A stretch of DNA of 64,000 bases from an uncultured Actinomycetota bacterium (lineage in GTDB: Bacteria > Actinomycetota > Actinomycetes > Mycobacteriales > Mycobacteriaceae): assembly GCA_963751485.1 (NCBI GenBank), contig CAVVUT010000018.1:312970-376969 (forward strand). The letters are read 5' to 3'. The notes under the pieces are model-generated. The model ran no database searches. It was not told the origin of the DNA and was given only the letters and a program-made list of their open reading frames with translations. Shown piece after piece: positions 1-64,000 of this stretch. Position numbers and translations under genes: made by a program. The stretch's first letter is position 1. Each line of letters starts with the position of its first letter.

Positions 1-940
1 TGTAGTCCTGCTTCGTGTTCCGTTTGTGCACGCCGACGGCCTGTGTGACCGCGGTGCCCTGGGGCAGCAGCACGAGTAGCTGTTCGAGGCTCGGTTGGTA
101 GGCGAGGGCCACTTCCCCGAGACTGACCAGGTTGGCCAGCACGATCGGAAGCGTGGGTTGCAGCCGGTCGAGAAGCGCCCGCACCTCGTCGGCGGCCCCC
201 GGGCCTTTGTCGAGAATCCCCGCCACGGCCGGATCTTGGCTCCGCAGCTGACCGCTGATACTCGCCAGATTCGCCGCCCACGCCTGGATAGAGCCCGCGG
301 TGTCGGTCTGGCTGTCCAGCACCGGTTTGGACTGGTCGATCAGGGTGGTCAGCGGGTCGAGGTTCGCGCGGGCGTCAATGGCCAGCGTGGTGCTCCCGGT
401 GACCAGCCGGCGCAGTTCCGGCCCCAGTCCGCCGACCGCGATATTAGCCTCGTCGACGACGGTCTTCAGGTTGTCGCGCGGAATCGCCTCCAGGCCACGA
501 TTTGTCATGTCCAACACCGCATTGATATCGGTCGGAACGGTGGTGCGGTCCATCGGGACTACGTCGCCGTCCTTCAACACCGGGCCCTCGCCGCTGCGGG
601 GGAGCAGCTGGACGTACTGCTCGCCGACCGAGGACACGCTGTGCACCTCGGCCTCGAGGTCCGCGGGAATCTTGACGTCGGAGTTCAGCGACAGCACCGC
701 CGCGACACCGGTGTCGGTCAGTTGGACGCTCTTCACCTCGCCCACCTGCACGCCGCGATACGTGACGTTGCTCCTCGGGTACAACCCGCCTGTCTCGGGC
801 AACTGCACGGTCACGCGGTACTGGCCGACACCGAGGAAGGCGGGCAACCGCATGTACGCGAAGACCATGATCATGAGCGCGGTGGTCGCTATGACGGCGA
901 AGATCGCCATCTGTATGAGGATTTGACGGGTCAAACGCAT
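1..940 (-). CDS. mceF: Mce family protein MceF (3' end runs off the window)
   Basis: Manual translation from ATG 940: MRLTRQILIQMAIFAVIATTALMIMVFAYMRLPAFLGVGQYRVTVQLPETGGLYPRSNVTYRGVQVG; last mce gene of the operon; not in the ORF track because it is open at the window edge. Confidence 0.9.
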   Translation of the reverse strand, partial: MRLTRQILIQMAIFAVIATTALMIMVFAYMRLPAFLGVGQYRVTVQLPETGGLYPRSNVTYRGVQVGEVKSVQLTDTGVAAVLSLNSDVKIPADLEAEVHSVSSVGEQYVQLLPRSGEGPVLKDGDVVPMDRTTVPTDINAVLDMTNRGLEAIPRDNLKTVVDEANIAVGGLGPELRRLVTGSTTLAIDARANLDPLTTLIDQSKPVLDSQTDTAGSIQAWAANLASISGQLRSQDPAVAGILDKGPGAADEVRALLDRLQPTLPIVLANLVSLGEVALAYQPSLEQLLVLLPQGTAVTQAVGVHKRNTKQDY

Positions 941-941
941 G

Positions 942-2096
942 CTACGGCCCCTGGTCCCAGCGGTACGGAGCGATCAACGGGTTACCCGCGGTGCCGGGGC
1001 CGCCCGACATGCAGGGGCTGGGGAATTGTCCGATGGTGCGGCCCCATTGCAGCTCCAACCACGTCAGGTGGCACTCCCACCGCGTTCCGGTGAAGAAATC
1101 GGAGTCAATCCGGCTCAACGTCAGGTCGACTATCAACGTCAGGTTGGCGTAGTCGCCGCGCATCCAGTTGGTGAGCGTCTCCTTGGGGAACGGGAAGGTG
1201 GGCAGAAAACTCAGTGCCCGGGTCAGCGCTGGACCGGCGTTGGCCAGTTGCTCCAGTACCGGCCCGAGGTCTTTGAGCTCCTGAACCAGCGCCTCCTTGG
1301 TCTGGCTGACCGAGTCGGCTGCCAGAGCGCTGAACCTGCCCAGCTGCGTCAGTGCCTCGGCCAGGTTGTTGCGCTGGTCTCTGAGTACGGCCAACGCATC
1401 CGGGATCGTCCGTAACGCCTTGTCCACCACCGGTTTTTGGTCAGCGAACTGACCGATCAGGTTGTTCAAGCTCTCCGAAGCGGCGATGATGTCATGCTTC
1501 TGGTCGTCGAGATGACCGATCGCCGTGTCAAGCTGCTCGATCAGGCTGCGCAAGTCGTTCTCGCGACCGGCGAATGCGGTACTCAACGCCTCCGTGATGT
1601 CCTGAATTTGGCCGATGCCACCACCGTTGAGCAGTAGTGCAACCGCGGCCAGTGCCTGCTCGGTGCTCGGGTATGCACTCGACGACGACAATGGAATCAG
1701 CGAGCCTTCGTGCAGCTTGCCCTGGGGCGGCACGTCCGTCGGCGGCGCGAGCTCGATGTGTAGTGAACCCAACAGGCTGGTTTGACCGAGCTTGGCGGTC
1801 GCATTCGCGGGCAGATCGACGTCACCGTTGAGCTCCATCGTCACCAACGCATGCCAGCCCTGACGCTCGATTTTCCTGATGTGCCCGACATTCACATCGC
1901 CAACCCGGACGCGGGAATTCGGCTCGATGTTATCGGTGTCGGGCATCTGCGCCTGAATCATGAACGCCCCTGGTCCCCCACCCTGGACGCCCGGCAGCGG
2001 AATCGAGTTGAGTCCTCGCCAGCCCGCGCAGCCGGACAGCACCCCGGCCGACACGACCGCGAGGGTCACTCCGCGAAAAACCTTGCCTCGCATCAC
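942..2096 (-). CDS. mceE: Mce lipoprotein MceE (Lpr-type)
   Basis: Lipobox VLSGC, MCE domain (NSRVRVGDVNVG, AKLGQTSLLGSLHIEL), fifth mce position. Confidence 0.92.
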   Translation of the reverse strand: MMRGKVFRGVTLAVVSAGVLSGCAGWRGLNSIPLPGVQGGGPGAFMIQAQMPDTDNIEPNSRVRVGDVNVGHIRKIERQGWHALVTMELNGDVDLPANATAKLGQTSLLGSLHIELAPPTDVPPQGKLHEGSLIPLSSSSAYPSTEQALAAVALLLNGGGIGQIQDITEALSTAFAGRENDLRSLIEQLDTAIGHLDDQKHDIIAASESLNNLIGQFADQKPVVDKALRTIPDALAVLRDQRNNLAEALTQLGRFSALAADSVSQTKEALVQELKDLGPVLEQLANAGPALTRALSFLPTFPFPKETLTNWMRGDYANLTLIVDLTLSRIDSDFFTGTRWECHLTWLELQWGRTIGQFPSPCMSGGPGTAGNPLIAPYRWDQGP

Positions 2097-3457
2097 GGTC
2101 CCATCCCAGGTGGCACCATCAAGCCGGTCAGGCCGTCGGCCGGGCTCGGTGTGAGTGGACTGCCCCCAGTCGCCGCTGCTTCAGCGGCGAGCGGGGGACC
2201 CCCGGCGGCCAACGGCGGACCCGTGTCCGGTGGCGGTGCCCGGCCGCCGGCGGTGGGCTTGTGTCGCCTGGCGGCGGTGCTTGCGGCGGTATGTAATCCG
2301 GCCGCAGCCAGTCCTCGCTGTAGGTGAGCTCATTCGGCCGCGTCGTTGCACCAACGAAGACGTTCTGTGCAAGCGGAAGGAAGTTGTACTGGCGGTTCTT
2401 GATGATCGGCGCCAGGTACTGCACGCAGAGCTTCGCCGACTGCTCGGCGCCCAGCCGTGACGCCGCCTGAATAGCGCCGCACAGAAAGGAAACCGGGTTG
2501 GCGAAGTTGTTGAGCATCGGCACGCTGCTCACCGCGCCCTGTGCGGGTTGCCAGATGTTCACGTAGTTCTGCAAAGTGTTGGGGCGTTACGTGCAAGACC
2601 TGCTTGATGTCACCCAGGCTGTCGGTCAGCGCCTGGGTCACCCCTGCCAACTTGTCCGACGTGGTGCCCAGCGCTTCGCGGTTGTCGGCCACGAACGTCT
2701 GGACGTCTCCGACGACGTTGTTGAGGTCGCGGACTGCGTTGGCGACTTCGTCGGGATCGTTGGCGAGAAGGCCGGTGACGGTCGCCAGGTTCTGGTTGAG
2801 CTGACGCATCAAGTCGGTGCTGTCCTGCAGCGCCGACACCAGGGTGGCCAGGTTCTTGACAGTGGAGAAGATGTCGGTGCTGTGATCGCCGAGGGCCGAA
2901 ACGGCTTGTGACAGTTTGATGATGGTGTCACGGATGTTGGCGCCCTCACCACGTAGGTTGTCAGCGGCGGTGTTGATGACTGAGCCCAACGGGCTCACCC
3001 CTCCGGGCTCGGTCGGCTGCAACGTGTCGGTGAGCTTCTCCAACTGTTTGCGGACCTCGTCCCACTCCACCGGCACCGCGGTGCGTTCGCGCGGGATGAC
3101 CGCATTGTCTTTCATCACCGGTCCACTGACGTAGGCGGGGGTGAGCTGAATCGCGCGAGCAGTCACCAGCGTCGGCGACAGGATCGCGGCCTTGACGTCG
3201 CCCGGCACCTTGTACTTGCTGTCGTACCAGAACGAGATCTTGACCTGCTCGGGCTGCGGCTCGATGGATTCGATCCTGCCCACGGGCACACCGACGATGC
3301 GAACGTCGTCGCCCGCATAGATTCCGTTCGCGTTTTCGAAGTATGCGACGACGTGTGTGCGGTTGATCCGGTCGGTGGTGCGCAACAACACGACGACGCC
3401 GCCGACGAGTATCACAGCCAGCGCGACGGCTAGGAAAATCTTGGCGGTGCGGGTCAT
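2093..3457 (-). pseudogene. mceD: Mce family protein MceD with two frame breaks (~2582 and ~2240); true pseudogene or assembly indels
   Basis: MTRTAKIF...GDDVRIVGVPVG; the frame moves to TLQNYVNIWQPAQG at a GGGG run (2581-2584); a third frame ends ...GLMVPPGMGP-TGA overlapping the mceE start. Confidence 0.85.
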
Positions 3458-4806
3458 TGTCCGGCCCCTTCTGGTGAGAGGTGGGACACCTCGCCGGGAG
3501 CGGGCACCAGGACCGGTGATGGAGTCGGTTCCGGCGTTGACTGCAGACCTGGCGGTGCCTCGGCTGGCGGTCCCGGCGGCGGCCCGCCGGGCGGCGGCGC
3601 CGGCGGCGGCTCGCGGTAGGGATAGCAGCCGGGGCCGGGCAGCGGCAGCCCGGGCGAACCGCACGGCTGGTCGGCGGGATTGCCGGTGATGGCGTCGGGG
3701 ATATTCAGACGAGGTTCGCCGCCCTGCCCGGTCCGCGGGTACGGCACGGGCAGCGCCGGTGTGCCCGGCTGGCCGATTTGTGGGTCGGTGCGCTCAGACG
3801 GCAGCAGCACATTGGGATCGAGACCGAGGTCGGAGAACGCGGCGTCGATGAACGGCTGCAGGAATTGGCCCGGCAGCAAGTTGGCGACGTAGGTCTTGAA
3901 AAACGGACCGGACGACACCGATTCGCCCAACGACATGGAGTATTGGCCGAGCAGTTTGATCGACCTCTGCACCCGCTCCTTGCGGTTGTCGACGATGGTC
4001 AGCACACCGTTGAGCTTGTCGAGAGCGGGCCTGAGGGTGTTGCGGTTCTCGGCGATGAAGCCCTGCAGTTGTCGGCTGAGAGAGGAGATGTTGCCGGAGA
4101 TCTGATCCAGTGCGGCGCTTTGGGTTTCGAGTTCGGCCAGCAGCGCATTGGAATTGGCGATCAGGCTGACGACTTGGTTGCTGCGCTGGGCCAGCACCGT
4201 GGTGGCCTTGTTCGCGTTGGCCAGCAAACCCCGTAGCTGCTCATCCCGTTCGTCCAGGGTCTGGGAGAACCGCGCGACCCCCTCGACCGCGATCCGCAGC
4301 TGCGGCGGGGTATCGGAGAATGTCTCCGCCAGCACCCTCAGCGAATCCGACAACTGGTTGGTGTTCAGGCCGCTGATCGTCGTCGCCAGCTCGCCCAGCG
4401 CATCCGGCAGCTGATAGGGCGATCTCGTGCGCTCGACGGGGATCGTGCCCTCCAGTTGGCCACCGCCACGAGAGGTGACCTCGAGGACCTTCGTGCCCAG
4501 CAGGCCCTTGGTTTTGATCGCCGCCTCGGTGCGATCGCCGAGATGGATGTTCCTGGCGACGGTGAACTTCACGAGCGCCCGCGGCCCATCCAACTCGATG
4601 GACTCGACCTTGCCCACCTCGAAACCCGAAACCAGCACGCCCTGACTGGTTGTCAGGCCGCCGGCATCGGCGAAGTAAGCCGAGTACTCCTTGCCATGGA
4701 GGAACGGCAGCCTGTCGTAGTTCAGAGCCCCCAGCACAATGCCGATCGTCAAAGCCAGCCCGACGGCACCGATGACGAACTGATTTCGTTCAGCGAAGGA
4801 CTTCAC
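3454..4806 (-). CDS. mceC: Mce family protein MceC
   Basis: GTG 4806 overlaps the mceB stop; VKSFAERN..., VLVSGFEVGKV, AIKTKGLLGTK; Pro-rich tail. Confidence 0.9.
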   Translation of the reverse strand: MKSFAERNQFVIGAVGLALTIGIVLGALNYDRLPFLHGKEYSAYFADAGGLTTSQGVLVSGFEVGKVESIELDGPRALVKFTVARNIHLGDRTEAAIKTKGLLGTKVLEVTSRGGGQLEGTIPVERTRSPYQLPDALGELATTISGLNTNQLSDSLRVLAETFSDTPPQLRIAVEGVARFSQTLDERDEQLRGLLANANKATTVLAQRSNQVVSLIANSNALLAELETQSAALDQISGNISSLSRQLQGFIAENRNTLRPALDKLNGVLTIVDNRKERVQRSIKLLGQYSMSLGESVSSGPFFKTYVANLLPGQFLQPFIDAAFSDLGLDPNVLLPSERTDPQIGQPGTPALPVPYPRTGQGGEPRLNIPDAITGNPADQPCGSPGLPLPGPGCYPYREPPPAPPPGGPPPGPPAEAPPGLQSTPEPTPSPVLVPAPGEVSHLSPEGAGQ

Positions 4807-5843
4807 TTCGGCGCGCACCTCCCGGTGGACTGGCCGGCGACCTTGACGTACACCGGCTGACCACCTTTGCCATTGAGCTTCAGCACGACGTCGCACAGGT
4901 AGAAACTGAAGAAGTCACCGTAAATGCCTTGTCGGGCAAGCGCTTGGTACGCGTCCGGCAAAGTGTTCAGCAGGTTGTCGAAGTAATCATGGTCGGCCAC
5001 CACGATTCCCGCGGCACGGTCTGTTTCCTGAATCGTCTTTTGAAATGGCGGACGAGCCTGCGCCAAGAGGTCGGTGATGTTTCCGGCTGCCGCGTTGGTG
5101 TACGCAATTCCGTTGCTGATGTCCCCTTTGCGCGCTTCCAAGGTCTTCGTCAAGTCCGCGAGCGCGTCGACGGCCTTCGCGAACTGGTCGCTCTGGTCAC
5201 CGAGCGATCCCAGCACGACATTGAGGTTGGTGATGACCTCCCCGATCAGCTGATCTCGGTCGGCCAGCGTGCTCGTCAGAGCGGCGGTCTGGGCCAAGAA
5301 CGAGTTGATCGTCGAACCCTGACCCTGCAAGGCCTGAATCAGCTGGCCCGACAACGCGTTCACCTGATCTGGATCCAGCGCTCGGAACAGCGGTCGAAAT
5401 CCACCGATCAGCGCATCGAGGTCGAGCGCCGGCGATGTGCGGGCCAACGGGATCGTGTCGCCAGGCTTGAGCTTCGAGACACCGCCAGCCCCTTCCTCCA
5501 GCGCCAGAAAGCGGCCGCCGATGAGGTCGTCGTAGCGAATGACGGCCCTGCTGCCCTCGGTCAGCACCACCGACCGATCTGCGGAGAAGTCGACCACCGC
5601 TGTCGTGTCGGGTTGAATGGCAACGTCATTGACCTTGCCTACCTCGACACCGGCGATGCGGACGAAGTCGCCGTTTTCCAGCCCGGTCACGTTGGTGAAT
5701 ACGGCCTTGTAGCTGTAAGTCTTCTCCCCGAACCGCATCTGCCCGAAGACCGCAAACAAGCCGAACACGCCCAGCAGGCAGGCAACCAAGAACACGGCAA
5801 GACGCCATGCGTCGTGTCGAACCCTGGCTCTCATGCCCGGCAT
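4803..5843 (-). CDS. mceB: Mce family protein MceB
   Basis: GDFVRIAGVEVGKV, IRYDDLIGGRFLAL, C-terminal GDFFSFYLC. Confidence 0.92.
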   Translation of the reverse strand: MPGMRARVRHDAWRLAVFLVACLLGVFGLFAVFGQMRFGEKTYSYKAVFTNVTGLENGDFVRIAGVEVGKVNDVAIQPDTTAVVDFSADRSVVLTEGSRAVIRYDDLIGGRFLALEEGAGGVSKLKPGDTIPLARTSPALDLDALIGGFRPLFRALDPDQVNALSGQLIQALQGQGSTINSFLAQTAALTSTLADRDQLIGEVITNLNVVLGSLGDQSDQFAKAVDALADLTKTLEARKGDISNGIAYTNAAAGNITDLLAQARPPFQKTIQETDRAAGIVVADHDYFDNLLNTLPDAYQALARQGIYGDFFSFYLCDVVLKLNGKGGQPVYVKVAGQSTGRCAPK

Positions 5844-5877
5844 GGCGGATTACCTCTCATGGCCCTCTCGGTGGCGA

Positions 5878-7329
5878 TCACGGGGACGGCGCCGCCTCCC
5901 GCGGCAGGGGGATCGGGGGTAGCGGTGTCGGCTGCATCTGCGCCGGCGACGCAACCACGAACGGCTCGGAGCCGGGTGTCGGGCCGGGTTCGCGCGGCGC
6001 CATCGGCGGTGGCGCCGGCGGCAGTCCAGGCCACAGCGGCGTGCCGTCCGGCGCGTACAGGTCCGCACCGTAGGCCGGTGCACCTGGATACGGGATCGGC
6101 CCTATTGCAGGCCCGCCGAAGAGGTTGCGGATGCTGGGTGGCTCGGGCACCGCGCGGGTGACCGGGAGGTAGTTGGCCCACGCCGGGAAGCCGATGCCGG
6201 GGTTGGGCCGCCAGTCGATTCCGGTGCCGAACCCGGTATTGGTGACGAGATTCCGCACGGGCCAGTTCTGTGCGACATCCGGCAGCGAGCCGCAGCTCGG
6301 CTTGCCGCCCGGGCCGCCCTTGGCGCCGATGATCGGCAGGTTGTCCGGATAGTGGTACGGGTCGTCTCCGAGCGACAGTGAGGTGTCCAGCACCAGAGTT
6401 CGCCCGTTGCCACCTGGCGCTTCGTAGCCACCCGTGTCCAGAAGGGTCTTCGCGCCCACGAGTAGACAGGTGTATTCCGGGTTGTACTTGTACAGCAGGT
6501 CCGTCGTCGGCTCGAGCACGTTGATCGCCTTGATGAGATTGGCCTGATTCGGCGCGAGCAGATTGATGCCGCTGTTGGAGAGCCCGATGGTGGCCAGCAA
6601 CAACGCGTCCAGCTGGTCGGAGTGGGTGGTGATGGTCGTGCTGGTTGTGCTGAGTGCGTCGAGTGTGGTCAAAATGTCTTGCGCGGCAACGCTATACGTG
6701 TCATTGAACCCTTTGAGCGCGCGCAAATCCTCGGTTATCGTTTGGTAGCGCGGATTCAGCTCGAGCAGAACCTGATTCGCTGCGGTGGTGGCCTCACCGA
6801 TCCGCTCACCCTGACCCCGGACACCGTCGGCGAGCGCGGACAGCGTGCTGTTGAGCTTGGCCGGGTCGATCTGCTTCAGCACGTTGACCAGGTTCTGGAA
6901 CACGGTGTTGGCCTCGACGGTGACGTTCCGCGATTTGATCACCTGACCGGCCGTCAGCCGCTGCCGGCTGGGGTCTTTGGGGTAGATGAGGTCGACGAAC
7001 TTGGCGCCGAACACCGTGGTGGCCCGGATCTGCGCCTCGACATTCGCAGGGATGTACTTGACCTTGTCCTTGTCGATCTCCAGCGTCAGCGCGACCGGCT
7101 GGCTGCCGCCCTGGATTGAGGCGACTCGCCCGACCTGGACGCCACGCAACTTGACCTTGGCGTTGGTCTCCATCACCAGGCCCGACCGATCGGATGTCAG
7201 CGTGACCGTCTCATGCCGCTTGAAGGTGCCAAGGAATAACGAATACGACAGCCAGATGGCGACGGCAGTCGCGACCAAAAGGAACAACGTCCACCACGCG
7301 GGGTGCAGGCCTTCGTCTCGTCCCTCCAT
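5878..7329 (-). CDS. mceA: Mce family protein MceA
   Basis: SDRSGLVMETNAKVKLRGVQVG, ATTVFGAKFVDL; first mce gene after yrbEB. Confidence 0.92.
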   Translation of the reverse strand: MEGRDEGLHPAWWTLFLLVATAVAIWLSYSLFLGTFKRHETVTLTSDRSGLVMETNAKVKLRGVQVGRVASIQGGSQPVALTLEIDKDKVKYIPANVEAQIRATTVFGAKFVDLIYPKDPSRQRLTAGQVIKSRNVTVEANTVFQNLVNVLKQIDPAKLNSTLSALADGVRGQGERIGEATTAANQVLLELNPRYQTITEDLRALKGFNDTYSVAAQDILTTLDALSTTSTTITTHSDQLDALLLATIGLSNSGINLLAPNQANLIKAINVLEPTTDLLYKYNPEYTCLLVGAKTLLDTGGYEAPGGNGRTLVLDTSLSLGDDPYHYPDNLPIIGAKGGPGGKPSCGSLPDVAQNWPVRNLVTNTGFGTGIDWRPNPGIGFPAWANYLPVTRAVPEPPSIRNLFGGPAIGPIPYPGAPAYGADLYAPDGTPLWPGLPPAPPPMAPREPGPTPGSEPFVVASPAQMQPTPLPPIPLPREAAPSP

Positions 7330-7331
7330 GC

Positions 7332-8186
7332 TTATCCAGCCAGGTTGAAGTTGCCGGACTGGCCGTAAACGGCAAGCGAGAGCATCACCAAGACGAACGC
7401 CGAGACAATCAGCGACGTACGCACCGCACGCCCGACGGCCTCACCGACCCCCGCCGGCCCACCCCGTGCGGTGAACCCGTAGTAGGTGTGCACAAGCATG
7501 ATCACCATCGACAAAGCGACGCATTGGCCGAACGACCACATCAGGTCGGTGGGGTTGAGGAACGTTTTGAAGTAGTGGTCGTAGACGCCCGTTGATTGAC
7601 CGTAGAGAACGGTGGTGCCGAACCGCGCCGCCCAGAACGCCATCAGCACGCCCACGCAGTACAGCGGGATCACCACAAGGAAGCCCGCGATCACCCGGGT
7701 TGAGGCGAGGAACGCGACGCTGCGAATACCCATCACCTCGAGCGCGTCGATCTCCTCGTTGATCCGCATGGCGCCGAGTTGCGCGGTGGCGCCCGCGCCG
7801 ATGGTGGCAGACAGGGCGATGGCGGTGGTGGCCGGTGCGATCAGTCGCACGTTGAAGTAGGCCGACACAAATCCGGTCAGCGCCTCAACGCCGAGTTCGG
7901 AGAAGTCGCTGTAACCCTGCACCGCCACCAGCGCGCCCGTGGTCACGGTGAGGAAGCCGACGATCGCGACCGTTCCGCCGATGATGATGAGCGCCCCCGC
8001 CCCGAGGCCCATCTGCGCGATGAGACGAATCAGCTCGACCCTGTAGTAGACGAGTGTGTAACGGATCGAGGTCAGGGTCCGGCCATAGAACTTGGTTTGC
8101 GTCCCGATGTGGTTCCATCCGTCAGCCAGTCCGCGGTACCTGTCTTTCAGCCAGGGAAATTGCGAATGAGGCTTGGAGGTCGTCAT
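7332..8186 (-). CDS. yrbEB: MlaE-family ABC permease YrbEB
   Basis: ATAQLGAMRINEEIDALEVMGI, HTYYGFTARGGPAGVGEAVGRAVR. Confidence 0.93.
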   Translation of the reverse strand: MTTSKPHSQFPWLKDRYRGLADGWNHIGTQTKFYGRTLTSIRYTLVYYRVELIRLIAQMGLGAGALIIIGGTVAIVGFLTVTTGALVAVQGYSDFSELGVEALTGFVSAYFNVRLIAPATTAIALSATIGAGATAQLGAMRINEEIDALEVMGIRSVAFLASTRVIAGFLVVIPLYCVGVLMAFWAARFGTTVLYGQSTGVYDHYFKTFLNPTDLMWSFGQCVALSMVIMLVHTYYGFTARGGPAGVGEAVGRAVRTSLIVSAFVLVMLSLAVYGQSGNFNLAG

Positions 8187-8953
8187 CGCGTGATCTTGAT
8201 CGCCACCGCTGTCGCGACGATATTGATCGCGAACAGCGCCATGAAGGTGAACACGACGGTTTCGTTCACCGCATTGCCGACACCCTGCGGCCCGCCATGC
8301 ACAGAAATCCCCTTGTAGCAGGCGATCAGGCCGGCCGAGAGCCCAAACAGCGCCGCCTTCACCAGCGCGATCACCACGTCAGTGGCCCCGATGATCAGCG
8401 TGAGGCCAGCCGCGAACGCACCGGGCGAAACGTGCTGGATGAAGACGACGAAGGAATACGCCCCAGCGAGCCCGACAAGGATCACGGTGGCGGACAGCGC
8501 CAGCGATACGACGGTGGCCGCAAGCACCCGGGGCACCACGAGCGCGTGGATGGGGTCGACGCCCATCACCCGCAGCGCATCGAGCTCGTCACGAATGGTC
8601 CGCGCACCCAGGTCTGCGCACATGGCGGTGGCGCCGGCCCCGGCGACCACCAGGACGGTCACGATCGGGCCGATCTGCCTCACTGTTCCCAGGGCGGCTC
8701 CTGTGCCGGAGAAGTCCGAAGCACCGATCTCCGTCAGCAGGATGGTTTCGATGAAGGTCAGCAACACCGTGTACGGAATCGTCAACATCAGCGTCGGAAC
8801 GATGGACACACGCGCGACGAACCAAGACTGCGCGATGAATTCGCGCCACGCGAAGGGTGGCTTGAACATCAACACGAAAGTGTCGAGCGCCATCGAATAG
8901 AAGCCGCCGAATGCGCGCACCGGCTTGGAGATTGCTGTGGAAGCTATCATCAA
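8183..8953 (-). CDS. yrbEA: MlaE-family ABC permease YrbEA (mce3-like)
   Basis: AGAGATAMCADLGARTIRDELDALRVMG; N-terminus FKPPFAWREF resembles YrbE3A as recalled. Confidence 0.93.
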   Translation of the reverse strand: MMIASTAISKPVRAFGGFYSMALDTFVLMFKPPFAWREFIAQSWFVARVSIVPTLMLTIPYTVLLTFIETILLTEIGASDFSGTGAALGTVRQIGPIVTVLVVAGAGATAMCADLGARTIRDELDALRVMGVDPIHALVVPRVLAATVVSLALSATVILVGLAGAYSFVVFIQHVSPGAFAAGLTLIIGATDVVIALVKAALFGLSAGLIACYKGISVHGGPQGVGNAVNETVVFTFMALFAINIVATAVAIKITR

Positions 8954-9194
8954 GCGGTCCCTTTTCGCGTGCTCCGCATCGACATCTCGGCCACATCCTT
9001 CCGATCCGCGCCGTTACGGCTGCCGAGAGGTTACAACCGCTGGCATGCCGGACAATTGCATATTGACTTTTTTGCGAAATAGCCAATGGCGCCCCGGCGA
9101 AGCCGTTACGGCGGTCTGCCGGCAACTTAGGCTGCGCTCGCCTATGCAACTGCCAGCAAACGCAGTTGCGCACCGAAACGATTCTCTGGCTTGG

Positions 9195-9203
9195 TGACTG
9201 TCA
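9195..9203. promoter_or_regulatory. Short palindrome TGACTGTCA, candidate TetR operator overlapping a likely leaderless tetR promoter
   Basis: Palindrome just upstream of a TACCTT -10-like hexamer and ATG 9218 in the divergent mce/tetR intergenic region. Confidence 0.3.
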
Positions 9204-9217
9204 GCTACCTTGAGACC

Positions 9218-9799
9218 ATGACCACGACGCCCGCAAGGCGTTGGGCGAGGACCGACGCCACGCAACAGCGCATCCTTGACGCGGCGACGGAAGTCTTCAG
9301 TTCGCGCGGCTTCTCCGCGGCGACGATGGCCGACATCGTCGATCTGTCCGGCGCCAGCATCGGCAGCATCTACCACCATTTCGGCGGCAAGAAAGAACTG
9401 TTTCTCGCGATCTACGAGCGGCTGTCCGCAGACGTCGAGCGGCGGATCGCCGAGGCCGCGCAAGGATCCGCGAGTCTGGACAGCCGACAGGCGTTCGGCG
9501 TGCACGCCCGCGCCTACCTCGACGCGATCTGGGCCAACCGGCGTGCGGCGATGATGATCGCCTCCGGTGATGTCCCCGTCGGCTTCGAACGAATCCGCCG
9601 CACGAACACGCTCACGTTCTTCCACCGGTGGATGGGCGTGCTCGACGTGGACTCGTCACAGCGGGGTCAGCTGCTGTCCCGCATCCTCATCGCGATCATG
9701 TCCGAAGCGTCGCTGATGGTCACCGTGTGCGACAGCCCCGCCAAGGTCGAGGAGATCAGTGACGCCACCATCGAGTGGGTCGCGCGCCTGACGAGCTGA
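9218..9799 (+). CDS. TetR/AcrR family regulator divergent from the mce operon
   Basis: HTH ILDAATEVFSSRGFSAATMADIVDLSGASIGSIYHHFGGKKELF. Confidence 0.9.
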   Translation: MTTTPARRWARTDATQQRILDAATEVFSSRGFSAATMADIVDLSGASIGSIYHHFGGKKELFLAIYERLSADVERRIAEAAQGSASLDSRQAFGVHARAYLDAIWANRRAAMMIASGDVPVGFERIRRTNTLTFFHRWMGVLDVDSSQRGQLLSRILIAIMSEASLMVTVCDSPAKVEEISDATIEWVARLTS

Positions 9800-9809
9800 G
9801 CCCAACGGC

Positions 9810-10281
9810 TTACGCGTTCGCCGCGGCCTCTTCGAGTTCGGCGATGACAATCTTGCGCATGCCGTGCATCGCCTTGGTGGCAGCGCGCGCGGGCCGGGTC
9901 CGGATCGTTTTGCAGCTCGAACAAGCGGTCCGGCGTGACCTGCCAGCTGAGGCCGAAGCGGTCCTTGAGCCAGCCGCACATCGATTCCTCGCCGCCATCG
10001 ACCAGCCGGTTCCAGTAGTAATCGACCTCGTCCTGGTCCTTGCAGTGGATCATCAACGACACCGCCTCGGAAAACTGAAAGTGCGGGCCGCCGTTGATCC
10101 CGATGAACCGCGCGCCGTCCAGCACGAAGGAGCCCCACAGCACGCTGCCGGGTGCGCCCGGTCCCGCATCGGTGGTTCGGTAGAGCTCCTCGATCGACGA
10201 GTTCGGAAAGACCGAGGTGTAGAACTCCGCGGCTTCCTCGAGGTTGTCGTCGAACCAGAGCGAGGGCGTGATGGCCGGCAT
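9810..10281 (-). pseudogene. VOC/PhnB-like (3-demethylubiquinone-9 3-methyltransferase-like) protein, frame break ~9890
   Basis: ITPSLWFDDNLEEAAEFYTSVF, MCGWLKDRFGLSWQV; C-terminus ATKAMHGMRKIVIAELEEA lies in another frame after a (GC)n run. Confidence 0.8.
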
Positions 10282-10347
10282 TTGGGCACTCCTATCTATG
10301 CGGATCTATCGGTTGCCACCAGTGCAGACCCGGCTTGCGATCAAAAC

Positions 10348-10956
10348 TCATCGGGATGGTCGCTCGGCGCCAAGGGCCCGCAGCGCGAAATCGATGACGC
10401 GGGACTGTGATTGGCGCAAACCGTCGAGATCGCCCGGCGCCGATATCGTCAGCTCGCGACTGATCACCGCGCTGATCGCGACGGCGTCCCTCTGCGGATC
10501 GCTCAGCGGGAACGACCCGTCGTCGCGGCCGCGTTCAAGGATCCGCTCGAGCGAGCGTTCCCGGTCGGCGTGCAGTCGTTCGCGGGTCTCGCGATAACCC
10601 TTGGCGGCGCGAACTTCGTCGGAGTCGATGACCGTGAGATGCATGCGCAGCTCCGGTTCGAGTGCGAGCGCGAACATCATCTCCACCCACGCCGTCAGCT
10701 GCTCACGCGGAGCGCCGGGCAACCGCTCGGCAATGCGGTCCAAGCGGTCGGCGAGCGCTTCGGCCTCCTGCCGCAACATCGCGAGAAACAGTTCGTCCTT
10801 CGACACGAAGTGTCGGTAGAAAGCCCTGGTGGACAGGCCCGAGCGCTCCAGGATCGCCGCCACCAGGACAGGCCCGCTGTGCGGCTCGGACAGGCAGTTG
10901 TACGCGGCGTCGATGATGACTTGGCGGTCATCGGAGCTCGGCGTATCGGGCTGCAC
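10348..10956 (-). CDS. TetR/AcrR family regulator
   Basis: IIDAAYNCL...ILERSGLSTRAFYRHFVSKDELF; GTG 10956 chosen as start. Confidence 0.85.
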   Translation of the reverse strand: MQPDTPSSDDRQVIIDAAYNCLSEPHSGPVLVAAILERSGLSTRAFYRHFVSKDELFLAMLRQEAEALADRLDRIAERLPGAPREQLTAWVEMMFALALEPELRMHLTVIDSDEVRAAKGYRETRERLHADRERSLERILERGRDDGSFPLSDPQRDAVAISAVISRELTISAPGDLDGLRQSQSRVIDFALRALGAERPSR

Positions 10957-11064
10957 GATCGCAGATTGTAGGGACGTGCCCGGCACCGATTGGTCACCAT
11001 CCGTAAATGGGCGATTTTTCGCTGGGTTAACGTGAGCTCGGGGAGAAGGCCTGAGAGGACGTCC

Positions 11065-11928
11065 GTGAGCGCTGAGCAGAGCGAACTGCAAACGGTGAAG
11101 TTTCAGGGTGTCGATGGCCTCACCCTCATCGCCGACGAGTGGAACCGCGACGCCGAGTCGACCGCCAACCGATCGTCGGTCCTTTTCCTGCACGGAGGCG
11201 GCCAGAACCGGTTCTCCTGGAAAAGCACAAGCCAGATCCTCGCCGACGAGGGGTTGCACGTTGTCGCCCTGGACTCCCGCGGGCACGGCGACAGTGACCG
11301 CGCGCCAGACGCGAACTACACCGTCGACGCGCTGGTCGAGGACACCCTGGCGGTGCTGGAGCAGATCGGCAGGCCGACGGTCTTGATCGGGGCCAGCATG
11401 GGCGGGATGACCGCTCTCCCTGTGGCCCATCAAGCAGGGCCGGACAAGGTGACGAAGCTGGTGCTCGTCGACGTGGTGCCTCGGTATGAGAAGGACGGCA
11501 GCGCGCGCATCCGCGAGTTCATGGCCAGCGGACTGGACGGCTTCGAGTCTCTGGACGAAGCCGCCGACGCCGTTGCCGCGTACCTGCCGCACCGCGCCAA
11601 ACCCCGCAGCCCCGAGGGCTTGAAGAAGAACCTGCGGTTCCGCGACGGCCGCTGGTTCTGGCACTGGGATCCGGCGTTTCTGACCGCGCCGCCGGATGAC
11701 TCCTTCGTCCGCACCGAAATGCTCGAGCAGGCCGCCATCGCGCTGACCATTCCGATTCTGCTGATCCGCGGAAGGCTCTCCGACGTGGTCAGCGAGGAGG
11801 GGGTCAAGCACTTCCTCGAAACCGTGCCGCATGCCGAATTCGCCGAGCTGTCGGACGCCGGGCACACCGCCGCCGGTGACGACAACGACGCGTTCAGTGA
11901 AGTCGTCGTTCCGTTCGTCGACCGATGA
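11065..11928 (+). CDS. Alpha/beta hydrolase (Ser-His-Asp; BpoA-like)
   Basis: FLHGGGQ, nucleophile elbow GASMGG, C-terminal DAGH. Confidence 0.88.
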   Translation: MSAEQSELQTVKFQGVDGLTLIADEWNRDAESTANRSSVLFLHGGGQNRFSWKSTSQILADEGLHVVALDSRGHGDSDRAPDANYTVDALVEDTLAVLEQIGRPTVLIGASMGGMTALPVAHQAGPDKVTKLVLVDVVPRYEKDGSARIREFMASGLDGFESLDEAADAVAAYLPHRAKPRSPEGLKKNLRFRDGRWFWHWDPAFLTAPPDDSFVRTEMLEQAAIALTIPILLIRGRLSDVVSEEGVKHFLETVPHAEFAELSDAGHTAAGDDNDAFSEVVVPFVDR

Positions 11929-14876
11929 GCACGCCACGCCGCACCGTCGGCTTCAACTTCCTCGAAGAGCCTGAGCTGCCGGGACCTCAGGTCACCGAAG
12001 CGCAGGCCGAGCAGATCGTCGCAGAGCACTACGGACTGGTCGCGCGGGCCAAACTGCTTGGCAGCAACCAGGACTGCAATTTCATCGTGCACGACGGCAA
12101 CGACGGGATTCTCGGCGTGCTGAAGATCGCCAATCCCGCGTTCAACGCAACCGAATTGGAGGCGCAGGACGCTGCTGCCGACCTGATCGCCGACACGGAG
12201 CCTTCACTTCGCATCGCCGTGCCGCTGCCCAATGTGGCGGGCGAAAAGTGCACCACGATCACGGGACTGCTGGAAGGTACCGCCTACGTGCGACTTCTTC
12301 GGTACCTGCCGGGCGGCACACTGTACGACTCCGGGTACCTGCCGCCTGCCACCGTCGCGAAGCTGGGCGAGATGGCAGGACGGGCCAGCCGCGCGCTCGC
12401 CGGATTCGACCATCCCGGAATGGATCGCGCGTTGCAGTGGGACCTCCGCTACGGCGCCGACGTTGTGGCGCAACTGTGTTCGCATGTCCGCGATCCCGAA
12501 CGGCGGGACCGCGCCGCTGCCGCGTCGGCGGCTGCATGGTCGCGTATAGCGCCGCTCGCCGACATCCTGCCCCGGCAGGCAACCCACCTCGATCTCACCG
12601 ACGCCAACGTAGTCGTCTCTCGGGGTGCAGACGGAGCGGTCTACCCCGACGGTGTCATCGACTTCGGCGACCTGTCGCACACCTGGGCGGTGTCCGAGTT
12701 GGCGATCACGGTGTCATCGGTGCTCGGGCATCCGGGAAGCGATCCGACGTCGATCCTGCCCGGAGTGCGCGCGTTTCATGCCATCCGGCCGTTGTCGGCG
12801 GAGGAGGCCGAGGCGCTATGGCCGATGCTGGTGCTGCGCACCGCTGTGCTGATCGTCAGCGGAGCACAGCAGGCCGCCCTCGACCCCGACAACGCGTACG
12901 TCACCGAACAGACCGGGGGGGAAATCCGGATGTTCGAGCAGGCCACCTCGCTGCCGATCGACGTGATGACCGCACTGATCAAGGAGGAACTCGGGTTGGC
13001 TGACGCGCGGGACGCCGTGGCCGTCGACACCGCACTCATCAATGGGCTCGACCCCGCCAAGGTCGTGACCCTTGACCTCTCGTCGCAATCCGACGCCTAC
13101 GACTCGGCGTTCGTTCCTGGCGGCTGGCTACGTTCGGATATCGAGAGCGAATTCGCAAGGGCTGCAATCGATGACGGTGCTGCGCTGGTTGTCACCCGGT
13201 TCGGCGAGCCACGGCTGAGCCGGGCCAAACCGCTCAGCCAGGACAGCCCCGACGTCGTGGCGACGGGCATCAGCCTGTGGCCCGCGGCCGACACGCAAGC
13301 GGTGTCACCGTGGGACGGCGAGGTGGTCGACCGCACCGACGACAGCATCACCGTCCGCGGCCGCGACCACGAACTCACGCTTGCCTGCGTGACACCGGTG
13401 GCCGCGACCGGGGTGCGCGCCGGTGAACCGGTAGCGGAACTATCGCCGGGCCGGTGGGCAGAACTGGGGGTGCGGCCGGTCGGTGCACCACAATCGCCGC
13501 TATTCAGCTCCGCCGAGCTGTCGAAGGGCTGGCTGGCGCTCAGCCGCGACCCGCGCCAGCTGCTCGGCCTCCCCGAGCTGCCCAAAGACCTTCGCGCACA
13601 AGATCTTCTGGCGCGTCGCGACGAGAGCTTTGCGCCAGTTCAGGAGCATTACTACGCCAGACCGCCGCAGATCGAGCGCGGCTGGCGGCACTACCTGATG
13701 TCCACCGCCGGGCGGTGCTACCTCGATATGGTCAACAACGTCACGGTGCTCGGTCACGCGCATCCGCGGGTGGCCGAGACCGCCGCCCGTCAGCTGCGAA
13801 AGCTGAACACGAACTCGCGCTTCAACTACGAGGCTGTGGTCGAGTACAGCGAGCGGCTGGCCGCCATGCTGCCCGAGCCGCTCGATACCGTGTTTCTGGT
13901 GAACTCCGGCTCGGAGGCAAGCGATTTGGCGCTGCGGCTCGCGATGGCAGCCACCGGCAGGCGCGACATCGTCGCGGTGCGTGAGGCGTATCACGGATGG
14001 ACATACGCCACCGACGCCGTGTCCACCTCGACGGCCGACAATCCCAATGCGCTCGCCACCCGGCCGGATTGGGTGCACACCGTGGAATCGCCGAACAGCT
14101 TCCGCGGTAAGTTCCGCGGCGCCGACGCCGATCGATACGCCGCCGAAGCGGTGGCGCAGATCGAAGGCCTGATCGCTGACGGAAGGCCGCCCGCCGGGTT
14201 CATCGCGGAGCCGGTATACGGCAACGCAGGCGGCATGGCGCTGCCCGATCATTATCTGGAGCAGGTTTACGCGGCGGTGCGGGCGGGCGGCGGTCTGGCG
14301 ATCGCCGACGAGGTCCAGGTCGCCTACGGCCGGCTCGGCAATTGGTTCTGGGGCTTTCAGCAGCAGAACGTCATTCCCGACATCGTGTCGGTCGCGAAGT
14401 CCACCGGCAACGGCTCTCCACTCGGTGCGGTGATCACCAGCCGCGAGATCGCCGACAAGTTCTCCAGACAGGGCTACTTCTTCTCGTCCACCGGCGGCAG
14501 TCCGCTGTCGTGTGCGATCGGCATCACGGTGCTCGACGTACTGCGCGACGAGGAGCTTCAGCAGAATGCCGCACGGGTTGGCGCGCACCTGAAGGCGAGA
14601 TTGCAAGCGCTACAGGACAAGCACCCCATCATCGGCACGGTGCACGGCATCGGGCTGTATCTCGGCGTCGAGATGGTGCGGGATCCAGACACTCTCGACC
14701 CGGCCGTCGAGGAGACCGCAGCGATATGTAATCGCATGCTCGAACTCGGTGTGGTGATTCAGCCCACCGGCGACCGCATGAACATCCTCAAGACCAAGCC
14801 GCCGCTGTGCATCGACATCGAGGCGGCCGACTTCTACGCCGACACGCTGGACCGCGTTCTGACAGAAGGTTTTTAG
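11925..14876 (+). CDS. Fusion of an APH/choline-kinase-like phosphotransferase and a class III PLP aminotransferase-fold enzyme (hydroxylysine kinase/phospho-lyase-like)
   Basis: HLDLTDANVV and VIDFGD kinase motifs; IADEVQVAYGR and DIVSVAKSTGNG PLP motifs; degenerate M23-like linker (SPWDGEV). Confidence 0.88.
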   Translation: MSTPRRTVGFNFLEEPELPGPQVTEAQAEQIVAEHYGLVARAKLLGSNQDCNFIVHDGNDGILGVLKIANPAFNATELEAQDAAADLIADTEPSLRIAVPLPNVAGEKCTTITGLLEGTAYVRLLRYLPGGTLYDSGYLPPATVAKLGEMAGRASRALAGFDHPGMDRALQWDLRYGADVVAQLCSHVRDPERRDRAAAASAAAWSRIAPLADILPRQATHLDLTDANVVVSRGADGAVYPDGVIDFGDLSHTWAVSELAITVSSVLGHPGSDPTSILPGVRAFHAIRPLSAEEAEALWPMLVLRTAVLIVSGAQQAALDPDNAYVTEQTGGEIRMFEQATSLPIDVMTALIKEELGLADARDAVAVDTALINGLDPAKVVTLDLSSQSDAYDSAFVPGGWLRSDIESEFARAAIDDGAALVVTRFGEPRLSRAKPLSQDSPDVVATGISLWPAADTQAVSPWDGEVVDRTDDSITVRGRDHELTLACVTPVAATGVRAGEPVAELSPGRWAELGVRPVGAPQSPLFSSAELSKGWLALSRDPRQLLGLPELPKDLRAQDLLARRDESFAPVQEHYYARPPQIERGWRHYLMSTAGRCYLDMVNNVTVLGHAHPRVAETAARQLRKLNTNSRFNYEAVVEYSERLAAMLPEPLDTVFLVNSGSEASDLALRLAMAATGRRDIVAVREAYHGWTYATDAVSTSTADNPNALATRPDWVHTVESPNSFRGKFRGADADRYAAEAVAQIEGLIADGRPPAGFIAEPVYGNAGGMALPDHYLEQVYAAVRAGGGLAIADEVQVAYGRLGNWFWGFQQQNVIPDIVSVAKSTGNGSPLGAVITSREIADKFSRQGYFFSSTGGSPLSCAIGITVLDVLRDEELQQNAARVGAHLKARLQALQDKHPIIGTVHGIGLYLGVEMVRDPDTLDPAVEETAAICNRMLELGVVIQPTGDRMNILKTKPPLCIDIEAADFYADTLDRVLTEGF

Positions 14877-14936
14877 CGCGAGCAGACGCAAACTGCCGCA
14901 AAGTCGCAGGACACCGCGGACCTAAGCGTCTGCTCG
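14877..14936. repeat. REP-like intergenic palindrome (CGAGCAGACGC...GCGTCTGCTCG)
   Basis: 11-bp inverted arms at 14879-14889 and 14926-14936 between convergent genes; shares the internal CCGCAAAGTC with the copy at 22683-22736. Confidence 0.8.
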
Positions 14937-15650
14937 GCAGCTATTCGGTTCCACCGTCGGTGCAGCAGGTTCGGTGCGCATCACGGGTGGCCGCAAGCGC
15001 TCCGGCAATGCGCGCAGAGCCGCGCCCGCGATCAGGACGACACCAAACCCGATCGCGATGCCGACCACATACGGAGTGGTCCGGAAGAAGCCCTCAACGA
15101 GCATGGATACGCCGAAGACGACGAACAGCGCAGCCGCCGTCAGCTGGATCAACCGCTCGGGAAGGTGCTTGCCCGCGATCGCCCCGACGAGGATGGCCAG
15201 CGCATCGGCGGCAACCATGCCCAGCGTGGAGCCGATCCATACGCCGACCCAGTCGTGGTCCGCGGCGAGCGTCACCGTCGCGAGCATCGTCTTGTCGCCG
15301 AGCTCGGCGAGCAGGAATGCCGACGTGACCGCGAAGATCGCCGGTGCGCTCGACCGCTGGGCGCGCGTCGCCTCGTCGTCCGAGAGGCTGTCACCCCGCA
15401 GCGTCCACAGTCCGAAGAAGACGAACGCCACACCGGCGAGGATGCCCAGCAGGTGTGTCGGCAGCGCAGCACCCAGGTAGTGGCCCACCGCGACCGAAAT
15501 CAGGTGGACGGCCGTCGTCGCAACGGTGATGCCGCCGAGCACTACCCACCAGCGGTGGCGAAGCGCAAACGTCATCGCCATGAGCTGGGACTTATCCCCC
15601 AGCTCGGCGACGAATATGACGGCGAAACTCAGCAGCAAGGCTGCGAACAC
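14922..15650 (-). CDS. TMEM165/GDT1 (UPF0016) Mn2+/Ca2+ transporter
   Basis: Two EL(G)DK(S/T) motifs (FVAELGDKSQ, LAELGDKTM); GTG 15650 with GAGGAG RBS. Confidence 0.92.
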   Translation of the reverse strand: MFAALLLSFAVIFVAELGDKSQLMAMTFALRHRWWVVLGGITVATTAVHLISVAVGHYLGAALPTHLLGILAGVAFVFFGLWTLRGDSLSDDEATRAQRSSAPAIFAVTSAFLLAELGDKTMLATVTLAADHDWVGVWIGSTLGMVAADALAILVGAIAGKHLPERLIQLTAAALFVVFGVSMLVEGFFRTTPYVVGIAIGFGVVLIAGAALRALPERLRPPVMRTEPAAPTVEPNSCRADA

Positions 15651-15729
15651 CAACAGCTCCTCGGTTCGTGGCTGTCGGTCGGAGTTATCTTCGGTGATTC
15701 CTCCGGCCGACAACCGAAACGGTTCGTAC

Positions 15730-15826
15730 GGCCGAAGGTCTCGCCCACCGGTCGCTGCCGGTTCGGGAACCGGGTCCCGCAGGACCAGTATGTCGATTAC
15801 CCGATTTGGGGCTACTCCCCTTCGTT
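15730..15826 (-). ncRNA. yybP-ykoY manganese riboswitch
   Basis: Minus strand reads AAGGGGAGUAGC...GACAUACUG...GGCGAGACCUU, the conserved family motifs, upstream of a UPF0016 gene; ends approximate. Confidence 0.85.
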
Positions 15827-15978
15827 GTCTGCCATGCTACCCGCACCGCAGCAGCACCCGCAACTCGACGGATCCGAAATCCCGTCTGGCGCAATAAGTT
15901 TGAACACCCGGTTACATTTTTTCGGGTACCCGTAAACCGTCGGCAGCGTCGCCGGAGTTCCGGTATGGGGCACCCTTG

Positions 15979-18594
15979 TCAGTCGGTCGCCCTCGGACCC
16001 TTCCGGATGATCCTCGCCAGCTCCTCGCGAGAGTTGGCGCCCACGCGCTGGCACGCGCGATACAGGTGGCCCTCCACACTGCGGACCGACATGTACAGGC
16101 GCTTCGCGATGTCCTTGTTGGACATGCCCGCGACCGCCAACTCGACGATTTCACGTTGCCGCTCGGTCAGTGGGTGGCCTGTCGGACTCCGAAGGGCGGG
16201 GGTGCTGATGCCGCCGCATTCGTCGGACAGCCCCTGAGCGATCGCTGCGGCGTACAGCCTGCGCCTGCGCTGTTGACTCTGCGAGAAGGCCACCGCCGCC
16301 TGCGCCGCCGCATCCGCGGCCGTCACTCGATCGCCGAGCGCCTGATATTCGTTCGATGCTGCGAGCAGGCCCTCCCCGTCCTTGGCCGCGAGGGCTTCGG
16401 CATGCCGGGCGACGGCGTCTGCGATCGGCAAGGACAACTCGTCCGCCAGTTGGCGCGCCCGATCCGCCATCGACGCGTCGCCCCACTGCGCCGCCGCCTG
16501 CACGCACGCCAGTTCGTGTGTCGGCTGGCCCCGGTCACGCGCCTCCGCAGCGGCATCGCGCACGACCGCGACGGCATCGGTCAAGCAGCCGTTGGCGGCC
16601 AGAGACCATCCGGCCGCCAGCGCAAGGGCGGTGTGCATGTACACGGATTCAGCAGGCACGCGGTCCCTGGCTTCGGCGAATACTTCCTCCGCTTCGGCCG
16701 CTTCCCCGAGTTTGGCGTGGCCCTCGGTCAGCGCGAAACGACTGGCAAACCGCAAACCCGTTGTAACAGCGTGGTGTTCGACTCCCGCCCGCGCCTCGTG
16801 CAGAATCTTGACGGCACCTGGCAGGTCTCCGCGGACCAGGTGGGCGTGACCCACCAGCGACGCCAGGTTGGCATACGCGAGTCCGGGCACATCCTTCGCC
16901 GAGTCCGAGAGCCGGTCGGCGATGGCGACACACTCGTCGATGCGGCCGTTGAGCCGGCACGCGCGGGCGTACACGCCGCCGTACCAGAAACGCATGTGCG
17001 ACGTCTGGAACGACGTCGAGGCGCGTTGCAGGGTCTCTTCGGCCACCGCCGTGAGCTCGTCGGCTTGACCGAGCGCACCCAGCGCCATCGTCAGCGCGAA
17101 CGAGGCCATCATGGCGTGGAAGTCGTCCAGCAGTGCGGAACCCATGGCGGCCCTAGCTTTTTCGGCTGCGACTGCGCACCGCCCGGAGACCGCGTCGACG
17201 CACGCTTCCACCGCCTGCCGCGACGCGGATTGGGCCGGCGTCTCCGATCCCGCGGCAAGGTCGTCGAGGATGGCCGATGCGTCGGCGGAGCGTCCGAGCA
17301 TCCATATCAGGTTCGCCGCCCGAACGGTCGACCACCGATGCGCGTCCTCGTGGCCGTCGGTGGTGATCTCCTGCAGGAACTTCTCGGCCTCGTCGCCACG
17401 GCCTCGAAGCACCAGGTTCATCACCTGCACCTCCGGCGCGTCGCTGGAGCCGGCATTCACTGCGGCGGAGGCGAATCGATCGGCCAGTTCGAGATCCAGC
17501 AGCGTCATCGAGAACCGGGCCGCATCCACGAACAGCTCGGCGTCCGGCGCGAGGTCCGACTCGAGCGTCAGCAGTGCTCTGCGCACGGTGGACTGCATGT
17601 CCTCGTCGGGCCTGTCGCGCAGGCCCTCCGCCAGCTTGCCCCGGATCCGCGAGAGATACATCTCGCCTGCGCTTGCCCGCCGCAATTCACCGAAGAGCGG
17701 GTGCGCCAACCGGGCCATGCGCTCGTTGCCCGAGCGCTCGACGGTGACAAGGTGCAGCTGTTCGGCGGCCTCCAGGTCGGACCGATCGGCCACTTTGGAC
17801 AACACGTCCACGGCCAGCGGCTCGCATTGCGACAGCGTGTCGACCACCAGGGCAATGCCTTCGGAGAGCTCGCCCAGCCGACGCCCGACCATGTCCGTGA
17901 TGCTCTGGGACACCGCCACCCGCTCGTCCCACATCCATACCCCTGCGACTTTGCGCATCCGTCCGGCGTCGACCTGGTCCTTCAACAGCTGGCGCAGGAA
18001 CAAGGCGTTGCCGCCGGTCAGTTTCCAGAAACGCTTCGCGCTGCGGGCGTCCACCGCTCCTTCGAGGGCCGTCTCGATGAGGCTGCGGGTGCCCGCCTCG
18101 GACAGCGGCTCGAGATCGAGCCGGGCGAGAAGGCCGTCCTTCCACAGCGCTGTCACCGCGTCGGGTTCGGCCTCGCCGGTGCGCACCGTGACGACCAGCC
18201 GCGGCCCGCGCGTCTGCGCGAGCTGATGCACGACGTGTGCCGACAGCCCGTCGAGCAGATGCGCGTCATCGACACCGATCAGCACCTTGCCCTGACGCTG
18301 TTGTGCGACAAAGGAATTGATGAGGCGGCCGACATCGGGCATCGACCCCGACGATTCGGTGATGGAGCCGGTGAATGCGCCGAGTGGCAGCGGCCTGGCG
18401 GATTCGGTGCCGGTGATCCAGTTCGTCCGCTCGCCTGCTGCCTGCGCACGGGCAAGCACTTCTCGAGCCAGTCGCGTCTTTCCGACGCCCGCCGCTCCGC
18501 AGATCACCACACCGGAGTAGTTGCCGGTGCCGCTCAGCGCACGACGAATCGCGACGAGTTCGCTATCACGCCCCGTCAGCAGATCGCCGGTCAT
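15979..18594 (-). CDS. Large ATP-binding LuxR-family regulator (STAND ATPase + C-terminal LuxR HTH)
   Basis: Walker A GAAGVGKT, Walker B IGVDDAHLLD, HTH LTERQREIVELAVAGMSNKDIAKRLYMSVRSVEGHL. Confidence 0.9.
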   Translation of the reverse strand: MTGDLLTGRDSELVAIRRALSGTGNYSGVVICGAAGVGKTRLAREVLARAQAAGERTNWITGTESARPLPLGAFTGSITESSGSMPDVGRLINSFVAQQRQGKVLIGVDDAHLLDGLSAHVVHQLAQTRGPRLVVTVRTGEAEPDAVTALWKDGLLARLDLEPLSEAGTRSLIETALEGAVDARSAKRFWKLTGGNALFLRQLLKDQVDAGRMRKVAGVWMWDERVAVSQSITDMVGRRLGELSEGIALVVDTLSQCEPLAVDVLSKVADRSDLEAAEQLHLVTVERSGNERMARLAHPLFGELRRASAGEMYLSRIRGKLAEGLRDRPDEDMQSTVRRALLTLESDLAPDAELFVDAARFSMTLLDLELADRFASAAVNAGSSDAPEVQVMNLVLRGRGDEAEKFLQEITTDGHEDAHRWSTVRAANLIWMLGRSADASAILDDLAAGSETPAQSASRQAVEACVDAVSGRCAVAAEKARAAMGSALLDDFHAMMASFALTMALGALGQADELTAVAEETLQRASTSFQTSHMRFWYGGVYARACRLNGRIDECVAIADRLSDSAKDVPGLAYANLASLVGHAHLVRGDLPGAVKILHEARAGVEHHAVTTGLRFASRFALTEGHAKLGEAAEAEEVFAEARDRVPAESVYMHTALALAAGWSLAANGCLTDAVAVVRDAAAEARDRGQPTHELACVQAAAQWGDASMADRARQLADELSLPIADAVARHAEALAAKDGEGLLAASNEYQALGDRVTAADAAAQAAVAFSQSQQRRRRLYAAAIAQGLSDECGGISTPALRSPTGHPLTERQREIVELAVAGMSNKDIAKRLYMSVRSVEGHLYRACQRVGANSREELARIIRKGPRATD

Positions 18595-18712
18595 TTCGAT
18601 GCCCCTGCCCAGGCCACGCGCCCCTCCGCCGGTCATGGTCTGTTTTACGCGCTAAGCATAGGGCTCCGACGATGGCGATTCTGGTAATTGACGACGCAAT
18701 TAGCGAGTTCGC

Positions 18713-19430
18713 TCAAACCCGCTTGTCGATCCCGAGTTCGGCGGTGAAATACGACCGCGCAATGTGCTTGGCTTCGCGGGACGGAACGGCCCTTACCACC
18801 ATCTGTGCACCGAGACCGTCGATCATGGTCAACAGTCGTCGCGCCGCAACATCGGCGTCTGCCACGTGAAACTCCCCCGAAACATCGCCAGAGCGAACAA
18901 TTTCGGCGATGCACTCGAGCCACTCGGTCGTCAGCGCGTTGGCGGCAGCGGCTAACGGGTCGTTGCGCCTGCCCAAACTCCACGCCTCGAGCCAGAGCGC
19001 GCTCGCGTCCTCGCTGGAGTCGTCGAGCAGGTAGTCCATCAGCACGATCGATCTTGGCGGTCGGCGTTTTCGCGGTAGCTAGCCGCGACCGCGCCTCGGC
19101 CAGATCGGCAACGGCGGCCGTCGTGAATGCGGCGGTGATGAGCTGCTCGGCAGACGAGAAGTAGTGGCTGACGAGGCCGGGAGTCACGCCGAGATCGGTG
19201 GCGACCCGACGCAGCGTGACCGCGGACAAACCCTCGGCCGCGCTGATCTCTACGGCTTTGGCAAGCAGCTCACCGTGCCGCTCGGCGGGCAGCTTCCGCT
19301 TCGCGTCCCGCATCTCGACTGACGAGCGCTCGCGTGAGGAAGCAGAGTCCACTGACGAGCGCTCGCGTGAGGAAGCAGAGTCCACTGACGAGCGCTCGCG
19401 TGAGGAAGCAGAGTCCACGGTCAATTTCAT
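18713..19430 (-). pseudogene. TetR regulator with BetI-type C-terminal domain, frame break ~19050
   Basis: HTH LRRVATDLGVTPGLVSHYF; C-terminal LMDYLLDDSSEDASALWLEAW in another frame; ATG 19430 preceded by AGGAGGA. Confidence 0.8.
19318..19418. repeat. 33-bp tandem repeat x3 (ACTGACGAGCGCTCGCGTGAGGAAGCAGAGTCC), in frame in the TetR N-terminus
   Basis: Three exact copies at 19318, 19351 and 19384. Confidence 0.97.
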
Positions 19431-19456
19431 TCCTCCTATTGACGAATCCCGATTGT

Positions 19457-19497
19457 TATTGAACACTACATCAACACTATTGATCTACCCATCAACA
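19457..19497. promoter_or_regulatory. Tandem TTGA-N8-TCAA operators (BetI-like)
   Basis: TATTGAACACTACATCAACA and TATTGATCTACCCATCAACA, 21-bp period, between the divergent tetR and permease genes. Confidence 0.65.
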
Positions 19498-19515
19498 AGC
19501 CGAATCGAGCAGCTC

Positions 19516-20944
19516 ATGACCGCAACACTCCCCGGCCCCGCCGCCGAGTTGACCGAGGACCGCGTCGGCGCGGTCGAAGCAGCAGGCGTCGAGTACCTGC
19601 CCGAGGACGCCCGCGACTCCGGGCCACGCAATCTCGCCGCGGTCTTCCTCGGCGCCAACCTGACCTGGACGAACGTCGTCTTCGGCGCGTTCGCGATCCT
19701 GTTCGGCCTGAGCTTCTGGCAGACGGTGACCTCGATGGCCGTCGGTACCGCGGTCGGCACGCTTGCGGTGCTGCCCACCGCGATCATCGGGCCCCGCACG
19801 GGCACGAACATGACCGTGTCCAGCGGCGCGTTCTTCGGCATTCGCGGCCGGTTCATCGGCTCGGGACTGGCCCTGGCCATCGCCCTGGGGTTCGCGGCGG
19901 TGACGGTGTGGACGAGTGGTGACGCGATCGTCGCCGCAGGCCATCGTCTGCTCGGCACCCCGGAGAACAACATCGTGCATGCGGTCGCCTATGCCGCGGT
20001 GGCCGCGCTGATGGTGACCGTGGCGCTCTACGGCCACGCCACCATCGTCGCCATCCAGAAGTTGGTGGTGCCCATCGTCGGCGGGTTGATGATCGTCGGC
20101 TTTTTCGCGTTTGCAGGCGGTTTCGCCCCCGGCACCTCGAGCGGCGAGTATGCACTGGGCGGGTTCTGGCAGACGTGGGCGTTGTCTGCGGTGCTGTTCG
20201 CGGCCGCACCGATCTCCTACGGGCCGACGATCGGCGACTACACCCGGCGCATCTCGTCAATCCGGTTCAGCGACAAACAGATCTGCACGGCGCTCGGCGC
20301 CGGAATGTTCGTCGGCGTGCTTCTGCCCAGCCTGTTCGGCGCCTTCACGGCTATGACGTTCGCCAACCCGACCGACTCCTACATCGACGACCTGGTCGCC
20401 GCATCGCCCGCTTGGTACGTCGCTGCCGATCGTGGTGATCTCGCTGTTCGGCGGCATGAGCCAGGGCGTGCTGTGCATCTACGCCAGCGGCTTGGACCTG
20501 GAAGGGCTTGCGCCTCGGCTGAAGCGCACGCAGACCACGATAATCACCGCCGCGGTCGCCATCGCGCTGCTCTACATCGGGGTGTTCGTCTTCGACGCGG
20601 TCGACTCGGTGACGGCGATGACCGTCGCACTGAACGCCGTCATCACGCCGTGGGTGGCGATCCTGGCGATCGGTGCGCTGCGCACGAAAACCTATGACCC
20701 CGTTGATCTCCAGGCATTCGCACACGGCAGGCGCGGCGGCCGGTACTGGTTCACCGGCGGCTGGAACATGCCCGCTGTGGTCGCGTGGGTGGTCGGCGGC
20801 ACGTTCGGGTTGCTGACGGTGAACACGACGCTGTACGTCGGACCGCTTGCCGACATCGCAGGAGGGGTGGACCTGAGCACGATGGGGTCGGCCGCCCTGG
20901 CGGGGTTGATTTACCTCGCGTCACTGCGTTTCATCAAGGGATGA
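19516..20944 (+). pseudogene. NCS1 purine-cytosine permease family transporter, frame break ~20420
   Basis: GPRTGTNMTVSSGAFFG, ISYGPTIGDYTRRI; the hydrophobic C-half (VISLFGGMSQG...YWFTGGWN) continues in another frame. Confidence 0.82.
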
Positions 20945-21315
20945 CAAGCTCAGCCGACGAACTGGTCACCGAATTCTGCAAGAAGTGGGCCAACCCCGAC
21001 CCTGAGGAGTTGGCCCACTTCTTCACCGAAGACGGTGTCTACCACAATATTCCGATGGAACCGGTGCAGGGACGAGAGGCCATCAAGCAGTTCATCGCAG
21101 GATTCATGGCCGGCTTCGACGGAATCGACTTCCAGGTGCACAAGCAGGTCTGCGACGGCAACCTGGTGATGAACGAGCGCACCGACGTCATGCGGCGCAA
21201 GGACGGCGACCCGATACCGCTACCCGTGACGGGGGTCTTCGAGATCAAGGACGGCCGGATTGCGGCGTGGCGGGACTACTTCGACATGGCCACGATCACC
21301 AGCGCCTTCAGCTAG
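20941..21315 (+). CDS. Limonene-1,2-epoxide hydrolase family protein
   Basis: YHNIPM, VMNERTD, AAWRDYFD catalytic motifs. Confidence 0.88.
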   Translation: MTSSADELVTEFCKKWANPDPEELAHFFTEDGVYHNIPMEPVQGREAIKQFIAGFMAGFDGIDFQVHKQVCDGNLVMNERTDVMRRKDGDPIPLPVTGVFEIKDGRIAAWRDYFDMATITSAFS

Positions 21316-21370
21316 TTCAGCGGTCGCCTTCCGCGCGAGCCGCCTTTCCTCGCGAGCAATAGCTCCTATG

Positions 21371-22426
21371 TCAAGCCGCTGCTTGTTGGGTGTGTTGGAT
21401 GCGGGTTTGATGATCCTGTTGTAGGCGGTGGAACACGTTGCGGGATATGCGGCGTTTGACGCAGCGTCGTGCTGCGGCCTTGGTTTTCCCGGCGGCCCGT
21501 AGCTTCTCGTAGTAGGCGTGGCCTTGGCTGCCGGTCATGCGGATCTGGGTGAGGGCGATGACGTGGATGGCGGCGTTGATCTGGCGGTTACCCGAGCGGC
21601 TGAGCCGCATCTGGCCTTCGGTGTTGCCTGACCACACTGGGATGGGGGCGACCCCGGCGTGACAGGCGAAGGCGGCCTCGCTTTTGAATCGGCTGACCGC
21701 GGCGGCTTCGCCGAGGATCTTGGCCGCGGTCAGTTCCCCGCAGCCGGGGATGCCCAGCAGCTGGGGGGCGACTTCGCGGACCCGTTCGCCGCGGCGCTTG
21801 GCCAGGGTGTTGATTTGGGCGGTGCGGGCGATGATGTCGGCCAGCTCGGCGCGCGCCAGCTCGGCCACCAGCCCGGGCATTGTGTCCAACCACGCCTTTA
21901 AGGCTTGCTGATGCTTGGCTGCGTTGAGCGAGCGCGGTGGGGGCGCCTGCTCGGGGTCGAGTTCATGGACATGCCAGCGCAGCCGGTTGATCGCCGACGT
22001 GCGTTGGGCCACAAGGACATCACGACGATCGGTGAGCAACTTCAACTCCCGCGACACCTCATCATGAGAGGCCACCGGCAGGTCGGGTTCACGCAGCACA
22101 GCCCGCGCCACCGCCTCGGCGTCGATGGGATCGGACTTACCACGGGTGCGTGCGGACGTGCGCACCGCATGCATCAGTTTAGTGGGAACCCGCACTACCT
22201 GCTGCCCGGCGGTCAACAGATCGCGTTCCAGGCGCGCGGACATGTTGCGGCAGTCCTCGATGCCCCAGATCAGCTCGACGCCGAACTGATCGCGCGCCCA
22301 CATGATGGCCGCGGTGTGTCCAGCCGTGGTGGCCTTGACGGTCTTCTCGCCGAGCTTGCGACCGACGTCATTGACGGCGACAAAGGTGTGTCTGCGCTTG
22401 TGCACATCGGCTCCAACAACAACCAT
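21371..22426 (-). CDS. IS110 DEDD recombinase/transposase
   Basis: VVGADVHK, WGIEDC, KSDPIDA (D-E-D-D) and C-terminal PVWSGN serine; GAAGGAGG RBS; close resemblance to the IS1547 transposase as recalled. Confidence 0.95.
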   Translation of the reverse strand: MVVVGADVHKRRHTFVAVNDVGRKLGEKTVKATTAGHTAAIMWARDQFGVELIWGIEDCRNMSARLERDLLTAGQQVVRVPTKLMHAVRTSARTRGKSDPIDAEAVARAVLREPDLPVASHDEVSRELKLLTDRRDVLVAQRTSAINRLRWHVHELDPEQAPPPRSLNAAKHQQALKAWLDTMPGLVAELARAELADIIARTAQINTLAKRRGERVREVAPQLLGIPGCGELTAAKILGEAAAVSRFKSEAAFACHAGVAPIPVWSGNTEGQMRLSRSGNRQINAAIHVIALTQIRMTGSQGHAYYEKLRAAGKTKAAARRCVKRRISRNVFHRLQQDHQTRIQHTQQAAA

Positions 22427-22449
22427 GAAGGTTGCCTCCTTCACTCAGA

Positions 22450-22620
22450 GGGTGGTGAGGTTGGGCTGGTCGGCGGACACATCTCAGTCGGGGCGGTTGC
22501 CACGCTCCTATCAAGTCACGCCGGCCGGTCCTTCTCACCCGATGTCGGCACTACTGCTCAACGCCAACCCGCAGGCGGCAGACGCAAAGTGAGCCAAACA
22601 CCGGGTGATCCAGAACCAAC
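22450..22620 (-). ncRNA. Predicted bridge RNA of the IS110 element
   Basis: Target-matching segments at 22578-22588 and 22554-22559 flank a CGCC/GGCG stem; donor-matching segments at 22504-22511 and 22483-22488; ends approximate. Confidence 0.7.
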
Positions 22621-22682
22621 CACCACGCCACGGCACCTGTCACGGCGACACACCCCAACGCGGCACACCCACATTCACACTG

Positions 22683-22736
22683 AGACGCAAAAGTCCGCAA
22701 AGTCCGAGGAGAAGCCGAACTTTTGCGTCTGCTCGC
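22683..22736. repeat. REP-like palindrome interrupted by IS110 (first part of the left arm at 21351-21357)
   Basis: Rejoined left arm GCGAGCAGACGCAAAAGT is the exact reverse complement of ACTTTTGCGTCTGCTCGC (22719-22736). Confidence 0.85.
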
Positions 22737-22745
22737 CGAAGAAAA

Positions 22746-23708
22746 CTAGGCCAACAACCGGACCGAGGGGTGGCGGGTGTCGGTGAGGATCTCGAACATG
22801 GCCCGGCGGGTGGCGACGAGCTCGGCCGTCATTCCGCTGCCGGACAATCGGATTCGACACGTCGCGAGTGCCGAGTTGTAGCAGTACTTCGAGTGCCCGC
22901 CGGTGTCGGTGTACGTCAGGCCGATGACGTCGTGCGGGTCGGCGGTTATCTCGCCGTCGAGCGTCACGTCATCGACGCGGGCACCGAACGTCCAGCTGAA
23001 CGGCCTGTACTCACCGCGCGTGTGCCGGATCGCAAGGACCGATCGCACAGCCACTTCGCGCCCGTCATGGCGAAGCACGAACAGCGTCGCGGCCGGCAGC
23101 GAGACGGGGCCGAAACCCGCGTGCGCGGTGACGATCTCCAGGCTCGAATCGGGCGCGTCGTCGAAACCGCACACCTGCCCGAACGCATAGGCGGGTGTGT
23201 GCCTGCGGCCCCAGTTGTGGTTGACGCTGCCGGTCCATCCGTCGACCTGAAAGCGGACGTCGTCGAGCTCCACAGTGCCGTCGAAGCCGGCCAGCGGGTG
23301 GCGCACCATCGTCTTGGCGGACGGGAACTTCGCCTTGTAACCACGCTCGGTGAGCAGCTTGACGGGGCGTTCATCACCCCGGGTGATCTGCAGGTCCCAG
23401 CGCGCTGACCGGTCGCCGGTGACGGTGCCGCATGCTGCGTTGTCGTCGATGGTGGTCTCGCCGATCCTGGCGGTCCAGGTGTCGTATTGGAAGTCGGACT
23501 GGTCGATGGGATACGGCTGCTTGTGCGCACGATTTCCTGCGCCGTCGGGGTCGAAGAGCATCACCCACGCGTCGGCGACCGGTGCGCCCGCCGTCGGCAG
23601 CAACAGCGTCGAGCGCAGCCAGAGGGCCTGCGCGCGATCGGCGTTGTTCGCGCGGATGAACCGGCTCTCGTAGTAGGGCGGCTGCGGCTTCACCAGACCA
23701 GCATCCAA
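22746..23708 (-). CDS. Hypothetical protein, possibly AttH/tocopherol-cyclase-like beta-barrel
   Basis: 320-aa ORF; YYESRF and GSVNHNWG motifs reminiscent of this fold. Confidence 0.55.
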
Positions 23709-23718
23709 TACTGGACCG

Positions 23719-24501
23719 GTGACCGGTATGCAGATCGTCGCCTACGTGCTGGCCGCCGTTGCCGTCGCAGAGGCCGTCGCGCTCGTCGTCCTCGGTGTCC
23801 AGCTCAACAGTGTCCGGCGCGAGGCCGACGAACTTCGCAGCCGCGTCGATGCCCGCAACCTGCTGCTGTCCGGCAGCCGCGAGGCGGTCAAGAACTTGTG
23901 GCAGACCGCGAACATCATCCGCAAGGAAGGGTTCGGCGCCGCGGTCCGCTCGTCGATCGAGGATCTCGCCGATTGGGCCGAGGTGGAGCGACCCGACCTG
24001 GCCCGGCTGGCGCCCGACGGCAACGTGGCGATCATGTTCTCCGACATCGAGGAGTCGACGGCGCTCAACGAGCGCATCGGCGATCGCGCCTGGGTGCGGC
24101 TGATCGGCAGGCACGACAAGATGGTTCGGCGGTACGTGCAGAGCCACCGCGGACACGTAGTCAAGAGTCAGGGCGACGGGTTCATGGTTGCCTTCGCCGA
24201 GCCCGCGCAGGCGGTGCGGTGCAGCATCGATCTGCAACAGGCACTTCACAAGCGGCCGAACGAAATTCGCGTGCGCATCGGTATCCACTCCGGTAAGTCG
24301 GTGCGACGCGGCGACGACCTGTTCGGCAGGAACGTCGCGATGGCCGCACGGGTGGCCGCGGAAGCCGACGGCGGACAGACGCTGGTCAGCGAACCGGTGC
24401 GCGATGCCGCGGGCGACGACATCGCCTTCGACGACGGCCGCGATGTCGAACTGAAGGGCTTCAGCGGCAAGCACCGGTTGTACGCGGTCAAAGCCGCCTA
24501 G
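23719..24501 (+). CDS. Class III adenylate/guanylate cyclase with N-terminal TM/coiled coil (Rv1120c-like)
   Basis: [36 protein letters not shown]. Confidence 0.88.
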
Positions 24502-24513
24502 CCTCGGACGGCG

Positions 24514-24675
24514 TTACTTCTTCTGCTCCGACTCGGCCAGCCGCTGGTGCAGCCGGGCCCGGATGTCGTCGGGGGTGTAAGAATTACGCCGCCGCTGATC
24601 GCGCGCGACCAGAACGCCACCTGCGACGACACCGGCCACGCCGGCCATGCCGACCCACTTCCAGATGCTGTGCAT
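24514..24675 (-). CDS. Small membrane-anchored protein
   Basis: MHSIWKWVGMAGVAGVVAGGVLVARDQRRR...; single TM helix followed by a charged tail. Confidence 0.6.
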   Translation of the reverse strand: MHSIWKWVGMAGVAGVVAGGVLVARDQRRRNSYTPDDIRARLHQRLAESEQKK

Positions 24676-24702
24676 ACCCGTCAGTGTGCCTAAGCTGCGC
24701 AG

Positions 24703-25398
24703 GTGGATGCGAACACGGTCACCCTCGAGCGCGCCCTCAACGAGACCCGTACCGGGGATATCTGGCTGTTCCGCGGCGCTTCGCGACCGGATCGCGCGAT
24801 CCAGACCATGACCAATGCCCCGGTCAACCACGTCGGCATGACGGTCGCGATCGACGACCTGCCGCCATTGATGTGGCACGCCGAACTCGGCGACAAGCTG
24901 CAGGACATGTGGACGGGCACCCATCACCGCGGAGTGCAGCTCAACGACGCGAAAGCCGCCGTCGAGCGCTGGATCGTGAACTACGGGCAGCGGTGCTGGC
25001 TGCGTCAGCTCACCCCGTATGCCACCCGCGAGCAGGAGGACGAGGTGTTGCGGGTCATCGCGCGGATGGACGGCACACCGTTCCCCAGCACGGCACGGCT
25101 GACGGGTCGGTGGTTTCGCGGGCGCGTTCCGACAACCAGCGACTGGACCAGAGGTATCCCGTTCTTGGACAAGAGGGTTCGCGCATCCGCTCAGCGCAGG
25201 AGGGCCGAAGGGCGCAAGGTGGCGCTGGAGACCGCCTACTGCGCCGAGACCGTCGCCGTCACGTATGAGGAGATGGGACTGCTGACCACCGAGAAGCACA
25301 CCAGCTGGTTCGACCCCGGCAGGTTCTGGAGCGGGGATGCGCTGCCGCTTAACGAGGGCTTCCGGCTCGGCGACGAAATTGCCGTGGTACTCGGTTAA
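24703..25398 (+). CDS. Permuted papain-like (YiiX/YebB, NlpC/P60) protein, Rv1118c-like
   Basis: TGDIWLF, NHVGM (His) upstream of AYCAE (Cys). Confidence 0.7.
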   Translation: MDANTVTLERALNETRTGDIWLFRGASRPDRAIQTMTNAPVNHVGMTVAIDDLPPLMWHAELGDKLQDMWTGTHHRGVQLNDAKAAVERWIVNYGQRCWLRQLTPYATREQEDEVLRVIARMDGTPFPSTARLTGRWFRGRVPTTSDWTRGIPFLDKRVRASAQRRRAEGRKVALETAYCAETVAVTYEEMGLLTTEKHTSWFDPGRFWSGDALPLNEGFRLGDEIAVVLG

Positions 25399-25436
25399 CC
25401 GATCGTGGGCGGTGCGGTTGCGCTAGCTTTGCTCGG

Positions 25437-25841
25437 ATGCGCCTGACAAACGCCTTCTTCGCCAACCACGCAGAGGTGGTTGACGACATGCTCAACGTGA
25501 CCGGCGGTTGTTGGACCTCGACCGCCGTCGCCGACGGATCGACCGCGTTTGCGACCCGCTGTGTCATCTTCTGCGAAGTCAGCAGGCAGGACCGGGACAA
25601 GCAATTCGGTCTTCACATCGACGCGGCAGGACCGGGCGGTCAGCAGTGGACGCCTGCGCGATCGTCGTACTTCTCAATGCCGAGCCGGATCGCGTTCATG
25701 GTCACACCCACTATCGCGCTGCCGATCGAGCCCAGCGGCGGGCTACACGTCTACACCGTCCGCCTCGAAGATCACGAGGAGCGTATCGTCCTGCCGCTGC
25801 ACATCCAGGTGGTCGCCGGGAGTGCGTTCCCGAATCGCTGA
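25437..25841 (+). CDS. Hypothetical protein (DUF6941-like)
   Basis: AFFANHAEVVDDMLNVTGGCW N-terminus; plausible coding region between genes. Confidence 0.5.
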   Translation: MRLTNAFFANHAEVVDDMLNVTGGCWTSTAVADGSTAFATRCVIFCEVSRQDRDKQFGLHIDAAGPGGQQWTPARSSYFSMPSRIAFMVTPTIALPIEPSGGLHVYTVRLEDHEERIVLPLHIQVVAGSAFPNR

Positions 25842-25846
25842 TATCG

Positions 25847-26875
25847 CTACAGGCGCGCGAAGCAGGGGTTCGCGTCCGCTTTCGGGATCGACGCGTTCTG
25901 GCTCGAGAACTTGCCGACCACTCCGCTGTCGGTCACTTCGACACTGTCGGCGTGGATGCCGAGCGGATAGTTGTCGTTCAGCTTCTTGGTGAGGTCGTTG
26001 AGTGCCGACTGCACGGCGTCCTTGGGCAGCGGGCCGGTGACGTCAAGAACCTGAAGGTTCAAATCGCCATCGGTGACAACGGGTTTGGCTGTGACGCTGT
26101 TGTCGCCCGCATCGACCACGATGGTGCCCGCTGCGGGATCGGTGCGGACTCCCGTGATCAGGCTGCCCACCGCAGGCAGGTTGGCCGCCAGAGTCTCTTT
26201 GATGCCCGCGGCCTTCCAGTCGAGTGTCGCGGTCAGCGACCCGATGGTGCCTTTCGAGTCACCCGAATCGCGCAATCGCACGTCTTTGACCGTCACATCG
26301 GCCGTCATTCCCGTCGCGTCCTGGACGTTGTGCCCCGCGGTGGACACCGAGATGTTGGTGTAGTGGCCCGTGATGTGCTGCCACAGAAACGGTGGGTTCA
26401 CGCCGTAGGAGATGGTGACGCCATCCCGGACGACGCATTGGGCGACGTCGACGAGCACGTTGTCGGCGCGGTGTCGCGCGTAGAGTTCTGCTCCCGCCAG
26501 TCCGCCTGCCAAGACCGCGACGATGATGATCGCGATCAGGATGATCGACTGCCGGTTCAAAAATCCCCTGCCGCGCTTCTTCTTGACTTGCGGTGCGACG
26601 GGCTCGGGAGCCGGCGGCTGCTGAGGCAGCGGGCCCCCGGTGGGTGGTTGGGGCGGTCGCGGCGGACCGCCGGCAGGGGGTTGTGCGGGCGGCTGAGGCG
26701 GCCGGAGTTTCTCGGTCGGCGGTACGTCGGGGGGCAGATACCTCGAGCGGATCTTCTCGGTCGGGGGTTCCGGCCTGCGCTGCGGGCGCGGCAGCCGTTG
26801 GGTCGCGGGATCTGGTGGCGGGTTCCCCCCACCTGGACGACCAGGCTGGCCGGGGCGTTGCGGCGGCGTGGTCAT
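25847..26875 (-). CDS. LmeA/DUF2993-family membrane protein
   Basis: Pro-rich N-terminus, one TM helix, GAELYARHRA, PPFLWQ. Confidence 0.75.
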   Translation of the reverse strand: MTTPPQRPGQPGRPGGGNPPPDPATQRLPRPQRRPEPPTEKIRSRYLPPDVPPTEKLRPPQPPAQPPAGGPPRPPQPPTGGPLPQQPPAPEPVAPQVKKKRGRGFLNRQSIILIAIIIVAVLAGGLAGAELYARHRADNVLVDVAQCVVRDGVTISYGVNPPFLWQHITGHYTNISVSTAGHNVQDATGMTADVTVKDVRLRDSGDSKGTIGSLTATLDWKAAGIKETLAANLPAVGSLITGVRTDPAAGTIVVDAGDNSVTAKPVVTDGDLNLQVLDVTGPLPKDAVQSALNDLTKKLNDNYPLGIHADSVEVTDSGVVGKFSSQNASIPKADANPCFARL

Positions 26876-26984
26876 TTGCGCGATTCTGCCTCATCGAGCG
26901 GGCCGCGTCGGATGAATACAGGTCCAAGACACGCCGGAGCGTCATCACGGGTGTTCACGACGGGCCCGGCGGTACCCTCAGCCC

Positions 26985-27338
26985 GTGCCGTCCCGAAGAC
27001 CTTCGGCCGCGGTGCGATATTCGCGCCGGCGGAGGCGCCGTATGGCGGCAAAGGTGCACGACCTCACCGATACTCAGTGGACCGCGCTGCAGGCGGCGTG
27101 GGGTGGCTGCGCCTACTGCGGCGCCATCGGCACGCCCCTGCAGAAGGATTGCGTGTTGCCCATCTCGCGCGGGGGACGCTACGAGCTCGCGAATGTCGTA
27201 CCCAGTTGCCGGTCGTGCAATACCAGCAAGTGCAACGCCGAGGTGACCACCTGGATGCGGCGCAAGAAGCTCGACGAACGGGGATTTCTGGTCCGTCAGG
27301 CCGAGATCAACCGCGACCTCGCAGCCGAGGCCGGCTGA
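26985..27338 (+). CDS. Stand-alone HNH-fold Zn-finger protein
   Basis: CAYC...KDCVLPISRGG...NVVPSCRSCNTSK. Confidence 0.8.
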   Translation: MPSRRPSAAVRYSRRRRRRMAAKVHDLTDTQWTALQAAWGGCAYCGAIGTPLQKDCVLPISRGGRYELANVVPSCRSCNTSKCNAEVTTWMRRKKLDERGFLVRQAEINRDLAAEAG

Positions 27339-27352
27339 CCTCTCTTCTGAAC

Positions 27353-27374
27353 GCCGTCAACAAATGTTGACGGC
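27353..27374. terminator. Near-perfect palindrome GCCGTCAACAAATGTTGACGGC between convergent genes
   Basis: 10-bp stem 15 nt after the HNH stop. Confidence 0.55.
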
Positions 27375-27426
27375 TCATAGACGACAACGCCTTCAGCCAG
27401 AGCCCGGCACGCCCGTCTCGTTGCCG

Positions 27427-28176
27427 TCAGCGCACCGTCCCGCGGGCGGCCCATGCGGTTGCCGTGACGGTGAACGGCCCGCTACCAAGACGTTCGCGGG
27501 CCACTGATTCGAGACGTGCGCGACGATCGTCATCCAGCTGCTGGACGTGTTCTCCAGCAGGGCCGATGCCGTATGTGTACGGCTCCCACCACTCCTCGAA
27601 GGTCGGATGCACCACATCGACCGAAATGGGAACTTCTTCCACATCGCGGAGGCCGGCTGCTTCGAACAGCTCGGTCAGGTGCCCCTTGTGGGCCCCGGAG
27701 AGCAGCGCTTCGTCTTGCGCGTCAGGGTCGATCACGTGAACCGAGTCCCAGAACGGCGCCAGTGCACCGGTCGGCCCGTCCCATACGCATGCCGCCACGA
27801 CACCGCCGAGCCGAGTCACGCGCATCATCTGCCTGATGCCGCCCACCGGATCCGTCATGAAGTGCACCACCAACTGCGCGAGAGCAGCATCGAAAGCGCC
27901 TGTGTCATATGGTAATTCCTCCGCTGTACCCAAACGAACATCAACGTCCGGGAAGCGCTCGCGGATCGCGTCGACGAACGGCGGTGAAGGATCGATCGCC
28001 GTGACTTCAGCTCCGACCGACAGCAGATGCGCGGTCAGCGCGCCAGGCCCGCAGCCCACGTCGAGCACCTTGTCGCCGTGGCGGACTCCGGCGAACGCTT
28101 CGAAGACTTCCGCGAGAGGCGTGGCATACCGGCCCATGAAGCGCGCATAGGCGGCCGGCGAGACGACGAAGCTCAC
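27427..28176 (-). CDS. Class I SAM-dependent methyltransferase
   Basis: VLDVGCGPG motif I. Confidence 0.9.
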   Translation of the reverse strand: MSFVVSPAAYARFMGRYATPLAEVFEAFAGVRHGDKVLDVGCGPGALTAHLLSVGAEVTAIDPSPPFVDAIRERFPDVDVRLGTAEELPYDTGAFDAALAQLVVHFMTDPVGGIRQMMRVTRLGGVVAACVWDGPTGALAPFWDSVHVIDPDAQDEALLSGAHKGHLTELFEAAGLRDVEEVPISVDVVHPTFEEWWEPYTYGIGPAGEHVQQLDDDRRARLESVARERLGSGPFTVTATAWAARGTVR

Positions 28177-28215
28177 TCGGGAATGCTACGTCGCCCGCGG
28201 CAACTCGACACAGGA

Positions 28216-28503
28216 TTATTGCTGCCCCTCAAGGAGATGCGCATAGGGATCGCCATCGGGGCCGACCGTTTCAGGCATCGGGTAGTAAGTCTTGATCAGG
28301 AGATTTCCGTCATCGTCCCAAGCGAAAGTTTCGATGCTGTAAGCCATTTGAACGTTGGGCTCAGTGCAGAAATGATTCTCACAAACCCAGGCCATCGAAG
28401 CCATGCTTCTCCTCCGTGCCGACGGGATCGAACATCCGCTCCACAGTTCAGCGTGTTTGGCGGCGTGCGCCAAACGAGCCCTCCGACTTGGGACACCACT
28501 CAC
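28216..28503 (-). CDS. Small hypothetical protein (start at 28503 or an internal MASMAW start)
   Basis: AAGGAGG RBS before GTG 28503 and GGAGGAG before an internal ATG; no recognisable family. Confidence 0.35.
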   Translation of the reverse strand: MSGVPSRRARLAHAAKHAELWSGCSIPSARRRSMASMAWVCENHFCTEPNVQMAYSIETFAWDDDGNLLIKTYYPMPETVGPDGDPYAHLLEGQQ

Positions 28504-28728
28504 GTCGACCGCCTCCTTGGTGTATCGAGATAAAACATTAACCCCTTAATGAAAATATCTACGGCCGCGTACGCGACCTGCGTCTGAGCTGCGGTTACTT
28601 GCTGGGTTTGGTCGTTGGTCCGTTTCGGAACTCGACCACGTCGCCGTCGGTCCATCGCCACGTTTGATTGGTCACCGCGCAGGGTAATTGAAGGCCATCC
28701 TTGGCGCGGGTCGTTCTAGTCGCCGTCA

Positions 28729-29016
28729 TTGAGGAGGTTGACTCATCATGTTCAACATTGCCGGCGCGCTCAACACGCTGATTTGGTTCTCATTGTCATC
28801 GTTGTCATAGCTGTGATCGTGTGGGCCGTGCGCATGGCATTCGAATCGCGTGGCGGCCGAACGTACCGCGAGGAGAGAGTCGTACAACAACCGGTTTCTC
28901 AACGCCCGGCCCCTGCGGGTAATTTGGCGCCAGGCTGGTACCCGGACCAAAACGACCACAAAATGGTGCGGTACTACGACGGTCGAGTTTGGACCTCAGA
29001 GACCCGCAACGCTTAG
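28729..29016 (+). CDS. DUF2510-domain membrane protein
   Basis: TM helix followed by APGWYPDQNDHKMVRYYDGRVWT. Confidence 0.75.
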   Translation: MRRLTHHVQHCRRAQHADLVLIVIVVIAVIVWAVRMAFESRGGRTYREERVVQQPVSQRPAPAGNLAPGWYPDQNDHKMVRYYDGRVWTSETRNA

Positions 29017-29297
29017 CCGTCGGAACGCGTCCACCGCTCCAACCTGTCCAGGTTCGCCACTACTGCCGCATACCGAGATGCGGCGGAGTCAGCGACCAGA
29101 TGAAGTCCTCGTGCAACAGCAGCCCGTCCGGCTGTTCCTGCCACGAGTGTCGAATTCGAGGACCGAGACCCAGCATCGTCAACACGCCGCGCGGGCAACG
29201 GACATGCCGATGCCCTATCGCCATTGCGACCACGAATTTCTGGAAGGTTGGCACATCGCGGCCAGCGGTGTCGCGTCAACACGGACCGCCGCCGGGC

Positions 29298-30287
29298 TTA
29301 ACCGGCGATTCGCGCGAATGCTTCGAGCTCCCTGGCAACGTTGGGACCAGAGGGGTTGTACATGACCTCCTGGTGGCCCGCCTCTGCCAGTCGGGCGAGC
29401 GCTTGTCTGACTGCAGCGGGTTCACCGACCTTCATTTCCAACACATTTGACGTTCGACCGTTGACGTCCACGTGCTCGAGCAGTGCAACGTCACGTTCGG
29501 TGAGGTGCGTGACGTGTCCTTCGAAAGTGAGCAGATGACGCTCCTCTTCCGGCGCTAACGCTTCGAGGGACGCTCGCCAGGTAGCCCCGCCTGGCAACGC
29601 GTCGACTGCAGCTGCGCCGCCGTGGTGATAAGCCGTGTGCCACCGCGTGACTCCCCACGGTCCCACCGCCATGAGAACGCGTGGTGAGCGTGGACTTTCA
29701 CCTTCGTCGAGGACCGTGCCGGTCATCATGGTGGCGGACGGCAGACGCGGATGCGGTGGCCCGATAATTCCGTCGGCTACTTCGTGCGCCCGCTCGTTGC
29801 CTCGCGGACCCATCACGCTGAGCCACAGTGGCACTTGGACCGGCCGTTGAGCCGTCATGCCTGGCCAATGCGACATGCGCGCTGCCTTACCGTCAATGAC
29901 AACCGTTTCTCCGGCCAGCGTGCGTCGCAGCAATCCGACATAGTCAAACAGTGCGCTCAGCGTCATCGGAGCCTGGCCCAATGCCCAGTGAGCGTTCCCG
30001 CCGGTACCGAAGCATGCGCGAAATCGGTTGTCGGACAGTCGAGCGATCGTCGCGATACTCGAGGCCATCGCCATGACCGAACGCTCCGACGGAATCAGCA
30101 CGGCGGTGGCCAACCCGATCCGCGTCGTACGACTGGCTGCCAGCGCGAGGTGCACAAAGGGGTCCTCCCAAAGCGAGGCGGAATCGAAGATCCACACTCT
30201 CGCGTAACCCAGTTCCTCCGCCAACACCGTCAGATCGGCGAAGTCGGGCCCAGGAGGCAGTCCGCAGGAAAGTTCGATATCGACCAT
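29298..30287 (-). CDS. LLM-class (luciferase-like) flavin/F420-dependent oxidoreductase
   Basis: AEELGYARVWIFDS, TTRIGLATAV, PLWLSVMGPR. Confidence 0.85.
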   Translation of the reverse strand: MVDIELSCGLPPGPDFADLTVLAEELGYARVWIFDSASLWEDPFVHLALAASRTTRIGLATAVLIPSERSVMAMASSIATIARLSDNRFRACFGTGGNAHWALGQAPMTLSALFDYVGLLRRTLAGETVVIDGKAARMSHWPGMTAQRPVQVPLWLSVMGPRGNERAHEVADGIIGPPHPRLPSATMMTGTVLDEGESPRSPRVLMAVGPWGVTRWHTAYHHGGAAAVDALPGGATWRASLEALAPEEERHLLTFEGHVTHLTERDVALLEHVDVNGRTSNVLEMKVGEPAAVRQALARLAEAGHQEVMYNPSGPNVARELEAFARIAG

Positions 30288-30421
30288 ACAGATCGATCTA
30301 ATAGATCAAGGCCGTCGTGCGGACCTCGAACGGCAGTTTCGAAGGTTCCCGCCTTGCCGCGTCCCTTGCCAGGGTGCAGCCTGAACGATGTTGATCGTCT
30401 CGCCGGAAGGGATGTCCTGTC

Positions 30422-30802
30422 ATGAACGACAACGACGCGCGGGCCGCTCTGCGGCGCCACTGGGCCGCCTCTGACGCGAATGACTTCGACACGGAGCACC
30501 AGATCTACCGATCCGATGCGGTTCTCGAGTATCCGCAATCGCACGAGCGGATCCGCGGTCGCGAGAACATTCAGGCATCACGAGTCGCCCAACCGAACGC
30601 AAAACGCTTTACATTGCGGCGGATTCTCGGTGGCGCCGATTTATGGATCAGCGAGCTCGTGCTGACTTACGACGGACAGCCTTCTTACGTCGTGAGCATC
30701 ATGGAATTCGAAGACGCCAAGGTTGTCCGCGAGACGCAGTATTTCGGCGAACCGTTCGCCCCCGGACCGTCGCGCGCGCAATGGGTCGAACGAATCGAGT
30801 GA
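30422..30802 (+). CDS. SnoaL/NTF2-like protein
   Basis: DAVLEYPQSHERIRGR, VVRETQYF. Confidence 0.8.
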   Translation: MNDNDARAALRRHWAASDANDFDTEHQIYRSDAVLEYPQSHERIRGRENIQASRVAQPNAKRFTLRRILGGADLWISELVLTYDGQPSYVVSIMEFEDAKVVRETQYFGEPFAPGPSRAQWVERIE

Positions 30803-31164
30803 GTCGGCCCGGCACGTTGAAAGGAACTCGACTAAGTCGCGCTGCCTTCGTCGGGCGAACACGGGGCGTCTGCGACACTCGTCGGGTTTCGGCGACCGCG
30901 CGCCTGATTTCGGCGTTGCCCCGTTTGGCAGCGGCTCGCCCACGCTCAGACCGTTCGTCGACCCGTTGCAGTCGCTCGCGCTCACGCTGAGCGGTCGCGC
31001 CCTCGCGCGCCTCGAAAGGGCAGCCGAACGGTGCGCGAGGGCCTCATCGCGCTTATCGTCGGACTACCGATCGAATTCTCTGTGAACCTCGTCGTCGACA
31101 GGGTGCTCAATGACCACGACTTGCTCTAACGCCGCAGCGACTGAGAGCGCTGATGACCTGAGGC

Positions 31165-32244
31165 CTACACGTTGAACCGGAACTCGACCACGTCACCGTC
31201 GGCCATCACGTAGTCCTTGCCCTCCATCCGCACCTTGCCCGCCGACTTGGCGGCGGCCATCGAGCCCGCCTCGACCAGGTCGTCATAGGAGACGATCTCG
31301 GCCTTGATGAAGCCCTTCTCGAAGTCGGTGTGGATGACCCCCGCGGCCTTCGGAGCCGTGTCGCCTTGGTGGATCGTCCACGCCCGCGACTCCTTCGGCC
31401 CCGCGGTGAGGAACGTCCGCAGCCGCAACGTGTGGAATCCGGCGCGGGCCAACGCGTCGAGCCCACGCTCGCTCTGACCGATCGACTCCAGCAGCTCGGC
31501 CGCCGACTCGTCGTCGAGCTCTTGCAACTCGGCTTCGATCTTCGCGTCGAGGAACACCGCGTCGGCGGGGGCGACCATTTCGCGCAGCGACGCGGTCCGC
31601 TCGGCGTCGGTGAGTACCGCCTCGTCGGCGTTGAACACATAGAGGAACGGCTTGGTGGTCAACAGGTTCAGCTCACGCAGCAAGGCGGTGTCGATCGACT
31701 GGCCCGACGCGAACAGCGTCGTGCCGCCGTTCAGAATCTGCTGCGCGGCTTCTGCGGCCTCGTATGCCGGCCGACGGTCCTTGTGCGTGCGGGCTTCTTT
31801 TTCAAGGCGCGGCAGGGCCCGCTCCAAAGTTTGCAGATCGGCCAGGATCAGCTCGGTCTCGATGACCTCGATGTCGGACTTCGGATCGATGCGTCCGTCC
31901 ACGTGAGCCACGTCATCGTCGGTGAACACGCGTACCACTTGGCAGATCGCATCGCTTTCGCGGATGTTCGCCAGGAACTTGTTGCCCAGTCCGGCGCCCT
32001 CGGAGGCGCCCTTGACAATCCCGGCGATGTCAACAAACGTCACGGGCGCATGCACGATCTTTTCGGATTCAAACATCTTCGCGAGTACGTCCAGCCGCGG
32101 ATCAGGCAGCGGCACCACACCCTCATTGGGCGCGATGGTCGCGAACGGATAATTGGCCGCCAACACGTTGTTGCGCGTCAGCGCGTTGAAAAGCGTTGAC
32201 TTCCCCACGTTCGGCAGGCCGACGATACCCAGATTCAAGCTCAC
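31165..32244 (-). CDS. ychF: Redox-regulated ATPase YchF
   Basis: GIVGLPNVGKSTLFNALT, NYPFATI, DGDVVEFRFNV. Confidence 0.97.
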   Translation of the reverse strand: MSLNLGIVGLPNVGKSTLFNALTRNNVLAANYPFATIAPNEGVVPLPDPRLDVLAKMFESEKIVHAPVTFVDIAGIVKGASEGAGLGNKFLANIRESDAICQVVRVFTDDDVAHVDGRIDPKSDIEVIETELILADLQTLERALPRLEKEARTHKDRRPAYEAAEAAQQILNGGTTLFASGQSIDTALLRELNLLTTKPFLYVFNADEAVLTDAERTASLREMVAPADAVFLDAKIEAELQELDDESAAELLESIGQSERGLDALARAGFHTLRLRTFLTAGPKESRAWTIHQGDTAPKAAGVIHTDFEKGFIKAEIVSYDDLVEAGSMAAAKSAGKVRMEGKDYVMADGDVVEFRFNV

Positions 32245-32325
32245 AGGGTCAGAAGTCTAGGAGACACCCGCAGGCACGCCAGCGTGCGCTGGCAGCTACT
32301 TCCAGTCGGAGCCGGTACGGTCAAC

Positions 32326-33455
32326 ATGTGTCAGGACAGCGTGCCAGGTCTGCGGTGGCGGCCGAGCATCGCTCCATGATCCCCACTCTTCCCGGTGTGC
32401 CGTCATGGGGTGCGGTGCTGATCGCGATCACCTTCGCCACGATCGGCTTCGCTTTCGACGCCGGCTCCGGCGGCAAGGAATTGACCTCCGTCTTTGCTGC
32501 GGCATATGTCGTCGGCTGCGTCGTCGCAGTGGTAGCGGTACGGCAGACCGGCGTGTTCACCGCCGTTATCCAGCCGCCGCTGATTCTGTTCATCGTCGTT
32601 CCCGGCGCCTACTTCCTCTTTCACGGCGGCTCCATGGACGGCCTCAAGGACCTGCTGATCAACTGTGGCTATCCCCTGATCGAGCGGTTCCCGTTGATGT
32701 TCTTCACCTCGGCGATCGTGCTGTTGCTCGGACTGGTCCGGTGGTATATGGGCATGTCGCGCCATCGCAGCGCACCCGCAGCAGCGGAAGCGGCGGCACC
32801 GGCGACCGAAAGCCGGTTCTCGGCAGTGACGTCGAAGATCTCGGGCCTTCTGGCGCGTGATTCTGATCACGAGGACGTCGAGGAAGAAGCGCCACGGCCG
32901 CGGCGCACCAAGCAGCATTCGATCGAGCGGGCCGCCAGGACCGGCAAGACTGGTGCGGCGCGCAAGACGGCTGCGGCTGGCACGGCGCGAACTCGCAACG
33001 GCAAGCCGACCAAGCGCACCCAGCCCTCGCGTTCGCGACACACCCGCCCACCGGAAACCGAGATCATTGACGCCGTCGCCGACCCTGTCCCCGACCGTCC
33101 GCGCCGGCCTCGCCCTGCCCGACGCAGCGCCGAGCCGACTGTTCCGCCTGCCGAGCCGCGGCGCAGGCACAGAGCGGCGTCGACGCGCGAACCCCGTAAG
33201 CAACCGCCACCGAGTGAGCGCCGCGCCACATACAAGCGGCCAGATCGGCACAGCCGGTTCGACGGCTTCGAGCCCTTCGAGCCCCACGGCACCAACGGCA
33301 CCAACGGAGCGGGCGTGCGCAACGGAACCCACCATCCGATTTCGCGTGTGCGCTACCGCGGCGCCGACGACGGCGATCAGCATCCTCAGTACCGGGTCCG
33401 GCCCCGCACCTCCACTCGGAGGCACGCGGCCGAGGAATGGGAGTACGACGTCTAA
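32326..33455 (+). CDS. Rv1111c-like membrane protein (DUF6542) with Arg/Pro-rich tail
   Basis: Four TM helices, VIQPPLILF, CGYPLIERFP; synteny; start approximate. Confidence 0.75.
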
Positions 33456-33461
33456 CCGGCG

Positions 33462-34463
33462 CTAGCTACGGGCCGGACGGATCTCCCGAGGCAGCGCGAA
33501 GACCAGCGTCTCGTTCGCGGTCGTGACCGGCTGCACAGTCTCGAAGCCGTATTCGGCCAGCCGCTCCAGCACGCCGCGCACCAGCACCTCGGGCACCGAG
33601 GCTCCGGAGGTGACGCCGACCGACGTGACACCGTCCAGCCACGCAGGCTCGATGTCGTCGGCGTAGTCGACGAGGTAAGCAGCATCGGAACCCGCGTTGA
33701 GGGCGACCTCGACCAGCCGCACTGAGTTCGACGAGTTTCGCGAACCGACGACGATCACGAGCTGGCACTCCGGCGCCATCGCCTTGACGGCGACCTGGCG
33801 ATTCTGGGTGGCGTAACAGATGTCGTCGCTCGGCGGGTCCTGCAGCTTGGGGAACCGCTCGCGCAGCCGCTTGACCGTCTCCATCGTCTCGTCGACCGAG
33901 AGCGTCGTCTGCGACAGCCAGATCACCTTGTCCTCGTCGCGGACCGTGACGTCGTCGACGGCGTCCGGCCCGTCGACGAGCTGCACGTGGTCGGGCGCCT
34001 CGCCCGCGGTGCCGACGACCTCTTCGTGGCCCTCGTGACCGATGAGCAGGATGTCGTAGTCGTCGCGCGCGAACCGCTTCGCCTCGTTGTGCACCTTGGT
34101 GACCAGCGGGCAGGTCGCGTCTATCACCTGCAGCTGACGTTCCTTGGCCGACGTGTGCACCGTTGGCGCCACACCGTGTGCGGAGAACACCACGATGGCG
34201 CCCTCCGGCACCTCGTCGGTCTCGTCGACGAACACCGCACCGGCCTTGGCCAGGGTGTCCACCACGTGGCGGTTGTGCACGATCTCGTGCCGGACGTACA
34301 CCGGCGCACCGTGCTTCTCCAGCGCCCGCTCGACCGTCTCCACCGCCCGGTCCACGCCTGCGCAGTACCCGCGGGGTTCGGCCAGCAGCACCCGCTTACC
34401 GGTCACGCCGCTGGACGCCGAGCCGGAGGCACCCGGAATCCCCATGTTGATTGTCGGCGGCAT
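33462..34463 (-). CDS. ispH: 4-hydroxy-3-methylbut-2-enyl diphosphate reductase
   Basis: [33 protein letters not shown]. Confidence 0.97.
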
Positions 34464-34517
34464 GGTTCCAAGGGTACTGATCCGCGCTGCCCGGAAGCCA
34501 GCCGTAGGCTGGGGCCC

Positions 34518-35072
34518 ATGGCTACCGCACCGTACGGGGTCCGTCTGCTGGTCGGAGTGGCGGTGACCGCGCTCGAGGAAACTCGCAAGCTTCCGCAGAC
34601 CATCCTGACCTACCCGATGACCATCGCAAGCCAGCTCGCGCACCTCGTGATGAGGGTGCAGCAGGACGTCGCCGACCTGGTCAACAAGGGCGACGAGACG
34701 CTCGAGTCGTTGTTCCCGCCGAAGGACGAGCAACCCGAGTGGGCGACCTTCGACGAGGATCTGACCGACGAGATCCCCGAGCCCGCCGCTCTGGACGGCG
34801 AACGCCTCACCGAGGGCCGGTTCGCGCTGTTCACCGCCGGTGAACCCGACACGCAGACCGACGACCAGACCGCGCCGGTGACGACCGACGCGCCCGAGGT
34901 GGTCAAGCGCCTTGACTACGAAACGCTGACGCTCGCCCAGCTGCGGGCCCGGCTGACCTCGTTGCGGGTCGCCGACCTCGAAGAGCTGCTGGCGTACGAG
35001 GAGTCCACCAAGTCCAGGGCGCCGTTCGAGACTCTGCTGGCCAACAGGATCACCCGCGCGTCCGCAAGGTGA
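34518..35072 (+). CDS. Lipid droplet-associated protein (Rv1109c-like)
   Basis: [13 protein letters not shown]..., C-terminal [10 protein letters not shown]; synteny. Confidence 0.85.
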
Positions 35073-36298
35073 CCGAGGCCGAGCAAGGCAAGTCCCCCGA
35101 CAACCCCTGGCCGGTGCGGGCGGTCGCCACTCGCCTCGCCAAGTACATCGACCGGCTCGGCATGGTCTGGATCGAAGGCCAGCTGACCGAGCTGAAGCTG
35201 CGCCAGTCCACCGCCTGGATGGTGCTGCGGGACCCCGCAGCGGACATGTCGCTGTCGGTCAGCTGCCCAAGCCACCTGGTCGCTAACGCGCCGGTGCCGC
35301 TGTCGGAAGGCACGCAGGTGATCATGCTCTGCAAGCCGCAGTTCTATACCCGCAACGGCTCATTCAGCTTGCGCGTCAGCGAGATTCGCGCTGTCGGCGT
35401 CGGCGAGTTGCTGGCGCGAATCGACCGGCTGCGTAAGCTGCTGGACGCCGAGGGCCTGTTCGACCCGCGACTCAAGCGGCCAATTCCCTTCCTGCCCAAC
35501 ACTATCGGGCTCATCACCGGGCGAGCCAGCGCCGCAGAGCGCGACGTGATGACGGTCGCGATGGGACGGTGGCCTGCCGTCCGGTTCACGGTGCGCAACA
35601 CTGTGGTCCAGGGACCGAACGCCGTTCCTCAAATCGTGGAGGCACTGCGCGAACTCGACGCCGACCCGGTAGTCGATGTCATCGTCGTGGCCCGTGGCGG
35701 CGGCAGCGTCGAGGACCTGCTGCCGTTCTCCGACGAGACGCTGTGCCGGGCGATTTCGGCATGCACCACCCCGGTGGTCAGCGCCGTCGGCCACGAGCCG
35801 GACAACCCGCTGTGCGATCTCGTCGCCGATCTGCGGGCGGCCACCCCGACCGATGCCGCAAAGCGCATCGTTCCCGACACCGCGGCTGAACAGGCCCTGC
35901 TGCTGGATCTGCGCCGGCGCAGCGCGCGGGCACTGCGCAACTGGGTGCACCGCGAGCAACACCACCTGGACCAGCTGCGCAGCAGGCCGGTACTGGCCCA
36001 ACCGCTGGCGGCGCTCACCGCGCGGGCCGAGGAGGTCGACCGCGCCAGGTCCGCAGGACGCCGCGACATCACGCGACTGCTGGCCACCGAGTCGGACCGG
36101 ATCGGCCACCTGTCGGCCAGGCTGGGCACACTGGGACCCGCCGCCACCTTGGCGCGCGGATACGCGGTGGTGCAGACGGTGTCTGCCGCGGGTCGCGCCG
36201 GTGTGCTGCACACCGTGGCCGACGCGCCCGCCGGGACCCGGTTGCGGGTACGGGTGTCCGATGGCGCTGTCACAGCGGTCAGCGAAGGGAGCGAATGA
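35069..36298 (+). CDS. xseA: Exodeoxyribonuclease VII large subunit
   Basis: [24 protein letters not shown]. Confidence 0.96.
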
Positions 36299-36531
36299 AG
36301 CCTATTAGTCAGCTGGGGTATGAAGAAGCGCGCGATGAGCTGATCGAGGTGGTGCGCCAGCTCGAGCAGGGCGGGCTGGACCTGGATGCATCGCTAAAAC
36401 TCTGGGAAAGAGGCGAAGAACTGGCTAAACGATGCGAAGAGCAGTTAGCTGGTGCCCGTAAGCGCATCGAGGACGCACTGGCCGCCGGCGACGCAAGAAG
36501 AAAGTTGACCAGGAAAACAGTTTCGCCATAG
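36295..36531 (+). CDS. xseB: Exodeoxyribonuclease VII small subunit (C-terminus possibly extended by an indel)
   Basis: [32 protein letters not shown]. Confidence 0.93.
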
Positions 36532-36542
36532 GGGATCGAAAC

Positions 36543-36556
36543 TGGAACACGTTTCA
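36543..36556. promoter_or_regulatory. KstR operator TGGAACACGTTTCA
   Basis: Fits TnnAACnnGTTnnA, 14 nt upstream of the 3beta-HSD start. Confidence 0.8.
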
Positions 36557-36570
36557 TTTATGCTCGCCGC

Positions 36571-37683
36571 ATGGGTGATGCAACGCTGACGACCGAACTC
36601 GGCCATGTCCTGGTCACCGGCGGCTCCGGCTTCGTCGGGGCCAACCTGGTAGCCGAGCTGCTCGAGCAGGGCCACCACGTGCGCTCCTTCGACCGCGCGC
36701 CGTCTCCGCTGCCCGACCATCCGCGGCTGCAGGTCGTCCAGGGCGACATCTGCGACAAGGCCACCGTCGCCTCCGCCGTCGAGGGCATCGACACCGTCTT
36801 TCACACCGCGGCGATCATCGAGCTGATGGGCGGATCATCGGTCACCGACGAGTACCGTCAGCGCAGCTTCGACGTCAACGTCGGCGGCACCGAGAATCTG
36901 GTCGAGACCGCCCGCGGCGCAGGCGTGAAGCGGTTCGTCTACACCGCATCCAACAGCGTGGTGATGGGCGGCAAGCGCATCTCCGGCGGCGACGAAACCC
37001 TCCCCTACACCGAACGGTTCAACGACCTCTACACCGAAACCAAGGTGGTCGCCGAGCGATTCGTGTTGTCGCAGAACGGTGTCGGCGGCATGCTCACGTG
37101 CTCGATCCGGCCCAGCGGCATCTGGGGCCGTGGCGATCAGACGATGTTTCGCCGGGTGTTCGAGAGCGTTCTGGCCGGCCACGTCAAGGTCTTGGTCGGG
37201 AGCAGCAACGTCAAGCTGGACAACTCCTACGTGCACAACCTGATCCACGGATTCATCCTGGCCGGCCAGCATCTGGTCCCTGGCGGGACGGCGCCGGGGC
37301 AGGCGTACTTCATCAACGACGACGATCCGATCAACATGTTCGAGTTCTCCCGGCCCGTCGTCGAGGCGTGTGGTCAGCCGTGGCCGAAGCTGCGGGTGCC
37401 TGGGCGGCTGGTCTGGTTCGTGATGACGGTGTGGCAGTTCCTGCACTTCCGCTTCGGGCTGCCCAAACCACTGCTGGAGCCACTCGCGGTCGAGCGGCTG
37501 TACCTCGACAACTACTTCTCGATCGCCAAGGCGGAGCGTGATCTCGGCTACCGGCCGCTGTTCACCACCGAGGCGGCGATGCGCGACTGCCTGCCCTACT
37601 ACGTGGAGCTCTTCGACCAGATGAAGGCGCAGACGCACGACGAGCAGCCGTTCACGGCCGTCGCGCCGAGCCCAGCGGTCTGA
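36571..37683 (+). CDS. hsd: 3-beta-hydroxysteroid dehydrogenase/isomerase (Rv1106c-like)
   Basis: VTGGSGFVG, YTETK, IRPSGIWG, DNSYVHNL; synteny after xseB. Confidence 0.9.
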   Translation: MGDATLTTELGHVLVTGGSGFVGANLVAELLEQGHHVRSFDRAPSPLPDHPRLQVVQGDICDKATVASAVEGIDTVFHTAAIIELMGGSSVTDEYRQRSFDVNVGGTENLVETARGAGVKRFVYTASNSVVMGGKRISGGDETLPYTERFNDLYTETKVVAERFVLSQNGVGGMLTCSIRPSGIWGRGDQTMFRRVFESVLAGHVKVLVGSSNVKLDNSYVHNLIHGFILAGQHLVPGGTAPGQAYFINDDDPINMFEFSRPVVEACGQPWPKLRVPGRLVWFVMTVWQFLHFRFGLPKPLLEPLAVERLYLDNYFSIAKAERDLGYRPLFTTEAAMRDCLPYYVELFDQMKAQTHDEQPFTAVAPSPAV

Positions 37684-37698
37684 ACGGGCCGATCGCCG

Positions 37699-37977
37699 TC
37701 AGTTGGTCAGGTGGACCGGATGACGCGTGACCGCCTCGATCCGCGCGCCCGCGCGGTGAAGTAGGTCCGACCCCAGAGCTATCAACGCACGGGCCGCGGC
37801 GATCTCTTCGCCGATCATCGGCTGGCTGATGTCCCTGGGATTGCGAAACGCATCGCCGATCGCCATCAACTCAACGTCGTCACCTAGTCGCGCCCGGACC
37901 GTCGCATGCGTGTGCGTGTCGTCCTCGTCGAACTGGATGTCGATATGCCAATCGTTGTCCAAGAATTTGTCATACAT
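37699..37977 (-). CDS. DUF1876 / Rv2632c-like small protein
   Basis: IQFDEDDTHTHATV...IGEEIAAARAL. Confidence 0.75.
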   Translation of the reverse strand: MYDKFLDNDWHIDIQFDEDDTHTHATVRARLGDDVELMAIGDAFRNPRDISQPMIGEEIAAARALIALGSDLLHRAGARIEAVTRHPVHLTN

Positions 37978-38142
37978 GCGCTAACCCTTCCCGCCCTATA
38001 GAGTGCGCCGCGCAGGCGCTCCGCGCCCATGGTTCCGTAAATTTTCGCTGGCAGCGTGATGAAGCCACTCCGTCCGTACTCGGGCCGCAATAGGGTCGAA
38101 CCGCACGGTTGATTCGGTCGGGACAGAGCGAAGGGGCACAGC

Positions 38143-39684
38143 ATGCCTGGCGACAAACCCAACATCTTGGTCATCTGGGGCGACGACATCGGTATCAGCA
38201 ACCTGAGTTGCTACAGCGACGGCATGATGGGCTACCGAACACCCAACATCGACCGAATCGCCAACGAAGGCATGCGATTTACCGATTCGTATGGTGAGCA
38301 AAGCTGCACGGCGGGCCGCGCGGCGTTCATCAGTGGACAAAGCGTGTATCGCACCGGAATGAGCAAGGTCGGCGTGCCGGGTGTGGATATTGGCTGGGCC
38401 GCCGAGGATCCCACCATCGCCGAAATGCTCAAACCGCTGGGCTACGCGACCGGCCAGTTCGGCAAGAACCACTTCGGCGACCTGAACAAATACCTGCCGA
38501 CCGTGCACGGGTTCGACGAGTTCTACGGCAACCTCTATCACCTCAACGCCGAAGAAGAACCGGAGCAGTTCGACTACCCGCACAAGGACCAGTTCCCCAG
38601 GCTCTACGAACTGGCTCTGCCTCGCGGCGTGCTCAAGTGCGAGGCTACCGATGAGGTGTCCGGCGAACCCGAAGATCCGAAGTTCGGACCCGTCGGCAAG
38701 CAGACCATCGAGGACACCGGACCGCTGACCACCAAGCGGATGGAGACAATCGACGACGACATCGCCGACCGCACCGTCGATTACATCAAGCGCCAGCACG
38801 ACGCGGGCAACCCGTTCTTCGTCTGGTGCAACTTCACCCACATGCACCTGTACACACACCTGAAGCCAGGCAGTAAGGGCCAGGCCGGGATGTGGCAGTC
38901 CGAGTATCACGACGCGATGGTCGACCACGACAAGAACGTGGGCACGGTGCTCGACGCGCTCGACGAACTCGGCATCGCCGACGACACCATCGTCATCTAT
39001 TCCACCGATAACGGCCCGCACCGCAACAGCTGGCCCGACGCGGGCACCACCCCCTTCCGCAGTGAGAAGAACACCAATTGGGAGGGCGCTTACCGGGTAC
39101 CGGAGTTGATCCGCTGGCCCGGAAAGATCAAGGCGGGCAGCATTTCCAATGACATCATCCAGCACCACGACTGGCTTCCGACACTGCTCGCCGCCGCAGG
39201 CGACCCTGACGTCAGCGACAAGCTGAAGAAGGGTTACCAAGTAGGTGATGTCGAATACAAGGTGCACATCGACGGGTTCAACCTGCTGCCGTACCTGATG
39301 GGCGAGGTCGAACACAGCCCGCGGCGTGGGTTCTTCTACTTCAACGACGACGCGCAACTCGTGGCCATGCGCTTCGAGAACTGGAAGATCGTGTTCGCCG
39401 AGCAGCGCTGCCAGGGCACGCTGCGAACGTGGGCCGAGCCGTTCACCGAGCTGCGGATACCCAAGCTGTTCAACCTGCGCACCGACCCGTTCGAGTACGC
39501 CGACATCACGTCGAACACCTACTACGAATGGTTCCTTCGGCGCGACTTTTTCGTGTTCTATGCGACGGCGATGGCGTCGGCGTTCCTCGACACGTTCAAG
39601 GAATTTCCGCCCCGGCACGAGCCGGCCAGCTTCAGCATCGATCAGATCGTCAAGAAGCTCAACGAGTTCTTGGCGGGCGACTAG
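38143..39684 (+). CDS. Formylglycine-dependent arylsulfatase
   Basis: PNILVIWGDDIG, SCTAGRAAF (CxAxR), GKNHFG, STDNGP. Confidence 0.93.
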   Translation: MPGDKPNILVIWGDDIGISNLSCYSDGMMGYRTPNIDRIANEGMRFTDSYGEQSCTAGRAAFISGQSVYRTGMSKVGVPGVDIGWAAEDPTIAEMLKPLGYATGQFGKNHFGDLNKYLPTVHGFDEFYGNLYHLNAEEEPEQFDYPHKDQFPRLYELALPRGVLKCEATDEVSGEPEDPKFGPVGKQTIEDTGPLTTKRMETIDDDIADRTVDYIKRQHDAGNPFFVWCNFTHMHLYTHLKPGSKGQAGMWQSEYHDAMVDHDKNVGTVLDALDELGIADDTIVIYSTDNGPHRNSWPDAGTTPFRSEKNTNWEGAYRVPELIRWPGKIKAGSISNDIIQHHDWLPTLLAAAGDPDVSDKLKKGYQVGDVEYKVHIDGFNLLPYLMGEVEHSPRRGFFYFNDDAQLVAMRFENWKIVFAEQRCQGTLRTWAEPFTELRIPKLFNLRTDPFEYADITSNTYYEWFLRRDFFVFYATAMASAFLDTFKEFPPRHEPASFSIDQIVKKLNEFLAGD

Positions 39685-40581
39685 ATGCTGGAGTCGTGGC
39701 ATGACGGACCCACGAAGTCGGCGATCGTCGACTTCGTCGGCCGCGTCAACAACGACGTCCCCCCCGAGCAGCGTGTCGCCGTCTTCGACAACGACGGCAC
39801 CCTGTGGTGCGAGAAGCCGGCCTACATCCAACTGGACTTCCTGGTCCGCAGGCTGGCTGAACAAGCGGCCGCCGACTCGTCGCTGAAGGACAAGCAGCCC
39901 TACAGAGCCGCGGCCGAGGGTGATCTGGCCTGGTTCGGGGACGCTGTCACCAAGCATTACACCGGCGACGACTCTGCAATGGAAGTGCTTGCCGCAGGGA
40001 TATTTTCGGCATATGCCGGGCTGACGGTCGAGGAGCATGCCGAGCGGGTGAAGGCGTTCTTCGCCGACGGGAAGCATCCCACCCTGGGCCGTCCGTACAC
40101 CTCTTGCGGCTACCTACCGATGGTCGAGTTGCTTCGCTATCTCGAGTCCAACGGCTTCACCAACTACATCGCCTCCGGCGGTGGCCGCGATTTCATGCGG
40201 CCCGTCACCACGCAGATGTACGGCATTCCGCCGGAACGGGTGATCGGCAGTTCGGTGGGCCTGGACTACGTCGACGGTCACCTGAAGACCACCGCCAAGC
40301 CGGAGTTTCTGGACGACGGCCCGGTCAAGCCGGTGCGGATCTGGGGGCGCACAGGGCGCCGCCCGATATTCGCGGCTGGCAATTCCAACGGCGATATTCA
40401 GATGCTCGAACACACCGCCTCAGGCCCGGGGCCGTCGCTGTGCATGCTGGTGTTGCACGACGACGCCGATCGCGAATTCGACTATGTCGCAGGCGCGGAG
40501 AAGTCGCTCGATGAGGCGAAGTCGAACGGCTGGAACGTCGTCAGCATGAAGAACGACTGGACGACCGTCTTCAGTGACTGA
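39685..40581 (+). CDS. HAD-family hydrolase/phosphatase
   Basis: FDNDGTLW, SGGGRDF, GNSNGDIQML. Confidence 0.88.
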   Translation: MLESWHDGPTKSAIVDFVGRVNNDVPPEQRVAVFDNDGTLWCEKPAYIQLDFLVRRLAEQAAADSSLKDKQPYRAAAEGDLAWFGDAVTKHYTGDDSAMEVLAAGIFSAYAGLTVEEHAERVKAFFADGKHPTLGRPYTSCGYLPMVELLRYLESNGFTNYIASGGGRDFMRPVTTQMYGIPPERVIGSSVGLDYVDGHLKTTAKPEFLDDGPVKPVRIWGRTGRRPIFAAGNSNGDIQMLEHTASGPGPSLCMLVLHDDADREFDYVAGAEKSLDEAKSNGWNVVSMKNDWTTVFSD

Positions 40582-41533
40582 CCCCAATACGCCCAAACCG
40601 ACATTTGGGCGGGAAAGTGCGAGTGAAGCCCGCCAAAATGTCGATCTCGGCGCGGGGTTGGTGCGCATTCCGGCGCAGACCGCCGTCGTCGGATCAGACA
40701 AGCACTATCCCGAGGAAGGTCCCGCCAAGACCGTCAGCGTCGACGAGTTCTGGATCCAGGCTCGCCAGGTGACGAACGCTGACTTCGCCGAATTCGTCGA
40801 CGCCACAGGCTATGTCACCGTCGCCGAACGACAACTGAACCCCGCCGACTATCCCGACGCACCACCCGAGAACTTGCAGCCGGGGTCGATGGTGTTCACC
40901 CGCACGTCGGGTCCCGTCGATCTGCGGCACCTGAGCCAGTGGTGGACGTGGACACCGGGCGCGTCGTGGCGGCATCCAGTCGGGCCACACTCGTCGATCG
41001 ACAAGCGCGCCGACCATCCCGTGGTGCACGTCGCCTACGAAGACGCCGAATCCTATGCGCAATGGGCGGGTCTCGTGCTGCCGACGGAGGCCGAATGGGA
41101 GATCGCCGCCCGCGGCGGCCTCGAGTCGGCGACCTACACATGGGGCGACGAGCCCGAACAACCTGGCCAGCGGCTGGCCAACTACTGGCACGGCGACTTC
41201 CCGTGGCGTCCCGATGCCGGTTACGGCCGCACCGCACCCGTCGGCAGCTTCCCGGCCAACGACTACGGCCTGTTCGACATGGCCGGAAACGTCTGGGAGT
41301 GGACAACCGACTGGTACGCCGACACCCGAGAAGGCGACCCCTGCTGCGAGGGGGGCAGCTACGACCCGCGGCAGCCCCAGTTCAGGGTGCCGCGCAGGGT
41401 CATCAAGGGCGGTTCTTTCCTTTGCGCCGACAACTACTGCCTGCGCTACCGGCCAGCCGCCCGTCGGCCGCAGATGGTCGATACCGGTATGAGCCATATC
41501 GGATTTCGCTGTATTTCCAGGACAGGCCTGTGA
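40574..41533 (+). CDS. Formylglycine-generating enzyme (SUMF1/FGE)
   Basis: LFDMAGNVWEW, KGGSFLCADNYCLRYRPAAR with two active-site Cys, SHIGFRC. Confidence 0.92.
   Translation: MTDPNTPKPTFGRESASEARQNVDLGAGLVRIPAQTAVVGSDKHYPEEGPAKTVSVDEFWIQARQVTNADFAEFVDATGYVTVAERQLNPADYPDAPPENLQPGSMVFTRTSGPVDLRHLSQWWTWTPGASWRHPVGPHSSIDKRADHPVVHVAYEDAESYAQWAGLVLPTEAEWEIAARGGLESATYTWGDEPEQPGQRLANYWHGDFPWRPDAGYGRTAPVGSFPANDYGLFDMAGNVWEWTTDWYADTREGDPCCEGGSYDPRQPQFRVPRRVIKGGSFLCADNYCLRYRPAARRPQMVDTGMSHIGFRCISRTGL
40588..40653. repeat. REP-like imperfect palindrome inside the FGE 5' end
   Basis: CGCCCAAACCGACATTTGGGCGGG ... CCCGCCAAAATGTCGATCTCGGCG inverted arms. Confidence 0.6.
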
Positions 41534-41543
41534 GGATGTCGAC

Positions 41544-42878
41544 GTGAAGGACGGCGGCGTCCACTACGCGCGGAACGGCTCGGTGCGGCTCGCCTATCGC
41601 GTGCTCGGCGAGGGCGACACCACTCTGGTGTGGATACCGGGCTGGATCAGCAACGCCGACATGTTGACCGACCCGGATGTGCCGTTTCAGGCCTTCGTCG
41701 AAGGACTGACCCGAGGCTGCAGGCTGGTCGCGTGGGACAAACGCGGCACCGGTCTGTCGGATCCGGTGACTCATGTCCCGCCCCTGGATGAGCGAATGGA
41801 CGACCTGCACGCCGTGATGGATGCGGTGGGTGCGGAATCCGCTGCATTGTTCGGCGTCTCCGAGGGCGGGCCGATGAGCATCCTGTTCGCGGCGACCTAC
41901 CCCGAGCGTGTTCAGTCGCTGGTGCTGTATGGCACGCTTGCGCGGTTCACCCCCGAGTTGCCCGATCACCCATGGGGATTCGCCGCCGATCAAACTGTCC
42001 GCATCATCGAAGAAATCGAAGCCCATTGGGGTGAAGGCGCGCTGGCCGATCTGTTCTTCGGGGAGATCGCACAGATGCCGGGGTTTCGGGAATTCTATGG
42101 ACGGATTCAGCGTGCTGGAGCAAGCCCCACGATGTGCCTCATGCTCTGGCAAGCCTTGTTGGACGGCGATGTCCGAGCGGTGCTGGGCTCGGTGCACACT
42201 CCGGCGCTCGTGCTGAATCGACTCGGCGACCAGGTGGCACCCATCGACGGTGCACGTGCGCTGGCCGCGGCGATGCCGAACGCCCGCTTCCTCGAATTGC
42301 CGCCGGGCCCGCACGGGCTCATGGATGACGTGCTGGCCGCCGAGGTGGTGAACTTCGTTCTCGGCAAACCGGCCGACGAGTCCAGCGAACGTGTGCTGTC
42401 CACGGTTCTGTTCACCGACATCGTCGGCTCCACTGAACAGATCAGTGCGCAGGGCGATGCGCAGTGGCGCCATCAGCTCGATGCGCACGACAAGCTCGCG
42501 GACTGGCTCGTCGACAAATACGGCGGCCGCCGCGTCAAGCACACCGGCGACGGCATGTTTGCGCTCTTCGACGGTCCGACCAAGGCGGCGCGCTGCGGCC
42601 TCGACATGGTTCCGGCCCTCGCCGCCAGGGGTATCCGCATTCGGGTCGGCGTCCACACCGGTGAATGCGAGCGCCGTGGCGACGAATGGAGTGGCCTGGC
42701 TGTTCACGTCGGCGCGCGGATAGGCGCTCTGGCCGGCGCGGACGAGGTGCTCGCCAGCCGAACGGTCCGCGACCTGTCGGCCGGGTCGGGGTTGGTGTTC
42801 GAGAGCCTGGGCCCGCAACAACTCAAGGGGCTCGCCGAGGAACTCGAGGTCTTTCGGGTGAGCGCGCGGGGAGCCTAG
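41544..42878 (+). CDS. Alpha/beta hydrolase-adenylate cyclase fusion (LipJ/Rv1900c-like)
   Basis: FGVSEGG hydrolase elbow; FTDIVGST, VKHTGDG, AVHVGARI cyclase motifs. Confidence 0.9.
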   Translation: MKDGGVHYARNGSVRLAYRVLGEGDTTLVWIPGWISNADMLTDPDVPFQAFVEGLTRGCRLVAWDKRGTGLSDPVTHVPPLDERMDDLHAVMDAVGAESAALFGVSEGGPMSILFAATYPERVQSLVLYGTLARFTPELPDHPWGFAADQTVRIIEEIEAHWGEGALADLFFGEIAQMPGFREFYGRIQRAGASPTMCLMLWQALLDGDVRAVLGSVHTPALVLNRLGDQVAPIDGARALAAAMPNARFLELPPGPHGLMDDVLAAEVVNFVLGKPADESSERVLSTVLFTDIVGSTEQISAQGDAQWRHQLDAHDKLADWLVDKYGGRRVKHTGDGMFALFDGPTKAARCGLDMVPALAARGIRIRVGVHTGECERRGDEWSGLAVHVGARIGALAGADEVLASRTVRDLSAGSGLVFESLGPQQLKGLAEELEVFRVSARGA

Positions 42879-42894
42879 CGCCCGTTTCGACTCC

Positions 42895-42960
42895 AGGGCT
42901 GTGAAATAGGCGACGGCACGACCCTGACGCATCCGTCGCGGCTATTGCACTTTCAGCCCG
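42895..42960. repeat. Long imperfect intergenic inverted repeat
   Basis: GGGCTGTGAAATAGGCGACGG ... CCGTCGCGGCTATTGCACTTTCAGCCC. Confidence 0.5.
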
Positions 42961-42972
42961 CGAGTGTGAAGT

Positions 42973-42986
42973 TAGAACGCGTTCTA
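42973..42986. promoter_or_regulatory. KstR operator TAGAACGCGTTCTA (perfect palindrome)
   Basis: Exact TnnAACnnGTTnnA, 22 nt before the SDR start. Confidence 0.85.
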
Positions 42987-43008
42987 TCGCCGTCGAAAGG
43001 CCAACTGG

Positions 43009-43782
43009 ATGAGCAACAGTAGCGACCGGATCGCCGTCGTCATCGGCGGGGCATCCGGGATCGGCTGGGCGAGTGCGCGCGCCCTTGCCGCCGACGGCTG
43101 CCGGGTGACGGTCGCGGACCGCAACGGCGAGGGTGCACGCGCCAAGGCCGGCGAGTTGGGCGCGCCGCACACTGCGGCGGAGGTCGACGTCACCGACGAG
43201 GCCTCGGTGCAACGCCTGTTCGACGAGATCGGGCCGCTGGACGTCGTGGTGAACTGCGCGGGGTTCGGAAGCCTCGGGCTCATCACCGATCTGGCCGTCT
43301 CCGAGTTCCGCTCCATCGTCGACGTGTGCCTTAACGGCTCCTTCATCGTCGCCAAGTACGCGGGCCAGAAGCTGCGCGAAGGCGGCTCGCTGGTGACGAT
43401 CAGCTCACTCAACGGCCGCCAGCCCGCCATCGGGATGAGCGCCTACTGCTCGGCCAAGGCGGGAGTATCGATGCTCACCCAGGTCGCCGCGCTGGAGATG
43501 GGGCCAAGGGGTATTCGCGTCAACGCCATCGCCCCCGGCCTGGTCGATACGCCGCTGACCGAGGGGTCCTACGCCGTACCGGGCCTCGTGGAGGACTACC
43601 TCGAGAACACCGCGCTCGGCCGCTCCGGAAAACCCGAAGAGATCGCCGACGCCGTGGTCTTCATCTGTTCGCCGAAGGCGGCCTGGCTGACCGGCGAGGT
43701 GCTCGACCTCAACGGCGGTGCCCACCTGAAGCGCTATCCCGATGTGCTAGGGCATGTCATGAAACTGGCGGAGCCGCAGTGA
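43009..43782 (+). CDS. SDR family oxidoreductase
   Basis: GGASGIG, VNCAG, YCSAK. Confidence 0.92.
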   Translation: MSNSSDRIAVVIGGASGIGWASARALAADGCRVTVADRNGEGARAKAGELGAPHTAAEVDVTDEASVQRLFDEIGPLDVVVNCAGFGSLGLITDLAVSEFRSIVDVCLNGSFIVAKYAGQKLREGGSLVTISSLNGRQPAIGMSAYCSAKAGVSMLTQVAALEMGPRGIRVNAIAPGLVDTPLTEGSYAVPGLVEDYLENTALGRSGKPEEIADAVVFICSPKAAWLTGEVLDLNGGAHLKRYPDVLGHVMKLAEPQ

Positions 43783-44609
43783 CTTTCAACGGTAAGCAGG
43801 CGATCGTCACCGGCGCAGGCTCGGGGATCGGGGCGGCGTTGTGCCGGGCCCTGGCCGGCGCGGGCTCCGACGTGGTGTGCACCGATATCGACGGCGACGC
43901 GGCCCAGCGCACCGCTTCGTCGCTGGGCGGTCGCGCGACCTACGCACGCCTCGACGTCACCGATGCCGCCGCGGTGCAGGCGGCAGTCGACGACGTGGTG
44001 GCCCGCACCGGCCGGCTGGACCTGATGTTCAACAACGCCGGCATCGTGTGGGGCGGCGACACCGAGTTGCTCACGCTCGACCAGTGGAACGCGATCATCG
44101 ACGTGAACATCCGCGGTGTCGTGCACGGCGTCACGGCCGCCTACCCGCAGATGATCAAGCAGGGCTACGGCCACATCGTCAACACCGCATCGATGGCCGG
44201 GCTGACCGCGGCCGGTCAGATCACCAGCTACGTGATGACAAAACACGCGATCGTCGGGTTGTCTCTGGCGCTGCGCTCGGAAGCCGCCGCGCACGGCGTC
44301 GGTGTGCTCGCGGTGTGCCCGTCGGCCATCGAGACCCCGCTCCTCGACAAGGGTGCGATCGGCGGGTTCGACGGCCGCAACTACTTCCTGCAGGGCAATC
44401 GCTCAAAGGCGGCCTATCCCGCCGACCGGCTGGCGCAGGACACGCTCAATGCCGTCAGCCGCAACAAGGCGCTGCTGGTCAGGCCGCGCAGTGCGCACGG
44501 CCAGTGGTTGTTCGCACGGCTGGCGCCCGGGCTGATGCAGCGCGCGTCGATCGGCTTCATCAAAAGCCAACGCTCCCACCAGGCCGAGGCGCACTCGGAG
44601 AATCGCTGA
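43779..44609 (+). CDS. SDR family oxidoreductase
   Basis: TGAGSGIG, FNNAG, YVMTK. Confidence 0.92.
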   Translation: MTFNGKQAIVTGAGSGIGAALCRALAGAGSDVVCTDIDGDAAQRTASSLGGRATYARLDVTDAAAVQAAVDDVVARTGRLDLMFNNAGIVWGGDTELLTLDQWNAIIDVNIRGVVHGVTAAYPQMIKQGYGHIVNTASMAGLTAAGQITSYVMTKHAIVGLSLALRSEAAAHGVGVLAVCPSAIETPLLDKGAIGGFDGRNYFLQGNRSKAAYPADRLAQDTLNAVSRNKALLVRPRSAHGQWLFARLAPGLMQRASIGFIKSQRSHQAEAHSENR

Positions 44610-44661
44610 GCAAACCAGGCTGTCGTCCGGACAACGTGGATACGGTAGGCCGGTGGCCCCA

Positions 44662-45882
44662 ATGAAGACGGAATTCACGCTCACCCAGAAGCGTGCGCTG
44701 GCGGTCGCGACGGTCATCGCAATCCTGTTCGGCGCCTACTTCCTGCGGTCGTATTTCATTCTCATCGTCGTCGCAGCGGTGGTCGCTTATCTGTTCGGCC
44801 CGCTGTACAACCGCCTCAACAAGCGACTCGGCACGGGGCTGTCGGCGACGCTCACTCTGCTGGCCGCCTTCGCCAGCGTGATCGTCCCGGTCGGCCTCAT
44901 CGTGTTGATCGCTGTCATCCAGATCACCGAGATGGTCAAAAGCGTTGCGGACTGGGTCCAACGCACCGACCTGTCCACGCTCGGGGACAAGACGCTGACA
45001 TTCGTCAATGAGCTCCTGGCGCGGGTGCCCTTCGTGGACGTCACGGTGACTCCGGAAATGATCAGAAAGGCGATGACGACCGTCGCCCAGAACGGCGGGC
45101 AGTGGCTGCTGCACACCCTTCAGGGCGCCGCGGGCGGGCTCATCGGAGGGATCACCGCCGCAATTCTCTTCCTGTACGTGTTCATCTCGCTGCTGACCAA
45201 CAAGGACGCCGTGCAGCGGCTCATCCGCCAGCTCAACCCGCTCGGCGAAGAAGTCACCGACCTGTACCTCGCCAAGATGGGCGCGATGGTGAACGGCACA
45301 GTACGTGGACAGTTCATCATCGCCGTCTGCCAGGGCGTCTCAGGCGCGATCTCCATCTACATCGGCGGCTTCCACGAAGGGTTCTTCATCTTCGCAATAG
45401 TGTTGAGCGCGCTGTCTGTCATCCCGCTTGGCAGCGGCGTCGTCACGATACCCTTCGGCATCGGAATGGCGCTGTTCGGCAACGTGTTCGGCGGCATCTT
45501 CGTCGTCCTGTTCCACCTCATCGTGGTGACGAACATCGACAACTTCCTGCGGCCGATCCTGGTGCCCCGGGAGGCGCGCCTCGACTCGGCGCTGATGCTG
45601 CTCTCGGTGTTCGCCGGTATCGGGATGTTCGGTGCGTTCGGCATCGTCATCGGCCCGGTGCTGATGATCGTCATCGTCACGACGATCAGCGTCTATCTTG
45701 CGGTGTACAAAGGCGTTCCGCTCGAACAGCACGATGACGACGAAACCGAGAAGTCGAAGAAGAACAAGCGGAGTCTCAGGCGCTTGACGCGCAAGGCGAG
45801 GAAGGCGGAGCCGGAGGCGCCGGAGCCCGAAAGTGAGAAACCCGAGGCGGACGAGCAGACCGCTAAACCAAACGCTCCGTGA
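44662..45882 (+). CDS. AI-2E family transporter (Rv1101c-like)
   Basis: Multiple TM helices; NIDNFLRPILV, FGIVIGP. Confidence 0.88.
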   Translation: MKTEFTLTQKRALAVATVIAILFGAYFLRSYFILIVVAAVVAYLFGPLYNRLNKRLGTGLSATLTLLAAFASVIVPVGLIVLIAVIQITEMVKSVADWVQRTDLSTLGDKTLTFVNELLARVPFVDVTVTPEMIRKAMTTVAQNGGQWLLHTLQGAAGGLIGGITAAILFLYVFISLLTNKDAVQRLIRQLNPLGEEVTDLYLAKMGAMVNGTVRGQFIIAVCQGVSGAISIYIGGFHEGFFIFAIVLSALSVIPLGSGVVTIPFGIGMALFGNVFGGIFVVLFHLIVVTNIDNFLRPILVPREARLDSALMLLSVFAGIGMFGAFGIVIGPVLMIVIVTTISVYLAVYKGVPLEQHDDDETEKSKKNKRSLRRLTRKARKAEPEAPEPESEKPEADEQTAKPNAP

Positions 45883-46660
45883 GGAATTCGACGACGCGTT
45901 TGCGCGCCTCGTAAGCGGGATGACCGTCGCGCTCGCGCACCTCGAGGGTGAGCACCGAGTGCGACATCTTGCCGAACCCGTACCCGTTTCCCTGTTTCGA
46001 GTTGATCTCGATCACCTCGAACGCGTCGCCGAGCCGGGCCTTGAGAGTCTTGAACCGCTCGGCGGGCGACAGCGGATCCTCGCTGAACCGCAGTCCCAAC
46101 GCGCACAGGCCTTCGTTGGCGGCGCGCTGTTCGACGACCTTCAGCTCCGCTTCGGAGAGCCCGGGATCGCGGCGCCGCTTGGCCGTCAGCCCGACCGGCA
46201 ACGACGGCTGGCTGAGCACCGGCGCGATCACGCTGTCGTCAACGGCGGCCGCGAGCGCGAACCCGCCGCTCCAACACTCGCCGATCACTCCGACACCCTT
46301 GCCCGGCGTGTTCTCGTTGAGATCGCGCGCCAGGGCCCGGAGATAGTGCGCGACCGGCCGGTCGGCATTCGTCGCGAGCGCCGCGAATTCCTTTGCCACG
46401 CAACCACGCAGCATCACCGGCACCGCACCCGGCCGCACCGCTGCAGCGCCCGGCGTGCCGTACAGCGACGGAGATGCGACCGTGAATCCGTTGTCCACCA
46501 GGTGATTACCCAACGCCAGCACATTGGGTGTCAGGCCGGGCATCTCCGGGATCAACACCACGCCGGGACCCTCGCCCTTGCGGTACACGTCGTATGTGTA
46601 GCCGGCCGCCGTGAACGGCGAGGCGGTCCATCCGGTGAGATCGGCTTCCGGCGCGGTCAT
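45863..46660 (-). CDS. Dienelactone hydrolase family protein
   Basis: IPEMPG, GVIGECWSGG (Cys nucleophile), HSVLT. Confidence 0.85.
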   Translation of the reverse strand: MTAPEADLTGWTASPFTAAGYTYDVYRKGEGPGVVLIPEMPGLTPNVLALGNHLVDNGFTVASPSLYGTPGAAAVRPGAVPVMLRGCVAKEFAALATNADRPVAHYLRALARDLNENTPGKGVGVIGECWSGGFALAAAVDDSVIAPVLSQPSLPVGLTAKRRRDPGLSEAELKVVEQRAANEGLCALGLRFSEDPLSPAERFKTLKARLGDAFEVIEINSKQGNGYGFGKMSHSVLTLEVRERDGHPAYEARKRVVEFLTERLV

Positions 46661-46668
46661 GGCGGCTC

Positions 46669-47307
46669 CTATTTCGCGTTCGCGGGCAGCGGCGCCTGAG
46701 TCTGCACCGCCGCCGCCAGCGTACGGTACTCATTGGTACCAGCGGCACCCTTGATCGCGATCTGGGCGGGTCCGGTCGGGCCGTTCAACCGCGTGGTCCA
46801 CACCGGCTCGGCATTTCCGTCGCCTTCGTAGACCACCCACTGCACGCCGTTGACGTCCTGCGTGCCCGTCGGATACATGTTCCCGTCGATGGAGGCGACC
46901 AGCTTGTCCTCGTCGGCGTTGCTCTGCGTCAGCGCCAGGTACTTGCCGCTCGGCGCCAGGTAGCCGACGGTCGATGACACCGCTCGCGCCGGCTGACCCG
47001 ACGGGTCCGTCCGGCCGCCCTCGATTCCCGCACGGCTACCGGAGTTGGAGTGCCAATCCTCCGGAAGTGCCGGCACCCGGATCGGGAAGCGAAGCGCGTC
47101 GGCGTCGGCCTTCAGTGCAGCAGGGGCGTCGTAATCGGGCGGCGCGCCAGGGCTCGGCCCGTTGGGCGCGAACGAGCACATCCCGAGCATGCCTGCCAGG
47201 ATGATGCAGGCTGCGACCAGCGGCGCGATCGACCAGAACATGTCGCGTCCGTCCTGCAACAACCGCGGCTTGGCGGCTTTCGGGACGGGCTGCGGCTCTG
47301 TGCTCAC
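46669..47307 (-). CDS. DUF4245-family membrane protein (Rv1100-like)
   Basis: [14 protein letters not shown]..., [11 protein letters not shown]; divergent from glpX. Confidence 0.8.
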
Positions 47308-47362
47308 AACTGCCAGTATCCCAGCCGCCACAGTTTCACTTCGTAATGGGAGAATCGCAGCC

Positions 47363-48391
47363 ATGACCCCAGCACGCGGGGAAGCCCCCGATCGCAACCT
47401 CGCCCTTGAACTCGTCCGAGTGACCGAGGCCGGCGCAATGGCGGCGGGCCGCTGGGTGGGCCGCGGCGACAAGGAAGGCGGCGACGGCGCCGCCGTCGAC
47501 GCCATGCGTGAGCTGGTCAATTCGGTGTCCATGCGAGGCGTCGTGGTAATCGGCGAGGGCGAGAAGGACAACGCGCCGATGCTCTACAACGGCGAGGAAG
47601 TCGGCAACGGCGACGGCCCAGAGTGCGATTTCGCGGTCGACCCGATCGACGGCACGACGCTCATGGCCAAAGGCCTTGCCAACGCGATCTCGGTGCTCGC
47701 GGTCTCGGAACGCGGCACCATGTACGACCCGTCCGCGGTGTTCTACATGAACAAGATCGCCGTCGGCCCCGACGCCGTCGACGCCATCGACATCACCGCC
47801 CCGATAGGCGAGAACATCCGTCAGGTCGCGAAGGCCAAGAAAGTCTCGGTGTCCGACCTGACCGTATGCATCCTTGACCGGCCGCGGCACAAGCAACTGA
47901 TCACCGACGTTCGCGAAGCGGGCGCCCGATGCCGGCTGATCTCCGACGGCGACGTCGCGGGCGCGATCTCCGCATGCAGACCGAACACCAGCACCGATCT
48001 GCTCGTCGGGATCGGCGGCACACCCGAGGGCATCATCGCCGCCGCCGCGATCCGATGCATGGGCGGGGCGATCCAGGGCCAACTGGCACCCAAGGACGAC
48101 GAAGAGCGCCAGAAGGCGATCGAGCGCGGCTACGACCTGGATCAAATCCTTCACACCGAGGACCTGGTGTCCGGGGACAACGTCTTCTTCTGCGCCACCG
48201 GCGTCACCGAAGGTGACCTGCTCAACGGCGTCCATTACTACGGCGGCGGTTGCACCACGCAGTCGATCGTCATGCGCTCCAAGTCGGGCACCGTGCGGAT
48301 GATCGAGGCGTATCACCGGCTTTCGAAGCTCAACGAGTACTCCGCGATCGATTTCACCGGCGACAGCAACGCTTACCAGCCGCTGCCGTAA
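47363..48391 (+). CDS. glpX: Class II fructose-1,6-bisphosphatase
   Basis: [30 protein letters not shown]. Confidence 0.96.
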
Positions 48392-48416
48392 CCCACTCAC
48401 CGAAAAGGATCAATTT

Positions 48417-49853
48417 GTGAGCGTCGACTCAGCCAAATCGGAAGACGTCGAATACCGCATCGAGCACGACACCATGGGCGAGGTCCGCGTGCCCGTCGCC
48501 GCGCTGTGGCGCGCGCAGACGCAGCGCGCGGTGGAGAACTTCCCCATCTCGGGCCGCGGCCTCGAGCGCACCCAGATCCGCGCACTCGGCCTGCTGAAGG
48601 GCGCATGCGCGCAGGTGAACAAGGACCTCGGACTGCTGGCTCCTGAGAAGGCCGACGCGATCATCGCCGCCGCCGCGGAAATCGCCGACGGCAGCCACGA
48701 CGACCAGTTCCCCATCGACGTGTTCCAAACCGGTTCTGGCACAAGCTCGAACATGAACACCAACGAGGTGATCGCCAGCATCGCCGCACAGAACGGCGTG
48801 TCGGTGCACCCCAACGACGACGTGAACATGTCGCAGTCGTCCAACGACACCTTCCCGACGGCGACGCACATCGCCGCCACCGAAGCCGCTGTGCGGCATC
48901 TGATTCCGGCGCTCGAGGTGCTGCACGAATCGCTCGCAGGCAAGGCACGCCAATGGCGCGAGGTCGTCAAGTCCGGCCGCACGCATCTGATGGACGCCGT
49001 ACCGGTGACGCTCGGCCAGGAGTTCAGCGGCTACGCCCGCCAGGTCGAGGCCGGCATCGAGCGGGTGAAGGCCACGCTGCCGCGGCTCGGTGAACTGGCC
49101 ATCGGCGGCACCGCCGTCGGCACCGGGCTCAACGCGCCTGACGATTTCGACGTACGCGTCGTCGCGGTGCTGACCGAGCAGACCGGCCTTGCCGAATTAC
49201 GGGTCGCGGCAAACCATTTCGAGGCACAGGCCGCGCGCGACGGGCTGGTCGAGGCGTCCGGTGCACTGCGCACCGTCGCCGTCTCGCTGACCAAGATCGC
49301 CAACGACATCCGGTGGATGGGCTCGGGCCCGCTGACCGGCCTCGGCGAGATCCAGCTTCCGGATCTGCAACCGGGCAGCTCGATCATGCCGGGCAAGGTC
49401 AACCCGGTGCTCCCCGAGGCGGTCACGCAGGTGGCCGCTCAGGTGATCGGTAACGACGCCGCTGTCGCATGGGGCGGCGGGAACGGGGCGTTCGAACTCA
49501 ACGTCTACATCCCGATGATGGCGCGAAACATCCTGGAGTCCTTCAAGATCCTGACGAATGTGTCCCGGCTGTTCGCCGAGCGCTGCATCGACGGCCTGGT
49601 CGCCCACGAGGAACGGCTGCGCGAGCTGGCCGAATCCTCGCCATCGATCGTGACGCCGCTGAACTCCGCGATCGGGTACGAGGAAGCCGCCGCGGTGGCC
49701 AAGCAGGCACTCAAGGAGAAGAAGACGATCCGTCAGACCGTCATCGATCGCGGCCTCATCGGCGACAAGCTGTCGGAGGAGGAACTCGACAAGCGGCTCG
49801 ACGTGCTGGCGATGGCGAAGGTGGACGATGAGCGCTTGCGCGAAGAGCGTTAG
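48417..49853 (+). CDS. fumC: Class II fumarate hydratase
   Basis: [11 protein letters not shown] signature, [11 protein letters not shown]. Confidence 0.97.
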
Positions 49854-49902
49854 CTGGGCGGGGACTCCTTAAAATCTAGGCCAGCGGGAGCTCCTCAAAA
49901 CC

Positions 49903-51706
<1,804 letters not shown>

Positions 51707-51761
51707 CGAGCTTGGCCGCCGAGATGGAGAGTACGAACGTCAGAAGCGAGGAGAGCACGAG

Positions 51762-52634
51762 ATGTCGGAATCTTCAGGCAAATACGGGATCCTGGTAGCC
51801 GTCGACGGATCGCCCGAATCGGACGCTGCACTGCGATGGGCGGCCGCCGAAGCGGTAATGCGCGCCGCGCCGGTCACTTTGGTGCATGTGATCGCCCCGG
51901 TGGTGGTCACCTGGCCAGTCGGATATTTGCAGGCAAGCTATGACCAGTCCCAGGAGGACAACGCCAGACACGTCATCGAACTGGCGCTGAAGATCGCGCG
52001 AGACGCGACTGGCGGATCAGACCTCAACATCCAGACCGAAGTGCGCCATGGCGGGGTGCTGACCGAACTCGTCCACGCCTCGAGCGGCGCGGCGATGACC
52101 GTCGTCGGCAGCCGCGGCTTCGGCGCGATCGCGGGCAGCGTCCTGGGCTCCATCAGCAGAGGCCTGCTGCATTATGGCCACGGCCCGGTGGCCGTCATCC
52201 GTCCCGAGCGACATGTCGCCCCTTCGGCTCCTGTCCTGCTGGGGATCGACGGGTCACCGGCATCGGAGCCCGCCGCCGCGCTGGCATTCGACGAAGCTTC
52301 GCGCCGGGGTGTCGGCCTTGTCGCATTGCATGCGTGGAGCGACGTCGGAGTGTTTCCTCCGCAGGAGGAGGTCTGGCGCGAGTACGAGAAAGAGGGACAG
52401 GAGGTTCTCGCCGAGCGCCTAGCGGGCTGGCAGGAGCAGTACCCCGCTGTTTCCGTCACGCGCCGGATCGTCTGCGACCGGCCTGCGCGGTGGTTACTGG
52501 ACGAAGCCGCACACGCTCAATTGGTCGTCCTCGGAAGTCGCGGTCGCGGCGGGTTCTCCAGGATGCTGCTGGGCTCGGTCAGCACTGCGGTCGCCGAGGC
52601 GTCTACGACGCCGGTGATCGTCGTTCGCAGCTAG
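51762..52634 (+). CDS. Tandem universal stress protein
   Basis: VAVDGSPES, VVGSRG, LVVLGSRGRGGF...LLGSVS. Confidence 0.92.
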   Translation: MSESSGKYGILVAVDGSPESDAALRWAAAEAVMRAAPVTLVHVIAPVVVTWPVGYLQASYDQSQEDNARHVIELALKIARDATGGSDLNIQTEVRHGGVLTELVHASSGAAMTVVGSRGFGAIAGSVLGSISRGLLHYGHGPVAVIRPERHVAPSAPVLLGIDGSPASEPAAALAFDEASRRGVGLVALHAWSDVGVFPPQEEVWREYEKEGQEVLAERLAGWQEQYPAVSVTRRIVCDRPARWLLDEAAHAQLVVLGSRGRGGFSRMLLGSVSTAVAEASTTPVIVVRS

Positions 52635-52641
52635 GACGACA

Positions 52642-52682
52642 CGAGGGTCAAATGGCCCTGGCTTGGGGACCATTGACCCTCG
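52642..52682. promoter_or_regulatory. Tandem DosR boxes
   Basis: GAGGGTCAAATGGCCCTG and GGGGACCATTGACCCT upstream of the acg-like gene. Confidence 0.8.
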
Positions 52683-52733
52683 TGCCACGTGCCGCGATGC
52701 CAAAAGCTGATGATCGAGAAAGCGGAGGTTGGA

Positions 52734-53726
52734 ATGCGTGACACCGGTGTCGAACCCAAGGTCATTCGAGACGCCGTATGGCTGGCCTGCCGGGCGCCGT
52801 CGCTGCACAACAGTCAACCGTGGCACTGGCGCGTCGAAGGCGACGTCGTGCAGCTCTACGTCGATCCAAATCGGGCGCCCCGGCGCACCGACCAGTCGGG
52901 CAGGGAGGCGCTCATCGGTTGCGGCGCCGCACTCGACCACTTCCGCGTGGCGATGGCGGCGGCAGGGTGGACGGCGAACGTCGAGCGGTTCCCGAACCCC
53001 AACAATTTTCTGCATCTTGCGTCGGTCGACTTCACCCCGATGGATTACGTCACCGACGCGCATCGGCATCGCGCGAACGCCATTCTTGCCCGCCGCACCG
53101 ATCGGCTTCCGTTCACCCCACCACCGAACTGGCAGTCGATGGAAGCCGAGTTACGGCAAGCCGTCGAAGGCCACGGGGTATTTCTTGATGTGATCGCCGA
53201 CGAGCTGCGCCCGGAGCTTGCCGAGGCGTCCCAACTCGCCGAATCGCTTCGGCTCTACGATTCCGGCTACCACGCCGAACTTCTCGGCTGGACAACGGGT
53301 TTCAAATTGACTGACGGGATACCGTCAAGCTCCCTGGTGTCGGCCGCTGAGAGCGATCGGGTCGATGTCGGGCGGAATTTTCCGGTGACGCACCATTCGG
53401 ACCGCCGCCCCTGGGTGGACCAGGATCACGCCAAGATCCTTGTGCTGTCGAGCAATGACAGCACACACGATGATGTTCTGCGTTCCGGCGAAGCGCTGTC
53501 AGCCGTTCTGCTGGAAGCGACGATGGCGGGTTTGGCGACCTGCACGCTGACGCATCTGACCGAGGTCCTTGCCAGCCGCATGGTCGTCGGCACGTTGATC
53601 GGGAAGAACACGACGCCGCAGGTCTTGATACGCGTCGGTCAGGCACCCAGTGTCGGAGAAACGATCCCGCCGACGCCGCGCCGCCCGCTGGCCGAGGTTC
53701 TCGATATGCCCCCCGCAGACCAATGA
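52734..53726 (+). CDS. Acg-family FMN-binding nitroreductase-fold protein
   Basis: ACRAPSLHNSQPW, RRTDRLPF. Confidence 0.9.
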   Translation: MRDTGVEPKVIRDAVWLACRAPSLHNSQPWHWRVEGDVVQLYVDPNRAPRRTDQSGREALIGCGAALDHFRVAMAAAGWTANVERFPNPNNFLHLASVDFTPMDYVTDAHRHRANAILARRTDRLPFTPPPNWQSMEAELRQAVEGHGVFLDVIADELRPELAEASQLAESLRLYDSGYHAELLGWTTGFKLTDGIPSSSLVSAAESDRVDVGRNFPVTHHSDRRPWVDQDHAKILVLSSNDSTHDDVLRSGEALSAVLLEATMAGLATCTLTHLTEVLASRMVVGTLIGKNTTPQVLIRVGQAPSVGETIPPTPRRPLAEVLDMPPADQ

Positions 53727-53751
53727 CGTCTGCCCGATGACGGGAGCTGAC

Positions 53752-54615
53752 ATGAACGCACACGAATCAGCGACATCTGTGGTCGTCGGGATCGACGGCT
53801 CTCGATCCGCCCTCGACGCCGCACTGTGGGCTGTGGACGAGGCGGTGAGTCGCGATGTTCCGCTGCGGCTGGTGTACGCCATCGACCCGGACCGGTGCAC
53901 CGGATCGAGCAACGAAGACGCGGCACATGATCTCGCCACCGCCGAGATCGCTGTCCGCCACGCGCTGATGGCGGTCGAGTCGACCGACAAACGGGTGAAG
54001 ATCGAGGTCGAGATCCTGCAAGACCGACCGCTGGACGCGCTGCGCGCGGAGTCCCGGTGGGCCGCGATGCTGTGCGTCGGGTCAAAGGGACTCGTGCACA
54101 GCAGCCGTGGCCGCATCGGCTCGACGGCTTCCGCATTGGCCACTTCTGCACATTGCCCTGTCGCGGTTGTCTACGCCCATGACCCACTGCCATCCAAGCG
54201 GGGGTGGGTGGTGACCGACGCCACCGAATCAGCCAGAACCAATGAGGCGCTGCGCCGCGCGGTCGAGGAAGCGCAACTCCGTGGAGCACCTCTCCGCGTC
54301 CTGACCACATGGCAGTCTCGGCCCACCGACGTCGGGCACCATGCGGCCTCGGAGGTCAACGGGTGGGCGGAAGCGGAGTTGGACCGTCGGCTGGCCGAGT
54401 GGAAGACGCGTCATCCCGATCTCGACATCCGCGCGGTGGCCGTACACGGAAGCATTCTGGATTACCTTGCCGAGCACGCAGATTCGATTCAGTTGGTAGT
54501 GACCGCCCGTGACCGTGCGCACGGAATCGCGGAGTTGGTCGGACCGCGGGGTTGCGGTGTGCTCCGCAATGCCAACTGCTCTGTGCTGGTCTGCGACCCG
54601 CAGAACGTATTGTGA
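53752..54615 (+). CDS. Universal stress protein (Rv3134c-like)
   Basis: [17 protein letters not shown]; immediately upstream of devR. Confidence 0.88.
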
Positions 54616-54656
54616 GCAGATATCTCCAGGGCGATGGGAATTCGGAGGGCCCCACC

Positions 54657-55310
54657 ATGGTGAAGGTCTTTCTGGTCGATGACCACGAGGTGGTCCGGCG
54701 CGGACTGATCGACCTTCTCAGTGCCGACGAGGATCTCGAAGTCGTCGGAGAGGCCGGGTCAGTCGCGGAGGCGATGGCGCGGATTCCGGCGCTGCAACCC
54801 GACGTCGCTGTTCTCGATGTACGGCTCCCCGACGGCAACGGCATCGAACTGTGTCGGGACCTGCTGTCGCGGCTGCCGGACCTGCGGTGCCTCATGCTGA
54901 CGTCGTTCACCTCCGACGAGGCGATGCTTGACGCGATCCTGGCAGGCGCAAGCGGATTCGTGGTCAAGGACATCAAGGGAATGGAACTGGCCAAGGCCAT
55001 CAAGGACGTCGGCGCGGGCCGTTCGCTACTCGACAACCGCGCGGCCGCGGCGCTGATCGCCAAGGTTCGCGGCGACGCCGAGCGGTCTGACCCACTGTCC
55101 GGACTCAGCGATCAGGAACGCGTCCTGCTGGACCTGCTTGGTGAAGGCCTGACCAACAAGCAGATTGCGGCCAGAATGTTCCTCGCCGAGAAGACCGTCA
55201 AGAACTACGTGTCCCGACTGCTCGCCAAGCTCGGCATGGAGCGTCGAACCCAGGCCGCGGTGTTCGTCTCCAAACTGAACCACCCGTCGCATACGGATCC
55301 TGACTCTTAG
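54657..55310 (+). CDS. devR: Hypoxia response regulator DosR/DevR
   Basis: [62 protein letters not shown]. Confidence 0.96.
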
Positions 55311-55315
55311 GGCTT

Positions 55316-56317
55316 TCAGGTCAGGTAGTTGAGCGCCGAGCCGTCCAGTCGGGTCACGACCTCCTCCAGCGGCCGACGTGGTGTCGCAGGCAACGGGTCG
55401 GCATTCACCGGCGCCCATCCGATACGCAACAGCATCTGTGGGTAACCCTCCAGTCCGAACACATCGGCACCGACCGCTGCCCGGATATCGGGAATCTCCA
55501 GAGGTTCGGTGATCGGGCAGCTCGCCAGCCCGGCGGCTGTGGCGGTCAACAACACCAAACTGGTTGCCTCACCAGCGCGTAACTGCGACACCTTGTCGTC
55601 GGCGACGGTGCCGAGAGCGATGACGGCCGCATTGTCCTCCGACGGCGGGGCGTCCGCAGGCTGCGTCAGCACCGCCCCCGCGAACGACCGGGCCGGGATC
55701 GCGGCAGCCGGGTCCGGATCCGGGGTGCTGCGCGCGGGCACGCCTGCCGTCGAACCGTAACGTCCACTCCACGTAGATAATTCGGCCAGATACTCTGGAT
55801 CGTTGTTGTGTCTCCATGCGGCATCCGCGACTTGATGTTTGAGATTGGCGAGGGCATCGACGCGGCGCAGCATGACGCCAGCACGCGCGGTTCGAGCACC
55901 CATCACCGCGATATCCCGTTGCGGCACCGGCCACGAACTGTAGATGCGTCGGTCCGTCCGCCGCCGCGGTATCGCCGCGGCCAGCGAAACATCTACTTCT
56001 GTCGCGGGATAGCGATGAAGCTCCAAGGAAGCCAAGTGATTTGGATCGGCGGCGTTGGGAAATCGATGAACCTTGGCCTGCCAACCAAGCGCCGCGAACG
56101 CAACCTGGCAATGGTTCAGCGTCGCCCCGCAGCTGAGGATCAGATCGCGGGCTTCCGGGTCGGTCCGAGGCAACAGTAGATCGGGGTTGGCGTAGAGATG
56201 CAGGCTCTGCGCGCCGACCCGCCACTGCCACGGCTGCGAATTGTGCAGCGACGGAGCGCGTACCGCCAGCATCAGGGCCGACCGGACCGTCTCGCCATCA
56301 GGGAAATGTGTGCTCAT
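55316..56317 (-). CDS. Acg-family nitroreductase-fold protein (Rv3131-like)
   Basis: AVRAPSLHNSQPW, RRTDRR, QMLLRIGW. Confidence 0.9.
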   Translation of the reverse strand: MSTHFPDGETVRSALMLAVRAPSLHNSQPWQWRVGAQSLHLYANPDLLLPRTDPEARDLILSCGATLNHCQVAFAALGWQAKVHRFPNAADPNHLASLELHRYPATEVDVSLAAAIPRRRTDRRIYSSWPVPQRDIAVMGARTARAGVMLRRVDALANLKHQVADAAWRHNNDPEYLAELSTWSGRYGSTAGVPARSTPDPDPAAAIPARSFAGAVLTQPADAPPSEDNAAVIALGTVADDKVSQLRAGEATSLVLLTATAAGLASCPITEPLEIPDIRAAVGADVFGLEGYPQMLLRIGWAPVNADPLPATPRRPLEEVVTRLDGSALNYLT

Positions 56318-56324
56318 CGTGACC

Positions 56325-57224
56325 TCACTGCCTCGCGACTATCACCGGCATGCGCGCTGCGTGCGCCACGGCAGAACTGACCGAACCCAACAACAGGCCC
56401 GCGAATCCTCCGTGCCCGTGACTACCGACGACTACCAGCTGGGCTTTTTCGGATTCTTCAAGCAGCCGGCGGGCAGGGTTCTCCTCCGCGACGACGCGAC
56501 GGACGACGACATCCGGATAACGCTCGCACCACCCGGCCAGAGATCGTGCCAGTTCCTCTTCGGCTTGCTCCGCCATGACATTCCGCGGGACCTCGATGAT
56601 GAAGTCGGCATTGTTCATCCAGGTGTGAATGGCGACGAGGTCGACGCCGCGTCGGGACGCCTCGTCGAAGGCGATCGATACGGCCAGGTCCGAGGCGGGT
56701 GAACCGTCGACGCCGACGACGACCGGGGCCGTTGCGGGGTGGTCCATCAACGGGTCCTCGTCGTGGATCACCGCCACGGGGCAGCGGGCGTGATGAACGA
56801 GCCCCGAACTGACGGAGCCCAGCAGGAGACGCCGGGCGCCGCCGAGGCCGCGGCAGCCGACGACCAGCATCTCGGCGTCCTTCGACATGTCGACGAGCGT
56901 CGGGACAATGGGACCGGACACCACGCAATGCTCGACGGAAATCTCAGGCGAGTCGGACAGGGCATCGGCGACGACTCGCAGCGCGTCGGCCATCACTGTC
57001 GCAGCTTGTCGCTCACACGCCTCCTTGTAGTCCTCGGCCACAGGCAGGTCGATCCACGCGCTGACGTCCGCCAAGTGCTGAACATGAACCACCGTCAACG
57101 GCACGCGTCGCAACGCGGCGTCACGAGCCGCCCAGTCCGCTGCCACCCGCGCTGCGGGTGATCCGTCCACCGCGACAACGATGCGGTGGTGATTGGACTC
57201 CGAAGTCTTTGATGTCGAGGCCAT
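56325..57224 (-). CDS. Tandem universal stress protein
   Basis: [37 protein letters not shown]. Confidence 0.92.
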
Positions 57225-57244
57225 TTCGCTCTCCTTCGCCTCAT

Positions 57245-57682
57245 CTATCCGAAGTCGAGGATGTAGTCGGGCTCGGCACCGAACTGAAAGTGTCGTCCGG
57301 TGATCTGGGTGGGAACGATGCGAATGAAGCGTAGTTTTGGCGTTGCCGTCCACGGATGCACCTGCGCACGCTCCGCCTCTTCTAAGTCGTCCAATCTGGA
57401 CAGCACATGTGCATAACCCTTGACGACGACGCTCCAGCCGGCCTCGACGTTGTGCTCGTCGGCTTCGAACGCCACCCGCTGATTGACGACGGCCGAGGCG
57501 AGTTTGGTGCCCTCTGCTGTGCGGATCAGGATCGTCCTGCGCTGCACCACGAAATTGACCGGGAAGATGTCGGGCTGTCCGGCCGCACTTGTCGCAAGCC
57601 GACCCAGCGTGACGCCGGACAATCGCGCCCAGCTGTCCGCCTCCGACAGCTGCGTCACAGGCGCTTCCTGAGGCTTTGTCAT
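57245..57682 (-). CDS. Pyridoxamine 5'-phosphate oxidase-like (FDOR) protein
   Basis: [27 protein letters not shown]. Confidence 0.85.
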
Positions 57683-57754
57683 CGTGCACTCCTTGATGGT
57701 GCGGACCTCAGTTGTCCGCGTAACCAAAGCCTCTGTCGCGCGCGCAGCCGAAAC

Positions 57755-57793
57755 AATGGACCAAAGGCCCGACTTTGCGGGCGAGAGTCCCGA
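57755..57793. promoter_or_regulatory. Tandem DosR boxes
   Basis: Minus strand TCGGGACTCTCGCCCGCA and TCGGGCCTTTGGTCCATT upstream of the PNPOx-usp-acg operon. Confidence 0.65.
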
Positions 57794-57805
57794 ACACGGC
57801 AACGG

Positions 57806-59017
57806 CTAGGCCGGCTGGGCGGCGTTCACCTTCGTATCGAGCCAGCGGATGCCCACCCACGTCGTCGCGCTGTGCACGACGAGGCTCAGCGTCACCGTCA
57901 CCGCGACGACCTGGGTGATGAGCGACTCCTGCTCGATCTCCCCGCGATTGACCATCAGCAGGCCGAGCACCAGGGTGCCGATGCCGCGCGGACCGAACCA
58001 GCCGATGAACAGTCTGCCGTGCATCGGCATGTCACTGCGGACCAGCGCGACGAGCACCGCGATCATGCGCACCACGAGCAGCGCGATGATCGCGAACACC
58101 ACCACCCGCCAACCCGCGTCGCGCCAGCCGACGATCACCGCATAGCCGCCGAACATCGCGAACACCATCAGCTCGAGCAGCTGGCCTGCGGCATCGGACA
58201 CCTGCATGTCCGGGTGGACGCCTCCGCGCCGCGCGGTGACCGCGAACGCCAACCCGCCTGCGAAGGCCGCGACGAAACCGCTGCCGTGCAAGCGTTCTCC
58301 GGCCGCGAAGCACACCAACGCGATGGCGAGGGTGGCGAGCTGCGCCCAGGTATCGCTCATCCATCCGCGACGGCGCGACCGGGCGATGACCCAGCCCCCG
58401 ATCACTCCGATCGCCGCACCGACCACGAGGGAAACGCCCTCGGTGCGGACCAGGAACCAGCCCCACCGGGCGGCGTTGTGATCGGTGCGCTCCGAGGCGA
58501 GGGCCAGCGCGGCGAGCATGGCCGCGAGCGCGAACCCGTCGTAGAACCCGCTCTCGGTGGACAGCGCATGACGGATACGTTCGGGGATGCGCCGATCTTC
58601 GAGCAGCGCATCGATCAAAGCGACCTCGGTCGGGGCGACGATTGCCGCCAGGCACAAGGCTTCCCACACCGGCATGACGGGTAGCACCAGAAGCGCGGTC
58701 AGCATGCCGAGCCCGATCGCCAGCGGAACCCCGATCACCAGCAGGCGGAAGGTGATCCCCCTGCGCCGTATCACGGCGTCCAGGTCGAGCTCGCAGGCCT
58801 GGTTGAACAGGATGACCGTCAGGGCCAATTGGGCGATAACGGTGAAGTTCGCGGCGTCCGTTTCGCCCTCGATGAGCTTGAGTCCGAACGGGCCCAACAC
58901 AATTCCGAAGAGGACGAAGATCAGCGCGGGCGCGGTGTACCACTTCTTGACCAGACCCGACACCACCGCGTAGCACAGCACGAGGATTGTGAGCACGAAC
59001 ACGGTGTCGGTGCTCAC
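57806..59017 (-). CDS. CPA1 cation:proton antiporter (NhaP-like)
   Basis: About 12 TM helices; APTEVAL, ESGFYDG, GWFGPRGIGT. Confidence 0.85.
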   Translation of the reverse strand: MSTDTVFVLTILVLCYAVVSGLVKKWYTAPALIFVLFGIVLGPFGLKLIEGETDAANFTVIAQLALTVILFNQACELDLDAVIRRRGITFRLLVIGVPLAIGLGMLTALLVLPVMPVWEALCLAAIVAPTEVALIDALLEDRRIPERIRHALSTESGFYDGFALAAMLAALALASERTDHNAARWGWFLVRTEGVSLVVGAAIGVIGGWVIARSRRRGWMSDTWAQLATLAIALVCFAAGERLHGSGFVAAFAGGLAFAVTARRGGVHPDMQVSDAAGQLLELMVFAMFGGYAVIVGWRDAGWRVVVFAIIALLVVRMIAVLVALVRSDMPMHGRLFIGWFGPRGIGTLVLGLLMVNRGEIEQESLITQVVAVTVTLSLVVHSATTWVGIRWLDTKVNAAQPA

Positions 59018-59022
59018 GGCAG

Positions 59023-59904
59023 TCAGGCTCCGTTGTTCGGGCCGCCGGAGTTGGCGCCGGGGATGTCGGTGATCGGGAAGTTCGGCATCGGCGGCGGTGA
59101 TGGCGTGTTGGGCAGCGGCGGGATGGCGTCGACGACGATATCGCGAAGGTCGTTGGCGGGCGGGCCGTTATCGCGACTGCCGTAGCTGCTGCCGGGCTCG
59201 CGGGGGCCGAGAAGCTCGCTGACCGTCACCAGGTGGTAGCCGTTGGCCTTCAACACCGGAATGAACTGATACACCAGATCCACTGTGCTGGAATAGGTGT
59301 CGTGGAAGAGCACCACTGATCCCGGCTTGATCTGCGTCATCAGCATGTAGCGGGTCGCCGCGATGTTGGCGTCGTTGATCCAGTCGAACGGGATCACGTC
59401 CCAGTTGATGTCGGCGAGACCCTGCCGCTTGGCTTCGGCGAGCACCTGGTCGTTGACGAGCCCGCCTGCGGTGCGGACCAGCTTCGGGCGCTGGCCCGTC
59501 GCCGCCTCGATGGCATCGCTGGCCTTGCTGAACTGCGCGGCGATGTCCTCCGGCGGGATGGTCGTCATATTGGGGTGTTCCCAAGTGTGGTTGCCGATTT
59601 CCATGCCCGCTTCGGCGACGCGCTTTGCGCCTTCTGGATTCGCGGCGACCTTGTTGCCGATCTCGAAGAACGTCGCCTTCGCGTTGTTGTCCTTCAGGAT
59701 CTGCAGCAGCCGGTCGGTATACGGGCCAGGGCCGTCGTCGAACGTCAACGCCACGCATTTGGCCTTGGCGCAGTCCACGCCGTCGGGCGCATCCGTGGCG
59801 GCGTGTCCGGTGAACAACGCGAACACCACGACCGCCACGGCGGCGACGACGCCGAGCGCCATCAGGCCGTATTGCCAGGTCCGGCTGTCGCTTCGCTTCG
59901 GCAC
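59023..59904 (-). CDS. Polysaccharide (peptidoglycan) deacetylase, Rv1096-like
   Basis: ALTFDDGP, NHTWEHP, VLFHD (CE4/NodB motifs). Confidence 0.92.
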   Translation of the reverse strand: MPKRSDSRTWQYGLMALGVVAAVAVVVFALFTGHAATDAPDGVDCAKAKCVALTFDDGPGPYTDRLLQILKDNNAKATFFEIGNKVAANPEGAKRVAEAGMEIGNHTWEHPNMTTIPPEDIAAQFSKASDAIEAATGQRPKLVRTAGGLVNDQVLAEAKRQGLADINWDVIPFDWINDANIAATRYMLMTQIKPGSVVLFHDTYSSTVDLVYQFIPVLKANGYHLVTVSELLGPREPGSSYGSRDNGPPANDLRDIVVDAIPPLPNTPSPPPMPNFPITDIPGANSGGPNNGA

Positions 59905-59983
59905 GGCCGCAGCTTACCGGTCGAACCTGGAGTGATTTCGGCGTGCGCAGTTGCGCATATCGCGACCAATCACGCCCAAATCA

Positions 59984-61297
59984 CTAAGGCAGCGCGCCTG
60001 GGCTGATTTCCTCCAGCATCTCGGTGACCAGTGCCGCGATCGGCGAGCGTTCGCTGCGCAGCAGCGTGATGTGGGCGAACAGCGGGTGGCCCTTGAGCTT
60101 CTCGATAACCGCCGCGACGCCGTCGTGCCTGCCGACTCGCAGGTTGTCGCGCTGCGCGACGTCATGGGTGAGCACCACCCGCGAACCCGCGCCGAGCCGG
60201 GACAGCACGGTCAGCAACACATTGCGTTCCAGCGACTGCGCCTCGTCGACGATCACGAACGAGTCGTGCAGCGAGCGGCCGCGGATGTGGGTCAGCGGCA
60301 GCACCTCGAGCATGCCGCGGGAGAGCACCTCTTCGAGCACTGCGGGGCTGGCCAACCCTTCGAGGGTGTCGAAGACGGCCTGCGCCCACGGCCCCATCTT
60401 CTCGCTCTCGCTACCGGGCAGGTACCCGAGGTCTTGGCCGCCGACGGCGTACAGCGGCCGGAAGACGACGACCTTGCGCTGCGTTCGCCGTTCGAGCACG
60501 GCTTCCAGACCGGCGCACAGTGCCAGCGCGGACTTGCCGGTGCCCGCCTTACCGCCCAGCGACACGATGCCGACCGACTCGTCGAGCAATAGGTCGAGCG
60601 CCACCCGCTGTTCGGCCGAGCGGCCGCGCAACCCGAACACCTCGCGGTCACCGCGGACCAGCTGCACCCGCTTGTCCTGATTGACTCGGCCCAGCGCGTG
60701 CGAGTTACCGCCGAGCAGCCGGATTCCGGTGTGGCACGGCAGATCCCGCGTCGCTTCCAGATCGATCTCGCCCTCGGCGAACAGCGTGTCGATCATCTCG
60801 GTGGACACATCGATCTCGTCCATTCCGGTCCAGCCCGACGTGATGACGTCCTGCGCGTGATACTCGTCGGCGGACAGCCCGACGGCGCCTGCCTTGACTC
60901 GCAGCGGAATGTCCTTGCTCACCAACGTGACTGGCTTGCCTTCGGCGGCGAGATTCGCGGCGCAGGTCAGGATGCGCGCATCGTTGGTCTCGGTGCGGAA
61001 GCCCGCGGGCAACACCGTCGGGTCGCTGTGATTGAGCTCGACATGCAGCGTACCGCCCTGCGTGCCAACGGGAATCGGCTGATCCAGGCGTCCGTGCTCG
61101 AGTCGTAGGTCGTCGAACAGACGCAACGCCTGCCTGGCGAACCAACCTAGTTCATGGTGATGGCGTTTAGCCTCCAGCTCGCTGATGACGACCAGCGGGA
61201 CAACCACTTCGTGCTCGGCGAACCGCGTACAGGCCCATGGGTCGGACAGCAGTACGGACGTGTCGAGCACGTAGGTCCGGGTGGAGGAATCGGTCAC
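59984..61297 (-). CDS. phoH2: PhoH2 (PIN domain + PhoH ATPase)
   Basis: [12 protein letters not shown] motif, [17 protein letters not shown]. Confidence 0.95.
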
Positions 61298-61516
61298 GTA
61301 GCGCTCCTCGAGCCCGCGCGGCCCCGCACGAACCTCTCGGCGGACACTGCGGCACCAGGGCCGGGGCCGGCCCTCCCGGATCGAGTCGATCGGTACCGCC
61401 CGGACAGCAGAGCATGTCGCTAGCCATCGCAAACGACGCTACTCCCGAAATGGCAAGCGTGTCGTGCAGGCGCGCCGGGGTTTAACCACCCGGCAACGTG
61501 CCAAGAAACCGCGGGT

Positions 61517-62347
61517 CTACCCGGCGTTCACGAACTCGCGAAGTTTCGGCTCATCGGCCAGACCCCACGCCGTGATCCGGTCCGAGATCACGTTGCGCAA
61601 AATCGCTTCGTCGAAGATGCCGGCCTCCGCGACGGCCTGAATCTTGTCCTTGTAAGCGTCGATATCGGCGCCGACCACGTCCAGTTCGGCGGCGCGGCGC
61701 GCGATCGCATCGATGGTCTCGTCGCGGCTGTACTCCAGCAGGTGCGCGACGAGGTTTCCGAAGAACTCCTCGTGCCGCTCCTCGTCCCTGGCAATGCGAC
61801 CCATCAGGCCGTTGAGCACCGGCTCGGCGATCTGCGCCTCGAGGTTGCGGCAGTACACGGCGTACGAGCGCTCGTGGAACGCCATGAAAACCAGGCGTCC
61901 GATCTGGCTGTAGGTGTCGGCGCGATAGCCCTTCATGACGTGTTCGACGCGGACGTCCTCGTTGGCCGTCGGATCGATTTCCCGTGTCACGACAAGGTAA
62001 TTGCGCAACGCGATCGCGTGCAGGTGCTCCTCGGCGGTCCACCGGCCGAGCCACCGACCCCACTTCTCCTCGAGGATGAAGCTGAACACGAACTCGCGGT
62101 GGTAGCCGGCGAGGTTGTCCTTCTCGATCAGCAGGATCTCGAGCGCATCGGTGATGTGCTTGGGCAGGGTGACCTCTGATGGATCCCAGTCCCGGCCACC
62201 GAGAAACGCGAAGTTCTCACCCTGTTCGAACGGCACGTAATCGTGCGCGAACCAGAGCTCTTCGGTCTCGAGATGCCGATCCAGGTTCGCAGCCACGACG
62301 GGCTCGAGTTCCAGGACCAATGCGTTAGGGACAGGTTTCTGCGCCAT
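61517..62347 (-). CDS. desA2: Acyl-ACP desaturase family protein DesA2
   Basis: WFAHDYVPF, WTAEEHLH, IARDEERHEEFF; synteny. Confidence 0.93.
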   Translation of the reverse strand: MAQKPVPNALVLELEPVVAANLDRHLETEELWFAHDYVPFEQGENFAFLGGRDWDPSEVTLPKHITDALEILLIEKDNLAGYHREFVFSFILEEKWGRWLGRWTAEEHLHAIALRNYLVVTREIDPTANEDVRVEHVMKGYRADTYSQIGRLVFMAFHERSYAVYCRNLEAQIAEPVLNGLMGRIARDEERHEEFFGNLVAHLLEYSRDETIDAIARRAAELDVVGADIDAYKDKIQAVAEAGIFDEAILRNVISDRITAWGLADEPKLREFVNAG

Positions 62348-62428
62348 AAAAGTAACTGTAACCCAGGTTCACACCTTTTTGAAATCGGCCGGACGCCGGC
62401 GTTTCGCGCACGGCCGTGAGGCCGCGAA

Positions 62429-63898
62429 TTACAGCGTCAGGCCGGGGTACAGCGGGTGGGCGGCCAGCAGTTCGGCGGCCGCCGCATGCACCCGTGCCGC
62501 GGTGCCGTCGGCCAGCTTGTACTTGGCCTTGGACGGACCCGATGAGGCTGCGGCGGCCTCGGTGTTGTCGAGCACGTCGACGATCAGCTCGGCCACCCGG
62601 TCGAACTCGGCGGGACCGAAGCCGCGGGTGGTGAGTGCCGGGGTGCCGAGCCGGATGCCGCTGGAGTACCACGCGCCGTTTGGATCTTTCGGGATCGAGT
62701 TGCGGTTGGTGACGACGCCGGAGTCCAGCAGCGCCGACTCGGCCTGCCGCCCCGTCACACCGAAGGACTGCACGTCGAGCAGCACGATGTGGTTGTCGGT
62801 GCCGCCGGTGACCAGCGTCGCGCCGCGCTTCAGGAAGCCTTCTGCCAGCGCCTTGGCGTTGTCGGCGACGCGCTGCGCGTAGGCCTGGAACGCCGGCTGG
62901 CGCGCCTCGGCCAGCGCGACGGCCTTGGCCGCCATCACGTGCGACAGCGGACCGCCGAGGACCATCGGGCAGCCCTTGTCGACGGCGTCGGCATATTCCG
63001 GGGTGGTCAGCACCAGCCCGCCGCGCGGCCCGCGCAGCGACTTGTGCGTCGTCGTCGTGGTCACGTGGGCGTGCGGCACCGGGTCCTCGTCACCGGTGAA
63101 CACCTTGCCCGCGACCAGGCCGGCGAAGTGGGCCATGTCGACCATCAGCGTCGCGCCGACCTCGTCGGCGATCTCACGCAGCTTGGCGAAGTTCACCCGC
63201 CGCGGATACGCCGAGTAGCCACCGACCAGAACCAGCGGCTTGAACTCGCGGGCGGCTTCGGCCAGCGCGTCGTAGTCGAGCAGACCGGACTGCGGGTCGG
63301 TGCCGTAGCTGCGCTGGTAGAACATCTTGCCGCTGATGTTGGGCCGGAACCCGTGGGTGAGGTGTCCCCCCGCGTCCAGCGACATGCCCATCAGCCGCTG
63401 GTTGCCCAGCTTGCCGCGAAGGTTCTCCCAGTCCGCCTCGGACAGGTCGTTGACGTTCTTGACGCCCGCTTCGGCCAGGCCGGGCGCTTCGACGCGGGTG
63501 GCCAGGATGGCCCAGTAGGCGACGAGGTTGGCGTCGATGCCGGAATGGGGCTGGACGTACGCGTGTGGCGATCCGAACAGCTGCTCGGCGTGCTCTGCGG
63601 CGACCGATTCGACCGTGTCGACGTTCTGGCAGCCGGCGTAGAAGCGGTGCCCGATGGTGCCCTCGGCGTACTTGTCGGAAAGCCAGGTGCCCATGGTCAG
63701 CAGCACGGCGGGCGAGGCGTAGTTCTCGCTTGCGATCAGCTTGAGCGAATCCCGTTGATCGGCAAGCTCTTTGCGTGTCGCCGCGGCGATGCGCGGTTCG
63801 ACGGATTCGATGATCTGCAGGATGTCGCGGTACGCGGCGCTCGCGGTTTCGGCGTAGTCGGCGCCGGGTGCAGGTGCGGTGGTGGAATCAGCCGTCAT
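62429..63898 (-). CDS. glyA: Serine hydroxymethyltransferase
   Basis: [43 protein letters not shown]. Confidence 0.97.
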
Positions 63899-64000
63899 GC
63901 CTGTCAGCCTACGTCCCCGGGAATCGCGTCGACCGTGCGGTTTCATACGGCCAGATGGCGTGTCGCGGGCGAAACGGCACGCTCGAATCAGGCGGCGCGC

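What the first reader, a model, noticed from the sequence alone, without database searches (positions are those of the whole stretch)
21351..22736. IS110 element with a readable bridge RNA apparently programmed against a mycobacterial REP palindrome
Seen in sequence: the empty site (transposase strand) is TTTTGCGT-CT-GCTCGCG. The upstream non-coding end, read on the same strand, has UUUGCGUCUGC (22588-22578), identical to the target left flank plus core. A CGCC/GGCG stem follows, then GAGCAG (22559-22554), the reverse complement of core plus right flank. Further 3' lie AUAGGAGC (22511-22504), matching the element end ATAGGAGC, and ACUGAG (22488-22483), complementary to the other end CTCAGT. 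A TCACCC/GGGTGA stem closes the target loop. Established: this LTG-RTG-LDG-RDG order and a CT core are the bridge-RNA architecture described for IS621. Inference: this is an actinobacterial, IS1547-like RNA-guided recombinase that homes to REP-like palindromes; guide pairing could be reprogrammable for high-GC hosts.
Basis: partly seen in the sequence, partly recalled or inferred. Interest (0 to 1): 0.85.

Follow-up and report, generated by a model that had tools for sequence, protein, structure and literature searches.

The report
IS110 element with bridge RNA
This is an intact jumping gene of the IS110 family that carries its own guide ("bridge") RNA matching both its own ends and the mycobacterial palindromic repeat it sits in; it is a well-supported new example of a mechanism described in 2024, not a new kind of system.

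Summary
The empty site TTTGCGTCT|GCTCGCG occurs in at least 12 unoccupied copies of the palindrome in the same genome.

The element itself is 1,325 bp, at 21358-22682 on the minus strand. A second copy, 99% identical, sits in another repeat copy.

The protein is an IS110 "RNA-guided transposase". It has the DEDD and Ser residues of IS621.

The 5' leader folds into two stem-and-internal-loop modules. This structure is conserved in about 150 relatives, and 34 of 40 base pairs show compensatory changes.

All four guides covary with the DNA they should pair with:
- **Left target guide:** 0 of 5,000 shuffles reach the observed match to the left flank.
- **Right target guide:** 81% identity to the right flank, against 38% when shuffled.
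- **Left donor guide:** a G/A change is mirrored in the element's right end.
- **Right donor guide:** six variants are mirrored in the left end.

Verdict: a new member of a known kind. Across the family, the exchange point appears to lie between the two core bases, which differs from the IS621 picture.

The parts
21358..22682 (-). IS110-family insertion sequence, 1,325 bp. It reads CAGTGTG...GGAGCTATT, or equally TCAGTG...GCTAT shifted by one base.
   Evidence: Boundaries come from the second 99% copy (L002) and from unoccupied sites in the same genome. Length.
21371..22426 (-). Recombinase gene, 351 aa. Start ATG at 22426, preceded by AGGAGG at 22440-22435.
   Evidence: Pfam DEDD_Tnp_IS110 and Transposase_20. 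NCBIfam NF033542 at 196.7 bits. D7, E57, D99, D102 and S276 align with the catalytic residues of IS621.
22465..22614 (-). Bridge RNA core: target-binding loop module followed by donor-binding loop module. An outer helix extends the structure to 22624-22452.
   Evidence: Covariance model R1 scores 167.6 bits here. Structure covariation. Fold z-score -2.8.
22580..22588 (-). Left target guide UUUGCGUCU. It has the same sense as the target's left half plus core.
   Evidence: Identical to flank 22691-22683. Covaries with the left flank in relatives.
22551..22559 (-). Right target guide GAGC, then core complement AG, then handshake guide UAG.
   Evidence: The reverse complement CTA-CT-GCTC compares with the right junction CTA-TT-GCTC. 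Covariation of the right-flank part and the donor-end part is shown.
22504..22511 (-). Left donor guide AUAGGAGC.
   Evidence: Identical to the right end at 21369-21362. A G-to-A change is mirrored in guide and end in L048, L063, L064, L066 and L087.
22480..22488 (-). Right donor guide ACUG, then AG, then handshake guide AUG.
   Evidence: Complementary to CT-CAGT at the left junction (22684-22679). Guide and end covary in relatives as TCAAT, TCAGT, TTAAT, TTAGT, TCTAT and GTTGT.
22683..22691 (-). Left target half plus core, TTTGCGT-CT, in the flanking palindrome arm.
21351..21357 (-). Right target half, GCTCGCG. This is the remainder of the split palindrome arm.
22720..22737 (-). Other arm of the host palindrome, intact (GGCGAGCAGACGCAAAAG). 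It is a second potential target on the opposite strand.
21358..21374 (-). Right end, TTGACATAGGAGCTATT. It holds a perfect -35 hexamer TTGACA (21374-21369), the guide-matched ATAGGAGC, TA at handshake positions 6-7, and TT at core positions 8-9.
   Evidence: Conserved in nearly all of the ~80 relatives inspected, a few with one-base variants. Handshake covariation.
22671..22682 (-). Left end, CAGTGT followed by GAATGT. GAATGT is a candidate weak -10 lying 17 nt from TTGACA once the ends are joined in a circle.
   Evidence: By inspection of the joined ends. The A at position 2 and T at position 6 are kept in 13 relatives. This is inference only; no promoter was found in the integrated form.

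Best explanation
This is an intact, recently active insertion sequence of the IS110 group. Its DEDD/Ser recombinase is guided by a bridge RNA of about 150-170 nt, encoded in the element's left end upstream of the gene.

[quoted passage not shown] Together they select TTTGCGT-CT-GCTC, one arm of a ~56-bp palindromic repeat that is abundant in Mycobacteriaceae.

**Donor loop.** The second loop holds AUAGGAGC and ACUG-AG. These recognise the joined ends of the excised circle, ...ATAGGAGC-TA-TT|CAGTG...

**Handshake guides.** Three bases 3' of each right guide (UAG and AUG) can pair with the incoming strand of the other partner after strand exchange.

**What is shown and what is inferred.** Shown here: the sequences, the conserved fold and the covariation. 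Inferred by homology with IS621: that the RNA is made, binds the recombinase and directs recombination.
For: **Recombinase.** Pfam and NCBIfam hits are above their cut-offs. The protein aligns to the IS621 and ISCro4 structures with all five catalytic residues kept.

**Insertion site.** It is defined by a second 99% copy and at least 12 unoccupied sites in the same genome.

**Fold.**
- In 12 close relatives, 97.5% of cells are paired and 6 pairs show compensatory changes, with 0 of 500 shuffles as high.
- In 67 distinct sequences down to 48% protein identity, 93% are paired against 68.5% shuffled. 34 of 40 pairs have changes on both sides. The covariation score is 0.508 against at most 0.081 for slid partners.

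**Guide-to-flank covariation.**
- Seven target classes give 66 of 77 matches against a mean of 35.7. Only 1 of 5,040 permutations is as high.
- In 49 non-redundant right junctions, the right flank is 81% identical to the guide against 38% shuffled. The donor end is 88% against 64%. Both give 0 of 5,000 shuffles.
- In 48 left junctions, 4.52 of 8 bases match against 2.27 shuffled, with 0 of 5,000.
- The left donor guide and the right end change together from G to A in five loci.
- The right donor guide and the left end change together through six variants.
Against: - No transcript, excised circle or activity data exist.
- Rfam 15 gives no family hit.
- No sigma-70-like promoter is found in the integrated copy. 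The -10 of the junction promoter is weak.
- The left donor guide stops 4 nt before the exchange point and does not cover the core, unlike in IS621.
- The element is flanked by CT on the left but TT on the right.
- Alignments A3 and A4 were fitted to the model's structure, which inflates the pair counts somewhat.
Confidence: 0.9

Rival explanations
1. The matches between the leader and the target and ends are protein-binding subterminal repeats, or a captured fragment of an earlier target. On this view the leader is only a 5' UTR that regulates transposase expression.
For: The hairpin at 22444-22425 sequesters the Shine-Dalgarno sequence, so the leader may also have a regulatory role. No RNA data are available.
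Against: A captured fragment would not place the two target halves in opposite senses on either side of a conserved hairpin. It also would not change in step with the flanks in more than 20 target classes while the rest of the RNA stays constant. The fold itself covaries.
Confidence: 0.04
2. The element is a bridge-RNA insertion sequence by descent but is now immobile in this genome. The cause could be the donor core T instead of C, or the lack of a promoter.
For: The right junction has TT where the guides specify CT. No promoter is found in the integrated form. Truncated copies exist.
Against: Two full copies at 99% identity sit in different palindrome copies. The ORF is intact with its catalytic residues. 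The same TT right end is shared by elements diverged by 19-25% in protein sequence, in other species, each in its own site. This implies that elements with TT have transposed. A G:T wobble can cover the mismatch.
Confidence: 0.06

Closest known systems
IS621 of Escherichia coli, the archetypal IS110-group bridge recombinase with its bridge RNA (Durrant et al. 2024, PMC11208160; Hiraizumi et al. 2024, PMC11208158)
   Same: - DEDD RuvC-like domain plus Ser Tnp domain.
- RNA encoded in the left end, upstream of the gene.
- A target loop followed by a donor loop.
- Left guides have the same sense as the top strand; right guides are complementary to it.
- A 9-nt left target guide that includes the core.
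- A 4-nt right guide, then the core complement, then handshake guides.
- Targets a host REP-type palindrome.
- A -35 box in the right end.
   Different: - Only about 25-30% local protein identity, and no Rfam hit.
- The left donor guide ends 4 nt before the exchange point instead of covering positions 1-9.
- The handshake is 3 nt here, and 4-5 nt in more distant relatives.
- An extra outer helix encloses both modules.
- The donor core is TT against a target core of CT.
- In relatives, the second core base of the target is free.
IS900 / IS901 / IS1110 / IS116-type actinobacterial IS110 elements. My recollection: these show orientation-specific insertion next to ribosome-binding sites and start codons.
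   Same: Same host phylum and same IS family. A sister clade found here ends in ATAGGAGAAAC and inserts directly before NCATG, so the element supplies a Shine-Dalgarno-like AGGAG to the downstream gene.
   Different: The window's element targets an intergenic palindrome, not a start-codon region. Relationship to the named elements was not tested, because no reference sequences were held.
IS1111-group elements with seekRNA (Siddiquee et al. 2024, cited from earlier notes)
   Same: RNA-guided IS110-family recombination.
   Different: Their RNA lies downstream of the gene and they have subterminal inverted repeats. Here the RNA is upstream and the ends share no inverted repeat.

Membership tests
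IS110-family bridge recombinase system (IS110 group, IS621 type) | Recombinase with an N-terminal DEDD RuvC-like domain and a C-terminal Tnp domain carrying the catalytic Ser | tested here: met
   PF01548 at 87.8 bits and PF02371 at 80.9 bits. NF033542 at 196.7 bits against a cut-off of 140. D7, E57, D99, D102 and S276 align to the catalytic positions of IS621.
IS110-family bridge recombinase system (IS110 group, IS621 type) | Structured non-coding RNA encoded in the left end, upstream of the recombinase gene, with two internal loops | tested here: met
   Two stem, internal-loop and hairpin modules. Covariation supports them.
IS110-family bridge recombinase system (IS110 group, IS621 type) | Target loop guides (LTG, RTG) that match the flanks and covary with them | tested here: met
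IS110-family bridge recombinase system (IS110 group, IS621 type) | Donor loop guides (LDG, RDG) that match the element ends and covary with them | tested here: met
   LDG G/A covariation. RDG variants. However, the LDG does not reach the core.
IS110-family bridge recombinase system (IS110 group, IS621 type) | Identical CT core dinucleotide in donor and target, so that the element is flanked by CT on both sides | tested here: not met
   The left junction is CT and the right junction is TT, in both own copies and in most REP-class relatives; L026 has CT at both. Across the family, the base after the right end is any base.
IS110-family bridge recombinase system (IS110 group, IS621 type) | Handshake guides 3' of RTG and RDG that pair with the other partner after exchange | tested here: met
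   The TBL extension covaries with the last 4 nt of the right end, at 88% against 64% shuffled. The first base of the DBL extension follows target position 7 in three classes.
IS110-family bridge recombinase system (IS110 group, IS621 type) | Promoter rebuilt across the joined ends, with -35 in the right end and -10 in the left end | tested here: inconclusive
   A perfect TTGACA is conserved in the right end. It lies 17 nt from a hexamer that keeps only A2 and T6.
IS110-family bridge recombinase system (IS110 group, IS621 type) | The RNA is expressed, binds the recombinase and is required for recombination | not testable with these tools
A bench assay is needed.
Mycobacterial palindromic repeat (REP-like; probably the TRIT motif of Gardner et al. 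2011, PMC3152330) | A conserved palindrome of ~56 bp in many copies, largely confined to Mycobacteriaceae | tested here: met
   14 copies were picked up in the own genome with one flank as query. At least 119 stretches have perfect 13-nt arms, and named records are almost all Mycobacterium or Mycolicibacterium. Identity with TRIT is not verified, because the paper's text gives no sequence letters.
IS1547 | Sequence relationship to the M. tuberculosis element | not tested
   No reference sequence was held. Papers found give no ends or target.

The most novel reading that the evidence does not exclude
In this large actinobacterial IS110 clade, strand exchange effectively happens between the two 'core' positions.

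- The donor's C/T-T core is split. Its first base is the last base of the right end, and its T is the first base of the left end.
- The target needs no T at the second core position.
- The left donor guide stops 4 nt short of the exchange point, with a 3-5-nt handshake taking over.

This would mean one of three things: a cleavage register shifted by one base, blunt exchange, or single-strand (copy-and-paste) transfer, rather than the 2-nt CT overlap drawn for IS621. It would also mean a wider targetable sequence space.
Probability: 0.35. Interest if true: 0.6.

Novelty: new member of a known kind. Interest (0 to 1): 0.35.

Why it matters
This is a clean, high-GC, actinobacterial bridge-RNA element in which all four guides are readable. 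A natural series of more than 20 reprogrammed target loops sits on a constant donor loop.

That series is useful as comparative data for guide rules, including handshake length, wobble at the first core base, and freedom at the second core base. The element is also a candidate tool for mycobacteria and other high-GC hosts.

It also explains why a palindromic repeat family of mycobacteria, found in over a hundred stretches in the scan here, is a hot spot for this insertion sequence.

It does not reveal a new mechanism.

Tried and rejected
- **Rfam scan of 21000-23100 at E up to 10.** Only chance microRNA and lncRNA hits appeared, and no bridge RNA family.
- **Own genome file, and whole-genome or family searches with the model.** Occupancy of all palindrome copies could therefore not be counted.
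- **First explanation of the CT/TT asymmetry.** I first read it as a signature of top-strand-only inheritance under the IS621 cleavage register. I rejected this as the sole explanation because relatives with a non-T second core base in the target show the opposite parentage at that position. Only an exchange point between the two positions fits both.
- **CTTGA upstream of the donor guide as extended pairing with the right end.** Rejected. CUUGA/CCUGA in the RNA does not covary with CTTGA in the end. TTGACA is better read as a -35 box.
- **Literature search for the palindrome letters and for IS1547.** Nothing usable was found.
- **Sigma-70 scan of the integrated copy.** No promoter was found.

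Full report
**The observation**

On the minus strand, the window reads ...GGCGAGCAGACGCAAAAG-(loop)-GGACTTTTGCGTCT|CAGTGTGAATG ... GCTTGACATAGGAGCTATT|GCTCGCGAGG.

A BLAST of this stretch against the window's own genome found several things:
- A second full copy at 99% identity, on another contig (L002).
- A 502-bp internal fragment.
- A 23-nt left-end remnant.
- A dozen or more copies of the flanking palindrome that are not interrupted.

The uninterrupted copies read TTTGCGTCT|GCTCG(C/G).

The element is CAGTG...GCTATT, at 21358-22682, and is 1,325 bp long. One T of terminal redundancy allows the equivalent reading TCAGTG...GCTAT.

Every guide segment sits at the coordinates given. Of the 11 'identical' bases at 22588-22578, the last two (GC) are the first pair of an inner hairpin. 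That hairpin is conserved in relatives with other targets, so the guide itself is 9 nt.

**The protein**

The 351-aa ORF (21371-22426, minus strand) matches several family models:
- DEDD_Tnp_IS110 and Transposase_20 in Pfam.
- NCBIfam NF033542, 'IS110 family RNA-guided transposase', at 196.7 bits against a cut-off of 140.

It aligns to the solved IS621 and ISCro4 recombinases. D7, E57, D99, D102 and S276 fall on the catalytic residues (residue roles from PMC11208158).

**The RNA fold**

The leader folds better than shuffled controls, with z = -2.8 to -2.9. It forms two modules, each consisting of a stem, an internal loop and an inner hairpin. An outer helix, GGUGGUUGG/CCAACC, encloses both.

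I collected 80 relatives through the protein. I collected 80 more through the exact 19-nt donor-loop word TGACTTGATAGGAGCGTGG.

I built a covariance model from 12 close relatives (R1). It found the RNA upstream of the gene in 72 of 82 sources and in 78 of 80 sources.

The named structure is well supported on two alignments:
- On the 12 close sequences, 97.5% of cells are paired and 6 pairs show compensatory changes.
- On 67 distinct sequences down to 48% protein identity, 93% are paired against 68.5% in shuffles and at most 48% when partners are slid. 34 of 40 pairs have changes on both sides.

The second alignment was fitted to the model, which favours the structure. Even so, the GC, CG and UA exchanges at most pairs are not explained by that.

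**Guide-to-DNA covariation**

*Target loop.* Among close relatives the target loop differs, and each version matches its own flanks:

| Locus | Left flank | Left guide | Right flank | Right guide |
|---|---|---|---|---|
| L023 | TACGCGTCT | TACGCGUCU | – | – |
| L058 | TATCACATT | UAUCACAUU | GCGCTA | UAGCGC |
| L026 | – | – | GCTG | CAGC |
| L027 | – | – | GGTCG | CGACC |
| L028 | – | – | CATGC | GCAUG |

The statistics agree:
- With seven class representatives, cognate pairs give 66 of 77 matches against a mean of 35.7. Only the true pairing, 1 of 5,040 permutations, reaches this.
- With the larger set, 49 non-redundant right junctions show 81% identity between guide and right flank, against 38% shuffled.
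- In 48 left junctions, 4.52 of 8 bases match against 2.27 shuffled, and 11 are perfect. No shuffle in 5,000 reached either value.

*Donor loop.* Both donor guides also covary with the element ends:
- AUAGGAGC in the RNA and ATAGGAGC in the right end both become ...AGAAGC in L048, L063, L064, L066 and L087.
- The right donor guide follows the left end through TCAAT, TCAGT, TTAAT, TTAGT, TCTAT and GTTGT.

All four pairings of the bridge-RNA model are therefore supported by comparative data.

**The 'ATT' puzzle and the core**

The three bases after the right target guide and its core complement (UAG in the window) are complementary to the donor bases just before its core (CTA). This extension covaries with the last four bases of the right end across the family. 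The variants seen are AAAC, CAAC, CTAC, CAGC, TTAC and CTAT, giving 88% identity against 64% shuffled. This is the handshake guide of Hiraizumi et al. (PMC11208158).

The right end therefore reads as four parts:
- ATAGGAGC, paired by the left donor guide.
- TA, handshake positions 6-7.
- T, first core position, where the guides specify C. A G:T wobble is possible here.
- T, second core position, shared with the target.

The left donor guide ends 4 nt before the exchange point, unlike in IS621.

**The exchange point across the family**

- The base 5' of CAGTG is T in 48 of 51 left junctions.
- The base after the right end is G, T, C or A (22, 12, 8 and 6 cases). It follows the right target guide in 44 of 48 cases.
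- Two unoccupied sites lack the T: a tandem copy in L139 and the other palindrome arm in L177.
- In the palindrome-targeting class, the first core base stays with the left arms. The target's C is at the left junction and the donor's T is at the right junction.

Taken together, the products look as if exchange happened between the two core positions. Whether this reflects a shifted cleavage register, blunt exchange or single-strand transfer cannot be decided from sequence. A recent preprint argues for single-strand transfer in IS621 (10.64898/2026.08.31.748434).

**The target**

The palindrome has perfect 13-nt arms and is about 56 bp long. Named records are almost all Mycobacterium or Mycolicibacterium.

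It is probably the TRIT motif: 147 copies in M. tuberculosis, located at gene ends and restricted to Mycobacterium (PMC3152330). I could not compare sequence letters, so this is unverified.

Each palindrome offers the target on both strands. The other arm of the host copy (22734-22722) is intact, and another site lies at 14880-14892.

**Expression**

No sigma-70-like promoter is found in the integrated copy.

The right end carries a perfect TTGACA, which overlaps the stop codon and is conserved in nearly all relatives inspected. When the ends are joined, it lies 17 nt from GAATGT. Relatives keep only A2 and T6 of that hexamer.

This resembles the junction promoter of IS621 but is weak evidence.

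**Comparison and verdict**

The element works like IS621 and belongs to the same family by protein, RNA position, loop order, guide logic and handshake. It also shares REP targeting with IS621.

It departs from IS621 in three ways:
- The reach of the left donor guide.
- The non-identical core at its two junctions.
- An extra enclosing helix.

No paper in the library treats mycobacterial IS110 bridge RNAs specifically. However, the kind has been known since 2024, and NCBI already names the protein accordingly. Earlier notes of this scan describe several equivalent cases in other phyla.

I rate it a new member of a known kind, with moderate-to-low interest. The family-wide exchange-point pattern is the one lead worth a specialist's look.

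Noticed in passing
L128, L129, L155, L161, L162, L172, L107, L150, L028 and others: A sister clade with the same donor loop ends in ATAGGAGAAAC and inserts directly before NCATG or NCGTG. The element therefore places an AGGAG Shine-Dalgarno-like motif about 6 nt upstream of the downstream gene's start codon. In this clade the left target match lies 1-3 nt further from the junction than the guide predicts.
   Followed up: partly
L139:4117-4160 and L177:3089-3103: Unoccupied copies of the target lie next to the insertions: a tandem copy in L139 and the other palindrome arm in L177. They lack the T that precedes CAGTG at the left junction. This shows that the T belongs to the element and that the target's second core base is A or G.
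   Followed up: yes
L004 (own genome, contig C12:359356-359424): A palindrome half and TTTGCGTCT are followed by only the first 23 nt of the element's left end, then unrelated DNA. This is a truncated remnant of an insertion.
   Followed up: partly
L003/L006 (own genome, contig C4:26720-27268): A 502-bp internal fragment of the element, 98% identical and inverted, abuts a palindrome arm cut at ...TTTGCGTC. It lies 10 kb from the second full copy on the same 64-kb contig. It may be an aberrant recombination product.
   Followed up: partly
window 22425-22444 (minus strand): The hairpin GUGAAGGAGGCAACCUUCAU pairs the Shine-Dalgarno sequence with the bases just before the ATG and is followed by GGUUGUUGUU. 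It could end the guide RNA or limit translation of the recombinase.
   Followed up: no
L031-L097: The more distant clade (~50% protein identity; Streptomyces, Brachybacterium, Kribbella and others) keeps the same two-loop RNA. Most members target TTTCTTCGC|...(C/G)GGAGCTCGACC(G/C), a short hairpin-forming site. The handshake is 5 nt (CGAUG against GCATCG of the right end).
   Followed up: partly
window 14880-14892 and 22722-22734: Two further perfect 13-nt target words (TTTGCGTCTGCTC) occur in the window. One is in another palindrome copy and the other is in the intact arm of the occupied palindrome.
   Followed up: no
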